NCBI GenBank assembly: GCA_949841595.1
Contig: CATKZB010000004.1
Span: 10,587-74,586 of the forward strand
DNA from: an uncultured Christensenella sp.
Lineage (GTDB): Bacteria > Bacillota > Clostridia > Christensenellales > UBA1242
Length of the DNA stretch: 64,000 nucleotides
Direction: 5' to 3'
Shown one piece after another: positions 1-64,000 of the stretch. Within the stretch, counting starts at the first letter, position 1; the number at the start of each line of letters is the position of its first letter. The notes beneath the pieces were generated by a model. The model was not told the origin of the DNA and ran no database searches. It worked only from the letters and a program-made list of their open reading frames with translations. Both the position numbers and the translations under genes were made by a program.

Positions 1-875
1 TTGCTTGCAACACTTCTAAATTTTTTATTAGTCTCCCAAATTTCTTTCAACTTATCAAAGTTTGCATCAACATCTTGCATAAGTTTTGCAAGATTATCCA
101 TTTCCTTCAAAGTCGACTTCTTCAGTGTGCTTAAATCATTTGGACTTTCCCACAAAAAAACTGGCATTGTAACATAATTTATTTCATCGTGAAACAAAGC
201 ATGAAAATCAGCAAGCAGACTATAAGCAAAAGTCATCTCGTCAAAATGTTTTTGACCATTTAAATATTTTTCTTTGTCTTTTAATTTGCCACTTCTCATA
301 TTAAGCCATGCATCTGCAGCCCAAATAAATTGATCGTCTTGAAAGTTGCAAACATTAAAATCTTTTGTCTTAATATTCGCCTGCGAATCAACATTTATCC
401 ATTTATTGAAATTCCTGTCATAATATTGAACAATCCAATGATCAACTATCTTATCATCATAAATGTATGGTGCAAACCCAGATCGACACCTGCAAGGAAT
501 CCCCTTTGCTTTCAAGATGGAAGCATACCAAACTGAAATATAGCGACAAGTTATTGTCAATTTCTTGTTTGGGTCATTGTTGTTTTTTGGGAACTCCTGC
601 TTACCATTCAAACGAAAAAGTTCTGCTGTCATTGCTGTGGCTGTTAAAAGAACATCGTCCAAACATCTATAATTTTGCCATTTATATTTTAAGTTTCTTT
701 TATGCTTATCTTTTGATAAAAAAGTTCTAAATAAAGACATTTTATGTATATGTTGGTTATTTATTAATTCTCTCAACTCATAAATGTCGTCAGGAAGTGA
801 CTGATATATTTCTTTGTATGGTCCGAAATCAGTATACATACCTGTTTTTAAATAGTGCTCTAAAATCTTTTTCAT
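1..875 (-). CDS. transglutaminase-like domain protein, paralog of 872..1786 (3' end runs off window)
   Basis: Manual minus-strand translation from the ATG at 875..873 stays open to position 1. It is absent from the ORF track because no stop lies in the window. It shares the block RYIS..ASILKAKGIPCRCRSGFAPYIY..DHWI with the upstream gene. Its start overlaps the upstream stop as ATGA. Confidence 0.6.
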   Translation of the reverse strand, partial: MKKILEHYLKTGMYTDFGPYKEIYQSLPDDIYELRELINNQHIHKMSLFRTFLSKDKHKRNLKYKWQNYRCLDDVLLTATAMTAELFRLNGKQEFPKNNNDPNKKLTITCRYISVWYASILKAKGIPCRCRSGFAPYIYDDKIVDHWIVQYYDRNFNKWINVDSQANIKTKDFNVCNFQDDQFIWAADAWLNMRSGKLKDKEKYLNGQKHFDEMTFAYSLLADFHALFHDEINYVTMPVFLWESPNDLSTLKKSTLKEMDNLAKLMQDVDANFDKLKEIWETNKKFRSVAS

Positions 876-1786
876 AAATCTCCTTTAGTTGTTTTTTCTT
901 TTTGTTCTATATACGGATTTAAATTTGGTCCCTGCAAAAGTCTAAACTTTTCATTCGTCCCCCAAAGTTTTCTCAATTGCTCAAAATTTTTATCTGGATC
1001 AAGCATCAACTTTGCAAGGTTGTCCAGCTCTACATTATCTTCATCTGTAAGACAGTCAAAATTACTATCACTTATGAAATTAGGAGTGTATTTGTATGGC
1101 AGCTCGATATTCATTAATGCATTAAAATCCAAAAATAAAGCATGTGCTAAAATATCCTGTCCCTTATAACCGGTATGTTTAAGATATTTACTTAAATCTT
1201 TCAACTCTCCACTTCTTGCTTTCAACCATAAAACAGCTGGGTACTCAAATTCATCTTTTATATCATATAAATTAACCTTTTTATCATGAGTGCGAGTATG
1301 ATCTAAAATTTCAGCATCAATCGCAATCCATCGTTGCTCTTTTTCATCCCAATACTCATTGATCCAATGGTCGACGTTATAATCTGCATAAATATAAGGA
1401 GCAAATCCACTTCGGCATCGGCAAGGAATTCCTTTTGCTTTTAATATTGATGCAAACAATATTGATATATATCGGCATGTAACAATAATACGTTTGTCAT
1501 TAGGCTTATTAAGATAAAAGCCTTTTTGATCCAGTCTAAAAATTTCTGCTGTCATTGCTGTTGCTGTGTTTAAAGCATCATACAAGCAGTTATACCAAAT
1601 ATAATTTTTGCGAACTTCATTTCTGTCAAAAGTGCGAAAAACTCTCATTTTATGAATATGTTGATCGCAAACGATATCTCTTAGTTTGTTTATATCATTT
1701 GGCAAAGACTTAAAATAGTCTTCATAAAGCCCAGAATTTGTATAAACCGAAGTTTGTTTATAAAAACTTTTTATATCATTCTTCAT
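872..1786 (-). CDS. transglutaminase-like domain protein
   Basis: 304 aa ORF with candidate Cys/His/Asp catalytic residues (TCRY..., DHWI, IDAE) typical of transglutaminase-like cysteine peptidase folds. Family assignment is from motif memory only. Confidence 0.55.
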   Translation of the reverse strand: MKNDIKSFYKQTSVYTNSGLYEDYFKSLPNDINKLRDIVCDQHIHKMRVFRTFDRNEVRKNYIWYNCLYDALNTATAMTAEIFRLDQKGFYLNKPNDKRIIVTCRYISILFASILKAKGIPCRCRSGFAPYIYADYNVDHWINEYWDEKEQRWIAIDAEILDHTRTHDKKVNLYDIKDEFEYPAVLWLKARSGELKDLSKYLKHTGYKGQDILAHALFLDFNALMNIELPYKYTPNFISDSNFDCLTDEDNVELDNLAKLMLDPDKNFEQLRKLWGTNEKFRLLQGPNLNPYIEQKEKTTKGDL

Positions 1787-1979
1787 TCATTTCTTTCCTT
1801 TTATTTAATTTCTTACCCGATATTAATTTTCAAAAACTGTTGTAGAGATATTAATCCTAGATTTTCTAAAAAACTTTTTAGTGCATATTGTTGTGTCAAC
1901 TGACAACGAAGTCTTTTTTTTTGATTTATAAGTTTTGTTTTTGCGACAACTTTTTGATTTTGCGAAAATCAAAAGTCTG

Positions 1980-2870
1980 TCATTTTTTACAATTAACTTT
2001 TATGTTATTAATAATTTGTTCTGTTGCACGATCCAAAGTCTCTTTTGTAACACCACAACTTCTGTCAACATAAATAACATTTTCATAGTCAAGCAAATCT
2101 TTATTTTCGTTTATATTTGAACCATCACAAACATAAAAATTAGTTTTGTTTTTTAACCACTCCTTTAGGGTTTTTATATCATAGCATTGACCAATAGAAG
2201 TGTTGATAATTATCTTGCCATTACCAAATATTTGTAGTTTGTCACCCCCTATCAAGCAAACATCTCTATTGAGATTAATAGAAAGAACATCTACAGTCTT
2301 CAAAAGTTCATCAAGTGGTAGATAAACCAAATTTTCATTCTCAATATCTTTTTTTCTTGTTTTACTGAAATAATAAACCTTTGTTCCAAAGAAATTAAAC
2401 GTTTTTGCAATCTTTGTTCCTAAATCACCTAGACCTAAAACACCTACTTTAATTGCAGTTAAGTCATTAACTTCTTTTCTCCACTTTTTACCACAAAGTC
2501 CATGTTGTAAATTTATAACAGATGCCAGAGTGTATTCAATAACTCCATTATCTCCATATTCAGATAAATAAGCGAATTCTATACCTTTGGTTGTTGCATG
2601 TGAAATGTCAGTTTTGCAATATTGAGGTCCATAATAAGAACAGCAAAGATGAATAAACTTAAGATTTGGGCAGCTATCTATAACATTTTTTCTTACAACA
2701 GTTGTGTGAGAGACGAGAATGCAATCAGCATTACCAATTCGTTTTACTAGTTCCTCGTCACTTTTAACATCACTATTAAAAACTTTTAACTCGTGGCAAT
2801 AGTTTTTTAGTTTTTCTAAACCTTCTTTCTTAATATATACAGGCTCGACAACCACTATTTTATTAAACAT
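1980..2870 (-). CDS. D-isomer-specific 2-hydroxyacid dehydrogenase family protein
   Basis: NAD-binding GVLGLGDLGTKIAKTFNFFGTKV motif. Start moved to MFNKIVVVEP, which follows an AAGGAG RBS; the ORF-track start lies further upstream. Confidence 0.7.
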   Translation of the reverse strand: MFNKIVVVEPVYIKKEGLEKLKNYCHELKVFNSDVKSDEELVKRIGNADCILVSHTTVVRKNVIDSCPNLKFIHLCCSYYGPQYCKTDISHATTKGIEFAYLSEYGDNGVIEYTLASVINLQHGLCGKKWRKEVNDLTAIKVGVLGLGDLGTKIAKTFNFFGTKVYYFSKTRKKDIENENLVYLPLDELLKTVDVLSINLNRDVCLIGGDKLQIFGNGKIIINTSIGQCYDIKTLKEWLKNKTNFYVCDGSNINENKDLLDYENVIYVDRSCGVTKETLDRATEQIINNIKVNCKK

Positions 2871-2927
2871 ATTAACTCCTTGTTTTGATTTTTTGATTAT
2901 TTTTGATTTTGCAAAAACCAAAAAATA

Positions 2928-3521
2928 TTATTTTTTCAGGACTGCACAATACCATTGCTCATCTCGTCCTTCTCTTTTATCACCAGCAACGAATTCGTCT
3001 TTAAACTTAAATTTCTTTAATTTATCATTTTGCTTTATAAATTTCCTGAAAGATTTTTGAGTAAACTCATTAAAATGCTTTCCAAATTTATTATCATATT
3101 CATTTTCTCCCAGACGTGCATTAAAAAATAAAACTCCATTTGGTTTAAGAGCATTGTAAATTTTTATTAAAACCTCTACTAAATCTTTTCTGTCTAAATG
3201 ATGTATTGAAGCTAATGCCCAAATTCCATCAAATTCTTCAGTATAATCTATATCTTGAAATATCATACATTTTACAGGCTGTTCTAATAAATTTGAAGCG
3301 AAATGACAAAACTCTTTCCCTCCATCAATAGCTTCAACTTTGTACCCCATTTTTTTGAAATAATAAGAATCTCTGCCACTTCCACAACCTATATCTAATA
3401 TTGAACCACCATCTGGAATATATTTCAAAAAGACTTTATAATAATCAGAATTATCTACATTTATAGTTCTCATAATATAATCTGCAAATTTTGCATCAAA
3501 TATTTCATGCGTATTATTCAT
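2928..3521 (-). CDS. class I SAM-dependent methyltransferase
   Basis: SAM-binding motif ILDIGCGSGRDS and typical ~200 aa size. Confidence 0.75.
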   Translation of the reverse strand: MNNTHEIFDAKFADYIMRTINVDNSDYYKVFLKYIPDGGSILDIGCGSGRDSYYFKKMGYKVEAIDGGKEFCHFASNLLEQPVKCMIFQDIDYTEEFDGIWALASIHHLDRKDLVEVLIKIYNALKPNGVLFFNARLGENEYDNKFGKHFNEFTQKSFRKFIKQNDKLKKFKFKDEFVAGDKREGRDEQWYCAVLKK

Positions 3522-3557
3522 TCTCTCTCCTAAAAAAGACTTTTTATTGCATATAGT

Positions 3558-3631
3558 TGGAGCGAGCGATGGGAGTCGAACCCACCTTTTAGGCTTGGGA
3601 AGCCCACATACTACCGATATATTACGCTCGC
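3558..3631 (-). tRNA. tRNA-Gly (anticodon CCC)
   Basis: Hand-folded cloverleaf: acceptor GCGAGCG/CGCTCGC, anticodon stem TGGGC/GCCTA with loop TTCCCAA, T-arm GTGGG-TTCGACT-CCCAT, encoded CCA. The D-stem is only 3 bp. Confidence 0.8.
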
Positions 3632-3642
3632 ATATGCACGAA

Positions 3643-4155
3643 TTAATCGTGCTTATTTATAAGTTCATATAGTTTTACATCATGAAATTTTCCATTTTTA
3701 AAAGAATGATCCTTGAGAGTCCCAACAAGACTCATTCCACAATTCTGCATAACTTTTCCACTCGCTGGATTTTCAACATAATGTTTTGCATAAATTTTGT
3801 GAAATTTTAATTCTTTAAAAGCAAAATCAATCAAAAGTTTCAATGCTTCTGTTGCATAACCTTTGCCCCAATAATCTGGAGAAATCCAATATCCAACTTC
3901 TCCATGTCTGTCAGCGTTTTCTAAGCCTAAGCCAATGCTGCCAATAAGTTTGTTATTTGATTTTAGAATCACAGCAAATTCCAATCTTTTGTCTTTGTTT
4001 TCTACTTGAGAAGATATCCAACTCTTTGCCATATCAAGAGTATATGGATAAGGCAAAGGTAAATATTTTGTTACATTAAAATCCCTGCACACAGCAAAAA
4101 CTTCTTCTGCATCACCAATCACAAATGGTCTTAAAAAAATTCTTTCCGATTCCAT
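3643..4155 (-). CDS. GNAT family N-acetyltransferase (RimJ/RimL-like)
   Basis: 170 aa with a GYWISPDYWGKGYATEA acetyl-CoA binding-type motif. Confidence 0.75.
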   Translation of the reverse strand: MESERIFLRPFVIGDAEEVFAVCRDFNVTKYLPLPYPYTLDMAKSWISSQVENKDKRLEFAVILKSNNKLIGSIGLGLENADRHGEVGYWISPDYWGKGYATEALKLLIDFAFKELKFHKIYAKHYVENPASGKVMQNCGMSLVGTLKDHSFKNGKFHDVKLYELINKHD

Positions 4156-4157
4156 AA

Positions 4158-4556
4158 TTATGGTTCCTGTATGCTTGGTGGAGTGACAATTGGTCCTAAA
4201 ATTGTGTTTATTGTTAGATTTGTAATTATATTTGAAATGTAAGAAATCAAAATTCTTACAGGTTGGCTTGCTTTAATATAGCCCTTTGGATCAGGAAGTT
4301 TAACAAATTCCAACGAGTCAACAGGAATATCTATACTCATTGAAACAGAAAGTCTCATCAAATTTGAAGGACTGACCAAAAGTCTTCTTTCTGCAGTCAC
4401 CTTCACAACTTCTTCTGAAACCTTTCTGATGTCAATTGTATCTTCTGGTTTAATATTTATTGTTGCACTAGGTTGTGGCAAGTTTATCTTGTCAAAAACA
4501 ATTTTCTCCAAAATCGGCTTAACAAGATGTGGTTTTATAATATTTTCTTGTTGCAT
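4158..4556 (-). CDS. hypothetical protein
   Basis: ORF with an AAAGGAGAG RBS before the internal MQQENII start. No recognisable motifs. Confidence 0.45.
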   Translation of the reverse strand: MQQENIIKPHLVKPILEKIVFDKINLPQPSATINIKPEDTIDIRKVSEEVVKVTAERRLLVSPSNLMRLSVSMSIDIPVDSLEFVKLPDPKGYIKASQPVRILISYISNIITNLTINTILGPIVTPPSIQEP

Positions 4557-4649
4557 AATCTCTCCTTTATATAAAGTAGATTTTATCATATTAAATCAAA
4601 AAAGACAATAAATTTGTCAAACAATCCAATTTTGTATGTAAATTAAGTA

Positions 4650-4678
4650 TTGACATTTACCTTCGTTTGTAGTATGTT
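4650..4678 (+). promoter_or_regulatory. sigma-A type promoter, -10 only 6 nt from ATG (predicted leaderless)
   Basis: TTGACA (4650..4655), 17 nt spacer, TATGTT (4673..4678), 6 nt, then ATG at 4685. No Shine-Dalgarno sequence. Confidence 0.5.
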
Positions 4679-4684
4679 TTTTAT

Positions 4685-5371
4685 ATGGAAAATAAAGCAA
4701 TAGTATTTTTAGATTATAATTCAACTTTCGACGACATTTCTGAAAAATCAGGAAAGGTTTTCATTTCTGCACTAAAAAGATTTTGTAAGCATTTTGATAA
4801 CAATGTAACAATAGCTGTTATAACTTCAGCTAATCATCTTCCACCCGAAGAAATTAAGGAAGATTTGTCATATACACTTTCGCTTTTGCCAAAAATTATG
4901 CAAAACAAATTTTGTTATTTAATTGAAGAACAATATAGATACATTTCAAAAATAAATTGTGAGGATTTAGATTATCCTACATTCTCACTAATCACAACAC
5001 AAGAATTATACCATGGAACGAAAAAAGATGGTGTTGAATTTTTATTGGATTTGATAGATCCATCAGAAGATATCAAAACATGTGTCTTTGTTGGCGATAG
5101 TGATTTTTCCGATTTACCAATGTTAGATGCCGATATTGGCAATAGACAGAAAATATTTTTATATGCAAATCGAAAAAATTTAAAAACTGATTATTCTGTA
5201 TATAAAATTTCTTTACACCCCAATATGTCATATAGCTTATATAATGAAGTCAAAAACGGGAAGTCAATTGATAATCCATTTGTTGTAAAAACAACAAATG
5301 AAAGTTTTGGTGTAGGAAAAGGTTTTGAACAAATAACAAATTATTTTGAAGAAAGAGTTCGAAACAAATAA
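4685..5371 (+). CDS. hypothetical protein, possibly HAD-like hydrolase fold
   Basis: 228 aa. VFVGDSDFSDLPMLDAD resembles HAD motif IV. Weak assignment. Confidence 0.45.
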   Translation: MENKAIVFLDYNSTFDDISEKSGKVFISALKRFCKHFDNNVTIAVITSANHLPPEEIKEDLSYTLSLLPKIMQNKFCYLIEEQYRYISKINCEDLDYPTFSLITTQELYHGTKKDGVEFLLDLIDPSEDIKTCVFVGDSDFSDLPMLDADIGNRQKIFLYANRKNLKTDYSVYKISLHPNMSYSLYNEVKNGKSIDNPFVVKTTNESFGVGKGFEQITNYFEERVRNK

Positions 5372-5386
5372 TCTTTCCACAATATA

Positions 5387-5416
5387 AAAAGAAGAGTTGT
5401 TTAACTCTTCTTTTTT
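5387..5416. terminator. bidirectional intrinsic terminator
   Basis: Stem GAAGAGTT/AACTCTTC flanked by an A-run and a T-run, between convergent genes. Confidence 0.6.
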
Positions 5417-6806
5417 AATCATCTTTACCTTCTTTATCTTTTGTTTGAGTATCTTCATCATCTAAATATATAATTTTCAAATTAACCATTTCAATTCTAT
5501 GACCTTCCATTTTTGTCACAGTGAAAATCATATTTATTTTGTGTTGTGTCAAATTTCCTTCATCGTCAAGAATGTCATCAACAGTATAATATTCATATTT
5601 CTGTCCCTTTTCTGGCACTCCTTCTGACAACTCAAACAAAAACGAATTGACCGATTGATACAACTTTTCAGGAACAGTTTCAATCTCCAATTTTTCAAAC
5701 AAATCTTCAACGGTTATGTCTGCATCGATATTATATTCGTTTTCTCCTATCTTTTCAAAAATAGGTTCAACTTCATCTTGGTCTGTTTCATCATAAATCT
5801 CACCAAAAACAGTTTCAGTGCAGTCTTCCATTGTAACAATTCCTGAAACGCCACCATTTTCATCCAGCACAACTGCCAGATGTTTTTTTGCCTTTTGCAT
5901 TTCTCTTATAAGAGTGTCTACATTGGTGTTTTCTGCTGTGAAAAGTGGTTTCGTCATAAGTTCTTTAAGAACTATTTTTTTGTTTAAAACTTTGGCATTA
6001 AAATAATCCTTAATGTTGAGAAGCCCTACAACATTATCAGTGCTTCCTTCATAAACCGGAATTCTGCTATATTGGTTTTCAATGAAAGTTTTTTCAATTT
6101 CTTCCAACTTTGCATTAACTTCCAAAAACACAACATCCACTCTGTGTGTCATTATGTCATGAGCAGTGACTTCTTTAATTTTCAAAGCTCCTTGTATGAT
6201 ATCAGATTCGTCATTTTCAAGAACGCCTTCTTCTTCCATTGTGTCGATGATGCTTTCAAGCTCATCTTCTGTCACAGTAACACTGTTTGTTTCTTGATTT
6301 TTTCTTTTTGTAAACAATTTTTGAATACCATAAAAACAGATAACTAGTGGATATAAAACTTTCATGATAACATAAATAATCCCAGAAATCTTGACAGCAA
6401 ATTTTTCTGGGTAAGCCTTTGCCAATGCCTTTGGCAAAATTTCTCCCGTTATCAAAATAATCACCGTCATAACAACAGTGTTCATAACATTAAGAAGCGT
6501 TGCATTATCAATAAATTGTGACAACAAATATGCACAAATTGTGGTAGATAAAATGTTGACAATATTGTTTCCAACAAGAATGGTTGTTAGTGTTCTGTCA
6601 GAATGTTCGCCAATATAAAGAGCTTTTCTTGCCCCCTTTACTTTGTTTTCAGCCATAGAACGAATCCTTATAAGATTCATAGACGAAAAGGCTGTTTCGC
6701 TTGCTGAGAAGAATGCTGACAAAATCAAAAGAACAATGATAACAGCAATCAATGCAGCATGAACTGTATTAAATGAAACTGCTAAAAGCATACTGGGGTG
6801 ACTCAA
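5415..6806 (-). CDS. CNNM/CorC-family (hemolysin-like) membrane protein with CBS pair and CorC_HlyC domain
   Basis: 463 aa: N-terminal DUF21-type TM region, a central CBS-like region (AHDIMTHRVDV...) and a C-terminal transporter-associated domain. Confidence 0.85.
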   Translation of the reverse strand: MSHPSMLLAVSFNTVHAALIAVIIVLLILSAFFSASETAFSSMNLIRIRSMAENKVKGARKALYIGEHSDRTLTTILVGNNIVNILSTTICAYLLSQFIDNATLLNVMNTVVMTVIILITGEILPKALAKAYPEKFAVKISGIIYVIMKVLYPLVICFYGIQKLFTKRKNQETNSVTVTEDELESIIDTMEEEGVLENDESDIIQGALKIKEVTAHDIMTHRVDVVFLEVNAKLEEIEKTFIENQYSRIPVYEGSTDNVVGLLNIKDYFNAKVLNKKIVLKELMTKPLFTAENTNVDTLIREMQKAKKHLAVVLDENGGVSGIVTMEDCTETVFGEIYDETDQDEVEPIFEKIGENEYNIDADITVEDLFEKLEIETVPEKLYQSVNSFLFELSEGVPEKGQKYEYYTVDDILDDEGNLTQHKINMIFTVTKMEGHRIEMVNLKIIYLDDEDTQTKDKEGKDD

Positions 6807-6940
6807 AATATTTCTCCTTAAATTTAAATTTTATTTGATATTATATCATATCATATTATTTTTGTCTACTTTTTATTTGCAAATTGCCGATTTGACAAAA
6901 TATAGTTTGAAAAAACTCTCAATTATGATAAACTTAAATC

Positions 6941-7807
6941 ATGAAAAAAATAAATTCTGCAGTCGAAAATTTTTGTGAAACATGCCCTAGAAATTGCAAA
7001 ATTAATAGGTCTCTTGCAAAAGGTTTTTGCCAAGAAAATAATAAAATAAGAATCGCTAAAATCATAAAGAATTTTCAATGGGAAGAACCTTGCATATCGG
7101 GATCAAAAGGAAGTTTTGCAATCTTTTTTTCTGGTTGTAACCTCCGTTGTGATTATTGTCAAAATTATGAAATATCTCGAGGTGGCATTGGAGAAGAATA
7201 TTCAATCGAGGAGTTTTGCGACCTTATAGAAAAAAATCAAAATGCTCATTCTTCAATTGATTTGATAACGCCGACACATTTTTCAAATCAACTTCACCAA
7301 GCATTTGCAAAAATTTCTTGCAAAATTCCTGTTGTTTGGAATACAAACAGCTATGAAACAGTTGAGAACATCCGATTGGTGAGTGACTTTGTCGATGTCT
7401 TTTTGGCTGACTTAAAATATTGCAACAATCAAATCGGAAAAGAGTTTTCTTCATGTTCTGATTACACCTCATATGCAATCCCAGCAATCAAAGAAATGTG
7501 CAAACTTAAGCCTGACATAATAGAAAAAGATTTTATGAAACAAGGTGTTTTAATAAGACACTTGGTCTTACCAAACTTAGTTGAAAATTCTTTGAAAGTT
7601 TTGGACATTATCAAAAGTGAATTTCCAAACCGAAAAATAAGCTTGATGAGTCAATTCACTCCAAATGGCAAAAGCAAACTAAACAGAAAACTTAAGCCTA
7701 TTGAATACAAAGCAGTTCTGTCTCATCTTGAAAAGCTGGGCATAACAGACGGTTACATTCAAGATTTTGACAGTGCAGATGAAACTTTTGTTCCAAAGTT
7801 TACTTAA
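6941..7807 (+). CDS. radical SAM protein (PflX / pyruvate formate-lyase activase-like)
   Basis: CNLRCDYCQN matches the CxxxCxxC radical SAM cluster motif; 288 aa. Confidence 0.75.
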   Translation: MKKINSAVENFCETCPRNCKINRSLAKGFCQENNKIRIAKIIKNFQWEEPCISGSKGSFAIFFSGCNLRCDYCQNYEISRGGIGEEYSIEEFCDLIEKNQNAHSSIDLITPTHFSNQLHQAFAKISCKIPVVWNTNSYETVENIRLVSDFVDVFLADLKYCNNQIGKEFSSCSDYTSYAIPAIKEMCKLKPDIIEKDFMKQGVLIRHLVLPNLVENSLKVLDIIKSEFPNRKISLMSQFTPNGKSKLNRKLKPIEYKAVLSHLEKLGITDGYIQDFDSADETFVPKFT

Positions 7808-7878
7808 ATCATTCAAATTTTATTGACATATTTTTTAAAAATTATTATGATAATAACATACAAAGGAGGACTACACTT

Positions 7879-8172
7879 TTGGAAAAGTCATCTAAAAAAT
7901 ATTTAATTTTTGGAATCATTTTCAGTTTGTTTGCAATCACGTTCGGGTTGCTTCATTACTTTAAAGTTATAAAATCTCTCGACCTGTTTTTGTCTGTCAC
8001 ATATATAGCCTATTTTGTGGGAATTGCATTATTGTATAATGGGGCTTACAACAGAAATTACAACAGAACTAAATCTACTTTACTAAACTTTGTTCTTGGT
8101 GGAATTTTTATATTGGCTGCCATAGTTATGTTGATATATGGACTTGCTACAGGAATTGTAATTATGTTTTAA
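7879..8172 (+). CDS. small integral membrane protein
   Basis: TTG start 8 nt after AAGGAGG. Three predicted hydrophobic helices. Confidence 0.5.
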   Translation: MEKSSKKYLIFGIIFSLFAITFGLLHYFKVIKSLDLFLSVTYIAYFVGIALLYNGAYNRNYNRTKSTLLNFVLGGIFILAAIVMLIYGLATGIVIMF

Positions 8173-8187
8173 AAATTTAAGCAACAA

Positions 8188-8216
8188 AAAAGACCAATAA
8201 TTTGGTCTTTTTTTTA
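8188..8216. terminator. bidirectional intrinsic terminator
   Basis: Stem AAAAGACCAA/TTGGTCTTTT with loop TAAT and a T-run, between convergent genes. Confidence 0.65.
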
Positions 8217-10580
8217 ATCATTGAGTTTGTTTATTTCTGCAAGCAATCTTTCAAGTTTTGCATTGATTTCAGAAATTCTGTTTTCGGATTCTTCTTTGCC
8301 AATAACGCTTTGTGCTTCTCTTTGCAAATCTTCAATTTCTTTCATGATTGCAGCTCTTCTATTTTGATTTGAATCTACTTTGTTTGTGTTCATCTCATTC
8401 ATAGCTTGTTCTAATTCATGATTAAGAGAATTTCTCATTTTTGAAACTCTTGCTTCTTCTTCGGAAAGTTTTCTGTTTATTTCTTCAATAGATTCTATCT
8501 GTTTTTTAGGGCGTCCCCTGCCACGTTTAACTTCTTCATCCACTGCAGGTTTAACTATTTTTTTTGGTCTGCCAACGCTTCTCTTTGGAGATGTTGTTGG
8601 TTGAACAGTTTTCTTTGGACGACCAACTTTGTTCTTAGGTTCTGCATTTTTTGTTTCTGTAACAACCTTTTTAGGTCTTCCACGTCTTTTTTCTGTGACT
8701 GGTTCAACCTTAACCTCTGTTTTCTTTGGTCTTCCTGGTCTTTTCTTTGCTTCAGAAACAGGTTCAGCTGTTTTATCTTCAATGACAGGTTCAGCTGTCA
8801 AGTCAAAATCGTCATCGAAATCGACAACTGCTGGTTCTTCTTTCACACTTACTGGAGATTCTTCTGTTTGTTTTGCTTCTGTTGTGACATTATTTACAAT
8901 TTCTATCTCGTTGTCTTTATCAACATCATTAATAATGTTTTCTGCCACACCATAAACTTCTTCCTTTTGAGAAGAATCAGTCATGAAATCAAAACTGTCA
9001 AAATCATCAAAATCAACAATTTTCTTTTCTTCTTTTGGCTTAGTTTCGGAAATCAAGGTTCCATCTTGTGAATAAACATTGCCATTTTCATCATGGAAAT
9101 TTCCTAAAGAATCATAATAAGTTCCATTTGGATAAACATAATTTCCATTTTCGTCATATTGTCCTTCTGATTGATCAGAAACTTCTTTTTCTGCACTTCC
9201 ATCATAGACACCTTGAGGAAGATTCTTAAGTTTTATTTCAAGTTCTGAGATATAGTGCTTATCTCTTTCATTTTCAGTTTTTAATTCTTGGAATTTATCA
9301 CTAAATACTTTGGCAACAACCTTTTCTGCACTATGGCAAAATTTGTCAAAGAAAGTTTGATATTCTCCAAGCATAGCTTTTTCAACATCAACTTTATTTT
9401 TCTCAAGTTCTGAATTAAGCTTTGCAATTTCTTCTTCGCCTTCAGCTTTTTCCAAAAGATATTTTGCTCTGAGTTGTTCAAATTCTTGTTCAAATTGTTC
9501 TTGCTTAACAACTTCTTGTGTTTGTTGTTTTCTGTAATAATTACTTTCAATTCTGTTTGTGGTTTCTTCTTGCATTTGACGAAGTCTTTGAATGTTTTCT
9601 TTTGATGCTTGAAGTTTTGTTTGATAATCTTTTTGCACATTATCAAAATTTTTTCTTCTTGACTCAAGTTCTGATTCCAACTGAGAAACTTGAAGCAAAA
9701 TTCTTTCTTTTTTCTTCAAGTAAAGTTCACTTTCTTTCATTGCTCTGTCAAGCACGATAGAACCGTCAACTCCAGTTGAAGAGAAATCATATGTTTCAAT
9801 TTCAACTGCTTCTTCTTTTGCTTTGTTAAACTCTTCTTTTTCTTTTCTTGCTTTATAATCCAAAAATTCACGCAAAACAGGTTGACCTTGTTCAATTTCT
9901 TGTGGTGTGAAAAGAATTTGATAATCAATATAGCTTGGAAGATCAATGCATGCGTTGTCCATAAATCTGCCAAACAATCCAACATTTTGATATAAAGAAT
10001 TTAAAATAGAATTTTTTCTTGCTCTAAGATAGACCACAAAAACAATTCCAATCAAAGCAACAACAATTCCACCAAACAGCCCCATAGAGAATGCTGCACC
10101 TGTCAAAACATTTGCTTCCAACGACTGAGAAATCACAATCAACAAAGTTGAAAGCAAAGCCCACAAGCCAGAAAACAATGTAAGGTTTTTGATGTTTGAA
10201 TTATAAGAACTTGTTTTAAGAGGTTTTTCAATCAAATTTTCTGTTGATAAATAAGACGAAGGGCTACCTTCTCTAAAGAGTATGTATTGTTGCCAATAAT
10301 AACACAATCTCTTTGGAGCTTTAGTTTTGAAAAGCATGTTTAAATCCTTGATGTTTTCTTCTGTAACAACTTTTCTTTCAAACAACCAAAAGTTGATTTT
10401 GTCAAGAGCACGATTTAATGTTGCTTCATAAGAAAATGCTGATTTAACCAAGAAAAAAACTACAATCAAAACTTCAATTGCAAGTGAAAGGATAAAAAGC
10501 ACATCCAGTCCTATCATATTTGATACTGAAGAGAAAAATTTTACAATACTTCCCACAATGTCAGAAATTGTTGAAATCAT
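8214..10580 (-). CDS. membrane-anchored coiled-coil protein with C-terminal AT-hook (GRPKK) repeats
   Basis: 788 aa. N-terminal hydrophobic helices, a long E/K/Q-rich heptad-like region, an acidic D/E/F stretch, and five R/G-GRPKK motifs encoded at 8502..8744. Confidence 0.7.
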   Translation of the reverse strand: MISTISDIVGSIVKFFSSVSNMIGLDVLFILSLAIEVLIVVFFLVKSAFSYEATLNRALDKINFWLFERKVVTEENIKDLNMLFKTKAPKRLCYYWQQYILFREGSPSSYLSTENLIEKPLKTSSYNSNIKNLTLFSGLWALLSTLLIVISQSLEANVLTGAAFSMGLFGGIVVALIGIVFVVYLRARKNSILNSLYQNVGLFGRFMDNACIDLPSYIDYQILFTPQEIEQGQPVLREFLDYKARKEKEEFNKAKEEAVEIETYDFSSTGVDGSIVLDRAMKESELYLKKKERILLQVSQLESELESRRKNFDNVQKDYQTKLQASKENIQRLRQMQEETTNRIESNYYRKQQTQEVVKQEQFEQEFEQLRAKYLLEKAEGEEEIAKLNSELEKNKVDVEKAMLGEYQTFFDKFCHSAEKVVAKVFSDKFQELKTENERDKHYISELEIKLKNLPQGVYDGSAEKEVSDQSEGQYDENGNYVYPNGTYYDSLGNFHDENGNVYSQDGTLISETKPKEEKKIVDFDDFDSFDFMTDSSQKEEVYGVAENIINDVDKDNEIEIVNNVTTEAKQTEESPVSVKEEPAVVDFDDDFDLTAEPVIEDKTAEPVSEAKKRPGRPKKTEVKVEPVTEKRRGRPKKVVTETKNAEPKNKVGRPKKTVQPTTSPKRSVGRPKKIVKPAVDEEVKRGRGRPKKQIESIEEINRKLSEEEARVSKMRNSLNHELEQAMNEMNTNKVDSNQNRRAAIMKEIEDLQREAQSVIGKEESENRISEINAKLERLLAEINKLND

Positions 10581-10751
10581 AAGACCCCCCTTATATATGG
10601 ATTAGTATATCACAACTAAAAAAATAATTACTAATATTTTTGAATAATTTTTAAATATTTTTTTTACAAATATTTTTCAATTAAAATAAAAGGAAGAAAA
10701 ATAAATTGAAAATATTTTTTCTTCCCTAAAATAAAGGCATATAGCGTTTTG

Positions 10752-13700
10752 CTAAAAATCAACTTTTATTAATTTATTATTTTTTAAAGATAACAAATGC
10801 GCCTCTTTGACAGGCAATTTATAGCCATTTTCCAAAGCAATTTTATATAATTTAAGTTGATTTTTATATTTATTTATTAAATAATTATCATTCGTACTGT
10901 TTGAATACTTGTAATCAATCAAAATTATTTTGTTTTCTTTTATAATAAACAAATCAATAATCCCTTGAACAAGTATTCTATCTTCCACAGAAACATTCTC
11001 AACAAGATCGCAAATACGCTCTTTCAAAATAAAATCTTTTTCTTTAAAAACCTTTCCATTAATGCAAAAATTTTTTAATGTGAGAATATTTTTTAAAAGT
11101 AAATTTAAATCCAAATTTTCTGAAATTTCAGAAAAAATTGCTTTATTTTTTAAAATTTCTTCATTTAAATCATCAAAATTTGATATTTTTTCAAAATCTA
11201 GAGTTTTTAAAGCCAAATGATATGCATTCCCAATCTCAGTATTTGATCCACCAAAGTTGAAATTTTCATTGCTAAATTTTTCTAAATTATCTTCTTGATT
11301 CTTATGACTCAAACTCGTCACACTCTCTTTGAGTTTAAAATTAAGTTTGTCATCAATCGCATATTTAAAATTAAGATAATTTTCAATTTGCTTCACATCC
11401 TCAAGTGTAAACTCACTTTTCTCCAAATTCTGTTTTTCTCCAAAAGACTCTTCTTCAATTTCTTCAATATGGCGAATGCTTAAACTTTCGCTTTCATATG
11501 AATCTTGATCTAATAATATTTGTTTTGCTTCTTTTAAAGCAAAAAAGATGAAATCAAAATAACAATCACAATCTCTGACAGAGTACTTTTCAAAAATAGA
11601 ATCTGAAAAATTTCCAAACAAATAAAGTCTGTTTTTTGCACGCGTCAAGGCAACATAAAAGATCATCAACTCTTCAACAAAATCTTTTTCAGCTTCTTTA
11701 TCTTTAATCGCTCGCATCCTAACAGAAATGATCTCATTGTTTTTTTCTTGATCATAAAACTTGACTGCAAATCCAAAATCTTCATTTATCTCAACATCAA
11801 TCTTTGGTCTAGATTTTTTCAAACTTTGGTCGCATCCAATAAGGAACACAATTGGATACTCCAGCCCCTTGCTGTTGTGAATAGTGGTCAACAACACTGA
11901 ATCTAAAACTGCAGAAGGTTGAGATGCCACAGCAATATCCACAGATTCAAAATAATTTATAAGTCCTGGCAAATCAAAATCAAAGCCACTTTTCTCAATT
12001 TCAGTGAAGAATTTGTCAACGAAGGTGTTTATTTTGTATCCATCAGCTTTCATATTTATATAAGCAAAATAAGAAGCCTCATCAAGAAGGGTTCTAAGTG
12101 CTTTTGAGATACCAAAAATCAATGCATTTTTTTTGAATTGTGACAATGAATTCGCAAAATAAGAAAATTTTCCACTTTGGTTTTTAATTACAAGTTCACA
12201 TAAACTTTTTGCACTCTCAATTTTTTCTTCAATAATTTCTTCAAGTTTAAATTTGAAGAGTCCTGACATCAAAACACTCATCAATGCAATTTCATCATCT
12301 ATATTCATTGAAACTTTCAAGAAGTTTAACAATATTTTCACTTCAACTTCATCCATCAAATTGTTTCTTGAATTTGAAATCACTGGAATTCCACTTTCTT
12401 GCAAAAACACTTCCAGCTGATTGAATAGAGAATTTCTTTTTCTAGAAAGAATTGCAATGTCGCTGTATCTGCATCTTCTGAAAGTGCCATTATCATAAAT
12501 CTCTGACGACATAACTTCATTTATTCGATTCTTGATTGCCAAAAGTTGTTTTAAATTGTCTTGATCTTCAACAACATTATCTTCTTTCACACTATAAACA
12601 GTGGGAAGAATATAATCTCTTCTCTCACTTTCTGAGATCAAATCAATGTTCACTGGTTTGCAAGCTTCAGCCTTAAACTCAGTCAACCCCTTGAGCATCG
12701 ATCCATTTTCATAATCTACACCACAAAGTTCTTTTGTCATGCAAACTTTAAATATGTCATTCACAAAATCCAAGATTTTTTGACTGGTTCTGAAATTTGA
12801 TTGAAGATAATTTACGTCGGAATCATCATTCATTTCAAACTCTTCCAAATCCTTCAAAAATATTTCACAACTTGCCAATCTAAAACCATAAATTCCTTGT
12901 TTAACATCACCTACAGCAACAAAATTACAATTTTTGGCAACATTTTTGATTATTCTTTCTTGAACTTTATTAGTATCTTGATATTCATCCACAAAAACAT
13001 ATTTCAAATCTGAAAACAGGTTTTCTTTTTCAGAAAGTATTTTCATGTATTTTTCCAAATCGTTGAAATCAAGCAAATTTTGAGTATGTTTTAAAGAATT
13101 CTCTTGTGATTCATAAACAAAATAAAGTTTAAGTAGCAGTTTTTCCAAAGTTCCATACTTTTGAAAATCAACATTGTTTTCATCATGCAAATTTAAATCC
13201 TTGATTTTCGCAAAGGTTTTTGTCAAACAACCTTTAACAGAATTTAAGTGATCAACAATTTCGTCTCCAAAATCTTTTCTTTTTGGCAAATATGGAAAAG
13301 AAAAATCTTCGATAAGTTTGGAAACTTCAAACAAATCTTTGCTATCTAATATAGGTGAAAGCGAAGTTTTTAAAACGGAATAAAACTCATCCACATGCAT
13401 CGCTTCAACTTGAGCTAAATTATCTTTAATTTCAAATTTCACTCTTTCAAAAAGATAGTTGATTGCATTATTAAAATTAGTTTCACTGTTTTGCATGTTA
13501 TTTTCAAAAAATGCTTCTTTATCTGACACTGCATTCACAAGATTTTCAATTTCAAACATTATTTCTCTAAGCTTAGACTTATCATTTTTATAACATTCCA
13601 TAAGTTTGAAATAATCTTCTTGAAAATCCTGATTAAATTTTTTTAACGCTTTATCAAAAGCCGAACTTTTGAGTTTTTGAGACATATTGTCATCAGCAAC

Positions 13701-14048
13701 TGCAAAATTTTCATTTAATCCAAGCAAATTAGCATATTTCTTTATACATTTTTCACAGAAAGAATGTATCGTTGAAATGTTGGCAACTGCAATGTCATCT
13801 ATTTGTTCAACAACAAATGGATCATCACCTTGCTCTTTTAAACGCTTTTGCAATCTCTCTTGCATTTCTGTTGCAGCAGCTTTTGTAAATGTCAGAACCA
13901 ACAAATTTTTAACGGGAATTTTATCTTCACAAATGAGTTTTGAAATATATTTTATCATGACATAGGTCTTGCCACTGCCTGCAGAGGCACTGACCAACAT
14001 GTTTTTTTTGTTGTTTTCCAAAACTTTGTTCTGTTCCTTAATTTCCAT
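10752..14048 (-). CDS. addA: ATP-dependent helicase/nuclease subunit A (AddA)
   Basis: UvrD-type Walker A (ASAGSGKTY), DEYQDT helicase motif, C-terminal RecB-type nuclease motif GIIDLFII...IDYKYS. Located directly downstream of addB. Confidence 0.85.
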   Translation of the reverse strand: MEIKEQNKVLENNKKNMLVSASAGSGKTYVMIKYISKLICEDKIPVKNLLVLTFTKAAATEMQERLQKRLKEQGDDPFVVEQIDDIAVANISTIHSFCEKCIKKYANLLGLNENFAVADDNMSQKLKSSAFDKALKKFNQDFQEDYFKLMECYKNDKSKLREIMFEIENLVNAVSDKEAFFENNMQNSETNFNNAINYLFERVKFEIKDNLAQVEAMHVDEFYSVLKTSLSPILDSKDLFEVSKLIEDFSFPYLPKRKDFGDEIVDHLNSVKGCLTKTFAKIKDLNLHDENNVDFQKYGTLEKLLLKLYFVYESQENSLKHTQNLLDFNDLEKYMKILSEKENLFSDLKYVFVDEYQDTNKVQERIIKNVAKNCNFVAVGDVKQGIYGFRLASCEIFLKDLEEFEMNDDSDVNYLQSNFRTSQKILDFVNDIFKVCMTKELCGVDYENGSMLKGLTEFKAEACKPVNIDLISESERRDYILPTVYSVKEDNVVEDQDNLKQLLAIKNRINEVMSSEIYDNGTFRRCRYSDIAILSRKRNSLFNQLEVFLQESGIPVISNSRNNLMDEVEVKILLNFLKVSMNIDDEIALMSVLMSGLFKFKLEEIIEEKIESAKSLCELVIKNQSGKFSYFANSLSQFKKNALIFGISKALRTLLDEASYFAYINMKADGYKINTFVDKFFTEIEKSGFDFDLPGLINYFESVDIAVASQPSAVLDSVLLTTIHNSKGLEYPIVFLIGCDQSLKKSRPKIDVEINEDFGFAVKFYDQEKNNEIISVRMRAIKDKEAEKDFVEELMIFYVALTRAKNRLYLFGNFSDSIFEKYSVRDCDCYFDFIFFALKEAKQILLDQDSYESESLSIRHIEEIEEESFGEKQNLEKSEFTLEDVKQIENYLNFKYAIDDKLNFKLKESVTSLSHKNQEDNLEKFSNENFNFGGSNTEIGNAYHLALKTLDFEKISNFDDLNEEILKNKAIFSEISENLDLNLLLKNILTLKNFCINGKVFKEKDFILKERICDLVENVSVEDRILVQGIIDLFIIKENKIILIDYKYSNSTNDNYLINKYKNQLKLYKIALENGYKLPVKEAHLLSLKNNKLIKVDF

Positions 14049-17000
14049 TACTGTTCCTTTTTAAATCTTCATCTTTAATGGAGTTCATTTGTCTGAAACC
14101 ATCTTGATCTCTGTGTTTACACACAGTTTGATAAGGACAAAATTGACATTCACCTTTGAGTGGTTTATCTTCAACATATCCTGTTCCGATTTCTTTTATG
14201 GCATTCTTTGAAACTTTTGAAGCATAATCAAACATAAAATCAAAATCTTCAGTTGTGTTTCCATATCTAAAAGCAAATTCATCATCTTTAACATTTTTCT
14301 TTTGCGTCATTCCAACAAGTTTGCTGCGCACTCCATATTGTTCAAGTTCTCTGTCTGTCATCAAAACAACAGAATTGTCCTTTAAAGTGATTCCATTCAA
14401 CAAATTTGCATTCGAATTTGTTTTTGTATATTTTGTTTGACAATCAAAATAATAGACACCAGCACACTTTTTCTTTAACTTAGTTTGCATGCTGTTTCCA
14501 TATAAAAACAGTTGAAGTTTCTTTCCATAAAACAAGTCTTTCTTAATATTTTCAGTTCTTCCCGTTTTGTAATCAAAAATTCGAAAATAATTTCCAGCAC
14601 AATCAGTCCTGTCAACATAGCCAATCAATTTTAATTTATCAACAAAATCAGTATAAATCTTCTCTTCCAACAAGAAAGGTCTGAAAGCACTTTTTTGTTG
14701 TTCATAAGCAACATTTTTTAAAATAATCTTTGCCTCATTTTTCAAATAATTGATAAAATATTTTTTCTCTAAAACTTTTTTGTCGTAAATATCTTTTGCT
14801 ATGACCTCAACATTTTCTTGCAAAAATTGATTTATGACTTTATCGTCAACAAACTGCAGATTTTCTCCGTGTTCAGCAACGAATTTTTGCAGTAACGCAT
14901 GCTGAAAAATTCCAAACAATCTTTTATTTGGCTCAATGTTTTCTCTCTGTTTGATGTTAAGTCCGTACGTCATCAAGTGTCTGAAAGGGCACGAAAAATA
15001 AGATTCCAGTTGCGACGCAGAAACAACACCTTTTTGAAACAAAATTTTGTCTGCAACATCGCTTGAAATTTGTTTATACTTTTCTTGTTCTGGCACAGAT
15101 GTTTTCAAAACAGAATATAATGCACTTGCAAAATTTTTAGGCAACTTTCCGTCTGCTTTAAGTTGTGAATAAGCACTGAGCAGGTTATTTTTGCAACCAA
15201 TATAAAACAAAAGCTTATTCAACTTCTCTTGTTTGGATAAAATCGGTAAGTCAATATCTTCCAATGACGATGTCAAAATAATGTTGTTTCCAAACATTGT
15301 TCTCAAATCATTCACAAAACCAGAAACTTGAGTTTGCTTGTCGTCAACAACAAGTGGAGAACACACAATAAGTTTTTTGTTTGCATGTTGCAGACATTCA
15401 AAAAGTTTAAGTCTGCTTCTGCGATTTAAAACTTTAATTTCTGGTTCTAAAGCAAAGTTAAGTTTAAGTTTTTTTATGTCTTCATCATCAATTATTCCAA
15501 TATCACTTTGTGAATGTGGCAAAGCATTCGCCGTTGCACCCAACACAAATAATGTTTCAATATCTTCAAAATAGCTCGTTGAAGCCTCACCAACAAAAAC
15601 AGCATCTATGTAAGAAGGAATGGTCTCAACTTTGACACTTTTAAATGACAACTCTAAGATGTTTTCAAAATCGATCAGTTCAAAAATCTCATTTTGCCCT
15701 AACTCTGTAAGTTTGTCTAAGACCTTCTCAATCAACTCTTTTGCTTGAGCATTTTCACTCTGTTTTTTGAAGAATAAATCGTCTTCCAACATTTGCAAAA
15801 CTTGTTGATAGTTTGTTTCTGTCATTTTTAATATTTCTTTCAAAACAAAAGCATATTCTTTGATTTTCTTGCAAGATTTAAGTTTCTTAATCAATCCAAT
15901 AAGGGGTTCATACTCAGGAAATCTCTCCAAAAATTCTTTTTCGTCTTCAACATTAAAAACAAAAATGTCGTTTAAAACTACAGCTTTATTTTCCTTTTCA
16001 AGAAGCTTGTTGTCAACAAGATATTCCAACTTTTCTTTATCAAAACCAAGTTTTGCAATTTCAATAATTTTTTTCAAAAAGTTTCCAATTACAGTTTGCG
16101 ACAAATCCACAGCATCATCACAATAGAGTGAGATATCATATTTCTGAAAAACATTTCTGATTTTGTCATAATAATTTTTGTCAGAAACCACCAAGGAAAA
16201 ATCTTTAAATTTAGCATTGTTGTTTGTGATTTGATGTTTGATGTATTTAGCAACAAATTCAATCTCATCTTGTTTGTTCTTTGCAAGAACATTCACAAAA
16301 TAGTCACTCTCTCCTTTTTCCACATCAAAAGCAAACAAATTTTTCACTATCTTAAGTTTTTCATCAGAGATTTTTGTAGGATTATCTTCAACTTCAACAT
16401 TGACTGAATAAAGTTTTGCCAAACTCATGGTTTTGCTTTTTATATCGTTTTCATAAATAAATGCATTATTTGGAGAAATTGCTTTTGCCATTCCAATATA
16501 AACACAATTAACAAGAGAAGCAAGCTTACAGATAAAATATCCGATTTCCAACGAAAAACTATCAAAATTCACAAAAAAGAGATTATATTTTGTCAAATTT
16601 GCATAATTTTCTGCATTTTCAACAAAAAAATCCAACATTTTTGACAAATCCATTTTTTCACCAAGCAACTCTTGATATTTGGAATAAGTCAATTTCAAAT
16701 CATGCATTTTGCTGTCAAGCATATCTTCGCCAACATTTTTGATTTGCTCGGGTTTTATTTTGCATGATTTAAATTGTTTGATTATTTGAAGAATTTTAAT
16801 ACAATAACCAACATCACACTTGTGGAAATATTTGAAATCTTTTTCAACTTCTTTAACTGCTTGATAAATACAAAAAACTTCTTCCAGCCCACTTATTCTT
16901 TGATAAGCCACATTATTATCTCTTAAGATTTGCCCTGCCAGTTTTGAAATTCCCACAACCTTTATGTTGAAAAAAGTTTTGGTTTTAAGCACATCAAAAA

Positions 17001-17139
17001 TCAAACTTTCTGCTTGCATAGAAAAAGTGTCAGGAACAACAACCATGTTTTCCTTTTCATAATCCAAAACATCAATATGTTTCAAAGTGTTTATGCACGC
17101 TTCGTATGCAGTTGCCCCTGTGACAAGTTTGATTTTCAT
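14038..17139 (-). CDS. addB: ATP-dependent helicase/deoxyribonuclease subunit B (AddB)
   Basis: 1033 aa. Nuclease motif GYVDRTD...IFDYKTG, C-terminal Cys cluster CQFCPYQTVC (Fe-S). Overlaps the addA start by 11 nt. Confidence 0.8.
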   Translation of the reverse strand: MKIKLVTGATAYEACINTLKHIDVLDYEKENMVVVPDTFSMQAESLIFDVLKTKTFFNIKVVGISKLAGQILRDNNVAYQRISGLEEVFCIYQAVKEVEKDFKYFHKCDVGYCIKILQIIKQFKSCKIKPEQIKNVGEDMLDSKMHDLKLTYSKYQELLGEKMDLSKMLDFFVENAENYANLTKYNLFFVNFDSFSLEIGYFICKLASLVNCVYIGMAKAISPNNAFIYENDIKSKTMSLAKLYSVNVEVEDNPTKISDEKLKIVKNLFAFDVEKGESDYFVNVLAKNKQDEIEFVAKYIKHQITNNNAKFKDFSLVVSDKNYYDKIRNVFQKYDISLYCDDAVDLSQTVIGNFLKKIIEIAKLGFDKEKLEYLVDNKLLEKENKAVVLNDIFVFNVEDEKEFLERFPEYEPLIGLIKKLKSCKKIKEYAFVLKEILKMTETNYQQVLQMLEDDLFFKKQSENAQAKELIEKVLDKLTELGQNEIFELIDFENILELSFKSVKVETIPSYIDAVFVGEASTSYFEDIETLFVLGATANALPHSQSDIGIIDDEDIKKLKLNFALEPEIKVLNRRSRLKLFECLQHANKKLIVCSPLVVDDKQTQVSGFVNDLRTMFGNNIILTSSLEDIDLPILSKQEKLNKLLFYIGCKNNLLSAYSQLKADGKLPKNFASALYSVLKTSVPEQEKYKQISSDVADKILFQKGVVSASQLESYFSCPFRHLMTYGLNIKQRENIEPNKRLFGIFQHALLQKFVAEHGENLQFVDDKVINQFLQENVEVIAKDIYDKKVLEKKYFINYLKNEAKIILKNVAYEQQKSAFRPFLLEEKIYTDFVDKLKLIGYVDRTDCAGNYFRIFDYKTGRTENIKKDLFYGKKLQLFLYGNSMQTKLKKKCAGVYYFDCQTKYTKTNSNANLLNGITLKDNSVVLMTDRELEQYGVRSKLVGMTQKKNVKDDEFAFRYGNTTEDFDFMFDYASKVSKNAIKEIGTGYVEDKPLKGECQFCPYQTVCKHRDQDGFRQMNSIKDEDLKRNSNGN

Positions 17140-17181
17140 AAAGAAATTTTACCACATTCTATGCAAGAAATCAAACCGTTT

Positions 17182-17925
17182 TCAATTTTCAATTGCGTTT
17201 TGCATTTTCTTTTTGCTCATATGAGCTTTCAACATTTGATTTTTATTTTGCCCAAACTCATTAAGTTTCGAAACCAATTTTTGATTTTCTTTTTTCAAAA
17301 CTTCAAACTCAGCTCTAAGTTCGGCAATTTGTTTATCTTTTTTACCCAAATCTACAAAAGCTCTTTTAAGCAAATATGCAGAAGATTCTTTTTCTGTCTT
17401 AGTCTTTTCCATAAAATCTTCAACAGCTGTCTTTTTAATAAGTTTCACAAGTCCCATAAACAAACTGTTGATGTCACTTTCTGTCAATACTTTTTGACGA
17501 TTTCTAAACATGATGATGTTGTCATTGTTTTCTTGTTTTCTTTTAAGATTTTGATATTTGTTTTGAATTCGTGTCATAAGTGCCAAATCACCATTGCTCA
17601 ATTTATAACAAGCCGAACGAACAGAAAGTCCTTGTTTTGTGCACTCATCAATCTTTTTCAACAAAGTTTCCTCTTCAGTTTCATCAAAATTTAAAAAGTG
17701 ATTTTTATCGTGCAACTTCAAATCTATCCCCAGCTTTTGACATCTTTTTTGGTCTTTTTTCAAGTTGTCAACTTCATGGTAATAATAGTTTCTCACACTG
17801 TTTGGCTTTCTTTTATATTTTTCTGCATGGCAAGAAAAAGCAAATTTCAACGATTGTTTCGTCTCCTTACAAACTTCAACTTCTTTAAACAAACTTAAAA
17901 CTTCTTCATCATTCCAAATTTTCAT
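17182..17925 (-). CDS. hypothetical protein; N-terminal Myb/SANT-like region and coiled coil
   Basis: Start set at MKIWNDEEV after a GAAGGAGAAG RBS. The W..EE...L pattern resembles RsfA/Myb-type HTH proteins. Weak assignment. Confidence 0.45.
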   Translation of the reverse strand: MKIWNDEEVLSLFKEVEVCKETKQSLKFAFSCHAEKYKRKPNSVRNYYYHEVDNLKKDQKRCQKLGIDLKLHDKNHFLNFDETEEETLLKKIDECTKQGLSVRSACYKLSNGDLALMTRIQNKYQNLKRKQENNDNIIMFRNRQKVLTESDINSLFMGLVKLIKKTAVEDFMEKTKTEKESSAYLLKRAFVDLGKKDKQIAELRAEFEVLKKENQKLVSKLNEFGQNKNQMLKAHMSKKKMQNAIEN

Positions 17926-18051
17926 ATTATCTTCTCCTTCAGAAATGATTGACATAAAAACAAGATTTAGTCTTTCGTGCTAAAAATATTTTTGATTTTT
18001 TTGTCAGAAACTTAAAGTATAAATAAAAAAATAAAAACATATAGATTTTAT

Positions 18052-18924
18052 ATGAAATATATTTTGAAAACCACCTATCCTTGTCTTGTTAAAAACGAAG
18101 ACTCTTTCACTGAAATGGAAATAAACGACACTTTGGAAATCGAAGATGAAACCATCATCTTTATCTATCCTGAAAATTCTAAACAAATTCCATTTTATAT
18201 AAATCTTGCCACAAAAAAAGAATCCGAGTTCTATTCTTTTATCAAACGTGAAAACATAAATTTTATTTTGCTGGAAGCTCCAAAATCTATGGAAATATGC
18301 AATAAAGAAAACTTAGATTTTTCAGGAAAAAGTTGTCATATTGAAATCTGTGCCAACACCATTTCCTTTGAAACAGACGACAAAAGATTAAATTATAAGT
18401 GCCCACACAAATGCTCAAATTATAAAATATTCAAACAAAAAAACTATGCTTGTGTGCAGTTTGAACATGATTTCTATGCTTTTTCCATCGAAAAAAATAA
18501 ACTGTTCCACTTTCAAGGCGATTCCATTGATTTCGAAAACGATTCACTGAAAACTTCAAAATCCATTTCTGACAGTCAATCACGAAAACGCGATGCAACT
18601 TTTAAGTTTGATAAGGACATAGAAATCATCTCAGAATCTTTTGAAAGGATTGAAAACAAAAAGGAAGAAAGTGAGCTTGTGCCTTACAAATTTTTGGAAG
18701 CAGTGAAAAGCAAAGATTATGAATTTGTTTTGGACACATTATCGCCAAAACTTAAACAGAACATAAACAAAGAGCAAATACAGAAATTTTTTGGAAATAT
18801 ACAAGAATTTTTGCCTCTCAATTTAAATGAATTTCTTATTGTTTCAAATGACAAAAAAAGCTATGCTTCGTTCAGCATAGCAAATGGAAAAATTAACGAC
18901 ATCTCTTTGGATAATTTAGGATAA
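18052..18924 (+). CDS. hypothetical protein
   Basis: 290 aa ORF with no recognisable motifs. Confidence 0.45.
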   Translation: MKYILKTTYPCLVKNEDSFTEMEINDTLEIEDETIIFIYPENSKQIPFYINLATKKESEFYSFIKRENINFILLEAPKSMEICNKENLDFSGKSCHIEICANTISFETDDKRLNYKCPHKCSNYKIFKQKNYACVQFEHDFYAFSIEKNKLFHFQGDSIDFENDSLKTSKSISDSQSRKRDATFKFDKDIEIISESFERIENKKEESELVPYKFLEAVKSKDYEFVLDTLSPKLKQNINKEQIQKFFGNIQEFLPLNLNEFLIVSNDKKSYASFSIANGKINDISLDNLG

Positions 18925-19644
18925 AATTCCAATCAGCTTCAGTCTGCGTTCAAATCTTGCCTCAAAATTTTTAACAAGCACTCTCAACAACGCTTCTTCA
19001 CTTCCTTGAGCGAGTTTCACTGTTTTAAGTTTGTCTAAAGAAGTATTATTCAAAATTTTCATAGCCAAATAGGAATTTTTTGAAGTTTCTTCGCATGAAT
19101 AATTTTTACAAGCAGTGCACACCAGTTCTCCTGTGTTGTAATCAATATAAATATGTTCAAATGCACTAGTTCCACAGCCAGTGCATTTTTCTGTATAAAG
19201 TGGAAATCCACTCAAAGCAAAGACATCAAGCAAAAACTTGTCCAAAACATATAAATTTTCAACTTTTTCAAAACAAAGAGTTTTCAACGACTTTAACAAT
19301 GTTAAAAACACACCTGTTTGTTCTGTTTCATTTGAGAAGTTTAAAGAATTAACAATTTCAAGCATAGCAGTTCCTTCAAAATATTTCTCCACATCTTCGC
19401 TGAGTTCGTAAAAGGTTTCAATGCTTTCAAATCCCGTCACAATCTTTCCAAACTTGCCATCTTCAAGAATAAATTCTCCAAAGCAAAATGGATTTTGTGC
19501 CATTTTCATTTTAGCATTCGCTCCCTTAACTCCTTTCAAAGTCGCCCAAAACTTTCCTTTTTCATGAGAAAAAAGAAGAATATTTTTATCCTTCTCTTTT
19601 TTGTCGCTTGATTTAATCACTATTGCTTGAATTTTTTCTGTCAT
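18916..19644 (-). CDS. recO: DNA repair protein RecO
   Basis: 242 aa. N-terminal OB-fold-like region and zinc-finger CTGCG...CTAC typical of RecO. Confidence 0.8.
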   Translation of the reverse strand: MTEKIQAIVIKSSDKKEKDKNILLFSHEKGKFWATLKGVKGANAKMKMAQNPFCFGEFILEDGKFGKIVTGFESIETFYELSEDVEKYFEGTAMLEIVNSLNFSNETEQTGVFLTLLKSLKTLCFEKVENLYVLDKFLLDVFALSGFPLYTEKCTGCGTSAFEHIYIDYNTGELVCTACKNYSCEETSKNSYLAMKILNNTSLDKLKTVKLAQGSEEALLRVLVKNFEARFERRLKLIGILS

Positions 19645-19796
19645 TTCACCAGTTCTTCTTTTGCTGAAGTTTTTCCTCTTATTTCATTACGTTCTCTCAC
19701 GATATCTTGAATTATATAAGGATTACCTTCTGACAATTTAAACATTTCCCATGTTAATTCTTCATCAATACTCTGAAAAGATGAATTCTTTGCCAT
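19641..19796 (-). CDS. small protein, YqzL-like (51 aa), translationally coupled to recO
   Basis: Below the ORF-track size cutoff. AAGGAGGTG RBS 5 nt before the ATG. Its stop overlaps the recO ATG as ATGA. The W..F...G..Y pattern and the position upstream of recO recall B. subtilis yqzL (from memory). Confidence 0.45.
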   Translation of the reverse strand: MAKNSSFQSIDEELTWEMFKLSEGNPYIIQDIVRERNEIRGKTSAKEELVK

Positions 19797-19927
19797 TTTT
19801 CACCTCCTTATTTAGTTTGTGTCGAACGCTCTCTTATATTCTTATTTTATATAAAGCAAAACAAAAAATCAAACAAATCTAAGAGAAAAATATGTATTGT
19901 GCCAAATTTTCTTTGGCACAAGTTGTA

Positions 19928-20425
19928 TTATAATCTTCTAAAAACCATGCTTGCATATGAAAATACAGTTGCATCAGCTGAATTGTTAACAAGTTCTAAT
20001 GTGCTTGCTTGTGTAACTGTAATTATCATTGTTTGAGTCAAATTAAAGGTTGAACCAGCAGTTTGTGTCTCATTTAACACAGAGCCTGACACATCCACTC
20101 CATCAAGACGAAGCTTTATGCTCGCATTTCCACCTGCTGGGATTGTTCCACCTGCAAGATAGGTCACTTCATAGGTGCCAGCCAAAAGTCTTACAGCACC
20201 AGAAGTCACAGGACTTGGAGCGATACTTGTTCCTCTGTTTTGCACCAAATATACAGGAATTATTGCTTGCGAAGCTATTGTTCCGATGTCCAAGTTGTTG
20301 AAAAAAGCATAGTCATCCAACACAATTGGATTGACAACTTCATTTTCTGTGCAATCCATGCTGAATGGGCAAAAAATAGGACATGGGTGATTGAAAATAC
20401 AACAGTTAAATCTTCTTCTAGCCAT
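19928..20425 (-). CDS. Cys-rich protein with BclA C-terminal (C1q/TNF-like) type domain; putative spore surface protein
   Basis: N-terminus FNCCIFNHPCPIFCPFSMDC. The C-terminal ~130 aa is G/T/S/V-rich and beta-strand-like, resembling BclA-C domains. Assignment from pattern memory only. Confidence 0.45.
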   Translation of the reverse strand: MARRRFNCCIFNHPCPIFCPFSMDCTENEVVNPIVLDDYAFFNNLDIGTIASQAIIPVYLVQNRGTSIAPSPVTSGAVRLLAGTYEVTYLAGGTIPAGGNASIKLRLDGVDVSGSVLNETQTAGSTFNLTQTMIITVTQASTLELVNNSADATVFSYASMVFRRL

Positions 20426-20522
20426 ATTTTTCTCCTTCAGATAACAATCTGTTATCTAAAAACATTCTATGAAAAAAAGAATATGTTTGTTAAAAAAACA
20501 CCACACAAAGTGATGTTTTTAT

Positions 20523-21911
20523 TTATCCTTGAATTGAGCCAACTGTTCTTGGAAATAGCTCCACATCTCTAATGTTTGAAACGCCTGTCAAATACATAAC
20601 AAGTCTTTCAAAACCAAGTCCATAGCCTGAATGAACGTTTGTACCATAGCGACGGGTGTCAAGATACCAAGCATAATCTTCTTTTTTAAGACCAAGTTCG
20701 TCCATTCTTTGGGTAAGTTTGTCAAGACGTTCTTCTCTTTGACTGCCTCCAATAAGTTCTCCAACTCCAGGAACTAGCAAGTCAACGGCAGCAACAGTTT
20801 TGCCATCATCGTTTTGACGCATATAGAAAGCCTTAATTTCTTTTGGATAGTTTTTCAAGAAAACAGGTTTTTTGAAAACTTCTTCTGTCAAATATCTTTC
20901 ATGTTCTGACTGCAAATCAATTCCCCATTTAACAGGGAAAACAAAGTCTTTTTTTGCAGAAAGCAACAAATCGATTGCTTTGGTATAATCCAATCTTTCA
21001 AAGTCGTTTTCAACAATGTTTTTCAGTCTTTCAAGAAGACCTGTATCCACAAATTTGTTTAAAAATTCAAGTTCTGCCATGCATTCTTGCATTACATAAG
21101 AAATGACATACTTGATCATTTCCTCTTCATTGTCCATAAGCTCGTCAAGGTCACAGAAACAAATTTCTGGTTCCATCATCCAAAATTCGGCAGCATGACG
21201 AGATGTGTTTGAGTTTTCTGCTCTAAATGTTGGTCCAAAAGTGTAAGTTTTTCCAAATGCATGGGTGATTGTCTCTTCATGAAGTTGCCCTGAGACCGTC
21301 AATGAAACTTTTTTACTGAAAAAATCTTGAGAATAATCAACTTTTCCATCTTTATGTGGCAAGTTGTCAAGGTTTAATGTTGTCACCTGAAACATTTCTC
21401 CAGCACCCTCACAATCGTTTGCAGTGATAATTGGAGTGTGAACATACACAAAGTTTCTTTCATTGAAAAACTTATGAATCGCAAACGCAGCAACAGATCT
21501 TATTCTGAAAACAGCATTAAACAAGTTTCCTCTTGGTCTTATTGTTGGAATAGTTCTCAAAAATTCAACTGTATGTCTTTTCTTTTGAAGTGGATAATCT
21601 GTGTCACAAGATCCCAATATATCCACAGTTTTCGCATTGATTTCAAAAGGTTGTTGAGCTTGTGGTGTCAAAACAAGTTTTCCTGTCACACAAAAAGATG
21701 TGCCCACATTCTCTTTAACAATCAAATCAAAGTTTCCAACTTTTTCCTTTTCAACAACAATCTGAACACTTTTAAAAGCGCCATCGTTCAGTTCAATAAA
21801 AGCTATGTTTTTTGAATCTCTAACAGTCCTTGCCCAACCACATAAAGTGATTTGTGTGTCAGCATAGCTTTGATAATCTTTATATAAATCTCTTATTTCA
21901 ATTCTTTTCAT
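20523..21911 (-). CDS. asnS: asparagine--tRNA ligase
   Basis: Class IIb signature [41 protein letters not shown]; 462 aa. Confidence 0.9.
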
Positions 21912-21922
21912 TTCTCCTCCTA

Positions 21923-23206
21923 TTATGGTGTTAATCTATCTGGACCTCTAAACAGAAACATAGATTCTTTAAGGTTTGGAAGTTCCAACAAATTCATGGT
22001 GATTCTATCAAGTCCCAGTCCAAAACCTCCATGTGGTTGGCATCCATATTTGAAAAACTGCAAATAGAATTCAACATCTTTGGCAAGACCTTTTTCTTCT
22101 GCTTGTTTCTTCAAAATTTCATAATCATGTTCTCTTTGAGCTCCAGTTGTTATTTCAACTCCTTTCCAAATAAGGTCATAGCCCTGTGGGATGCCAGCTT
22201 CTCTGTGATGATAAAATGCTCTTTTCCTTGCACCAAAATCAGTTACAAACAAAAATTCATGACCATAAACATCTTTAGAGAATTGAGCACAAAGCTTTTC
22301 GGCCTCTGTTGTCAAATCATCTTTCTCATCGTCTGGAACGATGAGATTATATCTTTTCTCCAATTCATTATACAATTCTGACAATTTAATTCTTGGGAAT
22401 GGCAAATTAGGAACAACAACTTCAACACCAAAAGTTTCTTTGATTTGTTCTCCATATTTTTCTTTGACGTCTTTCAAAGCATAAGTAAGAAGTTCTTCTT
22501 CCATAACCATAACATCTTCAACGCTTTCAACTCCAGTAAACTCAAGATCAAAACCTGTAAATTCTGTTGCATGTTTTCTTGAATGTGATTTTTCTGCACG
22601 GAAAACTGGTCCACATTCAAAAATTCTGCCAAAACCACCGGCCATTGCCATTTGTTTATAAAATTGTGGACTTTGTGCAAGATATGCAAATGTGTCAAAA
22701 TACTTTACTTGAAAAACTTCTGATCCAGATTCTGAAGCTGTTCCTATCAATTTTGGAGAATGAATTTCGATAAAGTCTTTTTCTATCAAAAAATTTCTCA
22801 TTGCATTTGCAAAAGCAGTTTGAACTTTAAAAATCAACAAATTCTTTTCTTGTCTCAAATCCAACCATCTATAGTCAATTCTTTGGTCTATGTTGCTTTC
22901 AGGTCCTATTGGAGAGACTTCTGCACGACTTGTCACTTCAACACTTTCTGCCAAAACTTCTTGGCCTCCCATCTTGACATATTCACTTTTAACAAGTTCT
23001 CCTTCCACTGTGACAGTCGAACCTGCAACAAGATGAGAAAAAACTTCTCCAACTTCAGGATGTTGAATTTTGTCCACAGTAACTTGAATTTTGCCTGAAA
23101 AATCTTTCAAGACAATGAATTGAATGCTCTTTTTGTCACGAACAGTTTCAATCATACCTTGAAATCTTACTTTTCCCACTTCTAATTTTGAAATTTGTGT
23201 TGTCAT
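21923..23206 (-). CDS. aspS: aspartate--tRNA ligase, short archaeal-type (type 2)
   Basis: 427 aa, lacking the bacterial insertion domain. Motifs [32 protein letters not shown]. Confidence 0.85.
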
Positions 23207-23221
23207 AATTTTCTCCTTAAA

Positions 23222-23439
23222 TAAAAAATCCTAATGCATTTCTGCATTAGGACGAATTGATATCCGCGGTGCCACCTAATTTGTTGAAGTTTCAACCACC
23301 TTAATTAAAAGACTAATATTGCTTAGTCAAACACAAGACTGGTAAAGTCGTTCTTCATTTTGGGGAAAATGATAGGCTTTCACCTGCCCTATCTCTCTGT
23401 AAGATTCTTGTCCAAAATTACTCCCTTCGTCATAATCTT
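23222..23439 (-). promoter_or_regulatory. T-box riboswitch leader of aspS-asnS
   Basis: Minus strand shows the T-box sequence AATTAGGTGGCACCGCGG (23264..23282), terminator TCCTAATGCA/TGCATTAGGA (23229..23252) plus a U-run, stem I AGAGA and AGTA elements, and the specifier region GAAGAACGAC (23347..23356). Confidence 0.8.
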
Positions 23440-23445
23440 AATTGT

Positions 23446-23474
23446 ATGATAACATTAAAAAACTTAAAAGTCAA
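23446..23474 (-). promoter_or_regulatory. sigma-A type promoter for the T-box leader
   Basis: Minus strand TTGACT, 17 nt spacer, TATCAT. Confidence 0.5.
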
Positions 23475-23525
23475 TTGTTTTTTTATTATTGCAAAATCAA
23501 GAAAAATTAAACGAGAAAAATAATA

Positions 23526-23554
23526 TTGACTATTAAGCAAATTTGTCGTATAAT
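23526..23554 (+). promoter_or_regulatory. sigma-A type promoter, -10 6 nt from ATG (predicted leaderless)
   Basis: TTGACT, 17 nt spacer, TATAAT, then AAAAGT and ATG at 23561. No Shine-Dalgarno sequence. Confidence 0.55.
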
Positions 23555-23560
23555 AAAAGT

Positions 23561-24751
23561 ATGAAAATTTTAAAATCAAACAGATTGTTAAAAAAAGTTT
23601 TGGTTTCAGTTACTTCCACAATTGCTTTATCTGGACTAGTTTTGAGTGGTTTGTCTATTTATGCAAATAAAAAAGTTGAAAATTACTCACCACAAACACA
23701 AATAAACGAAATTGCAAGAGAACTTGACGCTAACACAGATAAAATGATGTATGGAAGTTTTGGCAATTCAAAAAGAATGGCACACAACAACGGAAGACCA
23801 ATATTGGTAACAATTTCCAACAATTTTACAAATGAAGAAAAAGAAGACCTCTTATTTTCATTAAATCATATTTTTGGATTGGTTAAGGAAGTAAACAATA
23901 ATTATAACTATGAAATAATCAAAGAGTCTGAACTTTCTAATAAATTTAAATCTGGTGACACTTTGATTAAATATGATGTGGGAGAAGTTGCTTCACATGA
24001 ATATGCTTCGGCAACATATGGTGGCGATTTTGATTTCTTCTCAAATGTATTTACAAATAAGCCTCTTGTTGAAACTCACACAATCACATTAAACAGAAAA
24101 AATTCTATTAATTCTAAATATAAAAACATAATTTCTTTTAATCATGAGCTTCTGCATGCATTTCAACTTGGAGATGTTTATGCATCTTTCAATGATAAAA
24201 AATATTATAACACAGCAACAAGTTCTTTATATACCCTGCCTCTTATAACTCCAAATGACTACTCTTGCTTAATCTCAACTTATGCACCTAAATTTGATAA
24301 CTCAGAAGATAAACAAAACTTTATAAATAAATTTAAACAAAAATTAAGCAAATATGAAAAAGAATATTACAAATTGGTTAAAGAAGAATACAAATTGTCT
24401 GGCGAGCAATTGGATGAATTTATCTTCAATGCAAAAGAAACTCGAACTATTGATGGATTGTCAAAGTTGATGAAATATTCTGTTTTAATAAAAAATGGAA
24501 ATTACAGTTTTAATATTTTTGACGAAAACAATGAATTGCTGGATGCAGCATCTGGCAAAGTAATTGAAGTTGACAACGTATACTTTCTTAAAGATGTTGA
24601 ACTAAAATCAGATCAAGTAAAGTTCCCTGATTATGCAAAAGGTGGAAGCATTTCAACCTTTGCACTTTATAAAGAAAATGGAAATATTAAATTGCAAAGT
24701 TTAAGCACTGGTGCACAATTGAAAAATGAAATAAAAACTATTGAAAAATAA
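23561..24751 (+). CDS. membrane-anchored protein with HExxH zinc-metallopeptidase-like motif
   Basis: N-terminal TM helix (VLVSVTSTIALSGLVLSGLSIY) and an NHELLHAF motif. Start moved to the first ATG (MKILKSN). Confidence 0.5.
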   Translation: MKILKSNRLLKKVLVSVTSTIALSGLVLSGLSIYANKKVENYSPQTQINEIARELDANTDKMMYGSFGNSKRMAHNNGRPILVTISNNFTNEEKEDLLFSLNHIFGLVKEVNNNYNYEIIKESELSNKFKSGDTLIKYDVGEVASHEYASATYGGDFDFFSNVFTNKPLVETHTITLNRKNSINSKYKNIISFNHELLHAFQLGDVYASFNDKKYYNTATSSLYTLPLITPNDYSCLISTYAPKFDNSEDKQNFINKFKQKLSKYEKEYYKLVKEEYKLSGEQLDEFIFNAKETRTIDGLSKLMKYSVLIKNGNYSFNIFDENNELLDAASGKVIEVDNVYFLKDVELKSDQVKFPDYAKGGSISTFALYKENGNIKLQSLSTGAQLKNEIKTIEK

Positions 24752-24777
24752 CATAAGCTATCTTATGTTATTTTTTT
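24750..24777. terminator. intrinsic terminator
   Basis: Stem AACATAAG/CTTATGTT followed by a T-run, between convergent genes. Confidence 0.55.
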
Positions 24778-24783
24778 ATTATT

Positions 24784-25911
24784 TTAAGGCCATGTTCTAT
24801 TCTGTTTAAACCAATCACTATCTTTTAATTTGATGTTATTGTTTGAACACTTCACTTGATATTGTTCATCTTTTGATAAATACACAATATTGCCATTAAA
24901 CGAACAAAACTGGTTGTTTTTATAATCTAAACACAATGTGGTCACATAAATTTCATCAGTCCATTTTGAAACATTGTTTATAAAAACTTGAGTAGGAAAT
25001 TGATTTTCTGCCGTTGACGTATATTCAGACGAACCTGCACAACAGCAAACACAAACAGTCTTAGGCTGAACCACATTCATCAAGGTTTCAGAAGAAGATG
25101 TTTTTGAACCATGGTGACCAGCTTTATATAAGTCAACTTTTGGCAAATTGTTTAACTCTATCAATTTTTCTTCCCCATCGGCTTCCAGATCTCCTGTAAA
25201 CAAGAAATTCTTTTCACCATGTTTAAACAAACAACACACTGAGTGATTGTTTTCGTTTGAACTGCGATTTTGATAGTAATAACTATCCAAAATTTCAAAA
25301 GACATATTCTCACCAATTGTGTATTCACGTTGAGCACCATTGATTTCTTTCACACAATCTAATGCAGTATAATGTTTTGCACCTTTTGCAATCTCATCTG
25401 AAAGTTCTCTTTGATAATTTTTATACATTGTGGTTTCAGCTTTGTCCTTTGTTATTTGAGCAAAATCAATTATGGTTTTGCACTCATAAAGATCAAAGAT
25501 GCTATCAATCTTAGTGTTTGTTGCAAATCCTGCATAATGATCTTGATGTGCATGCGTCACAATAACATATTCCAAAATTCCGTCTGTAACATATTTATTT
25601 AAATAATTGGATATTGTGCTTATACTGTTGGATTTCGATCCACAATCAATCAAAATGTCAGCTTCTGGAGTTTTGATATAAGTGCAATCACCAGTATATT
25701 TGTTTCCAAGTTCCAAAAAATGAATGGAGAATTCTGCATCCGAAATTGAAATATTAGAGTCATTTGGTTGATTTGGATAATAAACTTCTTCAAAAACATC
25801 AACAACATCAGTTTCTGGCAAAGTGATGTAAGTTAAAACAGAAAAACCACCCACCAAACCAAACACAAGTGCAAGCAAGCAAAAAAGCGTTATCTTAAAT
25901 GTTTTGTTCAT
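24784..25911 (-). CDS. MBL-fold metallo-hydrolase, ComEC C-terminal-domain-like, membrane anchored
   Basis: HAHQDHYAG (HxHxDH) motif and an N-terminal TM helix. GGAGG RBS before MNKTFKI. Confidence 0.75.
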   Translation of the reverse strand: MNKTFKITLFCLLALVFGLVGGFSVLTYITLPETDVVDVFEEVYYPNQPNDSNISISDAEFSIHFLELGNKYTGDCTYIKTPEADILIDCGSKSNSISTISNYLNKYVTDGILEYVIVTHAHQDHYAGFATNTKIDSIFDLYECKTIIDFAQITKDKAETTMYKNYQRELSDEIAKGAKHYTALDCVKEINGAQREYTIGENMSFEILDSYYYQNRSSNENNHSVCCLFKHGEKNFLFTGDLEADGEEKLIELNNLPKVDLYKAGHHGSKTSSSETLMNVVQPKTVCVCCCAGSSEYTSTAENQFPTQVFINNVSKWTDEIYVTTLCLDYKNNQFCSFNGNIVYLSKDEQYQVKCSNNNIKLKDSDWFKQNRTWP

Positions 25912-25912
25912 A

Positions 25913-26401
25913 TCACACTCCTCCTTCACTTGCTTCCACAAAAGTGATTATTCTAACTTTTTCTATTTTAAAAAGTTTTCCATATTTCCAGTTTGTGGCT
26001 TTATATTTAATATAGTAAGTTCCCACTTCAGTTGCATAATACTTTCCTTCTTGATCCTGTTCTAAATTTGTTTCAATAACAAATTCATGGCTTTCATCTT
26101 TTCCAAAAGCAACTATTTTGACAGTTTCATCAACATATTTTTCATCCAATGTCAAAACAATATTGGACTGCCCAACTATTTCAAAGCAATCATTGCGACA
26201 AACAAACCACCAAGTTCCAATGCCAAAGCACACCCCAACCAACAAAAATGCAAGTGCAAAAGCCCATATCTTTGCACCAGAATGCTTTGCCAAAACCTTT
26301 GCTGCTTGCTTTGTTTTCTTATTTATTTCAACATCTGACAATCCAGAAAAATCTATTGTCACTTTTTTGGATTGTTTTGTTACTTTCTTTTTAACAGCCA
26401 T
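25913..26401 (-). CDS. hypothetical single-pass membrane protein
   Basis: Lys-rich N-terminus, then a TM helix (IWAFALAFLLVGVCFGIGTWWFV). AGGAG RBS. Adjacent to the MBL gene. Confidence 0.5.
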   Translation of the reverse strand: MAVKKKVTKQSKKVTIDFSGLSDVEINKKTKQAAKVLAKHSGAKIWAFALAFLLVGVCFGIGTWWFVCRNDCFEIVGQSNIVLTLDEKYVDETVKIVAFGKDESHEFVIETNLEQDQEGKYYATEVGTYYIKYKATNWKYGKLFKIEKVRIITFVEASEGGV

Positions 26402-26461
26402 CATAACTCCTAACAATTTGATTATATCATAAAACTAAGTTAATTTAAAATAAATTCCCTA

Positions 26462-26490
26462 TTGACAATCATATGAAAATCTCCTATAAT
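26462..26490 (+). promoter_or_regulatory. consensus sigma-A type promoter
   Basis: TTGACA, 17 nt spacer, TATAAT. Confidence 0.6.
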
Positions 26491-26517
26491 ATGGTTATCA
26501 AATTTTTGGAGGTAAAA

Positions 26518-26931
26518 ATGTCTTGTTTATTGGATTTTGAAACATTGGTGGTCTACGGAATTATTGCAAAAAATGAAGTTAATGGAGCTCGTCAAATTTC
26601 ATTTGAAGAACTGAGAAGTTATTCAGAAAAAGTGATCAATCATTACGATGAGAATAATACTCGCCCACTTTCAAACAACTTGAATCATGCAGAAGCTAAA
26701 CTTTTTGAAGAAAAAAACAAAGATTTCTTTGAAAAATATGGTGCAGGTTTCAAGAGTTTCACAAAATATGAAGAAGCTAAGGGTTATAAATTGAAAGATG
26801 AAGTTTCAATTGAGCATTTAAAAGAAGAAAAATCAAGATTTGTTCCATTTTCTTTAAGAAGCTCTTTGCTGAGCAAAGAAGCAAAAACTGCATTCAGAAC
26901 AACAAAAACTGAATCTACAAAAAACTTATAA
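26518..26931 (+). CDS. hypothetical protein
   Basis: Start set at MSCLLDFE after a GGAGG RBS. No motifs recognised. Confidence 0.45.
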   Translation: MSCLLDFETLVVYGIIAKNEVNGARQISFEELRSYSEKVINHYDENNTRPLSNNLNHAEAKLFEEKNKDFFEKYGAGFKSFTKYEEAKGYKLKDEVSIEHLKEEKSRFVPFSLRSSLLSKEAKTAFRTTKTESTKNL

Positions 26932-26946
26932 TTATCAAAAAAAACA

Positions 26947-26975
26947 AAAAACGAAGTGATTTTCACTTCGTTTTT
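26947..26975. terminator. bidirectional intrinsic terminator
   Basis: Stem ACGAAGTG/CACTTCGT flanked by an A-run and a T-run. Confidence 0.65.
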
Positions 26976-26976
26976 A

Positions 26977-27591
26977 TTATTTGTTAACAGTTTTATCTGC
27001 TTTAATATTTTCCATTTTTTGAACTTTCTGCAAAGCCAATTTTTGAGCTGCGCCATTGATGAAACAGTTAAGCTCGCCTTTAACATCTGTAACATCGCCC
27101 GTTGCATGAAGAACATTTCTTGTTAAATCTGGTTTATTATCTATCCACACTGCGTATTTCCAACGAATACCATCTGGTTTCAGATCATATGTCGATCCAC
27201 CAATTCCACAAGCTATATCTCTAACTTTTTGTATAGCTTCATCCCCATATACAAGCATTCCAAAACAGTCGCCACTTGAAAGGTAATCTGTGAGTTCTCC
27301 GACAAAAGGCTTTCCGGCAAGGTCAATGTAATGTTGCCTTGCAGTTTCTTTATCATATTTCATTGGACTACTAAAAATAACTTCCAATCCTGCTTTTTCC
27401 ACTCTATCACTTGTTTCAACAATAATTTCTTGTTTATCAAATCCTGGTTTAAATATAAGAACTGCAAGTTTTGAATAAGCAATACTCTTTTTTCCTGTTT
27501 TGTTTTCCATAAATCTACAAATTTGATCCAAGATTTTTCCTTTAAAATCTGCAACTAAGTTTTGTCCTTCCAAGTAAGTTTCTACTGTCAT
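26977..27591 (-). CDS. nucleoside-diphosphate kinase-like protein with N-terminal extension
   Basis: NDK-like blocks: LAVLIFKPG, ARQHYIDLAGKPF, SGDCFGMLVYG, NVLHATGD (His conserved). About 35 extra N-terminal residues. Confidence 0.55.
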   Translation of the reverse strand: MTVETYLEGQNLVADFKGKILDQICRFMENKTGKKSIAYSKLAVLIFKPGFDKQEIIVETSDRVEKAGLEVIFSSPMKYDKETARQHYIDLAGKPFVGELTDYLSSGDCFGMLVYGDEAIQKVRDIACGIGGSTYDLKPDGIRWKYAVWIDNKPDLTRNVLHATGDVTDVKGELNCFINGAAQKLALQKVQKMENIKADKTVNK

Positions 27592-27676
27592 TTATATCAA
27601 TTTCTCCTTTAATTTAATCTTGTAAGATTATACACCTTTTCTCACTTGTTGTCAATAGCGATTTTCAAATTCGACA

Positions 27677-30049
27677 TTAATTTTCATTCCAATTCCAATC
27701 AGCCACTTCTGGCATGTCAACGCCATACTCAACAATATAATTTTTGTGTTTTTCCAGTTTTTCCTTCATCTCTTTGGCAATTTCATCTTTTTTCTTCTTT
27801 GGCAAATCAAGATATTTAAGAGCTTTCAAAACAAGATGATATCTGTCAACTTTGTTGAGCACTCTCATATCAAATGCCGTTGTAATTGTGCCTTCTTCAC
27901 AATAGCCTGAAACATGCAAATTTTGATTTGCTCTTGAATAAGAAAGCATGTGAATAAGTTGTGGGTAGCCATGAAAGTTGAAAATGATTGGTTTATCTTT
28001 TGTGAACAATTTGTCAAATTCAGCGTCTGTCATGCCATGTGGATGAGCATGATTTGGCACCAACTTCATCAAATCGACAACATTGACAAATCTAACATTC
28101 AAGTTTGGTAAATATTTTTTGAGCAGTGTCACACAAGCCAAAGCCTCAATAGTTGCTGTGTCACCACAACTTGCAACAACAAGATCTGGATTTTTTGTGT
28201 TGTTCATTCCAGCCCACTTCCATTCACTTGCACCCTTTGCACAATGTTCTTTTGCTTCTTTCATAGAAAGCCATTGATATGAAGGATGTTTCGATGCCAC
28301 AATAACATTGACATAGTTTTTGCTCTTTGCACAATGGTCATAGCATGAAAGCAAACAGTTTGCATCTGCAGGAAGATAAATTCTGACAACATCTGCCTTT
28401 TTGTTTGCCAAATGATCCAAAAATCCTGGATCTTGATGTGTGAATCCATTGTGATCTTGTTGCCAAACATTGCTTGTCAAAATGAGATTTAATGAAGAAA
28501 TTGGTTCTCTCCATTCAATTTCATTGCAAACTTTAAGCCATTTTGCATGTTGAGCAACCATGCTGTCAACCACACGAATGAAAGCTTCATAGCTGTTGAA
28601 CATTCCATGTCTGCCAGTAAGCAAATATCCTTCCAGCCAGCCTTCACAGCAATGTTCCGAAAGAAAACTGTCCAAAATTCTGCCATCTGCAGAAAGTTTG
28701 TCATCTGTTGGCACTATTTTTGCATTAAAATCTCTGTTTTCTGCTTCAAAAGCTTTATAAAGTCTGTTACTCATCGCTTCATCGGGGCTGAAAATACGAT
28801 AATTTTTGTTCTCTTTATTGAGTTTAAACACATCTCTGACATAACCACCAAGCTCAAACATATCTTGTGTTTTGACCGTTCCGTGCCCTTCAAATTTCAC
28901 AGCATAGTCTTCAATGTCTGGGGTTTTAAGTTCTTTCAAAAGCAGTCCACCATTTGCATAAGGACTTGCTGTCATTCTTTTGTTTCCCTTTGGAACAACA
29001 CTTAAAAATTCTTTTTTAAGTCGATATTTTTTATCAAAAAGCTCGTCAGGATTGTAACTTTTAAGCCAGTTTTCCAACATTTCCAAATGTTCTTCTTTGC
29101 TCATATTGATTGGGATTTGATGTGCTCTGAAACTGTTCTCCACCATGTTTCCATCTACTTCTTTTGGCCCAGTCCAACCTTTTGGAGTTCTTAAAATAAT
29201 CATCGGCCAAACATTATCAAGTTTTTCGCCTTTTTTAAGCCCTTTTCTTGCCTTGCGTTGAATATCTTTGATTTTTTCAACGCATTTGTCCATGGCTTCT
29301 GCCATTGCTTTGTGCATTGTCATCGGATCGCTTCCTTCAACCAAAACAGGTTCATAGCCATAGCCCACAAAAAGTGCAGAAAGCTCTTTATTTGAAATTC
29401 TTGAAAGCACTGTTGGGTTGTTTATCTTATATCCATTCAAATGCAAAACAGGAAGCACAGCTCCATCCGTTTTTGGATTGATAAATTTGTTGCTGTGCCA
29501 AGATGTTGCAAGTGGTCCAGTTTCAGCTTCGCCGTCTCCCACAATCACCGTTGCAATCAAATCAGGATTGTCAAAAACAGCACCATATCCGTGTGCCAGA
29601 CTGTAACCTAATTCTCCACCTTCGTTTATTGATCCTGGAGTTTCTGGCACGCAGTGAGAACCAATTCCCCCAGGGAAAGAGAATCGTTTGCATAACTTTT
29701 GCATACCTTCTCTATCTTGTGAAATTTGTGGATAGACTTCACTGTAAACCCCTTCCAGAAAGCTGTTTGCCACCAAAAAGTTTCCACCATGTCCAGGGCC
29801 AGATAGCAAAATCATGTCAAGATCATATTTGTTGATAACTCTGTCACAATGAGCATACACAAAATTTTGTCCAGGCACAGTTCCCCAATGCCCAACCAAC
29901 TTTTGCTTGATATCACTCTTGCAAAGTTTGTGATCTCTCAAAAGTGGATTATCCAAAAGATAGAGTTGTGCAACAGACAAATAATTTGCAGCACGCCAAT
30001 ATCCATCCAAATTTTTCAAATATTCTTGACTAGAAAATTTATCCTTCAT
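27677..30049 (-). CDS. xfp: xylulose-5-phosphate/fructose-6-phosphate phosphoketolase
   Basis: ~790 aa. Characteristic N-terminus YWRAANYLSVAQLYL..NPLL and a GHWGTVPG, EGGELGY, GDGEAETGP thiamine-PP motif set. Confidence 0.9.
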   Translation of the reverse strand: MKDKFSSQEYLKNLDGYWRAANYLSVAQLYLLDNPLLRDHKLCKSDIKQKLVGHWGTVPGQNFVYAHCDRVINKYDLDMILLSGPGHGGNFLVANSFLEGVYSEVYPQISQDREGMQKLCKRFSFPGGIGSHCVPETPGSINEGGELGYSLAHGYGAVFDNPDLIATVIVGDGEAETGPLATSWHSNKFINPKTDGAVLPVLHLNGYKINNPTVLSRISNKELSALFVGYGYEPVLVEGSDPMTMHKAMAEAMDKCVEKIKDIQRKARKGLKKGEKLDNVWPMIILRTPKGWTGPKEVDGNMVENSFRAHQIPINMSKEEHLEMLENWLKSYNPDELFDKKYRLKKEFLSVVPKGNKRMTASPYANGGLLLKELKTPDIEDYAVKFEGHGTVKTQDMFELGGYVRDVFKLNKENKNYRIFSPDEAMSNRLYKAFEAENRDFNAKIVPTDDKLSADGRILDSFLSEHCCEGWLEGYLLTGRHGMFNSYEAFIRVVDSMVAQHAKWLKVCNEIEWREPISSLNLILTSNVWQQDHNGFTHQDPGFLDHLANKKADVVRIYLPADANCLLSCYDHCAKSKNYVNVIVASKHPSYQWLSMKEAKEHCAKGASEWKWAGMNNTKNPDLVVASCGDTATIEALACVTLLKKYLPNLNVRFVNVVDLMKLVPNHAHPHGMTDAEFDKLFTKDKPIIFNFHGYPQLIHMLSYSRANQNLHVSGYCEEGTITTAFDMRVLNKVDRYHLVLKALKYLDLPKKKKDEIAKEMKEKLEKHKNYIVEYGVDMPEVADWNWNEN

Positions 30050-30359
30050 AAACACTCCCTTTTATTTCTATTAATTATAACCCAAAACATGTGCAAGACA
30101 AAAACAAAATAATAAGTTTGTTTATAAAAAAATTTGCATTTCTGCAAATTTTTACTTTTTAATAAACTGAAATTGATAAACTCTTATGCAACAACTGTTG
30201 AATCTGTAAATTCTTTTTCAGTTAAACTTCCTGTCAATGTACCAGCATAGTTTCCACTTGTTGCTGTGATGTATTTGTTTGTTGAATTTATTTTTTCTTT
30301 CTTTTCACAATAATTTTGACTTAGTGAACTTTTATGTTATTATAAAAAAGGAGAAGATT

Positions 30360-31229
30360 ATGGAAAAAGCAAAAGTTTATTTCACAAAAGATTTAACCAG
30401 CAAAGCGTTGGTGAAAATTTTTGATGCTGTCAACAAACCTTTAAATGGAAAAGTGGCAGTTAAAGTACACTCTGGAGAAGCTGGAAATCAAAATTTTTTA
30501 CATCCAGAATTTTTTAAGGAAATCATAAAGCATGTTAATGGCACAGTTGTTGAATGTAACACTGCATATGAAGGGCAACGTAACACCACAGAAAAACACA
30601 AAAAATTGATTGAAAAACATGGCTGGACAAAATATTTTGATGTTGATTTGTTGGATGCAGAAGGACCAGACATTGAACTTGACATCCCAAATGGCAAAAC
30701 GATAAAGAAAAATTACATTGGCAAAAACACAAACAACTATGACTCAATGCTCGTGTTGTCTCACTTTAAAGGTCACCCAATGGGTGGATATGGTGGAGCA
30801 ATAAAGCAACTGTCAATTGGATGTGCTTCATCTTATGGAAAAGCATACATTCATGGTGCAGGCAAACCAGAAAGCATGTGGAGCACAGAGCAAAACTTGT
30901 TTTTAAGTTCAATGGCAGATTCTGCAACTTCTGTTGTAAACTTTTTCAAAGGAAACATCGTCTATATAAATGTTATGTGCAACATGTCTGTCGACTGCGA
31001 CTGTTGTGCTGTTGCAGAAGATCCATGCTTGAAAGATATTGGCATCTTGGCATCCACTGACCCAGTAGCCATTGACAAAGCGTGCATTGACTTGGTTAAA
31101 AATTGTAACGACAAAGGTAAGGAACATTTCCTTGAAAGAGTTAAAAGCAGAAATGGAGAATACACAATTGAATGTGCAGAGAGATTAAATCTTGGCACAA
31201 CAAAATACGTCCTAATAAACTTAGATTAA
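30360..31229 (+). CDS. DUF362/COG2768-type uncharacterised Fe-S centre protein
   Basis: KVYFTKDL...VAVKVHSGEAGN...LSHFKGHPMGGYGGAIKQLSIGC pattern. Start at MEKAKVYF after an AAGGAGAAG RBS. Confidence 0.6.
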   Translation: MEKAKVYFTKDLTSKALVKIFDAVNKPLNGKVAVKVHSGEAGNQNFLHPEFFKEIIKHVNGTVVECNTAYEGQRNTTEKHKKLIEKHGWTKYFDVDLLDAEGPDIELDIPNGKTIKKNYIGKNTNNYDSMLVLSHFKGHPMGGYGGAIKQLSIGCASSYGKAYIHGAGKPESMWSTEQNLFLSSMADSATSVVNFFKGNIVYINVMCNMSVDCDCCAVAEDPCLKDIGILASTDPVAIDKACIDLVKNCNDKGKEHFLERVKSRNGEYTIECAERLNLGTTKYVLINLD

Positions 31230-31230
31230 A

Positions 31231-31265
31231 AAAAGTATCTGCAAACTAACGCAGATACTTTTTAT
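31231..31265. terminator. bidirectional intrinsic terminator
   Basis: Stem AGTATCTGC/GCAGATACT with flanking A-run and T-run. Confidence 0.65.
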
Positions 31266-31293
31266 TATATAAAAATAAATAATACATAAATTT

Positions 31294-31839
31294 TTAACTT
31301 TTCCTTCTAAGTGTATCATACATATCATTAAAATTTAAAAACTTGTTATTCCAAGCCACATAATCACCATTTTCTTTTAAACATTTTGTGCAAATATAAT
31401 ATCCATATTTCTTTGTTTTTGTATCTTCAATAGTATACTTTTCAACAAAATCCATCTCTTCAATATAGAGCCAAGTTGAGGGTCTATTTCTTCTTAAATT
31501 ACTTTCTGCCCTTAAATATTTTATATCATCTAATTGCTTACAATATTCTATTGTATCTAAAAGTATTTGTCTTCCATAACCTTTCCCTCGAAATTCTGGT
31601 GAAATACAAAACCAATTTAACCATAAAGAACTTGCATCTTTATTTTCTTGATAAACTCCAGTGATACCTATGGGCGTGTCATCTATATAAGCTATAAAAT
31701 CCATATTTTTAGGATCGTTTTGCATATAATGCTTAACATAAACTCCCCTATCAGGTTCGTTTGGCCATTCATTTTTTTGTAAATTATAAGCAATATCAAC
31801 GTTTGTTGCATCAACTTTTATGTACCTTATTTTTTTCAT
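31294..31839 (-). CDS. GNAT family N-acetyltransferase
   Basis: FCISPEFRGKGYGRQIL acetyl-CoA binding-type motif; 181 aa. Confidence 0.7.
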   Translation of the reverse strand: MKKIRYIKVDATNVDIAYNLQKNEWPNEPDRGVYVKHYMQNDPKNMDFIAYIDDTPIGITGVYQENKDASSLWLNWFCISPEFRGKGYGRQILLDTIEYCKQLDDIKYLRAESNLRRNRPSTWLYIEEMDFVEKYTIEDTKTKKYGYYICTKCLKENGDYVAWNNKFLNFNDMYDTLRRKS

Positions 31840-31891
31840 AAATTCCTCATTTAATTTAAAATAAAAAAAGTCTCTTACTAGAAACTCTTAC

Positions 31892-31937
31892 TGGTTGGAT
31901 TGAGTGGACTCGAACCACCGACCCCCACCTTATCAGG
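31892..31937 (-). pseudogene. displaced 3' half of a tRNA-Ile(GAU) gene (anticodon loop to CCA), acceptor variant CAATCCA
   Basis: 31888..31937 is identical to 41828..41877 of the intact tRNA-Ile except A/C at 31899. No 5' half is adjacent. Confidence 0.8.
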
Positions 31938-32045
31938 AAAGTTGACCTTTTTCTTTGGGGTTATACGACTATGCTTAATTGAGCCTATATATAAAGGTTT
32001 TTTGACACCTTTGAAATGTTTTTGATGTCAATCATTTTCTTTCTC

Positions 32046-32067
32046 TTGACATCAGTTGACATCAAAT
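32046..32067 (+). repeat. 22-bp repeat TTGACATCAgTTGACATCAAAT (left end of element)
   Basis: 21/22 identical to 41622..41643. An inverted extra copy TGATGTCAA lies at 32023..32031. Confidence 0.8.
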
Positions 32068-32176
32068 GTGTTATTTTTAATAAAATTGTGTGCTTTTGAA
32101 CTGCCTAAAACTATGAAAGACTAAACTGAACTTTTAAAGAAAGTTTTATAAAAACAATACAAATCAGCAAAGTTTA

Positions 32177-32185
32177 TGATATAAT
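32177..32185 (+). promoter_or_regulatory. extended -10 (TGATATAAT) 6 nt from ATG (predicted leaderless)
   Basis: TGATATAAT, then AAAAGT, then ATG at 32192. The same 15-mer TATAATAAAAGTATG occurs at 23549. The -35 is weak. Confidence 0.45.
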
Positions 32186-32191
32186 AAAAGT

Positions 32192-32965
32192 ATGGTTAAA
32201 GAAATTTTTATAAAAAATAGACAAGGTCTAAAAATGGCTGTTAGATTGAATATTGATGAGCAAAGAACAAAGCTTGTATTTTTGGAACATGGACTTGGTG
32301 CAAGAAAAGAATATCCTCACATGGCTGTGCTGGAAGAAGTTTTCGCAAAAAATGGTTTTAATGTTGTCAATTTGGATGCAACCAATTCATTAAACGCAAG
32401 TGATAGCTCTACCGAAGGCATAACTTTCACAAGCCATTATCACGATTTAGAAGATGTTATCACTTGGGTAAAATCACAAAACTTTTACACTGAGCCATTT
32501 GCGCTTGCTGGGCAATCTCTTGGTGCCGCTTCTTGTATAAATTACGCAGGAAACTATCCACAAAAAGTTGACTGGTTGTTGTTTGCTGCTTGCCCTTTTA
32601 TAGACGGAAATGAGTTGCTCGAAAAAGATGAAATGATGAAACATATTGAAAAATATGGTTTTCTTGAAAAGGTCTCTCGCAGCACTGGCAAAACTCTTAG
32701 AATAAACAAAATTTTTAATGAAGATGTAAAATCTTACAACCTAACAAAACAAATTAAAAACATCACAGCCACTACCTATGTTGTGCAGGGATTGTGTGAT
32801 GAAAAATACATCATTGAAAATAACAAACAAATTTATGATATGCTTAATTGCGAAAAACAAATATATCTTCTTCCAAATGTGCCACATGATTTGGCTAATA
32901 CACAAGAAACAAAAGAAATTTTTGAAAACGCATTGAAAGAGATATTTAATCAAAAGGAGAGATGA
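32192..32965 (+). CDS. alpha/beta hydrolase
   Basis: Nucleophile elbow GQSLG and a C-terminal His (VPHD); 257 aa. Confidence 0.65.
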   Translation: MVKEIFIKNRQGLKMAVRLNIDEQRTKLVFLEHGLGARKEYPHMAVLEEVFAKNGFNVVNLDATNSLNASDSSTEGITFTSHYHDLEDVITWVKSQNFYTEPFALAGQSLGAASCINYAGNYPQKVDWLLFAACPFIDGNELLEKDEMMKHIEKYGFLEKVSRSTGKTLRINKIFNEDVKSYNLTKQIKNITATTYVVQGLCDEKYIIENNKQIYDMLNCEKQIYLLPNVPHDLANTQETKEIFENALKEIFNQKER

Positions 32966-32971
32966 TGTTGG

Positions 32972-33823
32972 ATGAAAATTATCGAAGTTGAAACAAAGCG
33001 TGGAGACATATTGTGTGGGTGTCTTTATGGAGAGAAATATAAAGAAACTTGCGTTATAATCACAAATGGAACTTGTGGAAGCATATTTGAAAATAAGTTT
33101 TTGCAAGTTGTTGGTGAAGAATTAGAGAAACATAAAATTTCTTTTATTTATGCGCACAACAGCGGTGCATTTCATAGAATTGACACCAAAACGAAAAGCG
33201 GCAAGCCATCTGGTTGCACTTACGAACTGTTTGACAATTGCTTGGAAGATTTGCAAGCCTATGTTGATTGGGCAAAAGAAAGCAGATTTAAACACATCAT
33301 TTTAGGCGGACATTCTTACGGAACAAACAAAGTTGTTTACTATCTTTCAAAGAATCAAAACGAGATGATTGATAAGTATATTTTGATTTCGCCAACAGAT
33401 ACAGGCTATCTTAAAGAACATGAGAAGTTGTCAGCAGATGAACTTATGCCAATCGCTCTCAAATTTAAAGAAGAAAATAAACTTGATGAATTGCTGCCTA
33501 TTGCGTTTGACAATTGGAATCTTTACACAGCTCGTGCATTTTTAGATTTTATTGAAAACAAACACGCAAAAAATTTACCTATTTACTCGAAGAATGGAAA
33601 TTGGAAGCAACTTAAAACGATTAAACAAACTGGTCTTTTTGTTATGGGTGAAAAAGACGGTTTTGCATTTGGAAACACCTCAAATCATCTTCAAACAATA
33701 AACGCAAACAGCAAAAACAAAAATAATATTCTTGCAGTTATCGACAGCGCTGGACACACTTTTAGAAACAGAGAACAAGAACTTGCAAACACAATTTTAA
33801 ATTTTGTTAAGGAGTCAAAATGA
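32972..33823 (+). CDS. alpha/beta hydrolase (second, divergent)
   Basis: Nucleophile elbow GHSYG and AGH near the C-terminus; 283 aa. Confidence 0.6.
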   Translation: MKIIEVETKRGDILCGCLYGEKYKETCVIITNGTCGSIFENKFLQVVGEELEKHKISFIYAHNSGAFHRIDTKTKSGKPSGCTYELFDNCLEDLQAYVDWAKESRFKHIILGGHSYGTNKVVYYLSKNQNEMIDKYILISPTDTGYLKEHEKLSADELMPIALKFKEENKLDELLPIAFDNWNLYTARAFLDFIENKHAKNLPIYSKNGNWKQLKTIKQTGLFVMGEKDGFAFGNTSNHLQTINANSKNKNNILAVIDSAGHTFRNREQELANTILNFVKESK

Positions 33824-34380
33824 ATTTAAAAGATATTCAACAAAAAGCCAAAAATGGTGATGGATTATCCACTTACATTTTGGGCAGAGCTTATTATAGC
33901 AGTGAACTTGGATTAAAAACAAATTACCCTAAGTCTTTTGAGTGCTATAACTATGGATACAAGCAATTGAACGATCCAAGGTGTGAATATGGCTTTGCAA
34001 TGTTCTATTTTGATGACGGAGAAAGTGAAAGCGAAGGAGTTGTTGAAAAAGATAATGAATATGCAAACAAACTTTTTGCTGAAGCATATCCAAAACTCGT
34101 TGAACTAGCAAAAAATGGTGATATGTATTCTAATTTCATTTTAGGTGCTTATTACAACTATGGAATTGGTGGAATAAAGAAAGATTTTTCAGTCGCAATA
34201 AAATATATTCAACAAAGTGCTGACTTAGGTCATTCTGGCGCTTGTTATGACATGGGCAGGTTTTACACTGAAGGACGTGGTGTAAAACAAAATTTGGAAG
34301 AAGCAAAAAGATACTTTGAAAAAGCTTCAAAAATGGGCAATGTTCGGGCAAAAGCATTTTTGGAAAAGGAGCAAAAATGA
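33820..34380 (+). CDS. Sel1-like (TPR-family) repeat protein
   Basis: Repeated A..YY..G.G...D...A..Y...A units ending in GNVRAKAFL. ATGA overlap with the upstream gene. Confidence 0.75.
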   Translation: MNLKDIQQKAKNGDGLSTYILGRAYYSSELGLKTNYPKSFECYNYGYKQLNDPRCEYGFAMFYFDDGESESEGVVEKDNEYANKLFAEAYPKLVELAKNGDMYSNFILGAYYNYGIGGIKKDFSVAIKYIQQSADLGHSGACYDMGRFYTEGRGVKQNLEEAKRYFEKASKMGNVRAKAFLEKEQK

Positions 34381-35264
34381 AAAAAGGGCTTCTAATTGGA
34401 TTTACAAAATGGCAAACAGAATGTGCATATAAGATTTATGCCGAATTCTTTGCAAAACACAATATAAAACTTGATTTGTTAAAGATTGATGAATATGTGC
34501 TTGCAATAGAAAATGGCAAACCAAACATAAAGGTAAAAGATTATGATTTTTGTGTAATGTTGGTTAAGGACCAATATATTTCAACATTATTTGAAAAGCA
34601 AGGAAAACTTTGTTTTAATGGGTATAAAGAAATGTCATCATCTGATGATAAATTTTTGACTTATGTTAAACTTGCTGAAAACAATATTCCACTTCCTAAA
34701 ACATTGTCTGGCAACACAGACTTTGATGGTCTAAAAATCTCTGACTATAAACGAAGCGATAGTTTTAGAAATAAAGTTGAAGATTATTTAGGTTATCCTT
34801 TTGTTGCAAAGCCAACTTTTGGCTACGGTGGTAAAGGTGTTGTTATCATAAACAATCGCAAAGAGTTTAATATTTTTCTTGATAATGTTGGTCAAGAGGC
34901 TTATATATATCAAGAGTTTATTCCTGACAATCCGGGTTCGGATATTCGTGTTATGGTTGTTGGTGGTAAAGTTATATTTTCCATTATGAGAAACAATCCC
35001 AATAGTTTCATTAGCAATGTTTCAAGTGGTGGAAATGCAACTAAATTTGAAGCTACAAAAGAACAAAAGAAAATAGCTGTGAAAGTTGCAAAAATTCTTG
35101 GCTTGGAACATTGTGCGGTTGACTTTTTCAATATGGAAGATGGCAGACCGCTTTTGTGTGAAGTCAATGCCAATGCGGGTGGAATTGAAATAAATGAAAA
35201 GCTGACTGGAATAAATCAAGCTGAAAAGTTTGTTGAATATATAGTCGAAAAAATATCTAAATAG
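34377..35264 (+). CDS. RimK-family ATP-grasp ligase
   Basis: GYPFVAKPTFGYGGKGV, IYQEFI, DIRVMVVGGKVI, CEVNANAG motifs. ATGA overlap with the upstream gene. Confidence 0.75.
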   Translation: MKKGLLIGFTKWQTECAYKIYAEFFAKHNIKLDLLKIDEYVLAIENGKPNIKVKDYDFCVMLVKDQYISTLFEKQGKLCFNGYKEMSSSDDKFLTYVKLAENNIPLPKTLSGNTDFDGLKISDYKRSDSFRNKVEDYLGYPFVAKPTFGYGGKGVVIINNRKEFNIFLDNVGQEAYIYQEFIPDNPGSDIRVMVVGGKVIFSIMRNNPNSFISNVSSGGNATKFEATKEQKKIAVKVAKILGLEHCAVDFFNMEDGRPLLCEVNANAGGIEINEKLTGINQAEKFVEYIVEKISK

Positions 35265-35294
35265 AAATGCAAAACGCACTTGTTGTGAACAAAA

Positions 35295-35330
35295 GGAAGC
35301 ATGGCAAAAAACATCATGCTTTTTCTTTTT
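35295..35330 (+). terminator. intrinsic terminator ending the cargo operon
   Basis: Stem AAGCATG/CATGCTT followed by TTTCTTTTT. Confidence 0.55.
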
Positions 35331-35435
35331 GTTGTCCATTATTTAGGACAAGTGGTGGGATGTGTCAATGTTCGACAAAGAATGTTGTCGCTTTTGAAAG
35401 ATTTTTGAGTTTTGTTATGCTATACTTAAAGTGGA

Positions 35436-36200
35436 ATGGAAGAAAAATTTTATGTTAAGATTAAAGATGATTTTGGCGTAGTTCGTGAGTTTGAAGTTCC
35501 TACACTTAAAATGAAAATTGCGATTGACAACATTGACAAAGATTTAAAGGAACAAAACAAACATGACGCTATGAACTATGCACGTTCTTTTTCTGCCTAT
35601 CCAAGTGAGGACTACATAAGTTATAAAGCCAAGCAGTTTGATGACAGCAAACTTATTTCATATTTTGAGCAGCAGCGAGAGATTTTGAAAAAGGCAATTT
35701 GGAAAGTTGTCAAAAATGTGACAAACGAGAAATACAAAAAGATTTTGTATATGAGATTTATTGGCAAAATGAAATTCAATAAGATTGCCGAAAAACTTGA
35801 CTGCTCTAAACAAAGCATATCCGATAACTACAAAACAGCCATTGATGATTTGAGAGTTTTGCTTTGTGAGAATAAAGATTTTCAAAACACATATTTCTTT
35901 AAGCATTGGAAAGAACATTTAAAGATTGAAACTAACTTGATTGCAAAGGAAAAGTTGAACGAATTTGCAAAGACAAAAGACTTTTCTTCAATCACGAGCA
36001 TAGATAAAATTATTGATTTTGTTGATGAAGTCAAAACAATCCAGAAGAAAGAAAAGAAACTTGGTTTGACTGAAAAAACACAAAAAGCATTTAAAGAACA
36101 AAAATTCAATTTTTTTGGCAAAGAATATTCTGTTCAAGATATGTTTGATGTTGTTAGCGAGTTTTTAGAGCCTTTTAGAGAAAAACAAGAGAAAAAATAA
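35436..36200 (+). CDS. sigma-70 region-4-like HTH protein
   Basis: KKILYMRFIGKMKFNKIAEKLDCSKQSISDNYKTAIDDL resembles a sigma region 4 / LuxR-type HTH. Similar small sigma-like genes are common in Bacillota mobile elements. Confidence 0.5.
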   Translation: MEEKFYVKIKDDFGVVREFEVPTLKMKIAIDNIDKDLKEQNKHDAMNYARSFSAYPSEDYISYKAKQFDDSKLISYFEQQREILKKAIWKVVKNVTNEKYKKILYMRFIGKMKFNKIAEKLDCSKQSISDNYKTAIDDLRVLLCENKDFQNTYFFKHWKEHLKIETNLIAKEKLNEFAKTKDFSSITSIDKIIDFVDEVKTIQKKEKKLGLTEKTQKAFKEQKFNFFGKEYSVQDMFDVVSEFLEPFREKQEKK

Positions 36201-36218
36201 GTCATTTTTATCAATGAC

Positions 36219-36632
36219 TTAAATATTATTTAAAACATTGTATAGATTTATTAAGATTTGCGATGTGGCTTCAAACTTAAACTTTAATTGAAAAGTATCA
36301 TCTATAGTATTACCAAGTTCCCCACTGACTTCAACCTTGTTATTCTTACAGTCAAATAGTATCCAGCCATTTGTATCTTGCTCTTGGTCTTCAATCTTAA
36401 TTTGTCTTTCAGTATAATTATCAACTTGTTGTTTTAATACAGGAAGAAATTCGTCAAGTTGCAGTTGGAAACCATCTTCTGCAGAATATTTTAAGGGTTC
36501 CTGACTTACCCAAGATGAGGTCTTCGCTTTTATACCAAAGATGAACCCTTCAAGAAAGTCAAAAGAGCTAATGTTCCCAGTTGATTTAACATACATGATA
36601 ATTTGTGTATCTTCCCAAATTGTTTGTTCCAT
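36219..36632 (-). CDS. hypothetical protein
   Basis: 137 aa acidic ORF. It is the only minus-strand gene inside the element. Confidence 0.4.
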   Translation of the reverse strand: MEQTIWEDTQIIMYVKSTGNISSFDFLEGFIFGIKAKTSSWVSQEPLKYSAEDGFQLQLDEFLPVLKQQVDNYTERQIKIEDQEQDTNGWILFDCKNNKVEVSGELGNTIDDTFQLKFKFEATSQILINLYNVLNNI

Positions 36633-36884
36633 ACTTTGAATCCTTTATGTCAATATTATAGCACTTAATTTGTTTTTTGTATTAAAATTCCAAACAAATT
36701 TCAAAAAATTTTACTGAAAATATCAATTTACCCCTGACTTTTGCCTGTTTTTATACATATGTGAGGGGCAAATGCAAATTAAAGAGAACTGCACGCCACC
36801 AGCAGTTCTTTTTTCTTTGTGAAAATTTATTAAAAGGAGGATTAAAAATGCAACGCTTCTTAATTTACAAAACTTGGAGGAACA

Positions 36885-37343
36885 ATGGCAAGAATTAGAA
36901 CAAAAGATTTAAAAGACCGATATTTGTTTAGAGTGTATGATGAAAGCGAAAGCGAATTATTGCACCGAGCAATCACAAAGTTTAAAGACAACTTTGACAG
37001 TTTAAATGACGCCATAAAACATTTTGCTTTGGTTGGTGCTGACAAAATGCTTGGCGACAACAACTTAAATCAAGGAATAAACTTTTCAGAAATACGAAAA
37101 TATTTGCAAAGTATTGATGACAAACTTGCGGACATTTCTGGCAGACAAAAAATGGACTTTGTGGAAACAAACGCAGAAATCAAGACAAATCAATCACTCT
37201 TAAATTTGATAACAAAACTTTTACACAAGATAAATCAAATCAACATTGGCAATTACACAAACGATTGGAAATATTCCCCACTTGATGAATATGGACTTGA
37301 AGAAGAAAAACAAAATCACTTGCAGGAGCTTATGAATGACTAA
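36885..37343 (+). CDS. MobC-like relaxosome accessory protein (putative)
   Basis: GGAGG RBS. Small basic N-terminus. Overlaps the relaxase start by 8 nt. Assigned by position, not by motif. Confidence 0.4.
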   Translation: MARIRTKDLKDRYLFRVYDESESELLHRAITKFKDNFDSLNDAIKHFALVGADKMLGDNNLNQGINFSEIRKYLQSIDDKLADISGRQKMDFVETNAEIKTNQSLLNLITKLLHKINQINIGNYTNDWKYSPLDEYGLEEEKQNHLQELMND

Positions 37344-38538
37344 TCAAGATGTGCCAAATGTTGTTTACAAGCAAGAGTTTTTTCTTCCACACTATGAAGA
37401 TGAAAAAATGCAAGACAAAAGAAATTATTATTCATCAAACAAATATAGCGACTACCTTAAATATATCGCAACAGGAATTGACGAACTGCAAAAACTTGAC
37501 TTTGTGGAATATTCAAACAATAACTCAAAATCTTCTGGAATCTTCAATCAAAATGGAAAGATGAGTAAAAAAGATATTGCCAATATAAGAAAAGATTTGA
37601 GAGAAACGCAGTCAGTTATTTGGAGTGGCGTTATCTCTTTTGAAGAAAAGTTTGGACTGAAATGGTGCAATAATTTTGAGCAAGCATACAATCTTGTAAA
37701 AAGTGAACTACCGAAATATTTTAAGCGAGCAGGACTTAAAGCGGACAACATTGAGTGGTTTGCAGGATTGCATGAGAACACCGACAACAGACATATTCAT
37801 ATCATCTTTTTTGAGAAAGAGCCACAACGAATTAAAGGCAAGAAAAAGATCTTTTCTCGTAGATATATTTCAGACAAAGCAATGGACTTTTTCAAAGCCA
37901 ATTTGGAACTCGCTGCGACCGATTTTAAGGCTCGTGAGATAAGAGTAAGAACAAACTTAACAAAGAGTTTTAACGAGCAAATAAACGATGTTTTTGGACT
38001 TAAAATGAAGTTTATGCTTTTGAATTTAGCAAACAAGTTTCCAGAGAACGGACACCTTTATTACAACTCTGAAAATATGCAAAACTTAAAATCGCAAGTT
38101 GACAATATCACAAATTATATTATCAAACATAATCCTAATATTACACTCTACAAAGACGATTTTGACGAGCTTGTAAAAGAAAAAGATGATAAAGTAAATA
38201 GCTATTGCAAACGGAATGGTTATGACAAACCAAGCGAAAGTGTTGGAGATAAAATGATGAATGACATATATCGAAGGCTTGGAAATATTGTGATTGAAAG
38301 TGCAAAGAATTTAAAAGTTGAAGAAACACAAAGGACAAAACTGAATGCAAAAAATTTAGTTGAAAAACGAATGCAAAAAAGCAAATTAAAAAGAGAACTT
38401 GACGAGTGTTTATATCTCAATTCAAAGGTTGAATTTGAAGCTATTAAAGCCTTTCAGGACTATATGAATAAACTTGAAGAAATGCACATAAAGACTTTGA
38501 TTGAACAAGGAATTTTGAGTAGTGACTTTGAGATGTAA
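37336..38538 (+). CDS. relaxase/mobilisation nuclease domain protein
   Basis: His-triad-like motif HENTDNRHIHIIF about 150 aa from the N-terminus, and a coiled-coil C-terminus. Confidence 0.6.
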   Translation: MTNQDVPNVVYKQEFFLPHYEDEKMQDKRNYYSSNKYSDYLKYIATGIDELQKLDFVEYSNNNSKSSGIFNQNGKMSKKDIANIRKDLRETQSVIWSGVISFEEKFGLKWCNNFEQAYNLVKSELPKYFKRAGLKADNIEWFAGLHENTDNRHIHIIFFEKEPQRIKGKKKIFSRRYISDKAMDFFKANLELAATDFKAREIRVRTNLTKSFNEQINDVFGLKMKFMLLNLANKFPENGHLYYNSENMQNLKSQVDNITNYIIKHNPNITLYKDDFDELVKEKDDKVNSYCKRNGYDKPSESVGDKMMNDIYRRLGNIVIESAKNLKVEETQRTKLNAKNLVEKRMQKSKLKRELDECLYLNSKVEFEAIKAFQDYMNKLEEMHIKTLIEQGILSSDFEM

Positions 38539-38738
38539 GCACTAAAAATATAGAAATATTTAGTATAGAGCATAAGCGAGAAACAAAAATAGATTTAAGT
38601 GGCAAAAAGTGCCATATGTAAGGCACTTTTAACTGATACACTTAAATTTTTTCTTTCTCGTCTTTTTTGGAAGCTGTTGGGATACCCAACACTTCTTTTT
38701 TAATGAGAATATTAAGACTAAAAATACGAGGAGACAAT

Positions 38739-39002
38739 ATGAATTTACAAAACGAACAACAACTAAATATTAACAATTTAATACAAACCGAAACCCAAAG
38801 AATTTCAACTAAATACAACAAAGATTTTTTGGATTGTGAGGACATTATGAAAATCACAGGACTTGGCAGAGATAATGTTCGACAACTCTTACGAAGCAAG
38901 AATTTTCCCACAACAAAAGTTGGCAAAAGACAAGTTGTGAGTGTGCTTAACTTTGTGAGATATATCACTTTGCAAAATCAGAGCGAGGTAGCAAATGGCT
39001 AA
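38739..39002 (+). CDS. excisionase-family / MerR-like HTH DNA-binding protein
   Basis: EDIMKITGLGRDNVRQLLRSKNFPTTKVGKRQVV. GAGGAG RBS. Overlaps the integrase start. Confidence 0.6.
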   Translation: MNLQNEQQLNINNLIQTETQRISTKYNKDFLDCEDIMKITGLGRDNVRQLLRSKNFPTTKVGKRQVVSVLNFVRYITLQNQSEVANG

Positions 39003-40329
39003 GAAGAAAGTTGTAAGCAAAACCCGCAGAGCAAATAACGAGGGTTCAATTTTTCAAAGAAAAGATGGTCGTTGGGTTGGCGCTGCTGCTGCCGGTTATG
39101 ACGATGATGGTAAACTAATTCGCAAATATGTTTATGGCAAAACAAGAATGGAAGTTGCAAATAAACTGAGCGAACTGACAAACAGAATTGAAAGCGATAA
39201 CTTTGATTATGTTGACAAAAATAATCTTGGAACTTTGATGAACGAATGGCTTTTGGTGTTTAAGAAAAATCAAGTTACGCCACGAACTTTTGAAGGAGTT
39301 TATAGCAAATTTAAACTGCATATCGAGCCCAAAGTTGGCAATATGAAAATTGATGAAGTAACGACTTTGACAATTCAAAAAGTGCTTAATCAAATGCTTG
39401 AAGATGGATATAGTTTAGATGTTGTGCGAAAGACAAAAGTTGTGTTTAATCAATTTTTCGATTATGCTGTTCAACATAAATTTGTTGCAAACAATCCAAC
39501 ACTTCTCACAAGAGTAAAAAGTAAAGAAAGAAAAATTTACGATGGCGAAAATAAATACAAAGCAATTCCACCTGAAGCGAGAGTAAAGTTTTTAGAGTGT
39601 TTAAATGAACACAAACTTTTAAAACCACTTTGTCTTTGTATGATGTTGGCAGGCTTGCGAACTGGCGAAGCTCTTGCTTTGATGTGGAAAGATATTGACT
39701 TTGAAAACAAAACAATCAATGTTGAACGAGCAACAACAATTGTGCCAAAGTTTGACGAGAACGGAAAAATTAAAGAAAGAATAACGGTTATAAGCGAAAC
39801 AAAAACTGCTTGCTCAAAACGAGTTGTGCCAATGCCAGACCTTTTAGTTAATGTGTTAAAAGACTATAAAATCGAACAAGAACTTAAAGGAGACGAAAAA
39901 GGCATAAATTTAATAGATAAATCTTCACTCATTTTTTGTAAAGATGATGGCAGTTTAAGAACATATTATGGAACAAAGAAAATATTGTATCGCTTTCTTG
40001 AAAAACATAAACTTGGTAATTTAGGTATTCACTTTCACACTTTAAGGCACACATATTCTAATATGCTTTTTGAAGCCGACCAAAACCCAAAAGTTATACA
40101 AGCTTTGCTTGGGCACAAATCTGTCAAAACAACAATCACAACATATAACTCTGTTGATAAATCCTATTTTCAAAAAGCAACCGATGTTTTGAATAACAAT
40201 TTTAAAGTTGAAACTGAGCCGACCAAGATTGAACAAATGGAAGATGACGAACTTGATAAAGAACTCGAAGAACTAATGCGAGAGAAAGAAGAACGCAGAA
40301 GAAAAAGGAACAAAGATTTTGAAATGTAA
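38995..40329 (+). CDS. int: tyrosine-type site-specific integrase
   Basis: N-terminal SAM-like domain. Catalytic residues in GLRTGEALAL (R), HTLRHTYSNML (HxxR), LLGHKSVKTTITTY (H...Y). Confidence 0.9.
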   Translation: MAKKKVVSKTRRANNEGSIFQRKDGRWVGAAAAGYDDDGKLIRKYVYGKTRMEVANKLSELTNRIESDNFDYVDKNNLGTLMNEWLLVFKKNQVTPRTFEGVYSKFKLHIEPKVGNMKIDEVTTLTIQKVLNQMLEDGYSLDVVRKTKVVFNQFFDYAVQHKFVANNPTLLTRVKSKERKIYDGENKYKAIPPEARVKFLECLNEHKLLKPLCLCMMLAGLRTGEALALMWKDIDFENKTINVERATTIVPKFDENGKIKERITVISETKTACSKRVVPMPDLLVNVLKDYKIEQELKGDEKGINLIDKSSLIFCKDDGSLRTYYGTKKILYRFLEKHKLGNLGIHFHTLRHTYSNMLFEADQNPKVIQALLGHKSVKTTITTYNSVDKSYFQKATDVLNNNFKVETEPTKIEQMEDDELDKELEELMREKEERRRKRNKDFEM

Positions 40330-40356
40330 AAAATTAATACAAAATTAAAGTAAATG

Positions 40357-40365
40357 TGATATAAT
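40357..40365 (+). promoter_or_regulatory. extended -10 (TGATATAAT) 6 nt from ATG (predicted leaderless)
   Basis: TGATATAAT, then TAAATT, then ATG at 40372. No Shine-Dalgarno sequence. Confidence 0.45.
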
Positions 40366-40371
40366 TAAATT

Positions 40372-40857
40372 ATGAAAAAGAAAATAAACGAATTGAATAA
40401 TTTATATCAACCTGCCTTAGATATGGTTGAAAGCGTTTGCAAAATTTTAAATTTTAAAAATTTTGATTACAAATTAGGTTTTTACAATAATCATGAAATT
40501 AAGTTTAAAAATCAATTTATAAAAGAAATATATCCTATACCTGTAATTAGCTGCAAAATAAACAAATTTAAAATTGACATTGGTTTTGATGTAGCAACTG
40601 ATATTGATTATATAGGATTTTCGGAGTTTACATTAGACAAAAAAGATATTTTGATTTTTGACTTTAATGCATTGAAAAATTTTGAATTTGAAATTTATGG
40701 TTTTGAAAATTATTTAGAAGATTACTATTTTGGAGATATTGTAAAAACGAAGCAACTTATTTCTCAATCTAAAGAAATAAAATTTCATATTGGAATTAAC
40801 ATTGCAAGCATAAATCAAATAGAAGATTTATTGAAGGTGCTGGAGGACATTCGATGA
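40372..40857 (+). CDS. hypothetical protein
   Basis: 161 aa. ATGA overlap with the downstream ASCH gene. Confidence 0.45.
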   Translation: MKKKINELNNLYQPALDMVESVCKILNFKNFDYKLGFYNNHEIKFKNQFIKEIYPIPVISCKINKFKIDIGFDVATDIDYIGFSEFTLDKKDILIFDFNALKNFEFEIYGFENYLEDYYFGDIVKTKQLISQSKEIKFHIGINIASINQIEDLLKVLEDIR

Positions 40858-41255
40858 GACATATAGCAATATTTAGGCAACCATTTTTTGATATGGTTTT
40901 GTCAGGAGAAAAAACTATCGAGAGTAGATGGTCAATGAAAAAAGTTGCACCTTATGACAAGGTAAAGGTTGGTGATGAACTTTTACTAAAACAAACAAGC
41001 CATGATGTGACCGCAACAGCAAAAGTCAAAGAGGTAAAGTATTTTGAACTTACACCACAAATTGCTGATGAAATAAAAGTAAAATGGAATAAAGAAATCG
41101 GGATTTATAAGTTTGAAAATTGGGAAGCATATAGGAATAAAAAATATTGCACATTGATTTGGCTTGAAGATGTAAAGCAAGTTGAACCAATGAACGTAAA
41201 ACGGAGTAATGGCGCAGGTTGGATTGTTATTACAGATAAGCCATGGAGGAAATAA
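40854..41255 (+). CDS. ASCH domain protein
   Basis: MRHIAIFRQPFFDMVLSGEKTIESRW matches the typical ASCH N-terminus; 133 aa. Confidence 0.6.
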   Translation: MRHIAIFRQPFFDMVLSGEKTIESRWSMKKVAPYDKVKVGDELLLKQTSHDVTATAKVKEVKYFELTPQIADEIKVKWNKEIGIYKFENWEAYRNKKYCTLIWLEDVKQVEPMNVKRSNGAGWIVITDKPWRK

Positions 41256-41257
41256 TT

Positions 41258-41608
41258 ATGTCAATAGAAGAATTGAAGCATATTTTAGATAACGTTTATG
41301 ATAAAAATACCGCTCATAGAAAATGGAGAGAAAAATGGAATAAAAATAATCCAACTTATGGGCAATGTGTTCCAACAGCATTGTTAGTGCAACATTATTT
41401 TGGTGGCGAAATATATAAACACAATGTAGAATCCCATTATTTTAATGTTATTGATGGAAAAGTTGTTGACCTTACCAAAGAGCAATTTAATTATGAATTA
41501 GACTATTCTAATAGCAAACAAAAACAACCAAACTTATCTCAATCACAAACCAAAGAGAGATTTGAGCTATTAAAAGAAAGAGTAGAAAATTTTAAAAGAA
41601 AAAAATAG
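41258..41608 (+). CDS. hypothetical protein (YunG-like pattern)
   Basis: GGAGG RBS before MSIEELK. NPTYGQCVPTAL...GGEIY...HYFN...DLTKEQF pattern. Weak assignment. Confidence 0.4.
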   Translation: MSIEELKHILDNVYDKNTAHRKWREKWNKNNPTYGQCVPTALLVQHYFGGEIYKHNVESHYFNVIDGKVVDLTKEQFNYELDYSNSKQKQPNLSQSQTKERFELLKERVENFKRKK

Positions 41609-41621
41609 TAGTATTAAGCTT

Positions 41622-41643
41622 TGACATCAATTGACATCAAATA
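41622..41643 (+). repeat. 22-bp repeat TTGACATCAaTTGACATCAAAT (right end of element)
   Basis: Direct copy of 32046..32067. The adjacent 14-mer AGTTTTAGGCAGTT (41649..41662) is the reverse complement of 32099..32112. Confidence 0.8.
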
Positions 41644-41673
41644 TATCAGTTTTAGGCAGTTTTATATAGAACA

Positions 41674-41715
41674 AGACCGATAAGATAAAATTCACTCTTA
41701 TCGGTCTTTTTTTTA
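41674..41715 (+). terminator. intrinsic terminator
   Basis: 12-bp stem AAGACCGATAAG/CTTATCGGTCTT plus a T-run. Confidence 0.7.
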
Positions 41716-41802
41716 TGTCTTTTTATAGTTAAAAATTATTTGCTGTAAAAAAATGGTATCGTTGCTGTCAAAATTTTGCCTTAAAAAGCGTTAAAAAACA
41801 AT

Positions 41803-41829
41803 GAAAAAAGCCCGAATTTACGGGCTTTT
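41803..41829 (-). terminator. intrinsic terminator after tRNA-Ile
   Basis: Minus strand AAAGCCCG-TAAATT-CGGGCTTT followed by TTTTCAT. Confidence 0.65.
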
Positions 41830-41831
41830 AC

Positions 41832-41908
41832 TGGTTGGCTTGAGTGGACTCGAACCACCGACCCCCACCTTATCAGGGTGGTGCTCTAACCGACTGAGCT
41901 ACAAGCCA
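41832..41908 (-). tRNA. tRNA-Ile (anticodon GAU), intact
   Basis: Hand-folded: acceptor TGGCTTG/CAAGCCA, D-arm GCTC-AGTCGGTTA-GAGC, anticodon stem CCACC/GGTGG with loop CTGATAA, T-arm GGTGG-TTCGAGT-CCACT, ACCA end. Confidence 0.9.
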
Positions 41909-41967
41909 TTATGAAATTTTTGTTCGGACATGGCAGGTTCTGACCCTGCGTCTCCAGCCCCGAAATT

Positions 41968-42009
41968 ACCTTATCAGGGTGGTGCTCTAACCGACTGAGC
42001 TACAATCCA
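41968..42009 (-). pseudogene. orphan 5' half of a tRNA-Ile(GAU) gene (position 1 to anticodon loop), acceptor variant TGGATTG
   Basis: 41968..42009 equals 41867..41908 except T/G at 42006. Downstream it continues into unrelated sequence (TAATTTCGGGGCTGG...), so no 3' half follows. Confidence 0.8.
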
Positions 42010-42065
42010 TTATTAAACATTCCAAACATCGACGGGGATGTGTCGACATTTTTGAATGCTGTTTT

Positions 42066-42094
42066 ATTATAACCATAATAAATAATTCTGTCAA
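42066..42094 (-). promoter_or_regulatory. perfect consensus sigma-A promoter upstream of the tRNA-Ile 5' fragment
   Basis: Minus strand TTGACA, 17 nt spacer, TATAAT, about 55 nt upstream of position 1 of the fragment. Confidence 0.65.
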
Positions 42095-42172
42095 GCATTT
42101 AAAAGAAAATTTTTTAATTTATAAACTAAAAAAGACCAATCGCTTTTGGTCTTTTTTTTGATAATAACAAAA

Positions 42173-42742
42173 TTACTTTTTATCTTCTTCTTTGTCTGTT
42201 GAATTTAAGTTCTCCAAATTCAAAGTTTCTGCTGAAGAATTTTCATCCAAATTTAAACTTTCAGCAGTGTTTGGCTTTGTTTGTTTTCCTGCTCTTCTGT
42301 TTATCAAATAAAGTGTAAGCATACCAACAGCTATACAAACTAAACTCAAAACAACATCAATAATAAGGTCATTTCTGATTTCAGCATTTGCAGCAATCAC
42401 TTCAAACATAAGTGAGAAAACTTCTCCAAACGAAGCACTAAAACCTTCTTTCGCAAGTTCGATCAAAACACTTAAATCAAGCGCTATAAGCATTGCAACA
42501 ACTATTTCAACAATAGAAATTACCCCTACAATGATATATCCTTTTACGTCCAATTTTTTATAAATTTTCTTGTAACCCCATGCACTTAGTAAAATTGTAA
42601 AATATGCAGCAGCCCAAGCAATATAACCAGTGTAATAAAGCAATCCCCACAAAACTGCTCCAACAAGCCCCAATCCAACAGCACAAAGAATTGCTAAAAA
42701 CAAGTTAGGTCTCTTTTCTTGTATAATTTTATTCTCTTCCAT
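42173..42742 (-). CDS. hypothetical multi-pass membrane protein
   Basis: AAGGAG RBS before MEENKII. Four hydrophobic helices. Confidence 0.5.
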   Translation of the reverse strand: MEENKIIQEKRPNLFLAILCAVGLGLVGAVLWGLLYYTGYIAWAAAYFTILLSAWGYKKIYKKLDVKGYIIVGVISIVEIVVAMLIALDLSVLIELAKEGFSASFGEVFSLMFEVIAANAEIRNDLIIDVVLSLVCIAVGMLTLYLINRRAGKQTKPNTAESLNLDENSSAETLNLENLNSTDKEEDKK

Positions 42743-42864
42743 TAAAAACTCCTTATAACATATATATAATAACAAAATTTATCATTTTATGTCAAGTTTT
42801 TGTGGTTTATGTTTGACAAAAATATGGTCAGATAGTAAAATGTTTTCAAACAAAGGAGAAAAAA

Positions 42865-43890
42865 ATGGATTGGCAAAAAATCTGGAATGATATTGTGACC
42901 TATTTTCAAACCAATGTTTGGAACATCGTGTTTTTCTTTGCTATTTTGGTCGTTGGTATCATAGTTATCAAAATTTTGTTGAATATAACAAAAAGAATTT
43001 TGAAAAAAACAAAAATGGAAAAAATTGCTCAACAATTTCTGTTTGGAGTAATAAAACTTGCACTATACTTAATTTTAATATTGTTGCTTCTCAGTCAAAT
43101 AGGAGTTCAAATAACTGGTATATTAACTGCCTTGAGTGCACTTGTGCTTGCTGTTGGTATGGCTCTTCAAAGCAATATTGCAAATGTTGCAAACGGAATT
43201 GTAATTATTTCCACTCACCTGTTTAAAAAAGGTGATTACATAATAGTTGATGGCGTGGAAGGCAACATAACAGACATAAATTTCTTGTTCACAACTCTTA
43301 TCACTCCTGACAACAAAAAAATCACTCTTCCAAACTCTGCAATTGTCAATGGACACGTCACAAACTTGGGAGCAAATCCAACAAGAAGAGTGGATTTCAC
43401 CTTTTCTGTTGCATATGAAAGTGATGTTGAAGCAGTCAAGAAAATCATTTTGGAAGTGATGGAAAGTGATGGAAGAGTTTACTTAGATCCAGCACCTTTC
43501 TGCAGACTTAAAACACTCAACGCAAGCAGTATTGATTTCTTTGCCAATTGCTGGTGTGACAACGAAGACTATTGGAATGTTTATTATTATATAGTTGAAA
43601 ATGTCTATAACGAATTTAAACGCAATAACATTTCAATTCCTTATAATCAACTTGAAATCAGAGAACGTAAAGACAAAGTCACAATGCCTGTTGTAAAAAC
43701 AAAACTCCCAAAAAGAGTGGAAAAAGTTCGTGAAAAGAAACAAGAACATTTTGATTTGGAAAATGCAGATTTCACAAAAGTCTTTAAACGTAAAAAGAAA
43801 AATAACGCAGAAGCAAAAACAAAGCCAGATAAAAAAGTTAAAAAAGAAAAGAAAGTTGAGACAAAAAACAAAAAAGATAGCAAAAATTAG
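42865..43890 (+). CDS. MscS-family mechanosensitive ion channel with Lys-rich tail
   Basis: TM3-beta domain signature NIANVANGIVIISTHLFKKGDYIIVDGVEGNITDINFLFT..ITLPNS. Confidence 0.8.
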   Translation: MDWQKIWNDIVTYFQTNVWNIVFFFAILVVGIIVIKILLNITKRILKKTKMEKIAQQFLFGVIKLALYLILILLLLSQIGVQITGILTALSALVLAVGMALQSNIANVANGIVIISTHLFKKGDYIIVDGVEGNITDINFLFTTLITPDNKKITLPNSAIVNGHVTNLGANPTRRVDFTFSVAYESDVEAVKKIILEVMESDGRVYLDPAPFCRLKTLNASSIDFFANCWCDNEDYWNVYYYIVENVYNEFKRNNISIPYNQLEIRERKDKVTMPVVKTKLPKRVEKVREKKQEHFDLENADFTKVFKRKKKNNAEAKTKPDKKVKKEKKVETKNKKDSKN

Positions 43891-44480
43891 CTATCTTTTT
43901 TTCTTTTCTTATTTTCTTGTCTCACCCGTCCTATCACAAAGTCACCTTTTTCAGTATCTTTTGTCACAGTTGTACCTGCACAAATATATGTGTCATCTGC
44001 AATATTAACTGGTGCAACAATATTTACATTGCAACCTACAAAAACATTGTTTCCTATCTTAGACTTTGATTTCTTCTTTCCATCATAATTTGCAAAAACC
44101 ACACCACAGCCTATATTGACATTTTCACCTATCTCTGCATCTCCCACATAAGACAAGTGTGGCACTTTTGTTCCCTTGCCAATATAAGCATTTTTTAACT
44201 CAACAAAAGCACCTATTTTTACATTATCAGCCAAAATACAATTTGGTCGAATGTGAGAAAAAGGTCCTATTTTACAATTCTTACCAATTGTTGTCTGAGA
44301 GATTATTGAATTGTCAACAACTGTTTCGTCTCCCAAAACAACATCGCAAAGTTTTGATCCAGCTTTAATAATACAGCCGTCGCCTATATAACAATCCCCC
44401 AAAAGCTGCACATTTTCTTCTATTTTAACCTTTTTGCCAAGCAAAACAGATTTTTCAATTATAACATTATTTTTTTTCAT
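43887..44480 (-). CDS. left-handed beta-helix acetyltransferase resembling the C-terminal domain of GlmU only
   Basis: Hexapeptide repeats and the GlmU-like block VPHLSYVGDAEIGENVNIGCGVVFANYDGKKK.KS.IG. No nucleotidyltransferase domain. Confidence 0.7.
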   Translation of the reverse strand: MKKNNVIIEKSVLLGKKVKIEENVQLLGDCYIGDGCIIKAGSKLCDVVLGDETVVDNSIISQTTIGKNCKIGPFSHIRPNCILADNVKIGAFVELKNAYIGKGTKVPHLSYVGDAEIGENVNIGCGVVFANYDGKKKSKSKIGNNVFVGCNVNIVAPVNIADDTYICAGTTVTKDTEKGDFVIGRVRQENKKRKKDS

Positions 44481-44516
44481 AGAAATGTATATGAAAAAAT
44501 TTGAGTCAATGTCACA

Positions 44517-44828
44517 CTACATACAAAATCTTGAATATGAAGCTGAATTTTCTATCTGATTTTTTAAACTATTATATTTGTCTAATGTCGAAAGCAAATA
44601 TCTTTCTTTTGCATCTTCATTCATATTTTTCAAAACTTTGTCATCAATGAGATAATGAACTGGATTGCTTATGACATCTTCTTGTGAAAGCAAAAATTCC
44701 ACTTTGTTTTTAAATTCAATATCATCATTTGAAATAACCTTGATTTTTGCATTGCAAACATTTTCTTTTCCAACCAATCTTCTTTTCGCTCTTTGCGCAA
44801 AAGTCTTTAAAACATCTCCATTATTCAT
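44517..44828 (-). CDS. hypothetical protein
   Basis: 103 aa ORF with no motifs recognised. Confidence 0.4.
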   Translation of the reverse strand: MNNGDVLKTFAQRAKRRLVGKENVCNAKIKVISNDDIEFKNKVEFLLSQEDVISNPVHYLIDDKVLKNMNEDAKERYLLSTLDKYNSLKNQIENSASYSRFCM

Positions 44829-44989
44829 AGTTTTCTCCTTTTAACAATAGTCAAATTATACGATAAATACCGACAAAATCCAAAGATAAATTTTTCAGAA
44901 AATTGCCTAATTTGTCGAAACAAATCTAAATGCCACGAAAGTTTGTTCCATCACTTAAGAAAACAAAAAAAGAAAGCCTTTTATCTTTC

Positions 44990-45628
44990 TTATTTTGCAA
45001 TCAAGGGTTCTTTAAACACCTTTGAATTTTTTAAAGTTTTATTCTCTGTTTTTACGCCATACAATTTGGGATCAACAACAATTTGTTCTTTCCCTTCTGC
45101 ATCAAATATGCTCAGATTCCACTCTGTTGACTCTTTATTCATTTTTTTCACTATTGAAAAGTCATCAATTGCAATTCTGCCAGATTTTGTCAATCCACAT
45201 TGCAAATGCTTTATTTCTTTTCTTCCTCTCCAATAACAAAAACTTGTAAATCTGTCTGTGGTCATTTCATATGCAGCTTTAAATTCACCAGATGTTTTAT
45301 CTAAAACACTTTCAATATTATATTTACCGTTCCATGGATAAGTAAATATAATACCATTATCATCATAAAATTGAACTTTTGACATTTCACATCCATTAGG
45401 AGCTATATAAACATATAACTTATTTGTGTCTTTTCCATTATTCAAACAAAAGACTTCGTCCATTTCAATTTTGTTTTTAAGTTCAGTCAAATTTAAAAGG
45501 GAACCTTCTCTTTCTTTCAATAAAGTATTCATTTCATTCTTGCTGTATTTATTTGTATCTATCTTAATATTTAAGCAGTTTAAAACCAAGCAGCTCAAGC
45601 CATTTATATCAACACATTTTGTTTTCAT
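44990..45628 (-). CDS. hypothetical protein
   Basis: AGGAGAT RBS before MKTKCVDI. Confidence 0.45.
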   Translation of the reverse strand: MKTKCVDINGLSCLVLNCLNIKIDTNKYSKNEMNTLLKEREGSLLNLTELKNKIEMDEVFCLNNGKDTNKLYVYIAPNGCEMSKVQFYDDNGIIFTYPWNGKYNIESVLDKTSGEFKAAYEMTTDRFTSFCYWRGRKEIKHLQCGLTKSGRIAIDDFSIVKKMNKESTEWNLSIFDAEGKEQIVVDPKLYGVKTENKTLKNSKVFKEPLIAK

Positions 45629-45756
45629 TATATCTCCTATATATTTATATGCGTCAGCGTTTACCATTCTAACACTTCTCTCATATGAAAGTCAATAAGA
45701 AAATATGTTATTATTTTATTTATTTTGTCATATACCACTTAAATAAAATTTAAACC

Positions 45757-45794
45757 AAAAAAAGAGAGCGAAGGGAAATTCTCTCTTCGCTCTC
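45757..45794 (-). terminator. strong intrinsic terminator ~90 nt after the 16S 3' end
   Basis: Minus strand GAGAGCGAAG, 11 nt loop, CTTCGCTCTC, followed by TTTTTTT. Confidence 0.65.
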
Positions 45795-45881
45795 TTCTCA
45801 TATAATTAAATAGTTCTTTGAATCTTCGTTATCTTGTTCTATTTTCTTGGGTATCTCTACCCTCATCGACATCTCTCTTTA

Positions 45882-47415
<1,534 letters not shown>

Positions 47416-47832
47416 ACCCTTGGGGAAGCACCAACTCCGTTTCGCGAACACGGCTCAACGCCTAATCGCTACTCCGTTGGTTCTCCTCCCATTCTCTCTC
47501 CATTATGGTGAGATATTTTAAACTTCTTTCCATAACGCGCTACTGCACATTACTTTTTTAGTTTAGGTTAATATTAGTTGTATCTTACACTTAGATACTT
47601 TTTTCTTTCCTGAACTCGATAACTTACATTGACTTTAACTTTGCATAAAGTTCCTTTTGTTTTAACATCTGCCCTACGAAAATGCCACTTCGTGTCGCTT
47701 TCGTCCTGCATCCGTTAAAATAAAGTTTGTTTTGTTTGATTCGTTTAACTATTTAATTGTTATGGTTCTTGTTGACCAATATCTTGGTTTAACTCACCTT
47801 TGTGGCGTCTCCCCAGGCGTGTCAACATTCGT

Positions 47833-47862
47833 ATTCTACTACATTCATTCACCCTTTGTCAA
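47833..47862 (-). promoter_or_regulatory. candidate rRNA promoter
   Basis: Minus strand TTGACA, 18 nt spacer, TAGAAT, about 410 nt upstream of the mature 16S 5' end. Other promoters are not excluded. Confidence 0.35.
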
Positions 47863-47933
47863 CTCTTTTCTTTAAATTTTTTATCTTTTTTGTCTTTTTT
47901 TATAACTTTTTTTATTAATTATAACAAAAAAGA

Positions 47934-48560
47934 TTAGTGTCCTAATCTTTCTCTAGTTTCTTTTTGAATGTTTCTTGGATAATTATCTTCAAAAACTCTT
48001 CTATCCATATTTTTCAAGTTTTCCAAAAATGAGTCACTATATTTTCTTCTTCCAATTCCTTTTGTATATTCTTTTATGCAACACAATTCTTTTCCTAACG
48101 GGAAAGTTTCTCCAGATTGATGATCTGTATGTAAATATCTTGCACTTATCGCCAAATTTCCATAATGCTTATAATATTGAGTAAAAAATCCCATTAACTT
48201 ATCTTCTTTTTGTTCTCTCAAAAGGTTTTGAGTATAATTATTTTCAAACACTCTTGGATCAATTTTCAAAAGAGTTTCAATAAAATCTTTGCTAAAAATA
48301 TAATTTGAATTACCTTTAACAAACTTTTTAACTCTTTCAAGCATTCTTCCAATTGGATATGTTATTCCCATTGCATCCTCGTAAACACAATTTTGAGAGA
48401 TTGCTAAATTACCATATTTATCAAAAAACTTTTGACAATAAGCCAACATAATTTCTTCATTGCGTTCACGATTCTCTTTCCGACTGAGAGTAAGATTGCT
48501 TAAACTATTCACGGGACATTTTCTTAGCACATTTTCATCATTAGTCTTCAATATATTCAT
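47934..48560 (-). CDS. protein with two helicase-associated (HA)-like repeats
   Basis: Internal duplication: YGNLAISQNCVYEDAMGITYPIGRMLERVKKF...IDPRVFENNY versus YGNLAISARYLHTDHQSGETFPLGKELCCIKEY...MDRRVFEDNY. Confidence 0.5.
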   Translation of the reverse strand: MNILKTNDENVLRKCPVNSLSNLTLSRKENRERNEEIMLAYCQKFFDKYGNLAISQNCVYEDAMGITYPIGRMLERVKKFVKGNSNYIFSKDFIETLLKIDPRVFENNYTQNLLREQKEDKLMGFFTQYYKHYGNLAISARYLHTDHQSGETFPLGKELCCIKEYTKGIGRRKYSDSFLENLKNMDRRVFEDNYPRNIQKETRERLGH

Positions 48561-48612
48561 AACAAACTCCTAAGTTTATCTTAACACAAACTTATCATAA
48601 TATCAATATCTA

Positions 48613-49980
48613 TTATCTGAAAATTTTAATGTTTGGATACTTTTCTTTTATTTTATCTAAACAAAATTGCACACTTTGCTCCAAACTTTGATTTGTTGTA
48701 TCCACAACAATAGAATCCGGCATAATTTTCACAGCACCATGATCTCTGTGAATATCTTTATAATCTCTTTCTTTCAATTCTTTCAAAATATCAGCAAATT
48801 TGACTTCATTTCCCATAGCTTTTTGTTGTTCAAATCTTCTTTTTGCTCTCACATTTTCATCTGCAGTGCAAAAGAATTTGAATTCTGCATTTGGCAAAAC
48901 AAAACTTCCGATATCTCTTCCTTCCATAACTAAATTATGTTTTTTAGCATAGTCTCTTTGAAGCTTTAAGACCTTTTCTCTAATACAATTGAAAGGTGAA
49001 ATTTTTGCAGATAAAGCACTTATTCTTTCTGTTCTCAAGCTTGCTGTATGGTCAATACCATTCACATAAACATGTTGAACATTTTCAATGAATTCAACTT
49101 TAACATTTATCTGTCTAGCAAATTCACAAATATATTTTTCCGAAATTTTATTTTCATCCAGACCCATATAATCAAAAGCGCACGCAACACCTCTGTATAT
49201 AGCTCCTGTATCAAATACGCTAAAACCCAATTTTCTTGCCAACGCTTTTGATATTGTGCTTTTGCCACTGCAAACATAACCATCCAAAGTGATGTTGATG
49301 TTCTTTTTTTCTGTAAGTTTTTTGTTGATAATCTCAAAACAAAATTCAACAGTTTCTTCAAAAGTCATCTTAGAATTGTCCACAATAACGCTTGTTTCAG
49401 TCGGTCTTAAAGAATAAATCCCTTTGTTTGTATCTCTCTCATCTCTTTCTTTAAGATCTTTCAAAATGACATCTAATTTTGCACTTGAATCAGTTTTAAT
49501 AATATCAGCAAAACGCCTTTTGGCTCTCACATTTTCATCTGCAGTCAAAAAAATTTTGATATCAGCATTTGGCATAACAACTGTTCCTATGTCACGGCCT
49601 TCCATAATGCAATTATATTTTTTCGCAAAAGTTTGAGCTATTTGCAAATATCTGCTTCTTACTTCTTCAAAAACTGATATTTGAGATGACATTTGACTTA
49701 TTTTTTCACTACGAATGAGATCAGATACATCTTTATCACCAACCAAAACATGCTGTTGATCACCTACAAATTTAACCTTGACATCAACTTCTTCCAAAAA
49801 TTTTTTTATCTTCTTTGGATTCATCTTGCCATATCCAGAAACATCATATGCATAAGCAAAAGCCCTGAAAATTGCGCCAGTATCTAAAACTTTGAAATCA
49901 TTCCCCAATCTTTTTGCCAAAGCCTTAACCAAAGTTGTTTTTCCACTGCCAGCATATCCATCAATTGCGATATTAATCAT
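48613..49980 (-). CDS. cmk: tandem-duplicated (fused) cytidylate kinase
   Basis: Two complete CMK-like halves with P-loops IDGYAGSGKTT and LDGYVCSGKST. Both halves have DTGAI(F/Y)R, MEGRDIG and TADENVRAKRRF. ATG after a GGAAGGGG RBS. Confidence 0.8.
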   Translation of the reverse strand: MINIAIDGYAGSGKTTLVKALAKRLGNDFKVLDTGAIFRAFAYAYDVSGYGKMNPKKIKKFLEEVDVKVKFVGDQQHVLVGDKDVSDLIRSEKISQMSSQISVFEEVRSRYLQIAQTFAKKYNCIMEGRDIGTVVMPNADIKIFLTADENVRAKRRFADIIKTDSSAKLDVILKDLKERDERDTNKGIYSLRPTETSVIVDNSKMTFEETVEFCFEIINKKLTEKKNINITLDGYVCSGKSTISKALARKLGFSVFDTGAIYRGVACAFDYMGLDENKISEKYICEFARQINVKVEFIENVQHVYVNGIDHTASLRTERISALSAKISPFNCIREKVLKLQRDYAKKHNLVMEGRDIGSFVLPNAEFKFFCTADENVRAKRRFEQQKAMGNEVKFADILKELKERDYKDIHRDHGAVKIMPDSIVVDTTNQSLEQSVQFCLDKIKEKYPNIKIFR

Positions 49981-50042
49981 ACTCACCCCTTCCTATATAT
50001 AATACAACATACAAATTCTGAAACAAAACAAATAAGAAAAAA

Positions 50043-50786
50043 TTATTTGTTATTTTCTTTTTCCTTTGTTGTTTTCATCAAACCATAAACTTCTTTACTG
50101 ACTTGATGAGTTTTCCAGTCATACAAACTTTCGGCATATCCCATCATCTCTCGCTCATTCATCTTGTCCATTTTGGCTTTTAAAGCATCACAAGCGTCCG
50201 AAAAATGTGGATAATTATTTTTCATTCTCTCAAAAATCCTTGGATTGCTTGGATTGAAAGCATATATCTTTGCAACACAATAAAACAAATCATAATCATT
50301 TTCTGGTATATAATTAGGTTTCTCAGGATAAAGAAAAAGTTTTATTTTTCCTTCTTTATCAAATTGTTTAAGCATCTCTAACCCACTTTCAAATTTGATA
50401 ATTTCCAATGGTTTTACAGCTTTTGAGGTTCTCACTTCGCTTTTACCCCAACTATTTTCTTCAAAGTATTCAAAATCTTTTCCATCTAATTTATAAATAT
50501 AAACAGGTTTATCATTATTTTTAAAATAATCTTTCATTCTTTCTGTAACAAAAACTAATGGAGCTTTTGTGTTAGTGCTAAATATACAAATGCTTCTTTC
50601 AAGGTTTGTCATCTTAAATCCAAATATTCCAGCAAGTTCAAACTTGTCAGTTGCATAAACAAACTCCCCTTTTTGTGTTGACTCTCTGGGCTTAAAAATT
50701 TCAATATCTCCTCTCGGACTTCCATGATAAACAAACCCTTCCATAATTTCTCCCGTTAATATTTCAACATTTCTTTTGTTTTCCAA
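50043..50786 (-). CDS. hypothetical protein
   Basis: 247 aa ORF with no motifs recognised. Confidence 0.45.
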   Translation of the reverse strand: MENKRNVEILTGEIMEGFVYHGSPRGDIEIFKPRESTQKGEFVYATDKFELAGIFGFKMTNLERSICIFSTNTKAPLVFVTERMKDYFKNNDKPVYIYKLDGKDFEYFEENSWGKSEVRTSKAVKPLEIIKFESGLEMLKQFDKEGKIKLFLYPEKPNYIPENDYDLFYCVAKIYAFNPSNPRIFERMKNNYPHFSDACDALKAKMDKMNEREMMGYAESLYDWKTHQVSKEVYGLMKTTKEKENNK

Positions 50787-50951
50787 ACATTTTATATGCT
50801 ATTCTTCACAAAATTGAAAACTTGATGCACAAACGTTTTTCTTTCCATATAATGATTATATCAAACAAAAAAGTTTATTTCAAGATTTTGATGCATATAA
50901 TCACCAAAAAAGCATTTATTTCTAAAAAGTTAAAAAAAATGAAAAATTTTC

Positions 50952-50980
50952 TTGACAAAAAAAGAATTTTATAATAAAAT
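50952..50980 (+). promoter_or_regulatory. candidate promoter of the tRNA cluster
   Basis: TTGACA, 17 nt spacer, TAAAAT, about 20 nt upstream of the first tRNA. Confidence 0.45.
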
Positions 50981-51002
50981 GTTTGAGCAAGCTTGAATAT
51001 AT

Positions 51003-51078
51003 CGGGGTATGGCTCAGTTGGTAGAGCGCGCGGTTTGGGACCGTGAGGTCGGGGGTTCGAGACCCTCTACCCCGACCA
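51003..51078 (+). tRNA. tRNA-Pro (UGG)
   Basis: Acceptor CGGGGTA/TACCCCG, anticodon loop TTTGGGA, T-loop TTCGAGA, CCA encoded. Confidence 0.9.
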
Positions 51079-51108
51079 GCAAACATTGTTTGCACTTGCA
51101 AGGCAATT

Positions 51109-51185
51109 GGGCCTTTAGCTCAGTTGGTTAGAGCGACCGGCTCATAACCGGTTGGTCCGCGGTTCGAGTCCGTGAAGGCCCACCA
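51109..51185 (+). tRNA. tRNA with CAU anticodon; tRNA-Ile2 (lysidine type) likely, elongator Met possible
   Basis: Acceptor GGGCCTT/AAGGCCC, anticodon loop CTCATAA. No initiator features (1:72 is paired, no GGG/CCC anticodon stem). The body resembles Ile2-type tRNAs from memory. Confidence 0.8.
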
Positions 51186-51271
51186 AAATCTTAAAACTTT
51201 TTGGTGAGAAACATTTGCTAAAATCAAAAAAATATGATAAACTCAAAAAGTCTTGCAAAAAATGACGACTT

Positions 51272-51348
51272 GGCTCGGTAGTTCAGTTGGTTAGAACGCT
51301 AGCCTGTCACGCTAGAGGTCGTGGGTTCGAGCCCCATCCGAGTCGCCA
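51272..51348 (+). tRNA. tRNA-Asp (GUC)
   Basis: Acceptor GGCTCGG/CCGAGTC, anticodon loop CTGTCAC, GCCA end. Confidence 0.9.
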
Positions 51349-51352
51349 ACAT

Positions 51353-51428
51353 GCCCTGATAGCTCAGTCGGTAGAGCAAAGGACTGAAAATCCTTGTGTC
51401 GGTGGTTCGATTCCACCTTAGGGCACCA
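51353..51428 (+). tRNA. tRNA-Phe (GAA)
   Basis: Acceptor GCCCTGA/TTAGGGC, anticodon loop CTGAAAA. Confidence 0.9.
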
Positions 51429-51469
51429 CCCGTTATGGGAATTTAATACTTTTGCGAAAAATTCGCTGT

Positions 51470-51544
51470 GCTGGCGTGGCTCAATGGTAGAGCAGCTGAC
51501 TTGTAATCAGCAGGTTGAAGGTTCGATTCCTTTCGCCAGCTCCA
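51470..51544 (+). tRNA. tRNA-Thr (UGU)
   Basis: Acceptor GCTGGCG/CGCCAGC, anticodon loop CTTGTAA. Confidence 0.9.
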
Positions 51545-51554
51545 TTTATTTTAT

Positions 51555-51639
51555 GGGTAGGTTGCAGAGTGGCCAAATGCAACGGACTGTAAATCCGTCG
51601 TCTATGACTTCGATGGTTCGAATCCATCCCTGCCCACCA
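51555..51639 (+). tRNA. tRNA-Tyr (GUA), long variable arm
   Basis: Acceptor GGGTAGG/CCTGCCC, anticodon loop CTGTAAA; 85 nt with an extra arm. Confidence 0.85.
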
Positions 51640-51646
51640 AATTTAG

Positions 51647-51670
51647 AGTGCTTAAAAAAGCACTTTTTTT
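51647..51670 (+). terminator. intrinsic terminator after the tRNA cluster
   Basis: Stem AGTGCTT/AAGCACT plus a T-run. Confidence 0.65.
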
Positions 51671-51680
51671 AAATTGCCTA

Positions 51681-51709
51681 TTGACATCATGAGAAATCTA
51701 TGCTATACT
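51681..51709 (+). promoter_or_regulatory. sigma-A type promoter
   Basis: TTGACA, 17 nt spacer, TATACT. It covers the ORF-track start at 51700, which supports the downstream ATG at 51733. Confidence 0.55.
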
Positions 51710-51732
51710 CCGTTTATAAATGGAGGAATATT

Positions 51733-52794
51733 ATGAACATTATTGACAATTTATCTAATCAACTTGATGATTGTAGATATGACAATTCGGCATTAAACTA
51801 CAATGAACAACTTTTGATTGATTATATTAAATCAACAAATGACAAAGAAATTTTTAATTTTTATTCTGAAGATAATAAAACATTGATTAATTTGGCATTA
51901 GAATACAAATTTAAGGATTTCCTTTGCACTGTCTTGGATATGTATCCAAAATTAGCAGAAATTCAAAATGAATTTGGATACACTTTTGTTCATTATGCTG
52001 CTGAGAGAGGTCTCAAAACTGTTTGTTTGAAAGCTTTAGAAGTAAATCCTAAATTAGCTGAAATTAAAGATAATGACGGAAATACTTTTGTTCATTACGC
52101 TGCTAAGTATAAAAAACTTGAAGATGTTTGTTTGAAAACTTTAGAAATCGATCCTAAATTAGCCGAAATCAAAAATATCTATGGAGAAACTTTTGTTCAT
52201 TATGCTGCTATGAGAAGCCTTGAAAATGTTTGTTTAAAAGCTCTTAAAACTAATCATAAATTAGCAGAAATTCAAAATTATTATACTGGAGATACTTTTG
52301 TTCATTGCGCTGCTAGACTAAGACTTGAAAAAGTTTGCATTCAAACTTTAGAAATTGACCCAAATATAGCTAAAATTCAAAACTATGAAGGAAAAACATT
52401 TATTCATTGTGCAGCTCTTAATAATCTGGGAATAGTTTGTTTAAAAGGTTTAGAAGTAAATCCTGAACTAGCTGAAATTCAAAGTGACTATGGTGATACT
52501 TTTATTCATTTAGCTGCCTGCAAAAATCTTGAAGATGTTTGTTTAAAAGCTCTTGAGCTCAATTCTAAGTTAGCAGACATTAAAGATAGCTATGGAGAAA
52601 CTTTTGTTCATTATGCTGCTAAGAAATGTCTTGAAGTTGTTTGTTTAGAAGCTCTTAAACTTAATCCTGAATCTGCTAAAATTAAAAATCAAGATGGAAA
52701 AACTTTTGTTCAAATTCTTGAAGAAAATAAATCAAAAAAAACTATTAGAAATATTTTAAATTCAAGAAAAGCTGAAGTCACAAAAGATAAATAA
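51733..52794 (+). CDS. ankyrin-repeat protein (~8 repeats)
   Basis: ~34-aa units G.TF(V/I)H(Y/C)AA....LE.VCLKALE.NP.LAEI.N fit the ankyrin consensus (G-T-x-L-H-x-A-A). GGAGG RBS before MNIIDNL. Confidence 0.7.
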   Translation: MNIIDNLSNQLDDCRYDNSALNYNEQLLIDYIKSTNDKEIFNFYSEDNKTLINLALEYKFKDFLCTVLDMYPKLAEIQNEFGYTFVHYAAERGLKTVCLKALEVNPKLAEIKDNDGNTFVHYAAKYKKLEDVCLKTLEIDPKLAEIKNIYGETFVHYAAMRSLENVCLKALKTNHKLAEIQNYYTGDTFVHCAARLRLEKVCIQTLEIDPNIAKIQNYEGKTFIHCAALNNLGIVCLKGLEVNPELAEIQSDYGDTFIHLAACKNLEDVCLKALELNSKLADIKDSYGETFVHYAAKKCLEVVCLEALKLNPESAKIKNQDGKTFVQILEENKSKKTIRNILNSRKAEVTKDK

Positions 52795-52832
52795 AACAAA
52801 ACTGAACCTGAAATTAGGTTCAGTTTTGTTTT
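52793..52832. terminator. bidirectional intrinsic terminator
   Basis: 17-bp stem AAAACAAAACTGAACCT/AGGTTCAGTTTTGTTTT. Confidence 0.7.
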
Positions 52833-53553
52833 ACCCCTGCAACTTTTTACGCAAGTTTTCCAAAATCTTGTTTTCAAGTCTTGAAACTTGCACTTGAGAA
52901 ACTCCCAAACGTTCAGCAATTTCACTTTGAGTTTTATCATAAAAATATCTCATTAAAATGATTTTTTTATCTCTTTCTTCCAAGTTTTCAATAATGTCTT
53001 TCAAAGCAAATTTATCAACAAAATCTTCATTTTCTTGCCCGTCAAATCTATCAATGATTGTAAGTCCATCTTCATCCCCGTCATCGAATGGTGTGTAAAG
53101 AGATACTGGCATTTTTGCAGAGTCCATTGCCATAACCACTTCTTGTTCTGAAATTTTGAAATGCTCAGCAATGTCGACGATTGTCGCCTTTTTGCCATTT
53201 TGCATCAAAAAAGTTTCAACAAATTTGTTGATTTTTATGTTTAAACCCTTAATAGCTCTTGAAACCTTAACAGCACCGTCGTCACGCATAAATCGTTTAA
53301 TCTCACCCACAACCATAGGCACAACATAAGTGGAAAATTTGACATTATAAGAACAATCAAATCGATTTATTGCTTTCAAAAAGCCCATGCACCCAAGTTG
53401 ATAAAGATCGTCATTCTCCACGCCTTTATCTTTAAACCAGCGAATAACACTCTTAATAAGTGGAGAATTTTCGTTAACCAGAGTTTCTTTGGCATTTTCA
53501 TCACCAGCCTGAGCTTTTTTAATAAGGTCAAGAGTCTCTTCTTGCCCGAGCAT
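52831..53553 (-). CDS. sigF: sporulation sigma factor SigF
   Basis: Region 2 block DLYQLGCMGFLKAINRFD...FSTYVVPMVVGEIKRFMRD, region 4 HTH QSEIAERLGVSQVQVSRLE. Third gene of the spoIIA-type operon. Confidence 0.85.
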   Translation of the reverse strand: MLGQEETLDLIKKAQAGDENAKETLVNENSPLIKSVIRWFKDKGVENDDLYQLGCMGFLKAINRFDCSYNVKFSTYVVPMVVGEIKRFMRDDGAVKVSRAIKGLNIKINKFVETFLMQNGKKATIVDIAEHFKISEQEVVMAMDSAKMPVSLYTPFDDGDEDGLTIIDRFDGQENEDFVDKFALKDIIENLEERDKKIILMRYFYDKTQSEIAERLGVSQVQVSRLENKILENLRKKLQG

Positions 53554-53556
53554 CAA

Positions 53557-54003
53557 TCAACCTGCCACAGCACAAGAATTTGCAGAAATTTTCTTGGTCA
53601 TTTTGATGCTTGTTCCAAAGGAATTGCTGACAACTTGCACATCATCCATAAAACTTTCCATAACAGTGAATCCCATGCCTGAACGCTCTGCAGAAGGTTT
53701 GGATGTGTAAAAAGGTTCTCTTGCTTTAACAATATCTTTAATGCCCACACCCTTGTCCGTAACAGTAATTGTCACCATATCATCTTCAAGCTCACAACGC
53801 AGAATAACATCCCCCTTAACAGATGTTGGATAAGCATGAACCACACAATTTGTTACAGCTTCAGAAACTGCAGTTTTGATATCCGTGATTTCATCCACAG
53901 AAGGATTAAGTTGCACGCAGAAAGATGCAACACAAACTCTGGCAAAACCTTCATTGACAGACAAAGCTTTGAATGTAACTTCCATAAAATTTGAATACTT
54001 CAT
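53557..54003 (-). CDS. spoIIAB: anti-sigma F factor (SpoIIAB, serine kinase)
   Basis: HATPase_c motifs AVSEAVTNCVVHAY, DKGVGI, ERSGMGFTVM. AAGGAG RBS before ATG. Confidence 0.85.
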   Translation of the reverse strand: MKYSNFMEVTFKALSVNEGFARVCVASFCVQLNPSVDEITDIKTAVSEAVTNCVVHAYPTSVKGDVILRCELEDDMVTITVTDKGVGIKDIVKAREPFYTSKPSAERSGMGFTVMESFMDDVQVVSNSFGTSIKMTKKISANSCAVAG

Positions 54004-54018
54004 AATCAACTCCTTAAC

Positions 54019-54327
54019 TTAAACAATTTTGGGCATGATGTCATAAAGCCCTGTTATCTTAAAAATTTTTTCTGCATGAGAAGATGGATTTGTGATATAA
54101 ATAGGAATATCCTTATCTTTCATGCGTTTATATCTTCCAATCAAAACACCAATGCCCGTGGAATCCATAAAATCAAGTTCCGAAAGGTCAATAATGATCT
54201 TATTAAAATTTGGTTTATCAAAAATTTCGTCCAAAGTTAATCTTGTGTAAGTTGCTGAATGCTCGTCAAGTTCTCCACAAAGAAGAACATACAAAACACC
54301 ATTGTGAACACGACTTTTTACTTGCAT
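54019..54327 (-). CDS. spoIIAA: anti-sigma F factor antagonist (SpoIIAA, STAS domain)
   Basis: STAS motif LSELDFMDSTGIGVLIGRYK. Start at MQVKSRV after an AAAGGAG RBS. Confidence 0.85.
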   Translation of the reverse strand: MQVKSRVHNGVLYVLLCGELDEHSATYTRLTLDEIFDKPNFNKIIIDLSELDFMDSTGIGVLIGRYKRMKDKDIPIYITNPSSHAEKIFKITGLYDIMPKIV

Positions 54328-54620
54328 AATCACTCCTTTCACCAAAAAGTTTAGCATATGAAAAATGTAAAAAAATAAGAGCATTTGTCAAAATTGCTCT
54401 TTTTTTATCTAACCAGATTTTTAGTTTAAAATTATAATCATATTGCTATGTTGTAGTATTATGCAAAACATAATACACTATATATTGTGTGTTACGCAAT
54501 ATATAGCACAACAAATGCACATTGTTTTTAGCAAATTAATTTGCTTCAAAATCACTTTGAATAATGTTTTTATATATGATATAATCTAATTATAAAACTA
54601 CACAAAAAAAGGATAACAAA

Positions 54621-55553
54621 ATGAAAAACAAAACAAACTTGATAATTGACACTGACCCCGGAGTTGATGATGCAATCGCCCTAATGTATGCTATCAATTG
54701 TGGAAATTTCAACATTCAACTTCTTTCATCAGAAGGAGGAAATGGACCAATTGAAAATATCACTGCCAACGCAATTCACTTGACAGAACTTTTTAATGTA
54801 GATATTCCAGTTGTTCAAGGAGCACCTACTCCTATTGCAAGACCAGCAAATTATGGGACTTCAGCTCAAGGAAAAAGTGGGCTTGGTGGTTATTCTTACA
54901 ACAAGAAAAAGCTTAAGCATAAACCTATTGATGGTGAAGCATGTGACGTAATATATGAAACCTTAAAGAAGAATAAAACAAAGACCACCATTGTTTCAAT
55001 AGGACCTATGACAAACTTAGCAAAGATGCTTCAAAAACACCCTGATTCAAAACAATACATAAAAGAAATTATTTTTGAAAGTGGCACAAAGGAAAAAATC
55101 TACGGAAAGCCTTACAAATCATTCAATGTAGGTTATGATCCGGAAGCAGCTGAAATTGTCTTTAAAAGTGGCGTTAAATTGGTTATGGTTCCTATGGAAC
55201 TTGGTCATTTTGCATATTTAGACAAACAAGATATAAAGCGCTTTAAAAACACCAATGAAATTGGAAAAATTTTTGCTAAAATGTTTAAAAAATATCATGA
55301 CTACCATGTTGGAAAATTAGGTGCAGCTGTGCACGACGTTTGCACAATTTACTATCTCACTCACCCAGAATACATTAAAACTGAAAAAGCATACATTGAA
55401 ATTAAATATTATAAAACCGACAAAGACGATTTTGGCTATATTGACATAGATTTCGAAAAGAAACCAAATGCAACAGTCTGCGTAGATCTCGACATAAATA
55501 TGTTTAAATATGATCTATTTGATGTTTTAGAAAACAAACTCAATTTAAATTAA
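54621..55553 (+). CDS. nucleoside hydrolase (IUNH family)
   Basis: N-terminal fingerprint LIIDTDPGVDDAIAL; 310 aa. Confidence 0.85.
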   Translation: MKNKTNLIIDTDPGVDDAIALMYAINCGNFNIQLLSSEGGNGPIENITANAIHLTELFNVDIPVVQGAPTPIARPANYGTSAQGKSGLGGYSYNKKKLKHKPIDGEACDVIYETLKKNKTKTTIVSIGPMTNLAKMLQKHPDSKQYIKEIIFESGTKEKIYGKPYKSFNVGYDPEAAEIVFKSGVKLVMVPMELGHFAYLDKQDIKRFKNTNEIGKIFAKMFKKYHDYHVGKLGAAVHDVCTIYYLTHPEYIKTEKAYIEIKYYKTDKDDFGYIDIDFEKKPNATVCVDLDINMFKYDLFDVLENKLNLN

Positions 55554-55562
55554 TTGATAAAA

Positions 55563-55601
55563 ATAAAAAATACACTCCTTTTTCCAAGAGTGTATTTTTT
55601 T
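55563..55601. terminator. bidirectional intrinsic terminator
   Basis: Stem ATACACTC/GAGTGTAT flanked by an A-run and a T-run, between convergent genes. Confidence 0.6.
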
Positions 55602-55637
55602 GAAACACAAAATCAAATTAACAATTTAATTCTTAAA

Positions 55638-56015
55638 TTACTTCAATTCAACAACAGCGCCAGCTTCTTTGAATTTAGCTTCAATTTCTTTAGCAGCTGC
55701 AGCAGCAACATTTTCTTTAACCATAGCTGGAGCACCATCAACGATAGCTTTAGCTTCAGAAAGTCCAAGTCCTGTAACTTCTCTAACAACTTTGATAACA
55801 GCGATTTTGTTTGCGCCAACTTCTTTCAAGAAGATGTTGAATTCGCTCTTTTCTTCTGCAGCTGGAGCAGCAGCGCCAGCAACTGGAGCAGCAGCAACTG
55901 CAACTGGAGCAGCAGCACTAACACCAAATTCTTCTTCCAAAGCTTTAACAAGCTCAGAAACTTCAACGATAGTCAATTTTTTAATTTCTTCAACAATATT
56001 TTTAATATCAGCCAT
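55638..56015 (-). CDS. rplL: 50S ribosomal protein L7/L12
   Basis: 125 aa. Ala-rich hinge and the C-terminal block [27 protein letters not shown]. Confidence 0.95.
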
Positions 56016-56086
56016 TTTTATTATCTCCTTTTAAAAACTTAATTTATATGCAATTTTTAATGTAATGAAAGTTAAAACTTTCTTTA

Positions 56087-56605
56087 TTATTCTTGTGTTG
56101 CAATTGCATTCAAAGCAACAGCCAACCCACGTGTTGGAGCTGACAAAACTCTGCACAAACTTGAAGCAGTGTTGTTCAAAGTTCCAAGAAGTTTTGCAAT
56201 CAATTCTTCCTTAGATGGAAGCATTGCAAGTGCTTCGATGTTTTTAGCATCAACGCTAACACCATTTAAAATTCCAAATTTGATAGCCATTTTTTTGGTT
56301 TCTTTCACGCAGTCGCAAACAATTTTTGCTGGTGCAACTTCGTCTTCATAACCAAGAGCAACGGCAGTAGTGCCTTCAAAGTAATTTGCAGAACACTCAA
56401 TACCAAGGTCAGAAAGTGCTTTCAACATCAAGCGATTTTTATAAACTTTATATTCACAACCATTTTCACGGAACTTTTTACGAAGAGCAGTGTCTTCACC
56501 AACAGTAAGTCCACGGTAGTCAACAAAAGCGATAGTTTTTGCTTTGGAGAATTTTTCTTTAATTTCTTCAACAACAAGTTTTTTAGCCTCTAAATTAGCA
56601 CTCAT
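56087..56605 (-). CDS. rplJ: 50S ribosomal protein L10
   Basis: 172 aa. VDYRGLTV and the typical L10 layout, immediately upstream of rplL. Confidence 0.9.
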   Translation of the reverse strand: MSANLEAKKLVVEEIKEKFSKAKTIAFVDYRGLTVGEDTALRKKFRENGCEYKVYKNRLMLKALSDLGIECSANYFEGTTAVALGYEDEVAPAKIVCDCVKETKKMAIKFGILNGVSVDAKNIEALAMLPSKEELIAKLLGTLNNTASSLCRVLSAPTRGLAVALNAIATQE

Positions 56606-56781
56606 GTTCTATACCTCCTTTTAACTTAAATTTTGTGTTTCTTATTATTAAAAAATCTCTATAACCACGGAAAAGTCATAGAGATAAAAATTCACTCAAT
56701 ACACTTTTCCTCAACAAGCACACCAATGTGTTTACGCAAAAAGCACTTGCAGTCTTCGGAAGATTTCTTAATACTCCAATA
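56606..56781 (-). promoter_or_regulatory. rplJ 5' leader with attenuator-like terminator hairpin (L10 leader candidate)
   Basis: ~170-nt untranslated leader. Minus-strand hairpin ATCTCTAT...ATAGAGAT (56655..56685) followed by TTTTTT, just before the RBS. Confidence 0.45.
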
Positions 56782-56810
56782 TATTAACACAATAAGTTCT
56801 GCTTTGTCAA
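56782..56810 (-). promoter_or_regulatory. candidate rplJL promoter
   Basis: Minus strand TTGACA, 17 nt spacer, TTAATA. Confidence 0.45.
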
Positions 56811-56924
56811 CAATTTTTCATATAAATATTTTTTTAGTGATAATTTTTAACAATATGCAATAAAATTTAAATATTGTTTATTAACACTTATCAAAAAAAA
56901 GGTTGAGATTTCAACCTTTTTTAT

Positions 56925-57764
56925 TTATTTTGTTAAATCACTCCAAGCATTGAAAATTTCATAAGTGTTTGCCTTAACTGTGATTGTTATCAATCTTTCT
57001 TTTGTTCCCACTTTGTTTCCATTTTCATCAAAATCTGGATAATTCACAACCACATAAACTTCAGTTCTTTGAAAACCTGAGGTGTTGTTTACCACAACAT
57101 AAACATCAGTAAAAGTCAATTTTCCATCAGCCCATTTTGAATTGCTGTAATTTGAAACATAAGCTTTTCCATTTTGATGTGTAAACACTTGCTCTTTCGC
57201 ATATCTCAAACGAACATAATAGGTGTTGTTTGAAATGAGTTCTCCACTTGTCCCCAAAACTTTGTTGACATCTTCATATTTTTCTTCAATATCATAAGAA
57301 TACAAACTTCCACTGAAAATTGCTGAGATATAAGATTGACTGAAAGATTTGTCATAATATTTCATAAATTCTTTATATCCATCTTCCCCTTGAGTATAAG
57401 ACACTCCATTTGTAGTACCTGGGAAAAGTGCCACACTTGCAAACCCACTGTCAACACATCTTGGCTTTAAACTTACTGGCACTGCAGCCAAAACAATAAC
57501 AACAACAGCAAGCACAAAAGCAAAGCACATACCAACAAATGTTGCCATTTTTTTGTTCTGTTTTCTTTTCAGAAGTTTTTCTGTTTGAATCTTTGCATAA
57601 AGTTCATCTTCAGAAAGTTCTTCTTCGTTAACAGTTTCCTTTTTAATTTTGGATTTAACTTCTTTCTTTTCTGAAATCACTTCTTTCACTGAAGCTTCTT
57701 CAGAATTTTGAGTTTCTCCTTCATTGGAAACAATTTCTTGTTCAAGATTTTCTTTATTTTCCAT
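56925..57764 (-). CDS. hypothetical single-pass membrane protein, coupled to ftsH
   Basis: Acidic N-terminus, TM helix (MATFVGMCFAFVLAVVVIVLAAV), extracytoplasmic domain. Its ATG overlaps the ftsH stop (TAATG). Confidence 0.5.
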   Translation of the reverse strand: MENKENLEQEIVSNEGETQNSEEASVKEVISEKKEVKSKIKKETVNEEELSEDELYAKIQTEKLLKRKQNKKMATFVGMCFAFVLAVVVIVLAAVPVSLKPRCVDSGFASVALFPGTTNGVSYTQGEDGYKEFMKYYDKSFSQSYISAIFSGSLYSYDIEEKYEDVNKVLGTSGELISNNTYYVRLRYAKEQVFTHQNGKAYVSNYSNSKWADGKLTFTDVYVVVNNTSGFQRTEVYVVVNYPDFDENGNKVGTKERLITITVKANTYEIFNAWSDLTK

Positions 57765-60052
57765 TAAACTTCCTCATCGTTTTTATCTGATTTCTTTTTA
57801 GTTGTTTTTTTAGGTTCTTCTTTAGAATTTGAAGCCACTTTTTTTGTTGTTTTAGGTTTTGATGTGGTTGTTTTTGCTCCTGTTTTTGTTTCAACTTTCA
57901 CAGGTTTCTCATCTTTTTCAACAACTTCCTTTTTCGCCTCATTAGATGTTTTTTCTGATTTTTCATCTTTTTCTATTGCTTTATCCAAAGCTTTCTTGAA
58001 ATCTTCATATTCTTTCTTCAAATTGTCAAGTTCTTCTTGAGAGATGATTCTCATTCTCACCAAGTTTTCCCCTTCTGCAATTTTTTTCTTGAAATTTTCA
58101 AGTTGTTCGATTCTGCTTTTTTCAGCCCTAATTCTTGCTTCTTTTTGTTTTTGTTTTTTCTCTTTTTCTTCCATGAATGACACGATTTCTTCTGTCTTTT
58201 TGCCAGCCATAACCATGTCAACTTCTTCTTTATATAATGTTTCTCTTGCAAGCAAAAGTTTTGCCATTTCATGCAATATTTCAATCTTTTCAGTCAAAAC
58301 ATCTTTTGCACGCTTATAATTGGAATTCAATATAGACATGATTTCATCATCTGCCACACCAGCCAGTTTTTCAGAAAAATCATTTTTAGATTGATAATCT
58401 CTTCCGATAAACACAGTGCTTGATGCACCAAGTGCCAAGAAACCAATTTTCTTGCTCATTCCCCAGTCATACACCATAGCCCTTGCAAGTTTTGTTGCAT
58501 GCTGAATGTCAGAAGATGCCCCACTTGTGATATCTTTGAAAATAATTTCTTCAGCAACTCTTCCACCCATTGTCATAGCAATTGTATCATTTGCTTTGTT
58601 GTAAGACATGGTCATATCATCATTTTCTGGTCTGCTCATTGTGTAACCACCAGCATTACCACGAGGAATGATAGAAACTTCTTGCACATCTTCACAGTTT
58701 TTCAAACTCTTTGCAATGATTGTGTGACCAGCTTCATGATAAGCAGTAAGTTTTCTTTCTTTTTCAGTAAGAATTCTGCTCTTCTTTTGAGGTCCCATAA
58801 TCACTTTGTTGATACCTTCTGTAATATCCTCCATAATGATCTTTGGTCTGCCAGCACGTGCAGCCAAAATTGCAGCTTCGTTGAGCATATTTTCAATATC
58901 TGCACCGGTGAAGCCTGTTGTAATTCTTGCAAGCACATTAAAGTCAATTGTTTCATCAAGAGGTTTGTTTCTTGCATGTATACGCAAAATTCCTTCTCTT
59001 CCTTTAACATCAGGGACATGAACATAAATTTGTCTGTCAAAACGACCTGGACGCATCAAAGCTGGGTCAAGAACATCACTTCTGTTTGTTGCAGCCAAAA
59101 CAATGATGCCTTCATTAGGTTCAAATCCATCCATTTCCACCAACAATTGGTTTAATGTTTGTTCTCTTTCATCGTTTCCACCACCAAGGCCTGCGCCTCT
59201 TTGACGACCAACAGCGTCAATTTCATCAATAAACACAATACAAGGTTTGTTTTTCTTTGCTTGATCAAACAAATCTCTAACTCTTGAAGCACCAACGCCC
59301 ACAAACATTTCAACAAAGTCAGAACCACTTATTGAAATAAATGGCACTCTGCTTTCACCTGCAACAGCTCTTGCAAGCAAAGTTTTTCCAGTTCCTGGTT
59401 GACCAACAAGCAAAACACCTTTTGGAATTCTTGCTCCCAAATCGGTAAATTTTTTAGGATTTTTCAAAAACTCAACAACTTCTTGAAGTTCAGCTTTTTC
59501 TTCATCCATACCTGCGATATCTGAGAATTTAACTTTTGTCATTGAGTAAGACTTAACTTTTGTCTTTCCAAACGACATTGCGCCTTTATTTGAATTGGCA
59601 AGCATTCTATAAAGCATATAGAAAACAAAAATCGTAAATCCAATATATAAAACTGGCATAATAATGTTAAAAACATTTATTCCAGTTGGAGCATAGACAT
59701 ATGAAACACCATTTTGTTCACACAAAACTCTTATTTCTTTAATAAAATCATCTGCCCCAGATGTGTCATATTCGAAATAATAATCAGAATATTCTGGCAT
59801 TTGATTGCCTTTATATTTAGAGCCTTCGATTACAATATAACCTTTTCCGTTTTTATAGAAAACATATGCGGCCTGCTCTTTGCTGCCGTTCTCGCCAACA
59901 TAATCCCCAGCAACAATTTGTTTAACTTCATTTCCACTGAGTTTTTGACCATTGTTTCCAAAATCTACAAACAGAAGAGCAATTAAAAGAGCAACCACCA
60001 ATGCAACTATGACATAGGTTAATTTAAAGCCCCCTTGTTTTTTCTCATTCAT
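57764..60052 (-). CDS. ftsH: ATP-dependent zinc metalloprotease FtsH with long Lys/Glu-rich C-terminal extension
   Basis: Walker [12 protein letters not shown] region, zinc motif HEAGH; 762 aa. Confidence 0.95.
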
Positions 60053-60191
60053 ATAAACTCCTTATTGACCTTTAAGTCATATAATATACGCAAGTATTTT
60101 ATCATAAAGAAAAAAATAACACAACAAAACAAGGACATTTATTAAAAAATTATGTCAAAAATTCCATAATAAAACAGAAAACAAAATTATA

Positions 60192-61463
60192 TTATTTAGA
60201 CAAGATATCCACGCCAATTTTAAAAACAATTCGATTTAAATAATCTTCTCTGTCTTCAAGACTGTCAAGAAAATTGTTAAAAGCTTTTTTATCAGAGTTG
60301 TGCATAAATGTGTAAAAATCCACAATATCCGTTTGATTATCTCTCATAATTCCAATTGCATCTGCAACTGAACGTCTTATTTTGTTTTCAAGAGCATTAA
60401 TACACTTTTGATCAACCACAAAAAACTCTACATTCTTTTCAACCATGCCATCCCCATTTTCCACTTCAGACAATGCCAAAGTCATCTGAGCATTAATATA
60501 AAAAATCGGAGTTCCATTTTCATACTTAACTTTATATTGAACACTTTTATCAAAAATCTCAAAAATCAGATTTGCATGATCAAAAATTTTATCGGTATAA
60601 TCTTTCACCTCAATTGAACCTGTTGTATAATCCCCTCTAACAAGGTTGATTTTTTTCATATCAAAACCTGTGAGCATAGTTTTCAATTTTCCATCTTTAA
60701 AAATCAAAGTGTCGCCACTGTTTACAATTTCTTCATTTTGGCCACTTGTTGTGCTGGAATTTTGTCCTCCACCATTGCTTGACTCTTGTCCACCACTTTG
60801 TTCTCCACCACTGGCAACAGAAATTCCACCTTCAGTATCATTGATTGTTAAAAAAGGCACAAGACTAACTTTTGTAGGCCCAAACATACCTTTAAAAAAG
60901 GTTTCAAAAGAAGAATCAGAAGAATAAATGTAGTTGGTGTTGAAATTTATCACTTCACTAACTTTGATAGAGCTTTCACTGTTCAATTTTTGAACAGCGT
61001 TCAAAAAATCTTTAGCTTTTGAATCGGTCGCCAAAAGTTTTGTGCTGGCAGCCATGTTTTTGCTTCTTGACAAATAATCCAAAAATTTTGAAACATCATC
61101 TTTTAAAAGATCTGTATTCATTATCACTGATTTTACATGTGACAGTCCAATTTCTCTTCCGATATGGAGTCCTGCCAAATCCATTGCTTCTGAAATGCTT
61201 CTGCCTTGCGCAGAGATAACTTTGTATGTCTCAGTAAATGTCTGTTCAGCAATTGGGATGAATGTCAATAACGAAACTTCAAACTTATTTTCAGGATTTT
61301 CTAAATTTTCCTCTTCCACATTATCAATTCCAATGGCAGTAACTACTGCATATCTGCTTAATTCTGCCTGCTTTCCAAGTGCTGGCAGAGCATAAATTAA
61401 TGTTATTAAAGCAAAAATCAAAAACATTGGGGTTTTAAAAAGATTAACAACAAAATGTTTCAT
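60192..61463 (-). CDS. Ger(x)C-family spore germination protein
   Basis: 423 aa, third gene of a gerA-type operon. Internal G/S/Q-rich linker. No obvious lipobox Cys. Confidence 0.7.
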   Translation of the reverse strand: MKHFVVNLFKTPMFLIFALITLIYALPALGKQAELSRYAVVTAIGIDNVEEENLENPENKFEVSLLTFIPIAEQTFTETYKVISAQGRSISEAMDLAGLHIGREIGLSHVKSVIMNTDLLKDDVSKFLDYLSRSKNMAASTKLLATDSKAKDFLNAVQKLNSESSIKVSEVINFNTNYIYSSDSSFETFFKGMFGPTKVSLVPFLTINDTEGGISVASGGEQSGGQESSNGGGQNSSTTSGQNEEIVNSGDTLIFKDGKLKTMLTGFDMKKINLVRGDYTTGSIEVKDYTDKIFDHANLIFEIFDKSVQYKVKYENGTPIFYINAQMTLALSEVENGDGMVEKNVEFFVVDQKCINALENKIRRSVADAIGIMRDNQTDIVDFYTFMHNSDKKAFNNFLDSLEDREDYLNRIVFKIGVDILSK

Positions 61464-62578
61464 TTCTTACGCTCCTTTCGTCTTTTCTTTAAGAGCATCA
61501 CAACAACCAATGCAGGAATAAACACAAAAGAAATTATCGAAAAATAGGGCAATATTGTTTCACCATAAATCACACCTTTGCTCAAATTTAAAACAACATA
61601 ATTCACAGCGAGTACAAAAACAATATTAAAAGTGAGCACAGAATAGATATTGTCGATTTTACTAAAAATCACATGGAAAGATTCCATAAACCCTTTCAAA
61701 TATAGTGCCAATTGAAAATATGTCAATATAATAATAAGCACCATGGAAATAATGTCAATTCTTCCCAAACCTCCAAATTCTTTCACGTAACTCATAATTT
61801 CAAATATTGCAAATGGATGCATAAATGAAGTGTAAGTGTAAGATAAAATAAAAACAGTTGTGATTGTGACAACAAAAAGCATTGCTATCCCAGCAAAAGA
61901 AAAAACTATTTTCCATTGCCCTTTTTGTATTTTGATTTTGTCCATAAAAATAAACAAGAAGATGCTGTCGCCAAATGCTGAAATATGTTTCAAACATGAT
62001 CTGAAAACATCATTGATTGAAGCTTGATATAATAAAGGACTGCTGTTTATGCCAAAAAATCCAATACATATGCAAAACAAAGAAATAAAAATTATCACAG
62101 GAAAAAAGAGTTGAGCCGTTCTGCCAATCACTCTCAGACCTATTATAGCCAAATGGTTGACCACAGGCAAAAAGCAAAATAAAAACAAAATATTCCCCGA
62201 ATCTTTATAGATCATATTTCTAAAGAAAATATAAGTAACATTATACAAAAGCAAAGCTTTGCAGAAGAAAAAGACTAAGATCAACACATAAAGGCTGTAA
62301 GTTACAAATTTGCCGTAATGATTTTTTAAAATGTCAGAAAATCTCTCGCTTGGATATTTGGTTTTTATTCTATAAAACAGAAAAATCAAACCCAATTCAA
62401 GAACAAACAAAAAAATAGGCACCAAAAAAGCTTCCAGCTTTGCATCTTCATAAAGCAAAGATGGCAGAATCAAAATTTTGTTGGCAAAGAGCAAAATAAA
62501 CAAAATAATTCCGGTTTGCCATGCTGTGATACTTCTATCGAGAACTTTCATCCATTCTTTCCTTATTTTCATTTTCAA
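61460..62578 (-). CDS. Ger(x)B-family spore germination membrane protein (APC-like permease)
   Basis: ~10 hydrophobic helices, middle gene of the operon. The start is uncertain; the ORF overlaps the gerA-like gene by 44 nt and MKVLDRS is an alternative start. Confidence 0.7.
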   Translation of the reverse strand: MKMKIRKEWMKVLDRSITAWQTGIILFILLFANKILILPSLLYEDAKLEAFLVPIFLFVLELGLIFLFYRIKTKYPSERFSDILKNHYGKFVTYSLYVLILVFFFCKALLLYNVTYIFFRNMIYKDSGNILFLFCFLPVVNHLAIIGLRVIGRTAQLFFPVIIFISLFCICIGFFGINSSPLLYQASINDVFRSCLKHISAFGDSIFLFIFMDKIKIQKGQWKIVFSFAGIAMLFVVTITTVFILSYTYTSFMHPFAIFEIMSYVKEFGGLGRIDIISMVLIIILTYFQLALYLKGFMESFHVIFSKIDNIYSVLTFNIVFVLAVNYVVLNLSKGVIYGETILPYFSIISFVFIPALVVVMLLKKRRKERKK

Positions 62579-63962
62579 ACGACTTCGGCCGTTCCGTCAT
62601 TTCACTTAGAGGGACTTTAAATAAACCATCTTTATTGTCAGATAAAATAAATGGTGAAAAAGGTGCAAGATATGGAGCTCCATAATTTTCTATTGAATTT
62701 GCATATGCAAGCAAATAGATACATCCACCTATCAACCCCAACAATCCAACAGCAGCACCCAAAACTAAAAACACAAATTGAAAAATATTTACTTGAGCAG
62801 ATTGTTCTGGCACAGTATAGAGTGCAATTTTTGCAATAGCAACCACAATAACTGTTGGTGGTGAAATTAAGCCAGCCTTAACACCGGTATCACCAAGGAT
62901 TAAAGCTCCAACAATGGAAGTTGCAAGCCCCAAATAACTTGGTAGTCGCAAACTGACTTCATATAAAATCTGAAACAGCAGCAAAATAAAAAGAATTTCA
63001 ATAAAAGGAGTGAAAGGCACTTGTTGAGTGGTATCTGCAATAGTAATCAAATATTTTATAGGCAAAATATTATAATGAAAAAGTTGCAGAGCAATGTAAG
63101 CACCCGGACCTAAAACAGAAATAAAAATTCCCATCAGTCTTATGAATCTGATAAAAGTGGAATATATGTAATTAATGTAATAATCATTGCTGTTTTGCAA
63201 ATCTTCCAAAAACACAAAAGGGATTGTTAAAACAATTGGAGAATTGTCAACAATTATTGCCACACGACCTTCCAACATTTTGGCTGCAATAATGTCTGGT
63301 TTTTCTGCACAACCAACTTGTTTTAACACTGAGTTTGGTCTGGATGCCAAAAGTGACAAAAGGTAATAAGAATCCACGACCCCATCTATTTTGATTTTTG
63401 AAATTTTTTTCTTGATTTCTTTGACAATCTTTTCATCAGCAATTCCGTCCAAATATGCAATCACAACTTGTGTTTTTGTTGTGTCACCTACTGTTGCTTC
63501 TTTAAAAACAAGTTGATCGCTATAAAATCTTCTTCTTATCAAAGTCATATTTGTCTTCAAATCTTCAGTAAAACCTTCTCTAGGTCCCATAATAACTGGA
63601 GAAGTTGGTGGTTCTGATGGTGCTCTAGTGTTGTAATTTAAAATATCAATAGCCAAAAATTCTTCGCTGTTTGAGAGCATCACCACAACAGAACCTTTAA
63701 GAATCTTATCAATGATTTCTTTTTCTTCAACTTTAGAAACATCATTGGCTTTAACAATTTGTTCCAAGATTTCAAAATTTATTTGCCCATCAAAATTTGA
63801 AACTGGTTCAAAAATTGCTTGAGAAAAAATCAGATTGTCTGTGATGCTTTTCAAATATATAAAACCAACATCGACACCATTTTTTTTGATCACTCTGTTG
63901 GCAACATCAATCGAATTATGAAGTTTTTTTGTCAAACTTTTAATTTTATTTTCAACCTTCAT
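62535..63962 (-). CDS. Ger(x)A-family spore germination protein
   Basis: 475 aa. The EPPTSPVIMGPREGFTEDLKTNMTLIRRR block is typical of GerAA/GerKA, with C-terminal TM helices. Confidence 0.8.
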   Translation of the reverse strand: MKVENKIKSLTKKLHNSIDVANRVIKKNGVDVGFIYLKSITDNLIFSQAIFEPVSNFDGQINFEILEQIVKANDVSKVEEKEIIDKILKGSVVVMLSNSEEFLAIDILNYNTRAPSEPPTSPVIMGPREGFTEDLKTNMTLIRRRFYSDQLVFKEATVGDTTKTQVVIAYLDGIADEKIVKEIKKKISKIKIDGVVDSYYLLSLLASRPNSVLKQVGCAEKPDIIAAKMLEGRVAIIVDNSPIVLTIPFVFLEDLQNSNDYYINYIYSTFIRFIRLMGIFISVLGPGAYIALQLFHYNILPIKYLITIADTTQQVPFTPFIEILFILLLFQILYEVSLRLPSYLGLATSIVGALILGDTGVKAGLISPPTVIVVAIAKIALYTVPEQSAQVNIFQFVFLVLGAAVGLLGLIGGCIYLLAYANSIENYGAPYLAPFSPFILSDNKDGLFKVPLSEMTERPKSFENENKERMDESSR

Positions 63963-64000
63963 TATTTCTATCCTTTGAAGGTAGTATAAACAAAAAAAAC

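Follow-up and report, generated by a model that had tools for sequence, protein, structure and literature searches.

An integrative mobilizable element (IME) has very probably split the host tRNA-Ile(GAU) gene at an 11-bp core, and it carries a whole replacement tRNA behind the host promoter. The structure of the locus, the empty site, the boundaries of the insert, the intact element-borne tRNA, and the recurrence of this design in relatives are demonstrated. The window discussed throughout is the whole 64-kb stretch of DNA that was analysed.

The tRNA-Ile locus and its empty site

A preliminary description of this DNA had claimed three tRNA-Ile pieces on the minus strand, with C4-G69 in the acceptor stem of the intact gene, A4 in the 5' half, and U69 in the 3' half. 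ARAGORN, Rfam, a repeat search, and reading of the strand bear out the pieces, and the acceptor variants are seen on the minus strand. The perfect TTGACA-17-TATAAT promoter and the shared 11-mer that it had described are likewise present. The features of the locus are as follows.

42066..42094, minus strand: host sigma-70-type promoter of the tRNA-Ile gene, TTGACA-17-TATAAT, matching at 12/12 positions; the same sequence lies upstream of the empty-site tRNA
42010..42065, minus strand: host leader of the tRNA-Ile transcript, identical in the empty-site allele, with a hairpin at 42029-42046
41968..42009, minus strand: orphan host 5' piece of tRNA-Ile(GAU), 42 nt, tRNA positions 1-41, acceptor TGGATTG (A4)
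41968..41978, minus strand: attL copy of the 11-bp common core CCTGATAAGGT, tRNA positions 31-41, called from identical 11-mers at both insert ends
41909..41967, minus strand: element-derived spacer, 59 nt, comprising a relic tRNA 3' half and then a short leader
41832..41908, minus strand: element-borne intact tRNA-Ile(GAU), acceptor TGGCTTG/CAAGCCA (C4-G69), missing from the empty site
41806..41829, minus strand: intrinsic terminator of the element-borne tRNA, a 9-pair stem and then a T run
31927..31937, minus strand: attR copy of the 11-bp core CCTGATAAGGT, identical to the attL 11-mer
31892..31937, minus strand: orphan host 3' piece, 46 nt, tRNA positions 31-76, CAATCCA (U69), with encoded CCA
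31938..41967 (equivalently 31927..41956, owing to the 11-bp repeat), no strand: whole inserted element, 10,030 bp, from the empty-site alignment

The single tRNA-Ile call that ARAGORN makes in the window is the intact tRNA-Ile(GAT) at 41832..41908 on the minus strand, which Rfam scores at 71.4 bits. The core consists of the 7-nt anticodon loop and four stem bases (1 and 3) of tRNA-Ile(GAU). The orphan 5' piece terminates in this core, beyond which the sequence diverges into aatttcgg, and the orphan 3' piece, in the minus-strand reading, starts with CCTGATAAGGT and ends with CAATCCAACCA. The repeat search of the window finds a 53-nt repeat (31885-31937 and 41825-41877) and a 50-nt repeat (41867-41916 and 41968-42017), each with 96% identity. 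This three-piece arrangement is not a product of chance.

The empty-site allele, L005, is a near-isogenic Logan contig from SRR32904301. In it, the same promoter and leader are followed by a single tRNA-Ile(GAT) with A4/U69 and then by a GNAT gene, and the extra 5' tRNA fragment is absent from this element-free allele. After in-silico excision of 31938..41967, the insertion limits that had been proposed, the window and L005 form one continuous alignment of 1,960 bp with 99.3% identity; the excised part includes the intact C4-G69 tRNA. Both orphan pieces are identical to the matching parts of the L005 tRNA, which is the sum of the 5' piece and the 3' piece. Since the insert-free window matches L005, the two halves were once one gene, as had been suggested. 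The empty-site search that had been recommended thus ended in a junction at the 11-bp core, and attB lies within the host tRNA gene, as the intact L005 tRNA occupies the exact position of the insert.

A functional tRNA is rebuilt at neither junction, in agreement with the earlier claim of non-regeneration: attL, which receives no ARAGORN call, holds only a pseudo-tRNA of 30.7 bits, and attR holds the 3' half alone. The presence/absence polymorphism at the site indicates recent mobility and nothing beyond it. Three scans of the collection yielded neither a circular form nor an attP junction; excision and the attP sequence are thus predictions.

Gene content and class of the element

Genes of the element lie nearly all on the plus strand, and its GC skew is opposite to that of the flanks. 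Its features, from the distal end to the tRNA-proximal end, are listed below.

32023..32064 (32023 minus, 32046 plus, 32056 plus): candidate arm-type integrase sites of the distal (P) arm, motif TTGACATCA, by motif count
32192..35458, plus strand: cargo, comprising two alpha/beta hydrolases, a Sel1-repeat protein, a RimK-like ATP-grasp ligase, and a 63-aa ORF (Pfam)
35436-36200, plus strand: sigma-70 region-4-like regulator, a backbone gene
36219-36632, minus strand: 137-aa ORF, a backbone gene
36885-37343, plus strand: 152-aa ORF upstream of the relaxase, a backbone gene
37336..38538, plus strand: MobL/MobP2-type relaxase, 400 aa (Pfam MobL, 3.7e-24)
38667..39002, plus strand: putative excisionase or directionality factor, overlapping the start of int, with a weak HTH_17 match (E 0.0069)
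38995..40329, plus strand: tyrosine integrase, 444 aa (Pfam Phage_integrase, 1.9e-23, plus SAM-like and central domains; PHROG 1 integrase, 3.9e-62)
40372..41608, plus strand: three small genes that separate int from the P' arm, one for a 161-aa protein without assigned function, one for an ASCH-domain protein, and one for a YunG-like protein (Pfam)
41621..41639, plus strand: candidate arm-type integrase sites of the tRNA-proximal (P') arm, two repeats of TTGACATCA

Judged by its genes, the insert is an IME, having an integrase, att repeats, an empty site, and MobL but no pore genes; an oriT was not identified. The relaxase is 25-29% identical to annotated MobP2 plasmid relaxases. The same gene occurs in the element of L034, where the regulator, an ORF of ~150 aa, and MobL stand in identical order. 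The position of the HTH gene, which is called as 87 aa in L001, hints weakly at an Xis role. The motif TTGACATCA has 8 copies in the window against 1.6 expected, 5/8 of them at the two element ends, and the distal-arm sequence is conserved beside the distal 3' fragments of L021, L022, L024, and L025; these copies may be arm-type integrase sites. PADLOC recognised no defence system in the element.

Other identities were considered for the insert and rejected. Its PHROGs matches are to integrase, regulator, and DNA/RNA-binding families, with no phage structural family, and it has MobL, so it is phage-like in mode and not a temperate phage. An ICE of the ICEPmu1/ICEMh1 type was rejected on its 10-kb size, its one lambda-type integrase, its tRNA-Ile(GAU) target, and its lack of conjugation genes: no VirB4, coupling protein, or pore family was found among the genes of the 10-kb element. 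A classical tRNA-regenerating island of the Islander type was rejected because the island-borne 3' portion is degenerate and a separate complete gene would supply the function.

Proposed mechanism and alternative histories

The spacer is a relic tRNA 3' half and not neutral filler. The relic has a T-arm-like GCAGG/GTCAGAA/CCTGC followed by CATGTCC, and together with the 5' piece it gives a weak tRNA match at 41925..42008 (Rfam 30.7 bits, cut-off 29), in which the anticodon loop has 13 inserted nt and 4 of the pairs are non-standard. Weak tRNA matches at the equivalent position are also found in L012, L026, and L031. This decayed 3' half suggests that the element may descend from a classical attP that regenerated the 3' half of its target. 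The preliminary description had given the replacement tRNA its own terminator, which is called (41829..41806) and has a related counterpart downstream of the element tRNA in L031, and a distance of 60 nt from the broken half, which is in fact 59 nt. In a promoter scan, neither the distal arm nor the spacer showed a usable promoter directed at the element tRNA. Because of this result and the geometry of the locus, the element tRNA is probably transcribed from the host promoter. When the predicted primary transcript is folded to its minimum free energy, the structure lacks a cloverleaf and is uninformative.

In the proposed mechanism, the lambda-type tyrosine integrase would recombine the element attP with the host attB, the two sharing only the 11-bp core. 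Recombination at so short a core would cut the host tRNA-Ile gene in two and, for that reason, would not rebuild it. The tRNA-proximal side of attP would consist of the core, the decayed tRNA 3' half, a leader of ~15 nt, tRNA-Ile(GAU), and the terminator, and after integration this cassette would follow immediately on the host promoter, its leader, and the orphan 5' half. The transcript from the host promoter would most likely be the source of the replacement tRNA, which the usual processing at both ends, 5' and 3', would set free. The host gene would be restored by precise excision between the two 11-bp cores, and the MobL relaxase may let the element use the conjugation pore of another element. 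Matches to tRNA-Ile(GAU) number at least 118 from 117 assemblies, and the gene occurs once per assembly in 117/118 of the matches listed, these being incomplete MAGs. The 16S gene has no linked tRNA-Ile, and the tRNA-Ile(GAU) of the window lies outside any rRNA operon. The host may need the element tRNA, which may be essential.

Integrase relatives with 60-85% identity adjoin tRNA-Ile in about 26 species. The order of promoter, 5' piece, ~60-nt spacer, intact tRNA, terminator, and int is found in L012, L016, L025, L026, L031, and L034-L037, and the layout recurs with different sequences in >10 species. The earlier reasoning from matched acceptor stems extends to two independent insertions, in which the orphan halves are again complementary: L025 has TGGAATG in the 5' piece and CATTCCA in the distal 3' piece, L034 has AGGACTG and CAGTCCT, and the element tRNA of both has AGGATTG/CAATCCT. 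The orphan halves thus match each other at 3/3 loci with both ends available. In L026/L112, L124, and L127, orphan 5' halves stand one behind another in ladders of 2-3.

These ladders also bear on a composite history, in which the element is no fixed unit: recombination in the shared tRNA sequence would pass the spacer and tRNA cassette from one element to another, and later reactions, whether excision or the integration of newcomers, would go through the tRNA-internal core instead of the one at attL. The classes of spacer and terminator do not follow integrase identity; the tRNA beside int in L020 is a hybrid with a mismatched acceptor (AGAGATG/CAATCCA) and no ARAGORN call; and in L021, L022, L039, and L041 the arm of another element abuts the 3' half of an element-borne tRNA. 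In the window, the second core copy, inside the element tRNA, is ~230 bp from the P' arm sites, compared with ~330 bp for the attL core. However, the empty site lacks the full 10,030 bp, together with the cassette, as one piece, and the identical element is present in two MAGs, and we regard a composite origin of this insertion as improbable.

Classical integration, with the 3' half of the present intact tRNA as the target, the 53-bp repeats as attL/attR, and the 5' piece at 41968..42009 as an older host relic, is very unlikely. The 53-nt repeat, 96% identical, is shaped like a regenerated tRNA with its displaced 3' fragment, and the integrase relatives L018, L030, L032, and L038 lie beside tRNA-Ile with no upstream orphan 5' piece, so a classical mode may exist in the integrase family. 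At this locus, though, the empty site has no 5' relic and a single A4/U69 tRNA, a C4 5' half joined to a U69 3' half would give a C-U mismatch in the acceptor stem, and the orphan halves pair with each other at all three loci. The match of the insert-free window to L005 likewise refutes the classical alternative of the preliminary description, in which 50-bp repeats served as attL/attR. An assembly artefact, in which repeated tRNA sequence was mis-joined in the MAG, can be dismissed almost entirely: contigs of the locus often break within the tRNA (L006-L010, L181, L182) and at least one is apparently chimeric (L011), but the attL junction is shared by two separate MAG assemblies (L059/L179 and L180), the identical attR junction is in an independent Logan contig (L058), the layout recurs with other sequences in the species counted above, and the junctions lie at an 11-bp repeat, too short for assembler error.

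With integration at the 11-bp core and replacement of the tRNA as the preferred reading, a wider one can be put forward tentatively, at just under even confidence. The element tRNA-Ile may be a portable attB, so that family members insert serially into each other's tRNA, each newcomer bringing the next working copy. The apparently single, essential tRNA-Ile(GAU) of many species of this gut Clostridia clade would then be element-derived with a foreign acceptor stem, the ladder of orphan 5' halves, with its ~101-nt period, would record the succession, and a whole tRNA would remove the need for a host-compatible acceptor stem in a clade in which this stem is variable. It is less likely that the conserved relic 3' half is kept as a tRNA-like decoy that folds with the orphan 5' half and helps to process the read-through transcript.

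The survey of the integrase family suggests that a tRNA gene that is essential and single-copy can have its sequence overwritten by mobile elements in one species after another, which, if confirmed, would bear on the spread of tRNA acceptor-stem variation. For annotation, island finders that use a regenerated tRNA and a displaced 3' fragment would set the boundary at the 53-bp repeat and miss the real attL, 101 bp further out. The attP-int-tRNA cassette could serve as an integration vector in these bacteria, which are hard to manipulate, as proposed for mycobacterial systems.

Comparison with known systems

In the Haemophilus influenzae phage HP1, attP holds the 3' half of the target together with the downstream tRNA gene(s) of the operon, which restores the whole transcription unit downstream of the host promoter. 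HP1 regenerates the proximal tRNA, and its additional tRNAs belong to other isotypes; in the present element the proximal copy is defunct and the additional tRNA shares its isotype.

In classical islands and prophages in tRNA/tmRNA genes, following the Islander definition (PMC4383910), an attP-borne 3' portion restores the split gene. The present element shares with this type the tyrosine integrase, a target in the region of the anticodon loop, int near the tRNA end, a position 3' of the promoter-proximal tRNA, and a displaced 3' fragment that marks the far end. It differs from this type in that the 3' portion has decayed to the 30.7-bit pseudo-tRNA and a whole second gene takes over. The Lactobacillus johnsonii prophage Lj965, as cited in PMC10865867 and PMC3714127, reportedly leaves its target tRNA unrestored and carries tRNA genes that could compensate; it is likewise a Firmicutes element without rebuilding of the target, but it is a prophage with 4 tRNA genes.

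The preliminary description had set this element apart from classical integrases. Its point on regeneration holds, but the principle of tRNA replacement is already published (PMC10865867; PMC6028734, PMC6861422), and the present element is a further example of it. Pasteurellaceae ICEs of the ICEPmu1/ICEMh1 family, in tRNA-Leu(UUG), carry an intact tRNA-Leu with a third, disrupted tRNA copy upstream of the full-length one (PMC6028734, PMC6861422). They are non-phage elements with the same three-piece layout, and only this att/tRNA layout is common to the two. The ICEs, which were compared by description, are self-transmissible elements of 50-80 kb in Gammaproteobacteria with type IV secretion genes and XerCD-like recombinases, whereas here a small IME, whose only integrase is of the lambda type, targets tRNA-Ile(GAU).

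Actinobacteriophages with tRNA-dependent lysogeny (Fionnbharth/K4, Cluster L, Gaia, and others) were described by Guerrero-Bustamante and Hatfull in 2024 (PMC10865867). These phages have a tyrosine integrase and an attB in a tRNA gene with a core of 8-17 bp, so the tRNA is not rebuilt; close relatives of their integrases follow the classical regenerating mode. The tyrosine integrase, the attB in a tRNA, the short core (11 bp here), and the element-carried tRNA are shared with the present element. Theirs are temperate phages of Actinobacteria, whereas here the element is a 10-kb mobilizable island of gut Clostridia with no phage genes. The Fionnbharth tRNA lies elsewhere in its genome with its own demonstrated promoter, whereas the tRNA described here is 59 nt away from the core and runs in the direction of the host gene, and the scan detected no promoter belonging to it. 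The tRNA requirement is experimental in the actinophages and is a prediction here. With the present element, replacement of the tRNA in place of its regeneration reaches a small mobilizable island of uncultured gut Clostridia, and the same logic is now found in phages, ICEs, and IMEs of three phyla.

Structure and boundaries of the insertion

Three pieces of tRNA-Ile lie on the minus strand of the window, as the preliminary description had claimed, and their layout and coordinates were borne out by ARAGORN, Rfam, a minus-strand reading, and a repeat search; only the spacer before the intact gene, described as 60 nt, measures 59 nt. The features of this region are as follows.

42094..42066 (-): host promoter, TTGACA-17-TATAAT
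42009..41968 (-): orphan tRNA-Ile 5' half, 42 nt, TGGATTGTAGCTCAGTCGGTTAGAGCACCACCCTGATAAGGT in the minus-strand reading
41832..41908 (-): intact tRNA-Ile(GAT), the sole tRNA-Ile called by ARAGORN in the region, Rfam 71.4 bits
41829..41806 (-): predicted terminator of the intact tRNA
31937..31892 (-): orphan tRNA-Ile 3' piece, 46 nt, from CCTGATAAGGT to CAATCCAACCA, about 10 kb from the intact gene
31885-31937 and 41825-41877: 53-nt repeat, 96%, from the repeat search
41867-41916 and 41968-42017: 50-nt repeat, 96%, from the repeat search

The promoter, earlier called perfect, matches at 12 of 12 positions, and the terminator proposed behind the intact tRNA is likewise predicted. On the minus strand the orphan 5' half ends after tRNA position 41 and is followed by the divergent aatttcgg, while the intact gene has the acceptor stem TGGCTTG/CAAGCCA.

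An exact look-up of the GNAT protein encoded just outside the 3' piece retrieved a near-isogenic empty site, the Logan contig L005 (SRR32904301), which has the promoter and leader of the window, one tRNA-Ile(GAT) with the acceptor stem TGGATTG/CAATCCA, and the GNAT gene directly after it. When 31938..41967 is deleted in silico, the window aligns with L005 over 1,960 bp at 99.3% identity with an unbroken junction, so the two orphan pieces, joined via the 11-bp repeat CCTGATAAGGT, make up the host gene. This alignment establishes the structure and boundaries of the insert, which is 10,030 bp long and includes the intact C4-G69 tRNA. The preliminary description had proposed these same limits, an origin of the two halves from one gene, and a search for an empty site; L005 is such a site and bears out the first two, with a single, uninterrupted tRNA of the A4/U69 type whose junction is the host halves joined at the 11-bp repeat. 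The three-piece observation is thus confirmed, and its interpretation as a gene split by an element is supported. Classical integration at the 53-bp repeats, into a locus where the 5' piece was already present, would place the crossover within the intact tRNA, but it fails because the element-free allele L005 has no 5' relic. Nor are the junctions assembly artefacts, as attL is found on contigs from two separate MAGs (GCA_948647925.1 and GCA_948504575.1) and attR in an independent Logan assembly.

A 921-bp Logan contig (L011, positions 1-240) was considered as a second occupant type and rejected. It links a tRNA-Ala and the 5' half of another tRNA-Ile (AGGAATG) to the 3' half and GNAT gene of this host, and it is probably a de Bruijn-graph chimera formed via the shared 40-nt tRNA core because its acceptor strands do not pair.

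Gene content, attachment sites, and the spacer

Within 31938..41967 almost all genes are on the plus strand, and the GC skew is opposite to that of the flanks. Pfam matches give the following order.

First block (+): two alpha/beta hydrolases, a Sel1-repeat protein, and a RimK-type ATP-grasp enzyme
After the cargo block: sigma-70 region-4-like regulator
37336-38538: MobL relaxase, a distant relative of annotated MobP2 plasmid relaxases
Overlapping the start of the integrase gene: small gene with a weak HTH_17 match
38995-40329: tyrosine integrase
Last in order: three small genes, namely an unknown, ASCH, and YunG

Judged by this gene set, the element is an integrative mobilizable element (IME) and not a prophage; a PHROGs search of the element returned integrase, regulator, and DNA/RNA-binding families only, and no structural family. 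The best phage match to the integrase (34% identity), a 6.7-kb 'Bacteriophage sp.' record, is without a tRNA and was set aside. The cargo at 32192-35458 (+) is an operon-like run of the two hydrolases, the Sel1-repeat protein, the RimK-like ATP-grasp ligase, and a 63-aa ORF, and this stretch has no match to known defence systems. PADLOC recognised no defence system in the element cargo, and its one hit, the Sel1 protein as the N-terminus of PtuA, was discarded for having no matched stretch.

The core corresponds to tRNA positions 31-41, that is, the 7-nt anticodon loop with one and three stem bases. The motif TTGACATCA is present in 8 copies in the window against 1.6 expected, and five of the eight lie at the element ends, at 32023(-), 32046(+), 32056(+), 41621(+), and 41631(+). 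A distal arm with these repeats is kept beside the distal 3' fragments of four related elements, and more distant integrase subfamilies have other repeats at the distal-arm position. These end copies of TTGACATCA are good candidates for arm-type integrase sites.

A promoter scan of the distal arm gave no sigma-70-like promoter facing the tRNA, and that of the spacer gave only a 9/12 match whose -10 hexamer adjoins tRNA position 1; no terminator is predicted between the host promoter and the element tRNA. The element tRNA therefore appears to be promoterless and positioned for reading from the host promoter, from which it is presumably transcribed. On excision, the junction of the element circle would read ...GGTCAACTTTC-CCTGATAAGGT-AATTTCGGGG... 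and the vacated locus would equal L005. The window-specific attL/attP pattern found no circular or attP junction in genome contigs; a degenerate distal-arm/core/spacer pattern gave three unrelated chance matches in metagenome contigs and none in viral contigs, and Logan contigs matching the first or last element genes were attR or integrated copies only.

The Rfam tRNA model matches 41925..42008, a span made up of the orphan 5' half and the larger part of the spacer, at 30.7 bits (cut-off 29). The alignment has four non-standard pairs, 13 extra nt inserted after CUGAUA, and a T-arm-like GCAGG/GUCAGAA/CCUGC. From this match we read the spacer as a decayed tRNA 3' half followed by a leader of about 15 nt. 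Weak Rfam tRNA matches occur at the equivalent place in three related loci (L026, 38.6 bits; L031, 36.9 and 34.8 bits; L012, 32.8 bits). As for the evolutionary route, we infer that attP formerly bore a classical regenerating 3' half, which would have decayed once a complete tRNA-Ile was gained just downstream; that gain might, speculatively, go back to an aberrant excision that captured the flank of a locus with two tRNA-Ile genes. The minimum free energy fold of the predicted 257-nt primary transcript is uninformative on decoy folding, as it yields no cloverleaf even for the intact tRNA. Rfam matches to HPnc0260, SpF41, and similar models at 41750-41950 were rejected as separate features because they coincide with the complementary strand of the tRNA or with its flank. 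The HPnc0260 model, which describes an antisense RNA of Helicobacter, scores 44-64 bits at 41750-41870 (+) and in the related loci L012, L034, and L037, antisense to the 3' half of tRNA-Ile and to its terminator; since the aligned part is the complement of the T-arm and acceptor, the match seems to be an artefact of the model and not a gene.

Related elements and serial replacement of tRNA-Ile

A back-translated integrase search of species-representative MAGs found relatives at 60-85% identity in about 26 MAGs of uncultured Clostridia (Christensenella-like, Candidatus Caccovivens, and similar). Nine of the related loci (L012, L016, L025, L026, L031, and L034-L037) have the window layout. The host promoter, or in its place an upstream tRNA-Ala, leads into an orphan 5' half that stops at CCTGATAAG(GT); about 60 nt of spacer separate this half from an intact tRNA-Ile whose acceptor stem is different, and a terminator and then int follow. 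At two further loci with both ends available, each orphan half is complementary to the other and not to the element tRNA.

Acceptor strands of the tRNA pieces at loci with both element ends available
L025: orphan 5' TGGAATG; distal 3' CATTCCA; element tRNA AGGATTG/CAATCCT
L034: orphan 5' AGGACTG; distal 3' CAGTCCT; element tRNA AGGATTG/CAATCCT

The backbone of regulator, ~150-aa ORF, MobL, and int is common to the window and the L034 element, but L034 carries different cargo genes, which encode Fic, a YpsA SLOG protein, and a P-type ATPase of the heavy-metal type. The element in L025 lacks a relaxase and is 4.5 kb long. One spacer/tRNA class, gaatttgaccac... (tRNA AGAGATG), stands behind orphan halves of at least four acceptor stems, which fits a role of the full tRNA in freeing the element from an acceptor-stem match with the host.

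The tRNA of the element is itself a copy of attB. At four loci (L021, L022, L039, and L041) the distal-type arm of one element runs directly into the 3' half of a tRNA bearing a terminator of the element kind, and at all of these except L022 that 3' fragment adjoins an int gene. Three orphan 5' halves spaced by 101-102 nt precede the intact gene in L026/L112, and L124 and L127 have two each. A scan for the intact tRNA-Ile core found at least 118 loci from at least 117 assemblies. The cultured relative Anaerocaecibacter muris (L160), an isolate, also has this tRNA core. Among the matches listed, one to three orphan 5' halves are present in 18 of the 101 loci with enough upstream sequence, with a window-type junction in about 11 of these 18, and the orphan acceptor stem is often unlike that of the working gene. 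Such orphan halves with differing acceptor stems support serial insertion and horizontal replacement of the tRNA-Ile gene, in which the intermediate elements are not all visible.

The window has only one tRNA-Ile. Its 16S gene, 45882-47414 (-), is complete and is followed within the window by no 23S, 5S, or spacer tRNA (tRNA-Ile/Ala), so the rRNA genes of this organism appear unlinked; tRNA-Ile(GAU), 3.9 kb away, stands alone. Among the matches listed, which come from incomplete MAGs, the tRNA-Ile core nearly always occurs once per assembly. All element-borne copies are called tRNA-Ile by ARAGORN and have paired acceptor stems, except a hybrid in L020, and the relic halves have decayed. These observations are consistent, within incomplete MAGs, with tRNA-Ile(GAU) being an essential single-copy gene, for which the host would need the tRNA of the element.

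The L020 hybrid (3772-3933; 5' AGAGATG, 3' CAATCCA) has a mismatched acceptor, adjoins an 82%-identical integrase, and receives no ARAGORN call. It could have arisen by recombination between two elements at the core of the tRNA or through chimeric assembly of the MAG; a genuine hybrid would show the cost of joining halves of different tRNA-Ile variants.

A second type of broken tRNA-Ile unit has a 5' half ending ...GAGCACCAC(CCTG), then 40-55 inserted nt that include a conserved GCCGAG...GCGAACGCC hairpin, and then the relic AAGGTGGGGG, sometimes with a T-arm. The unit is sometimes tandemly duplicated (~190-nt units in L025), its motif is absent from the window, and another element family with a different crossover point may have left it as an attL scar. 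It occurs at the following places.

L016: 5400-5520
L017: upstream of 7597 and downstream of 7521
L025: 11700-12090
L031: 11737-11841
L037: 1380-1520
L103, L126, and L132

Three loci that look element-free, L013 (2165-2400), L014 (downstream of 209), and L017 (downstream of 7521), have an inverted anticodon-arm copy with a loop insertion (CCACCTTAT...CAGGGTGG) within 100-200 nt past the intact host tRNA-Ile and terminator, and a duplicated tRNA 3' half within the same distance; these could be what is left of degraded islands, or a miniature non-autonomous element. In place of a tRNA 5' half, L043 (800-1200) has ...TTCCTTCTAATAAGGT and a GC-rich segment with repeats in front of the spacer and tRNA of L034. 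The segment differs from the AT-rich host and has no Rfam match; it could reflect a secondary integration site or another inserted element. L024 has a 78%-identical integrase and a decayed distal 3' fragment; the 10 kb downstream of int contain no tRNA-Ile, and the intact tRNA-Ile of its MAG is on another contig (L094). L023 has no tRNA pieces in the fetched flanks. These two may be old copies that no longer move, or arrays that extend beyond the fetched flanks.

Comparison with known systems

In standard tRNA islands, as outlined in the Islander account (PMC4383910), the split gene is restored by sequence within the island. Replacement of the tRNA is already published for phages and ICEs. Tyrosine integrase phages with tRNA-dependent lysogeny, as defined by Guerrero-Bustamante and Hatfull (mBio 2024; PMC10865867), use an 8-17 bp core in a tRNA that is not rebuilt, and lysogens are viable only with a phage-encoded tRNA of the matching isotype; related integrases with 78% identity follow the classical mode, and the Fionnbharth tRNA, encoded at a different place in the genome, has a demonstrated promoter of its own (PMC10865867). 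The Pasteurellaceae ICEs ICEPmu1/ICEMh1 are a published exception to the island-restored split gene (Beker et al., PMC6028734). In them a disrupted third copy lies immediately before the full-length one (Cameron et al., PMC6861422), which is the three-piece layout of the window. A keyword search of the literature, not exhaustive, found no description of the present element family. Its value lies in a clean empty-site proof and a family-level picture of serial tRNA replacement. Particular to the present case are a small IME with a lambda-type integrase as the element class, the host clade, and tRNA-Ile GAU as target; to these are added the evident relic of a regenerating 3' half, an apparent dependence on the host promoter, and, in the family, ladders of tRNA fragments.
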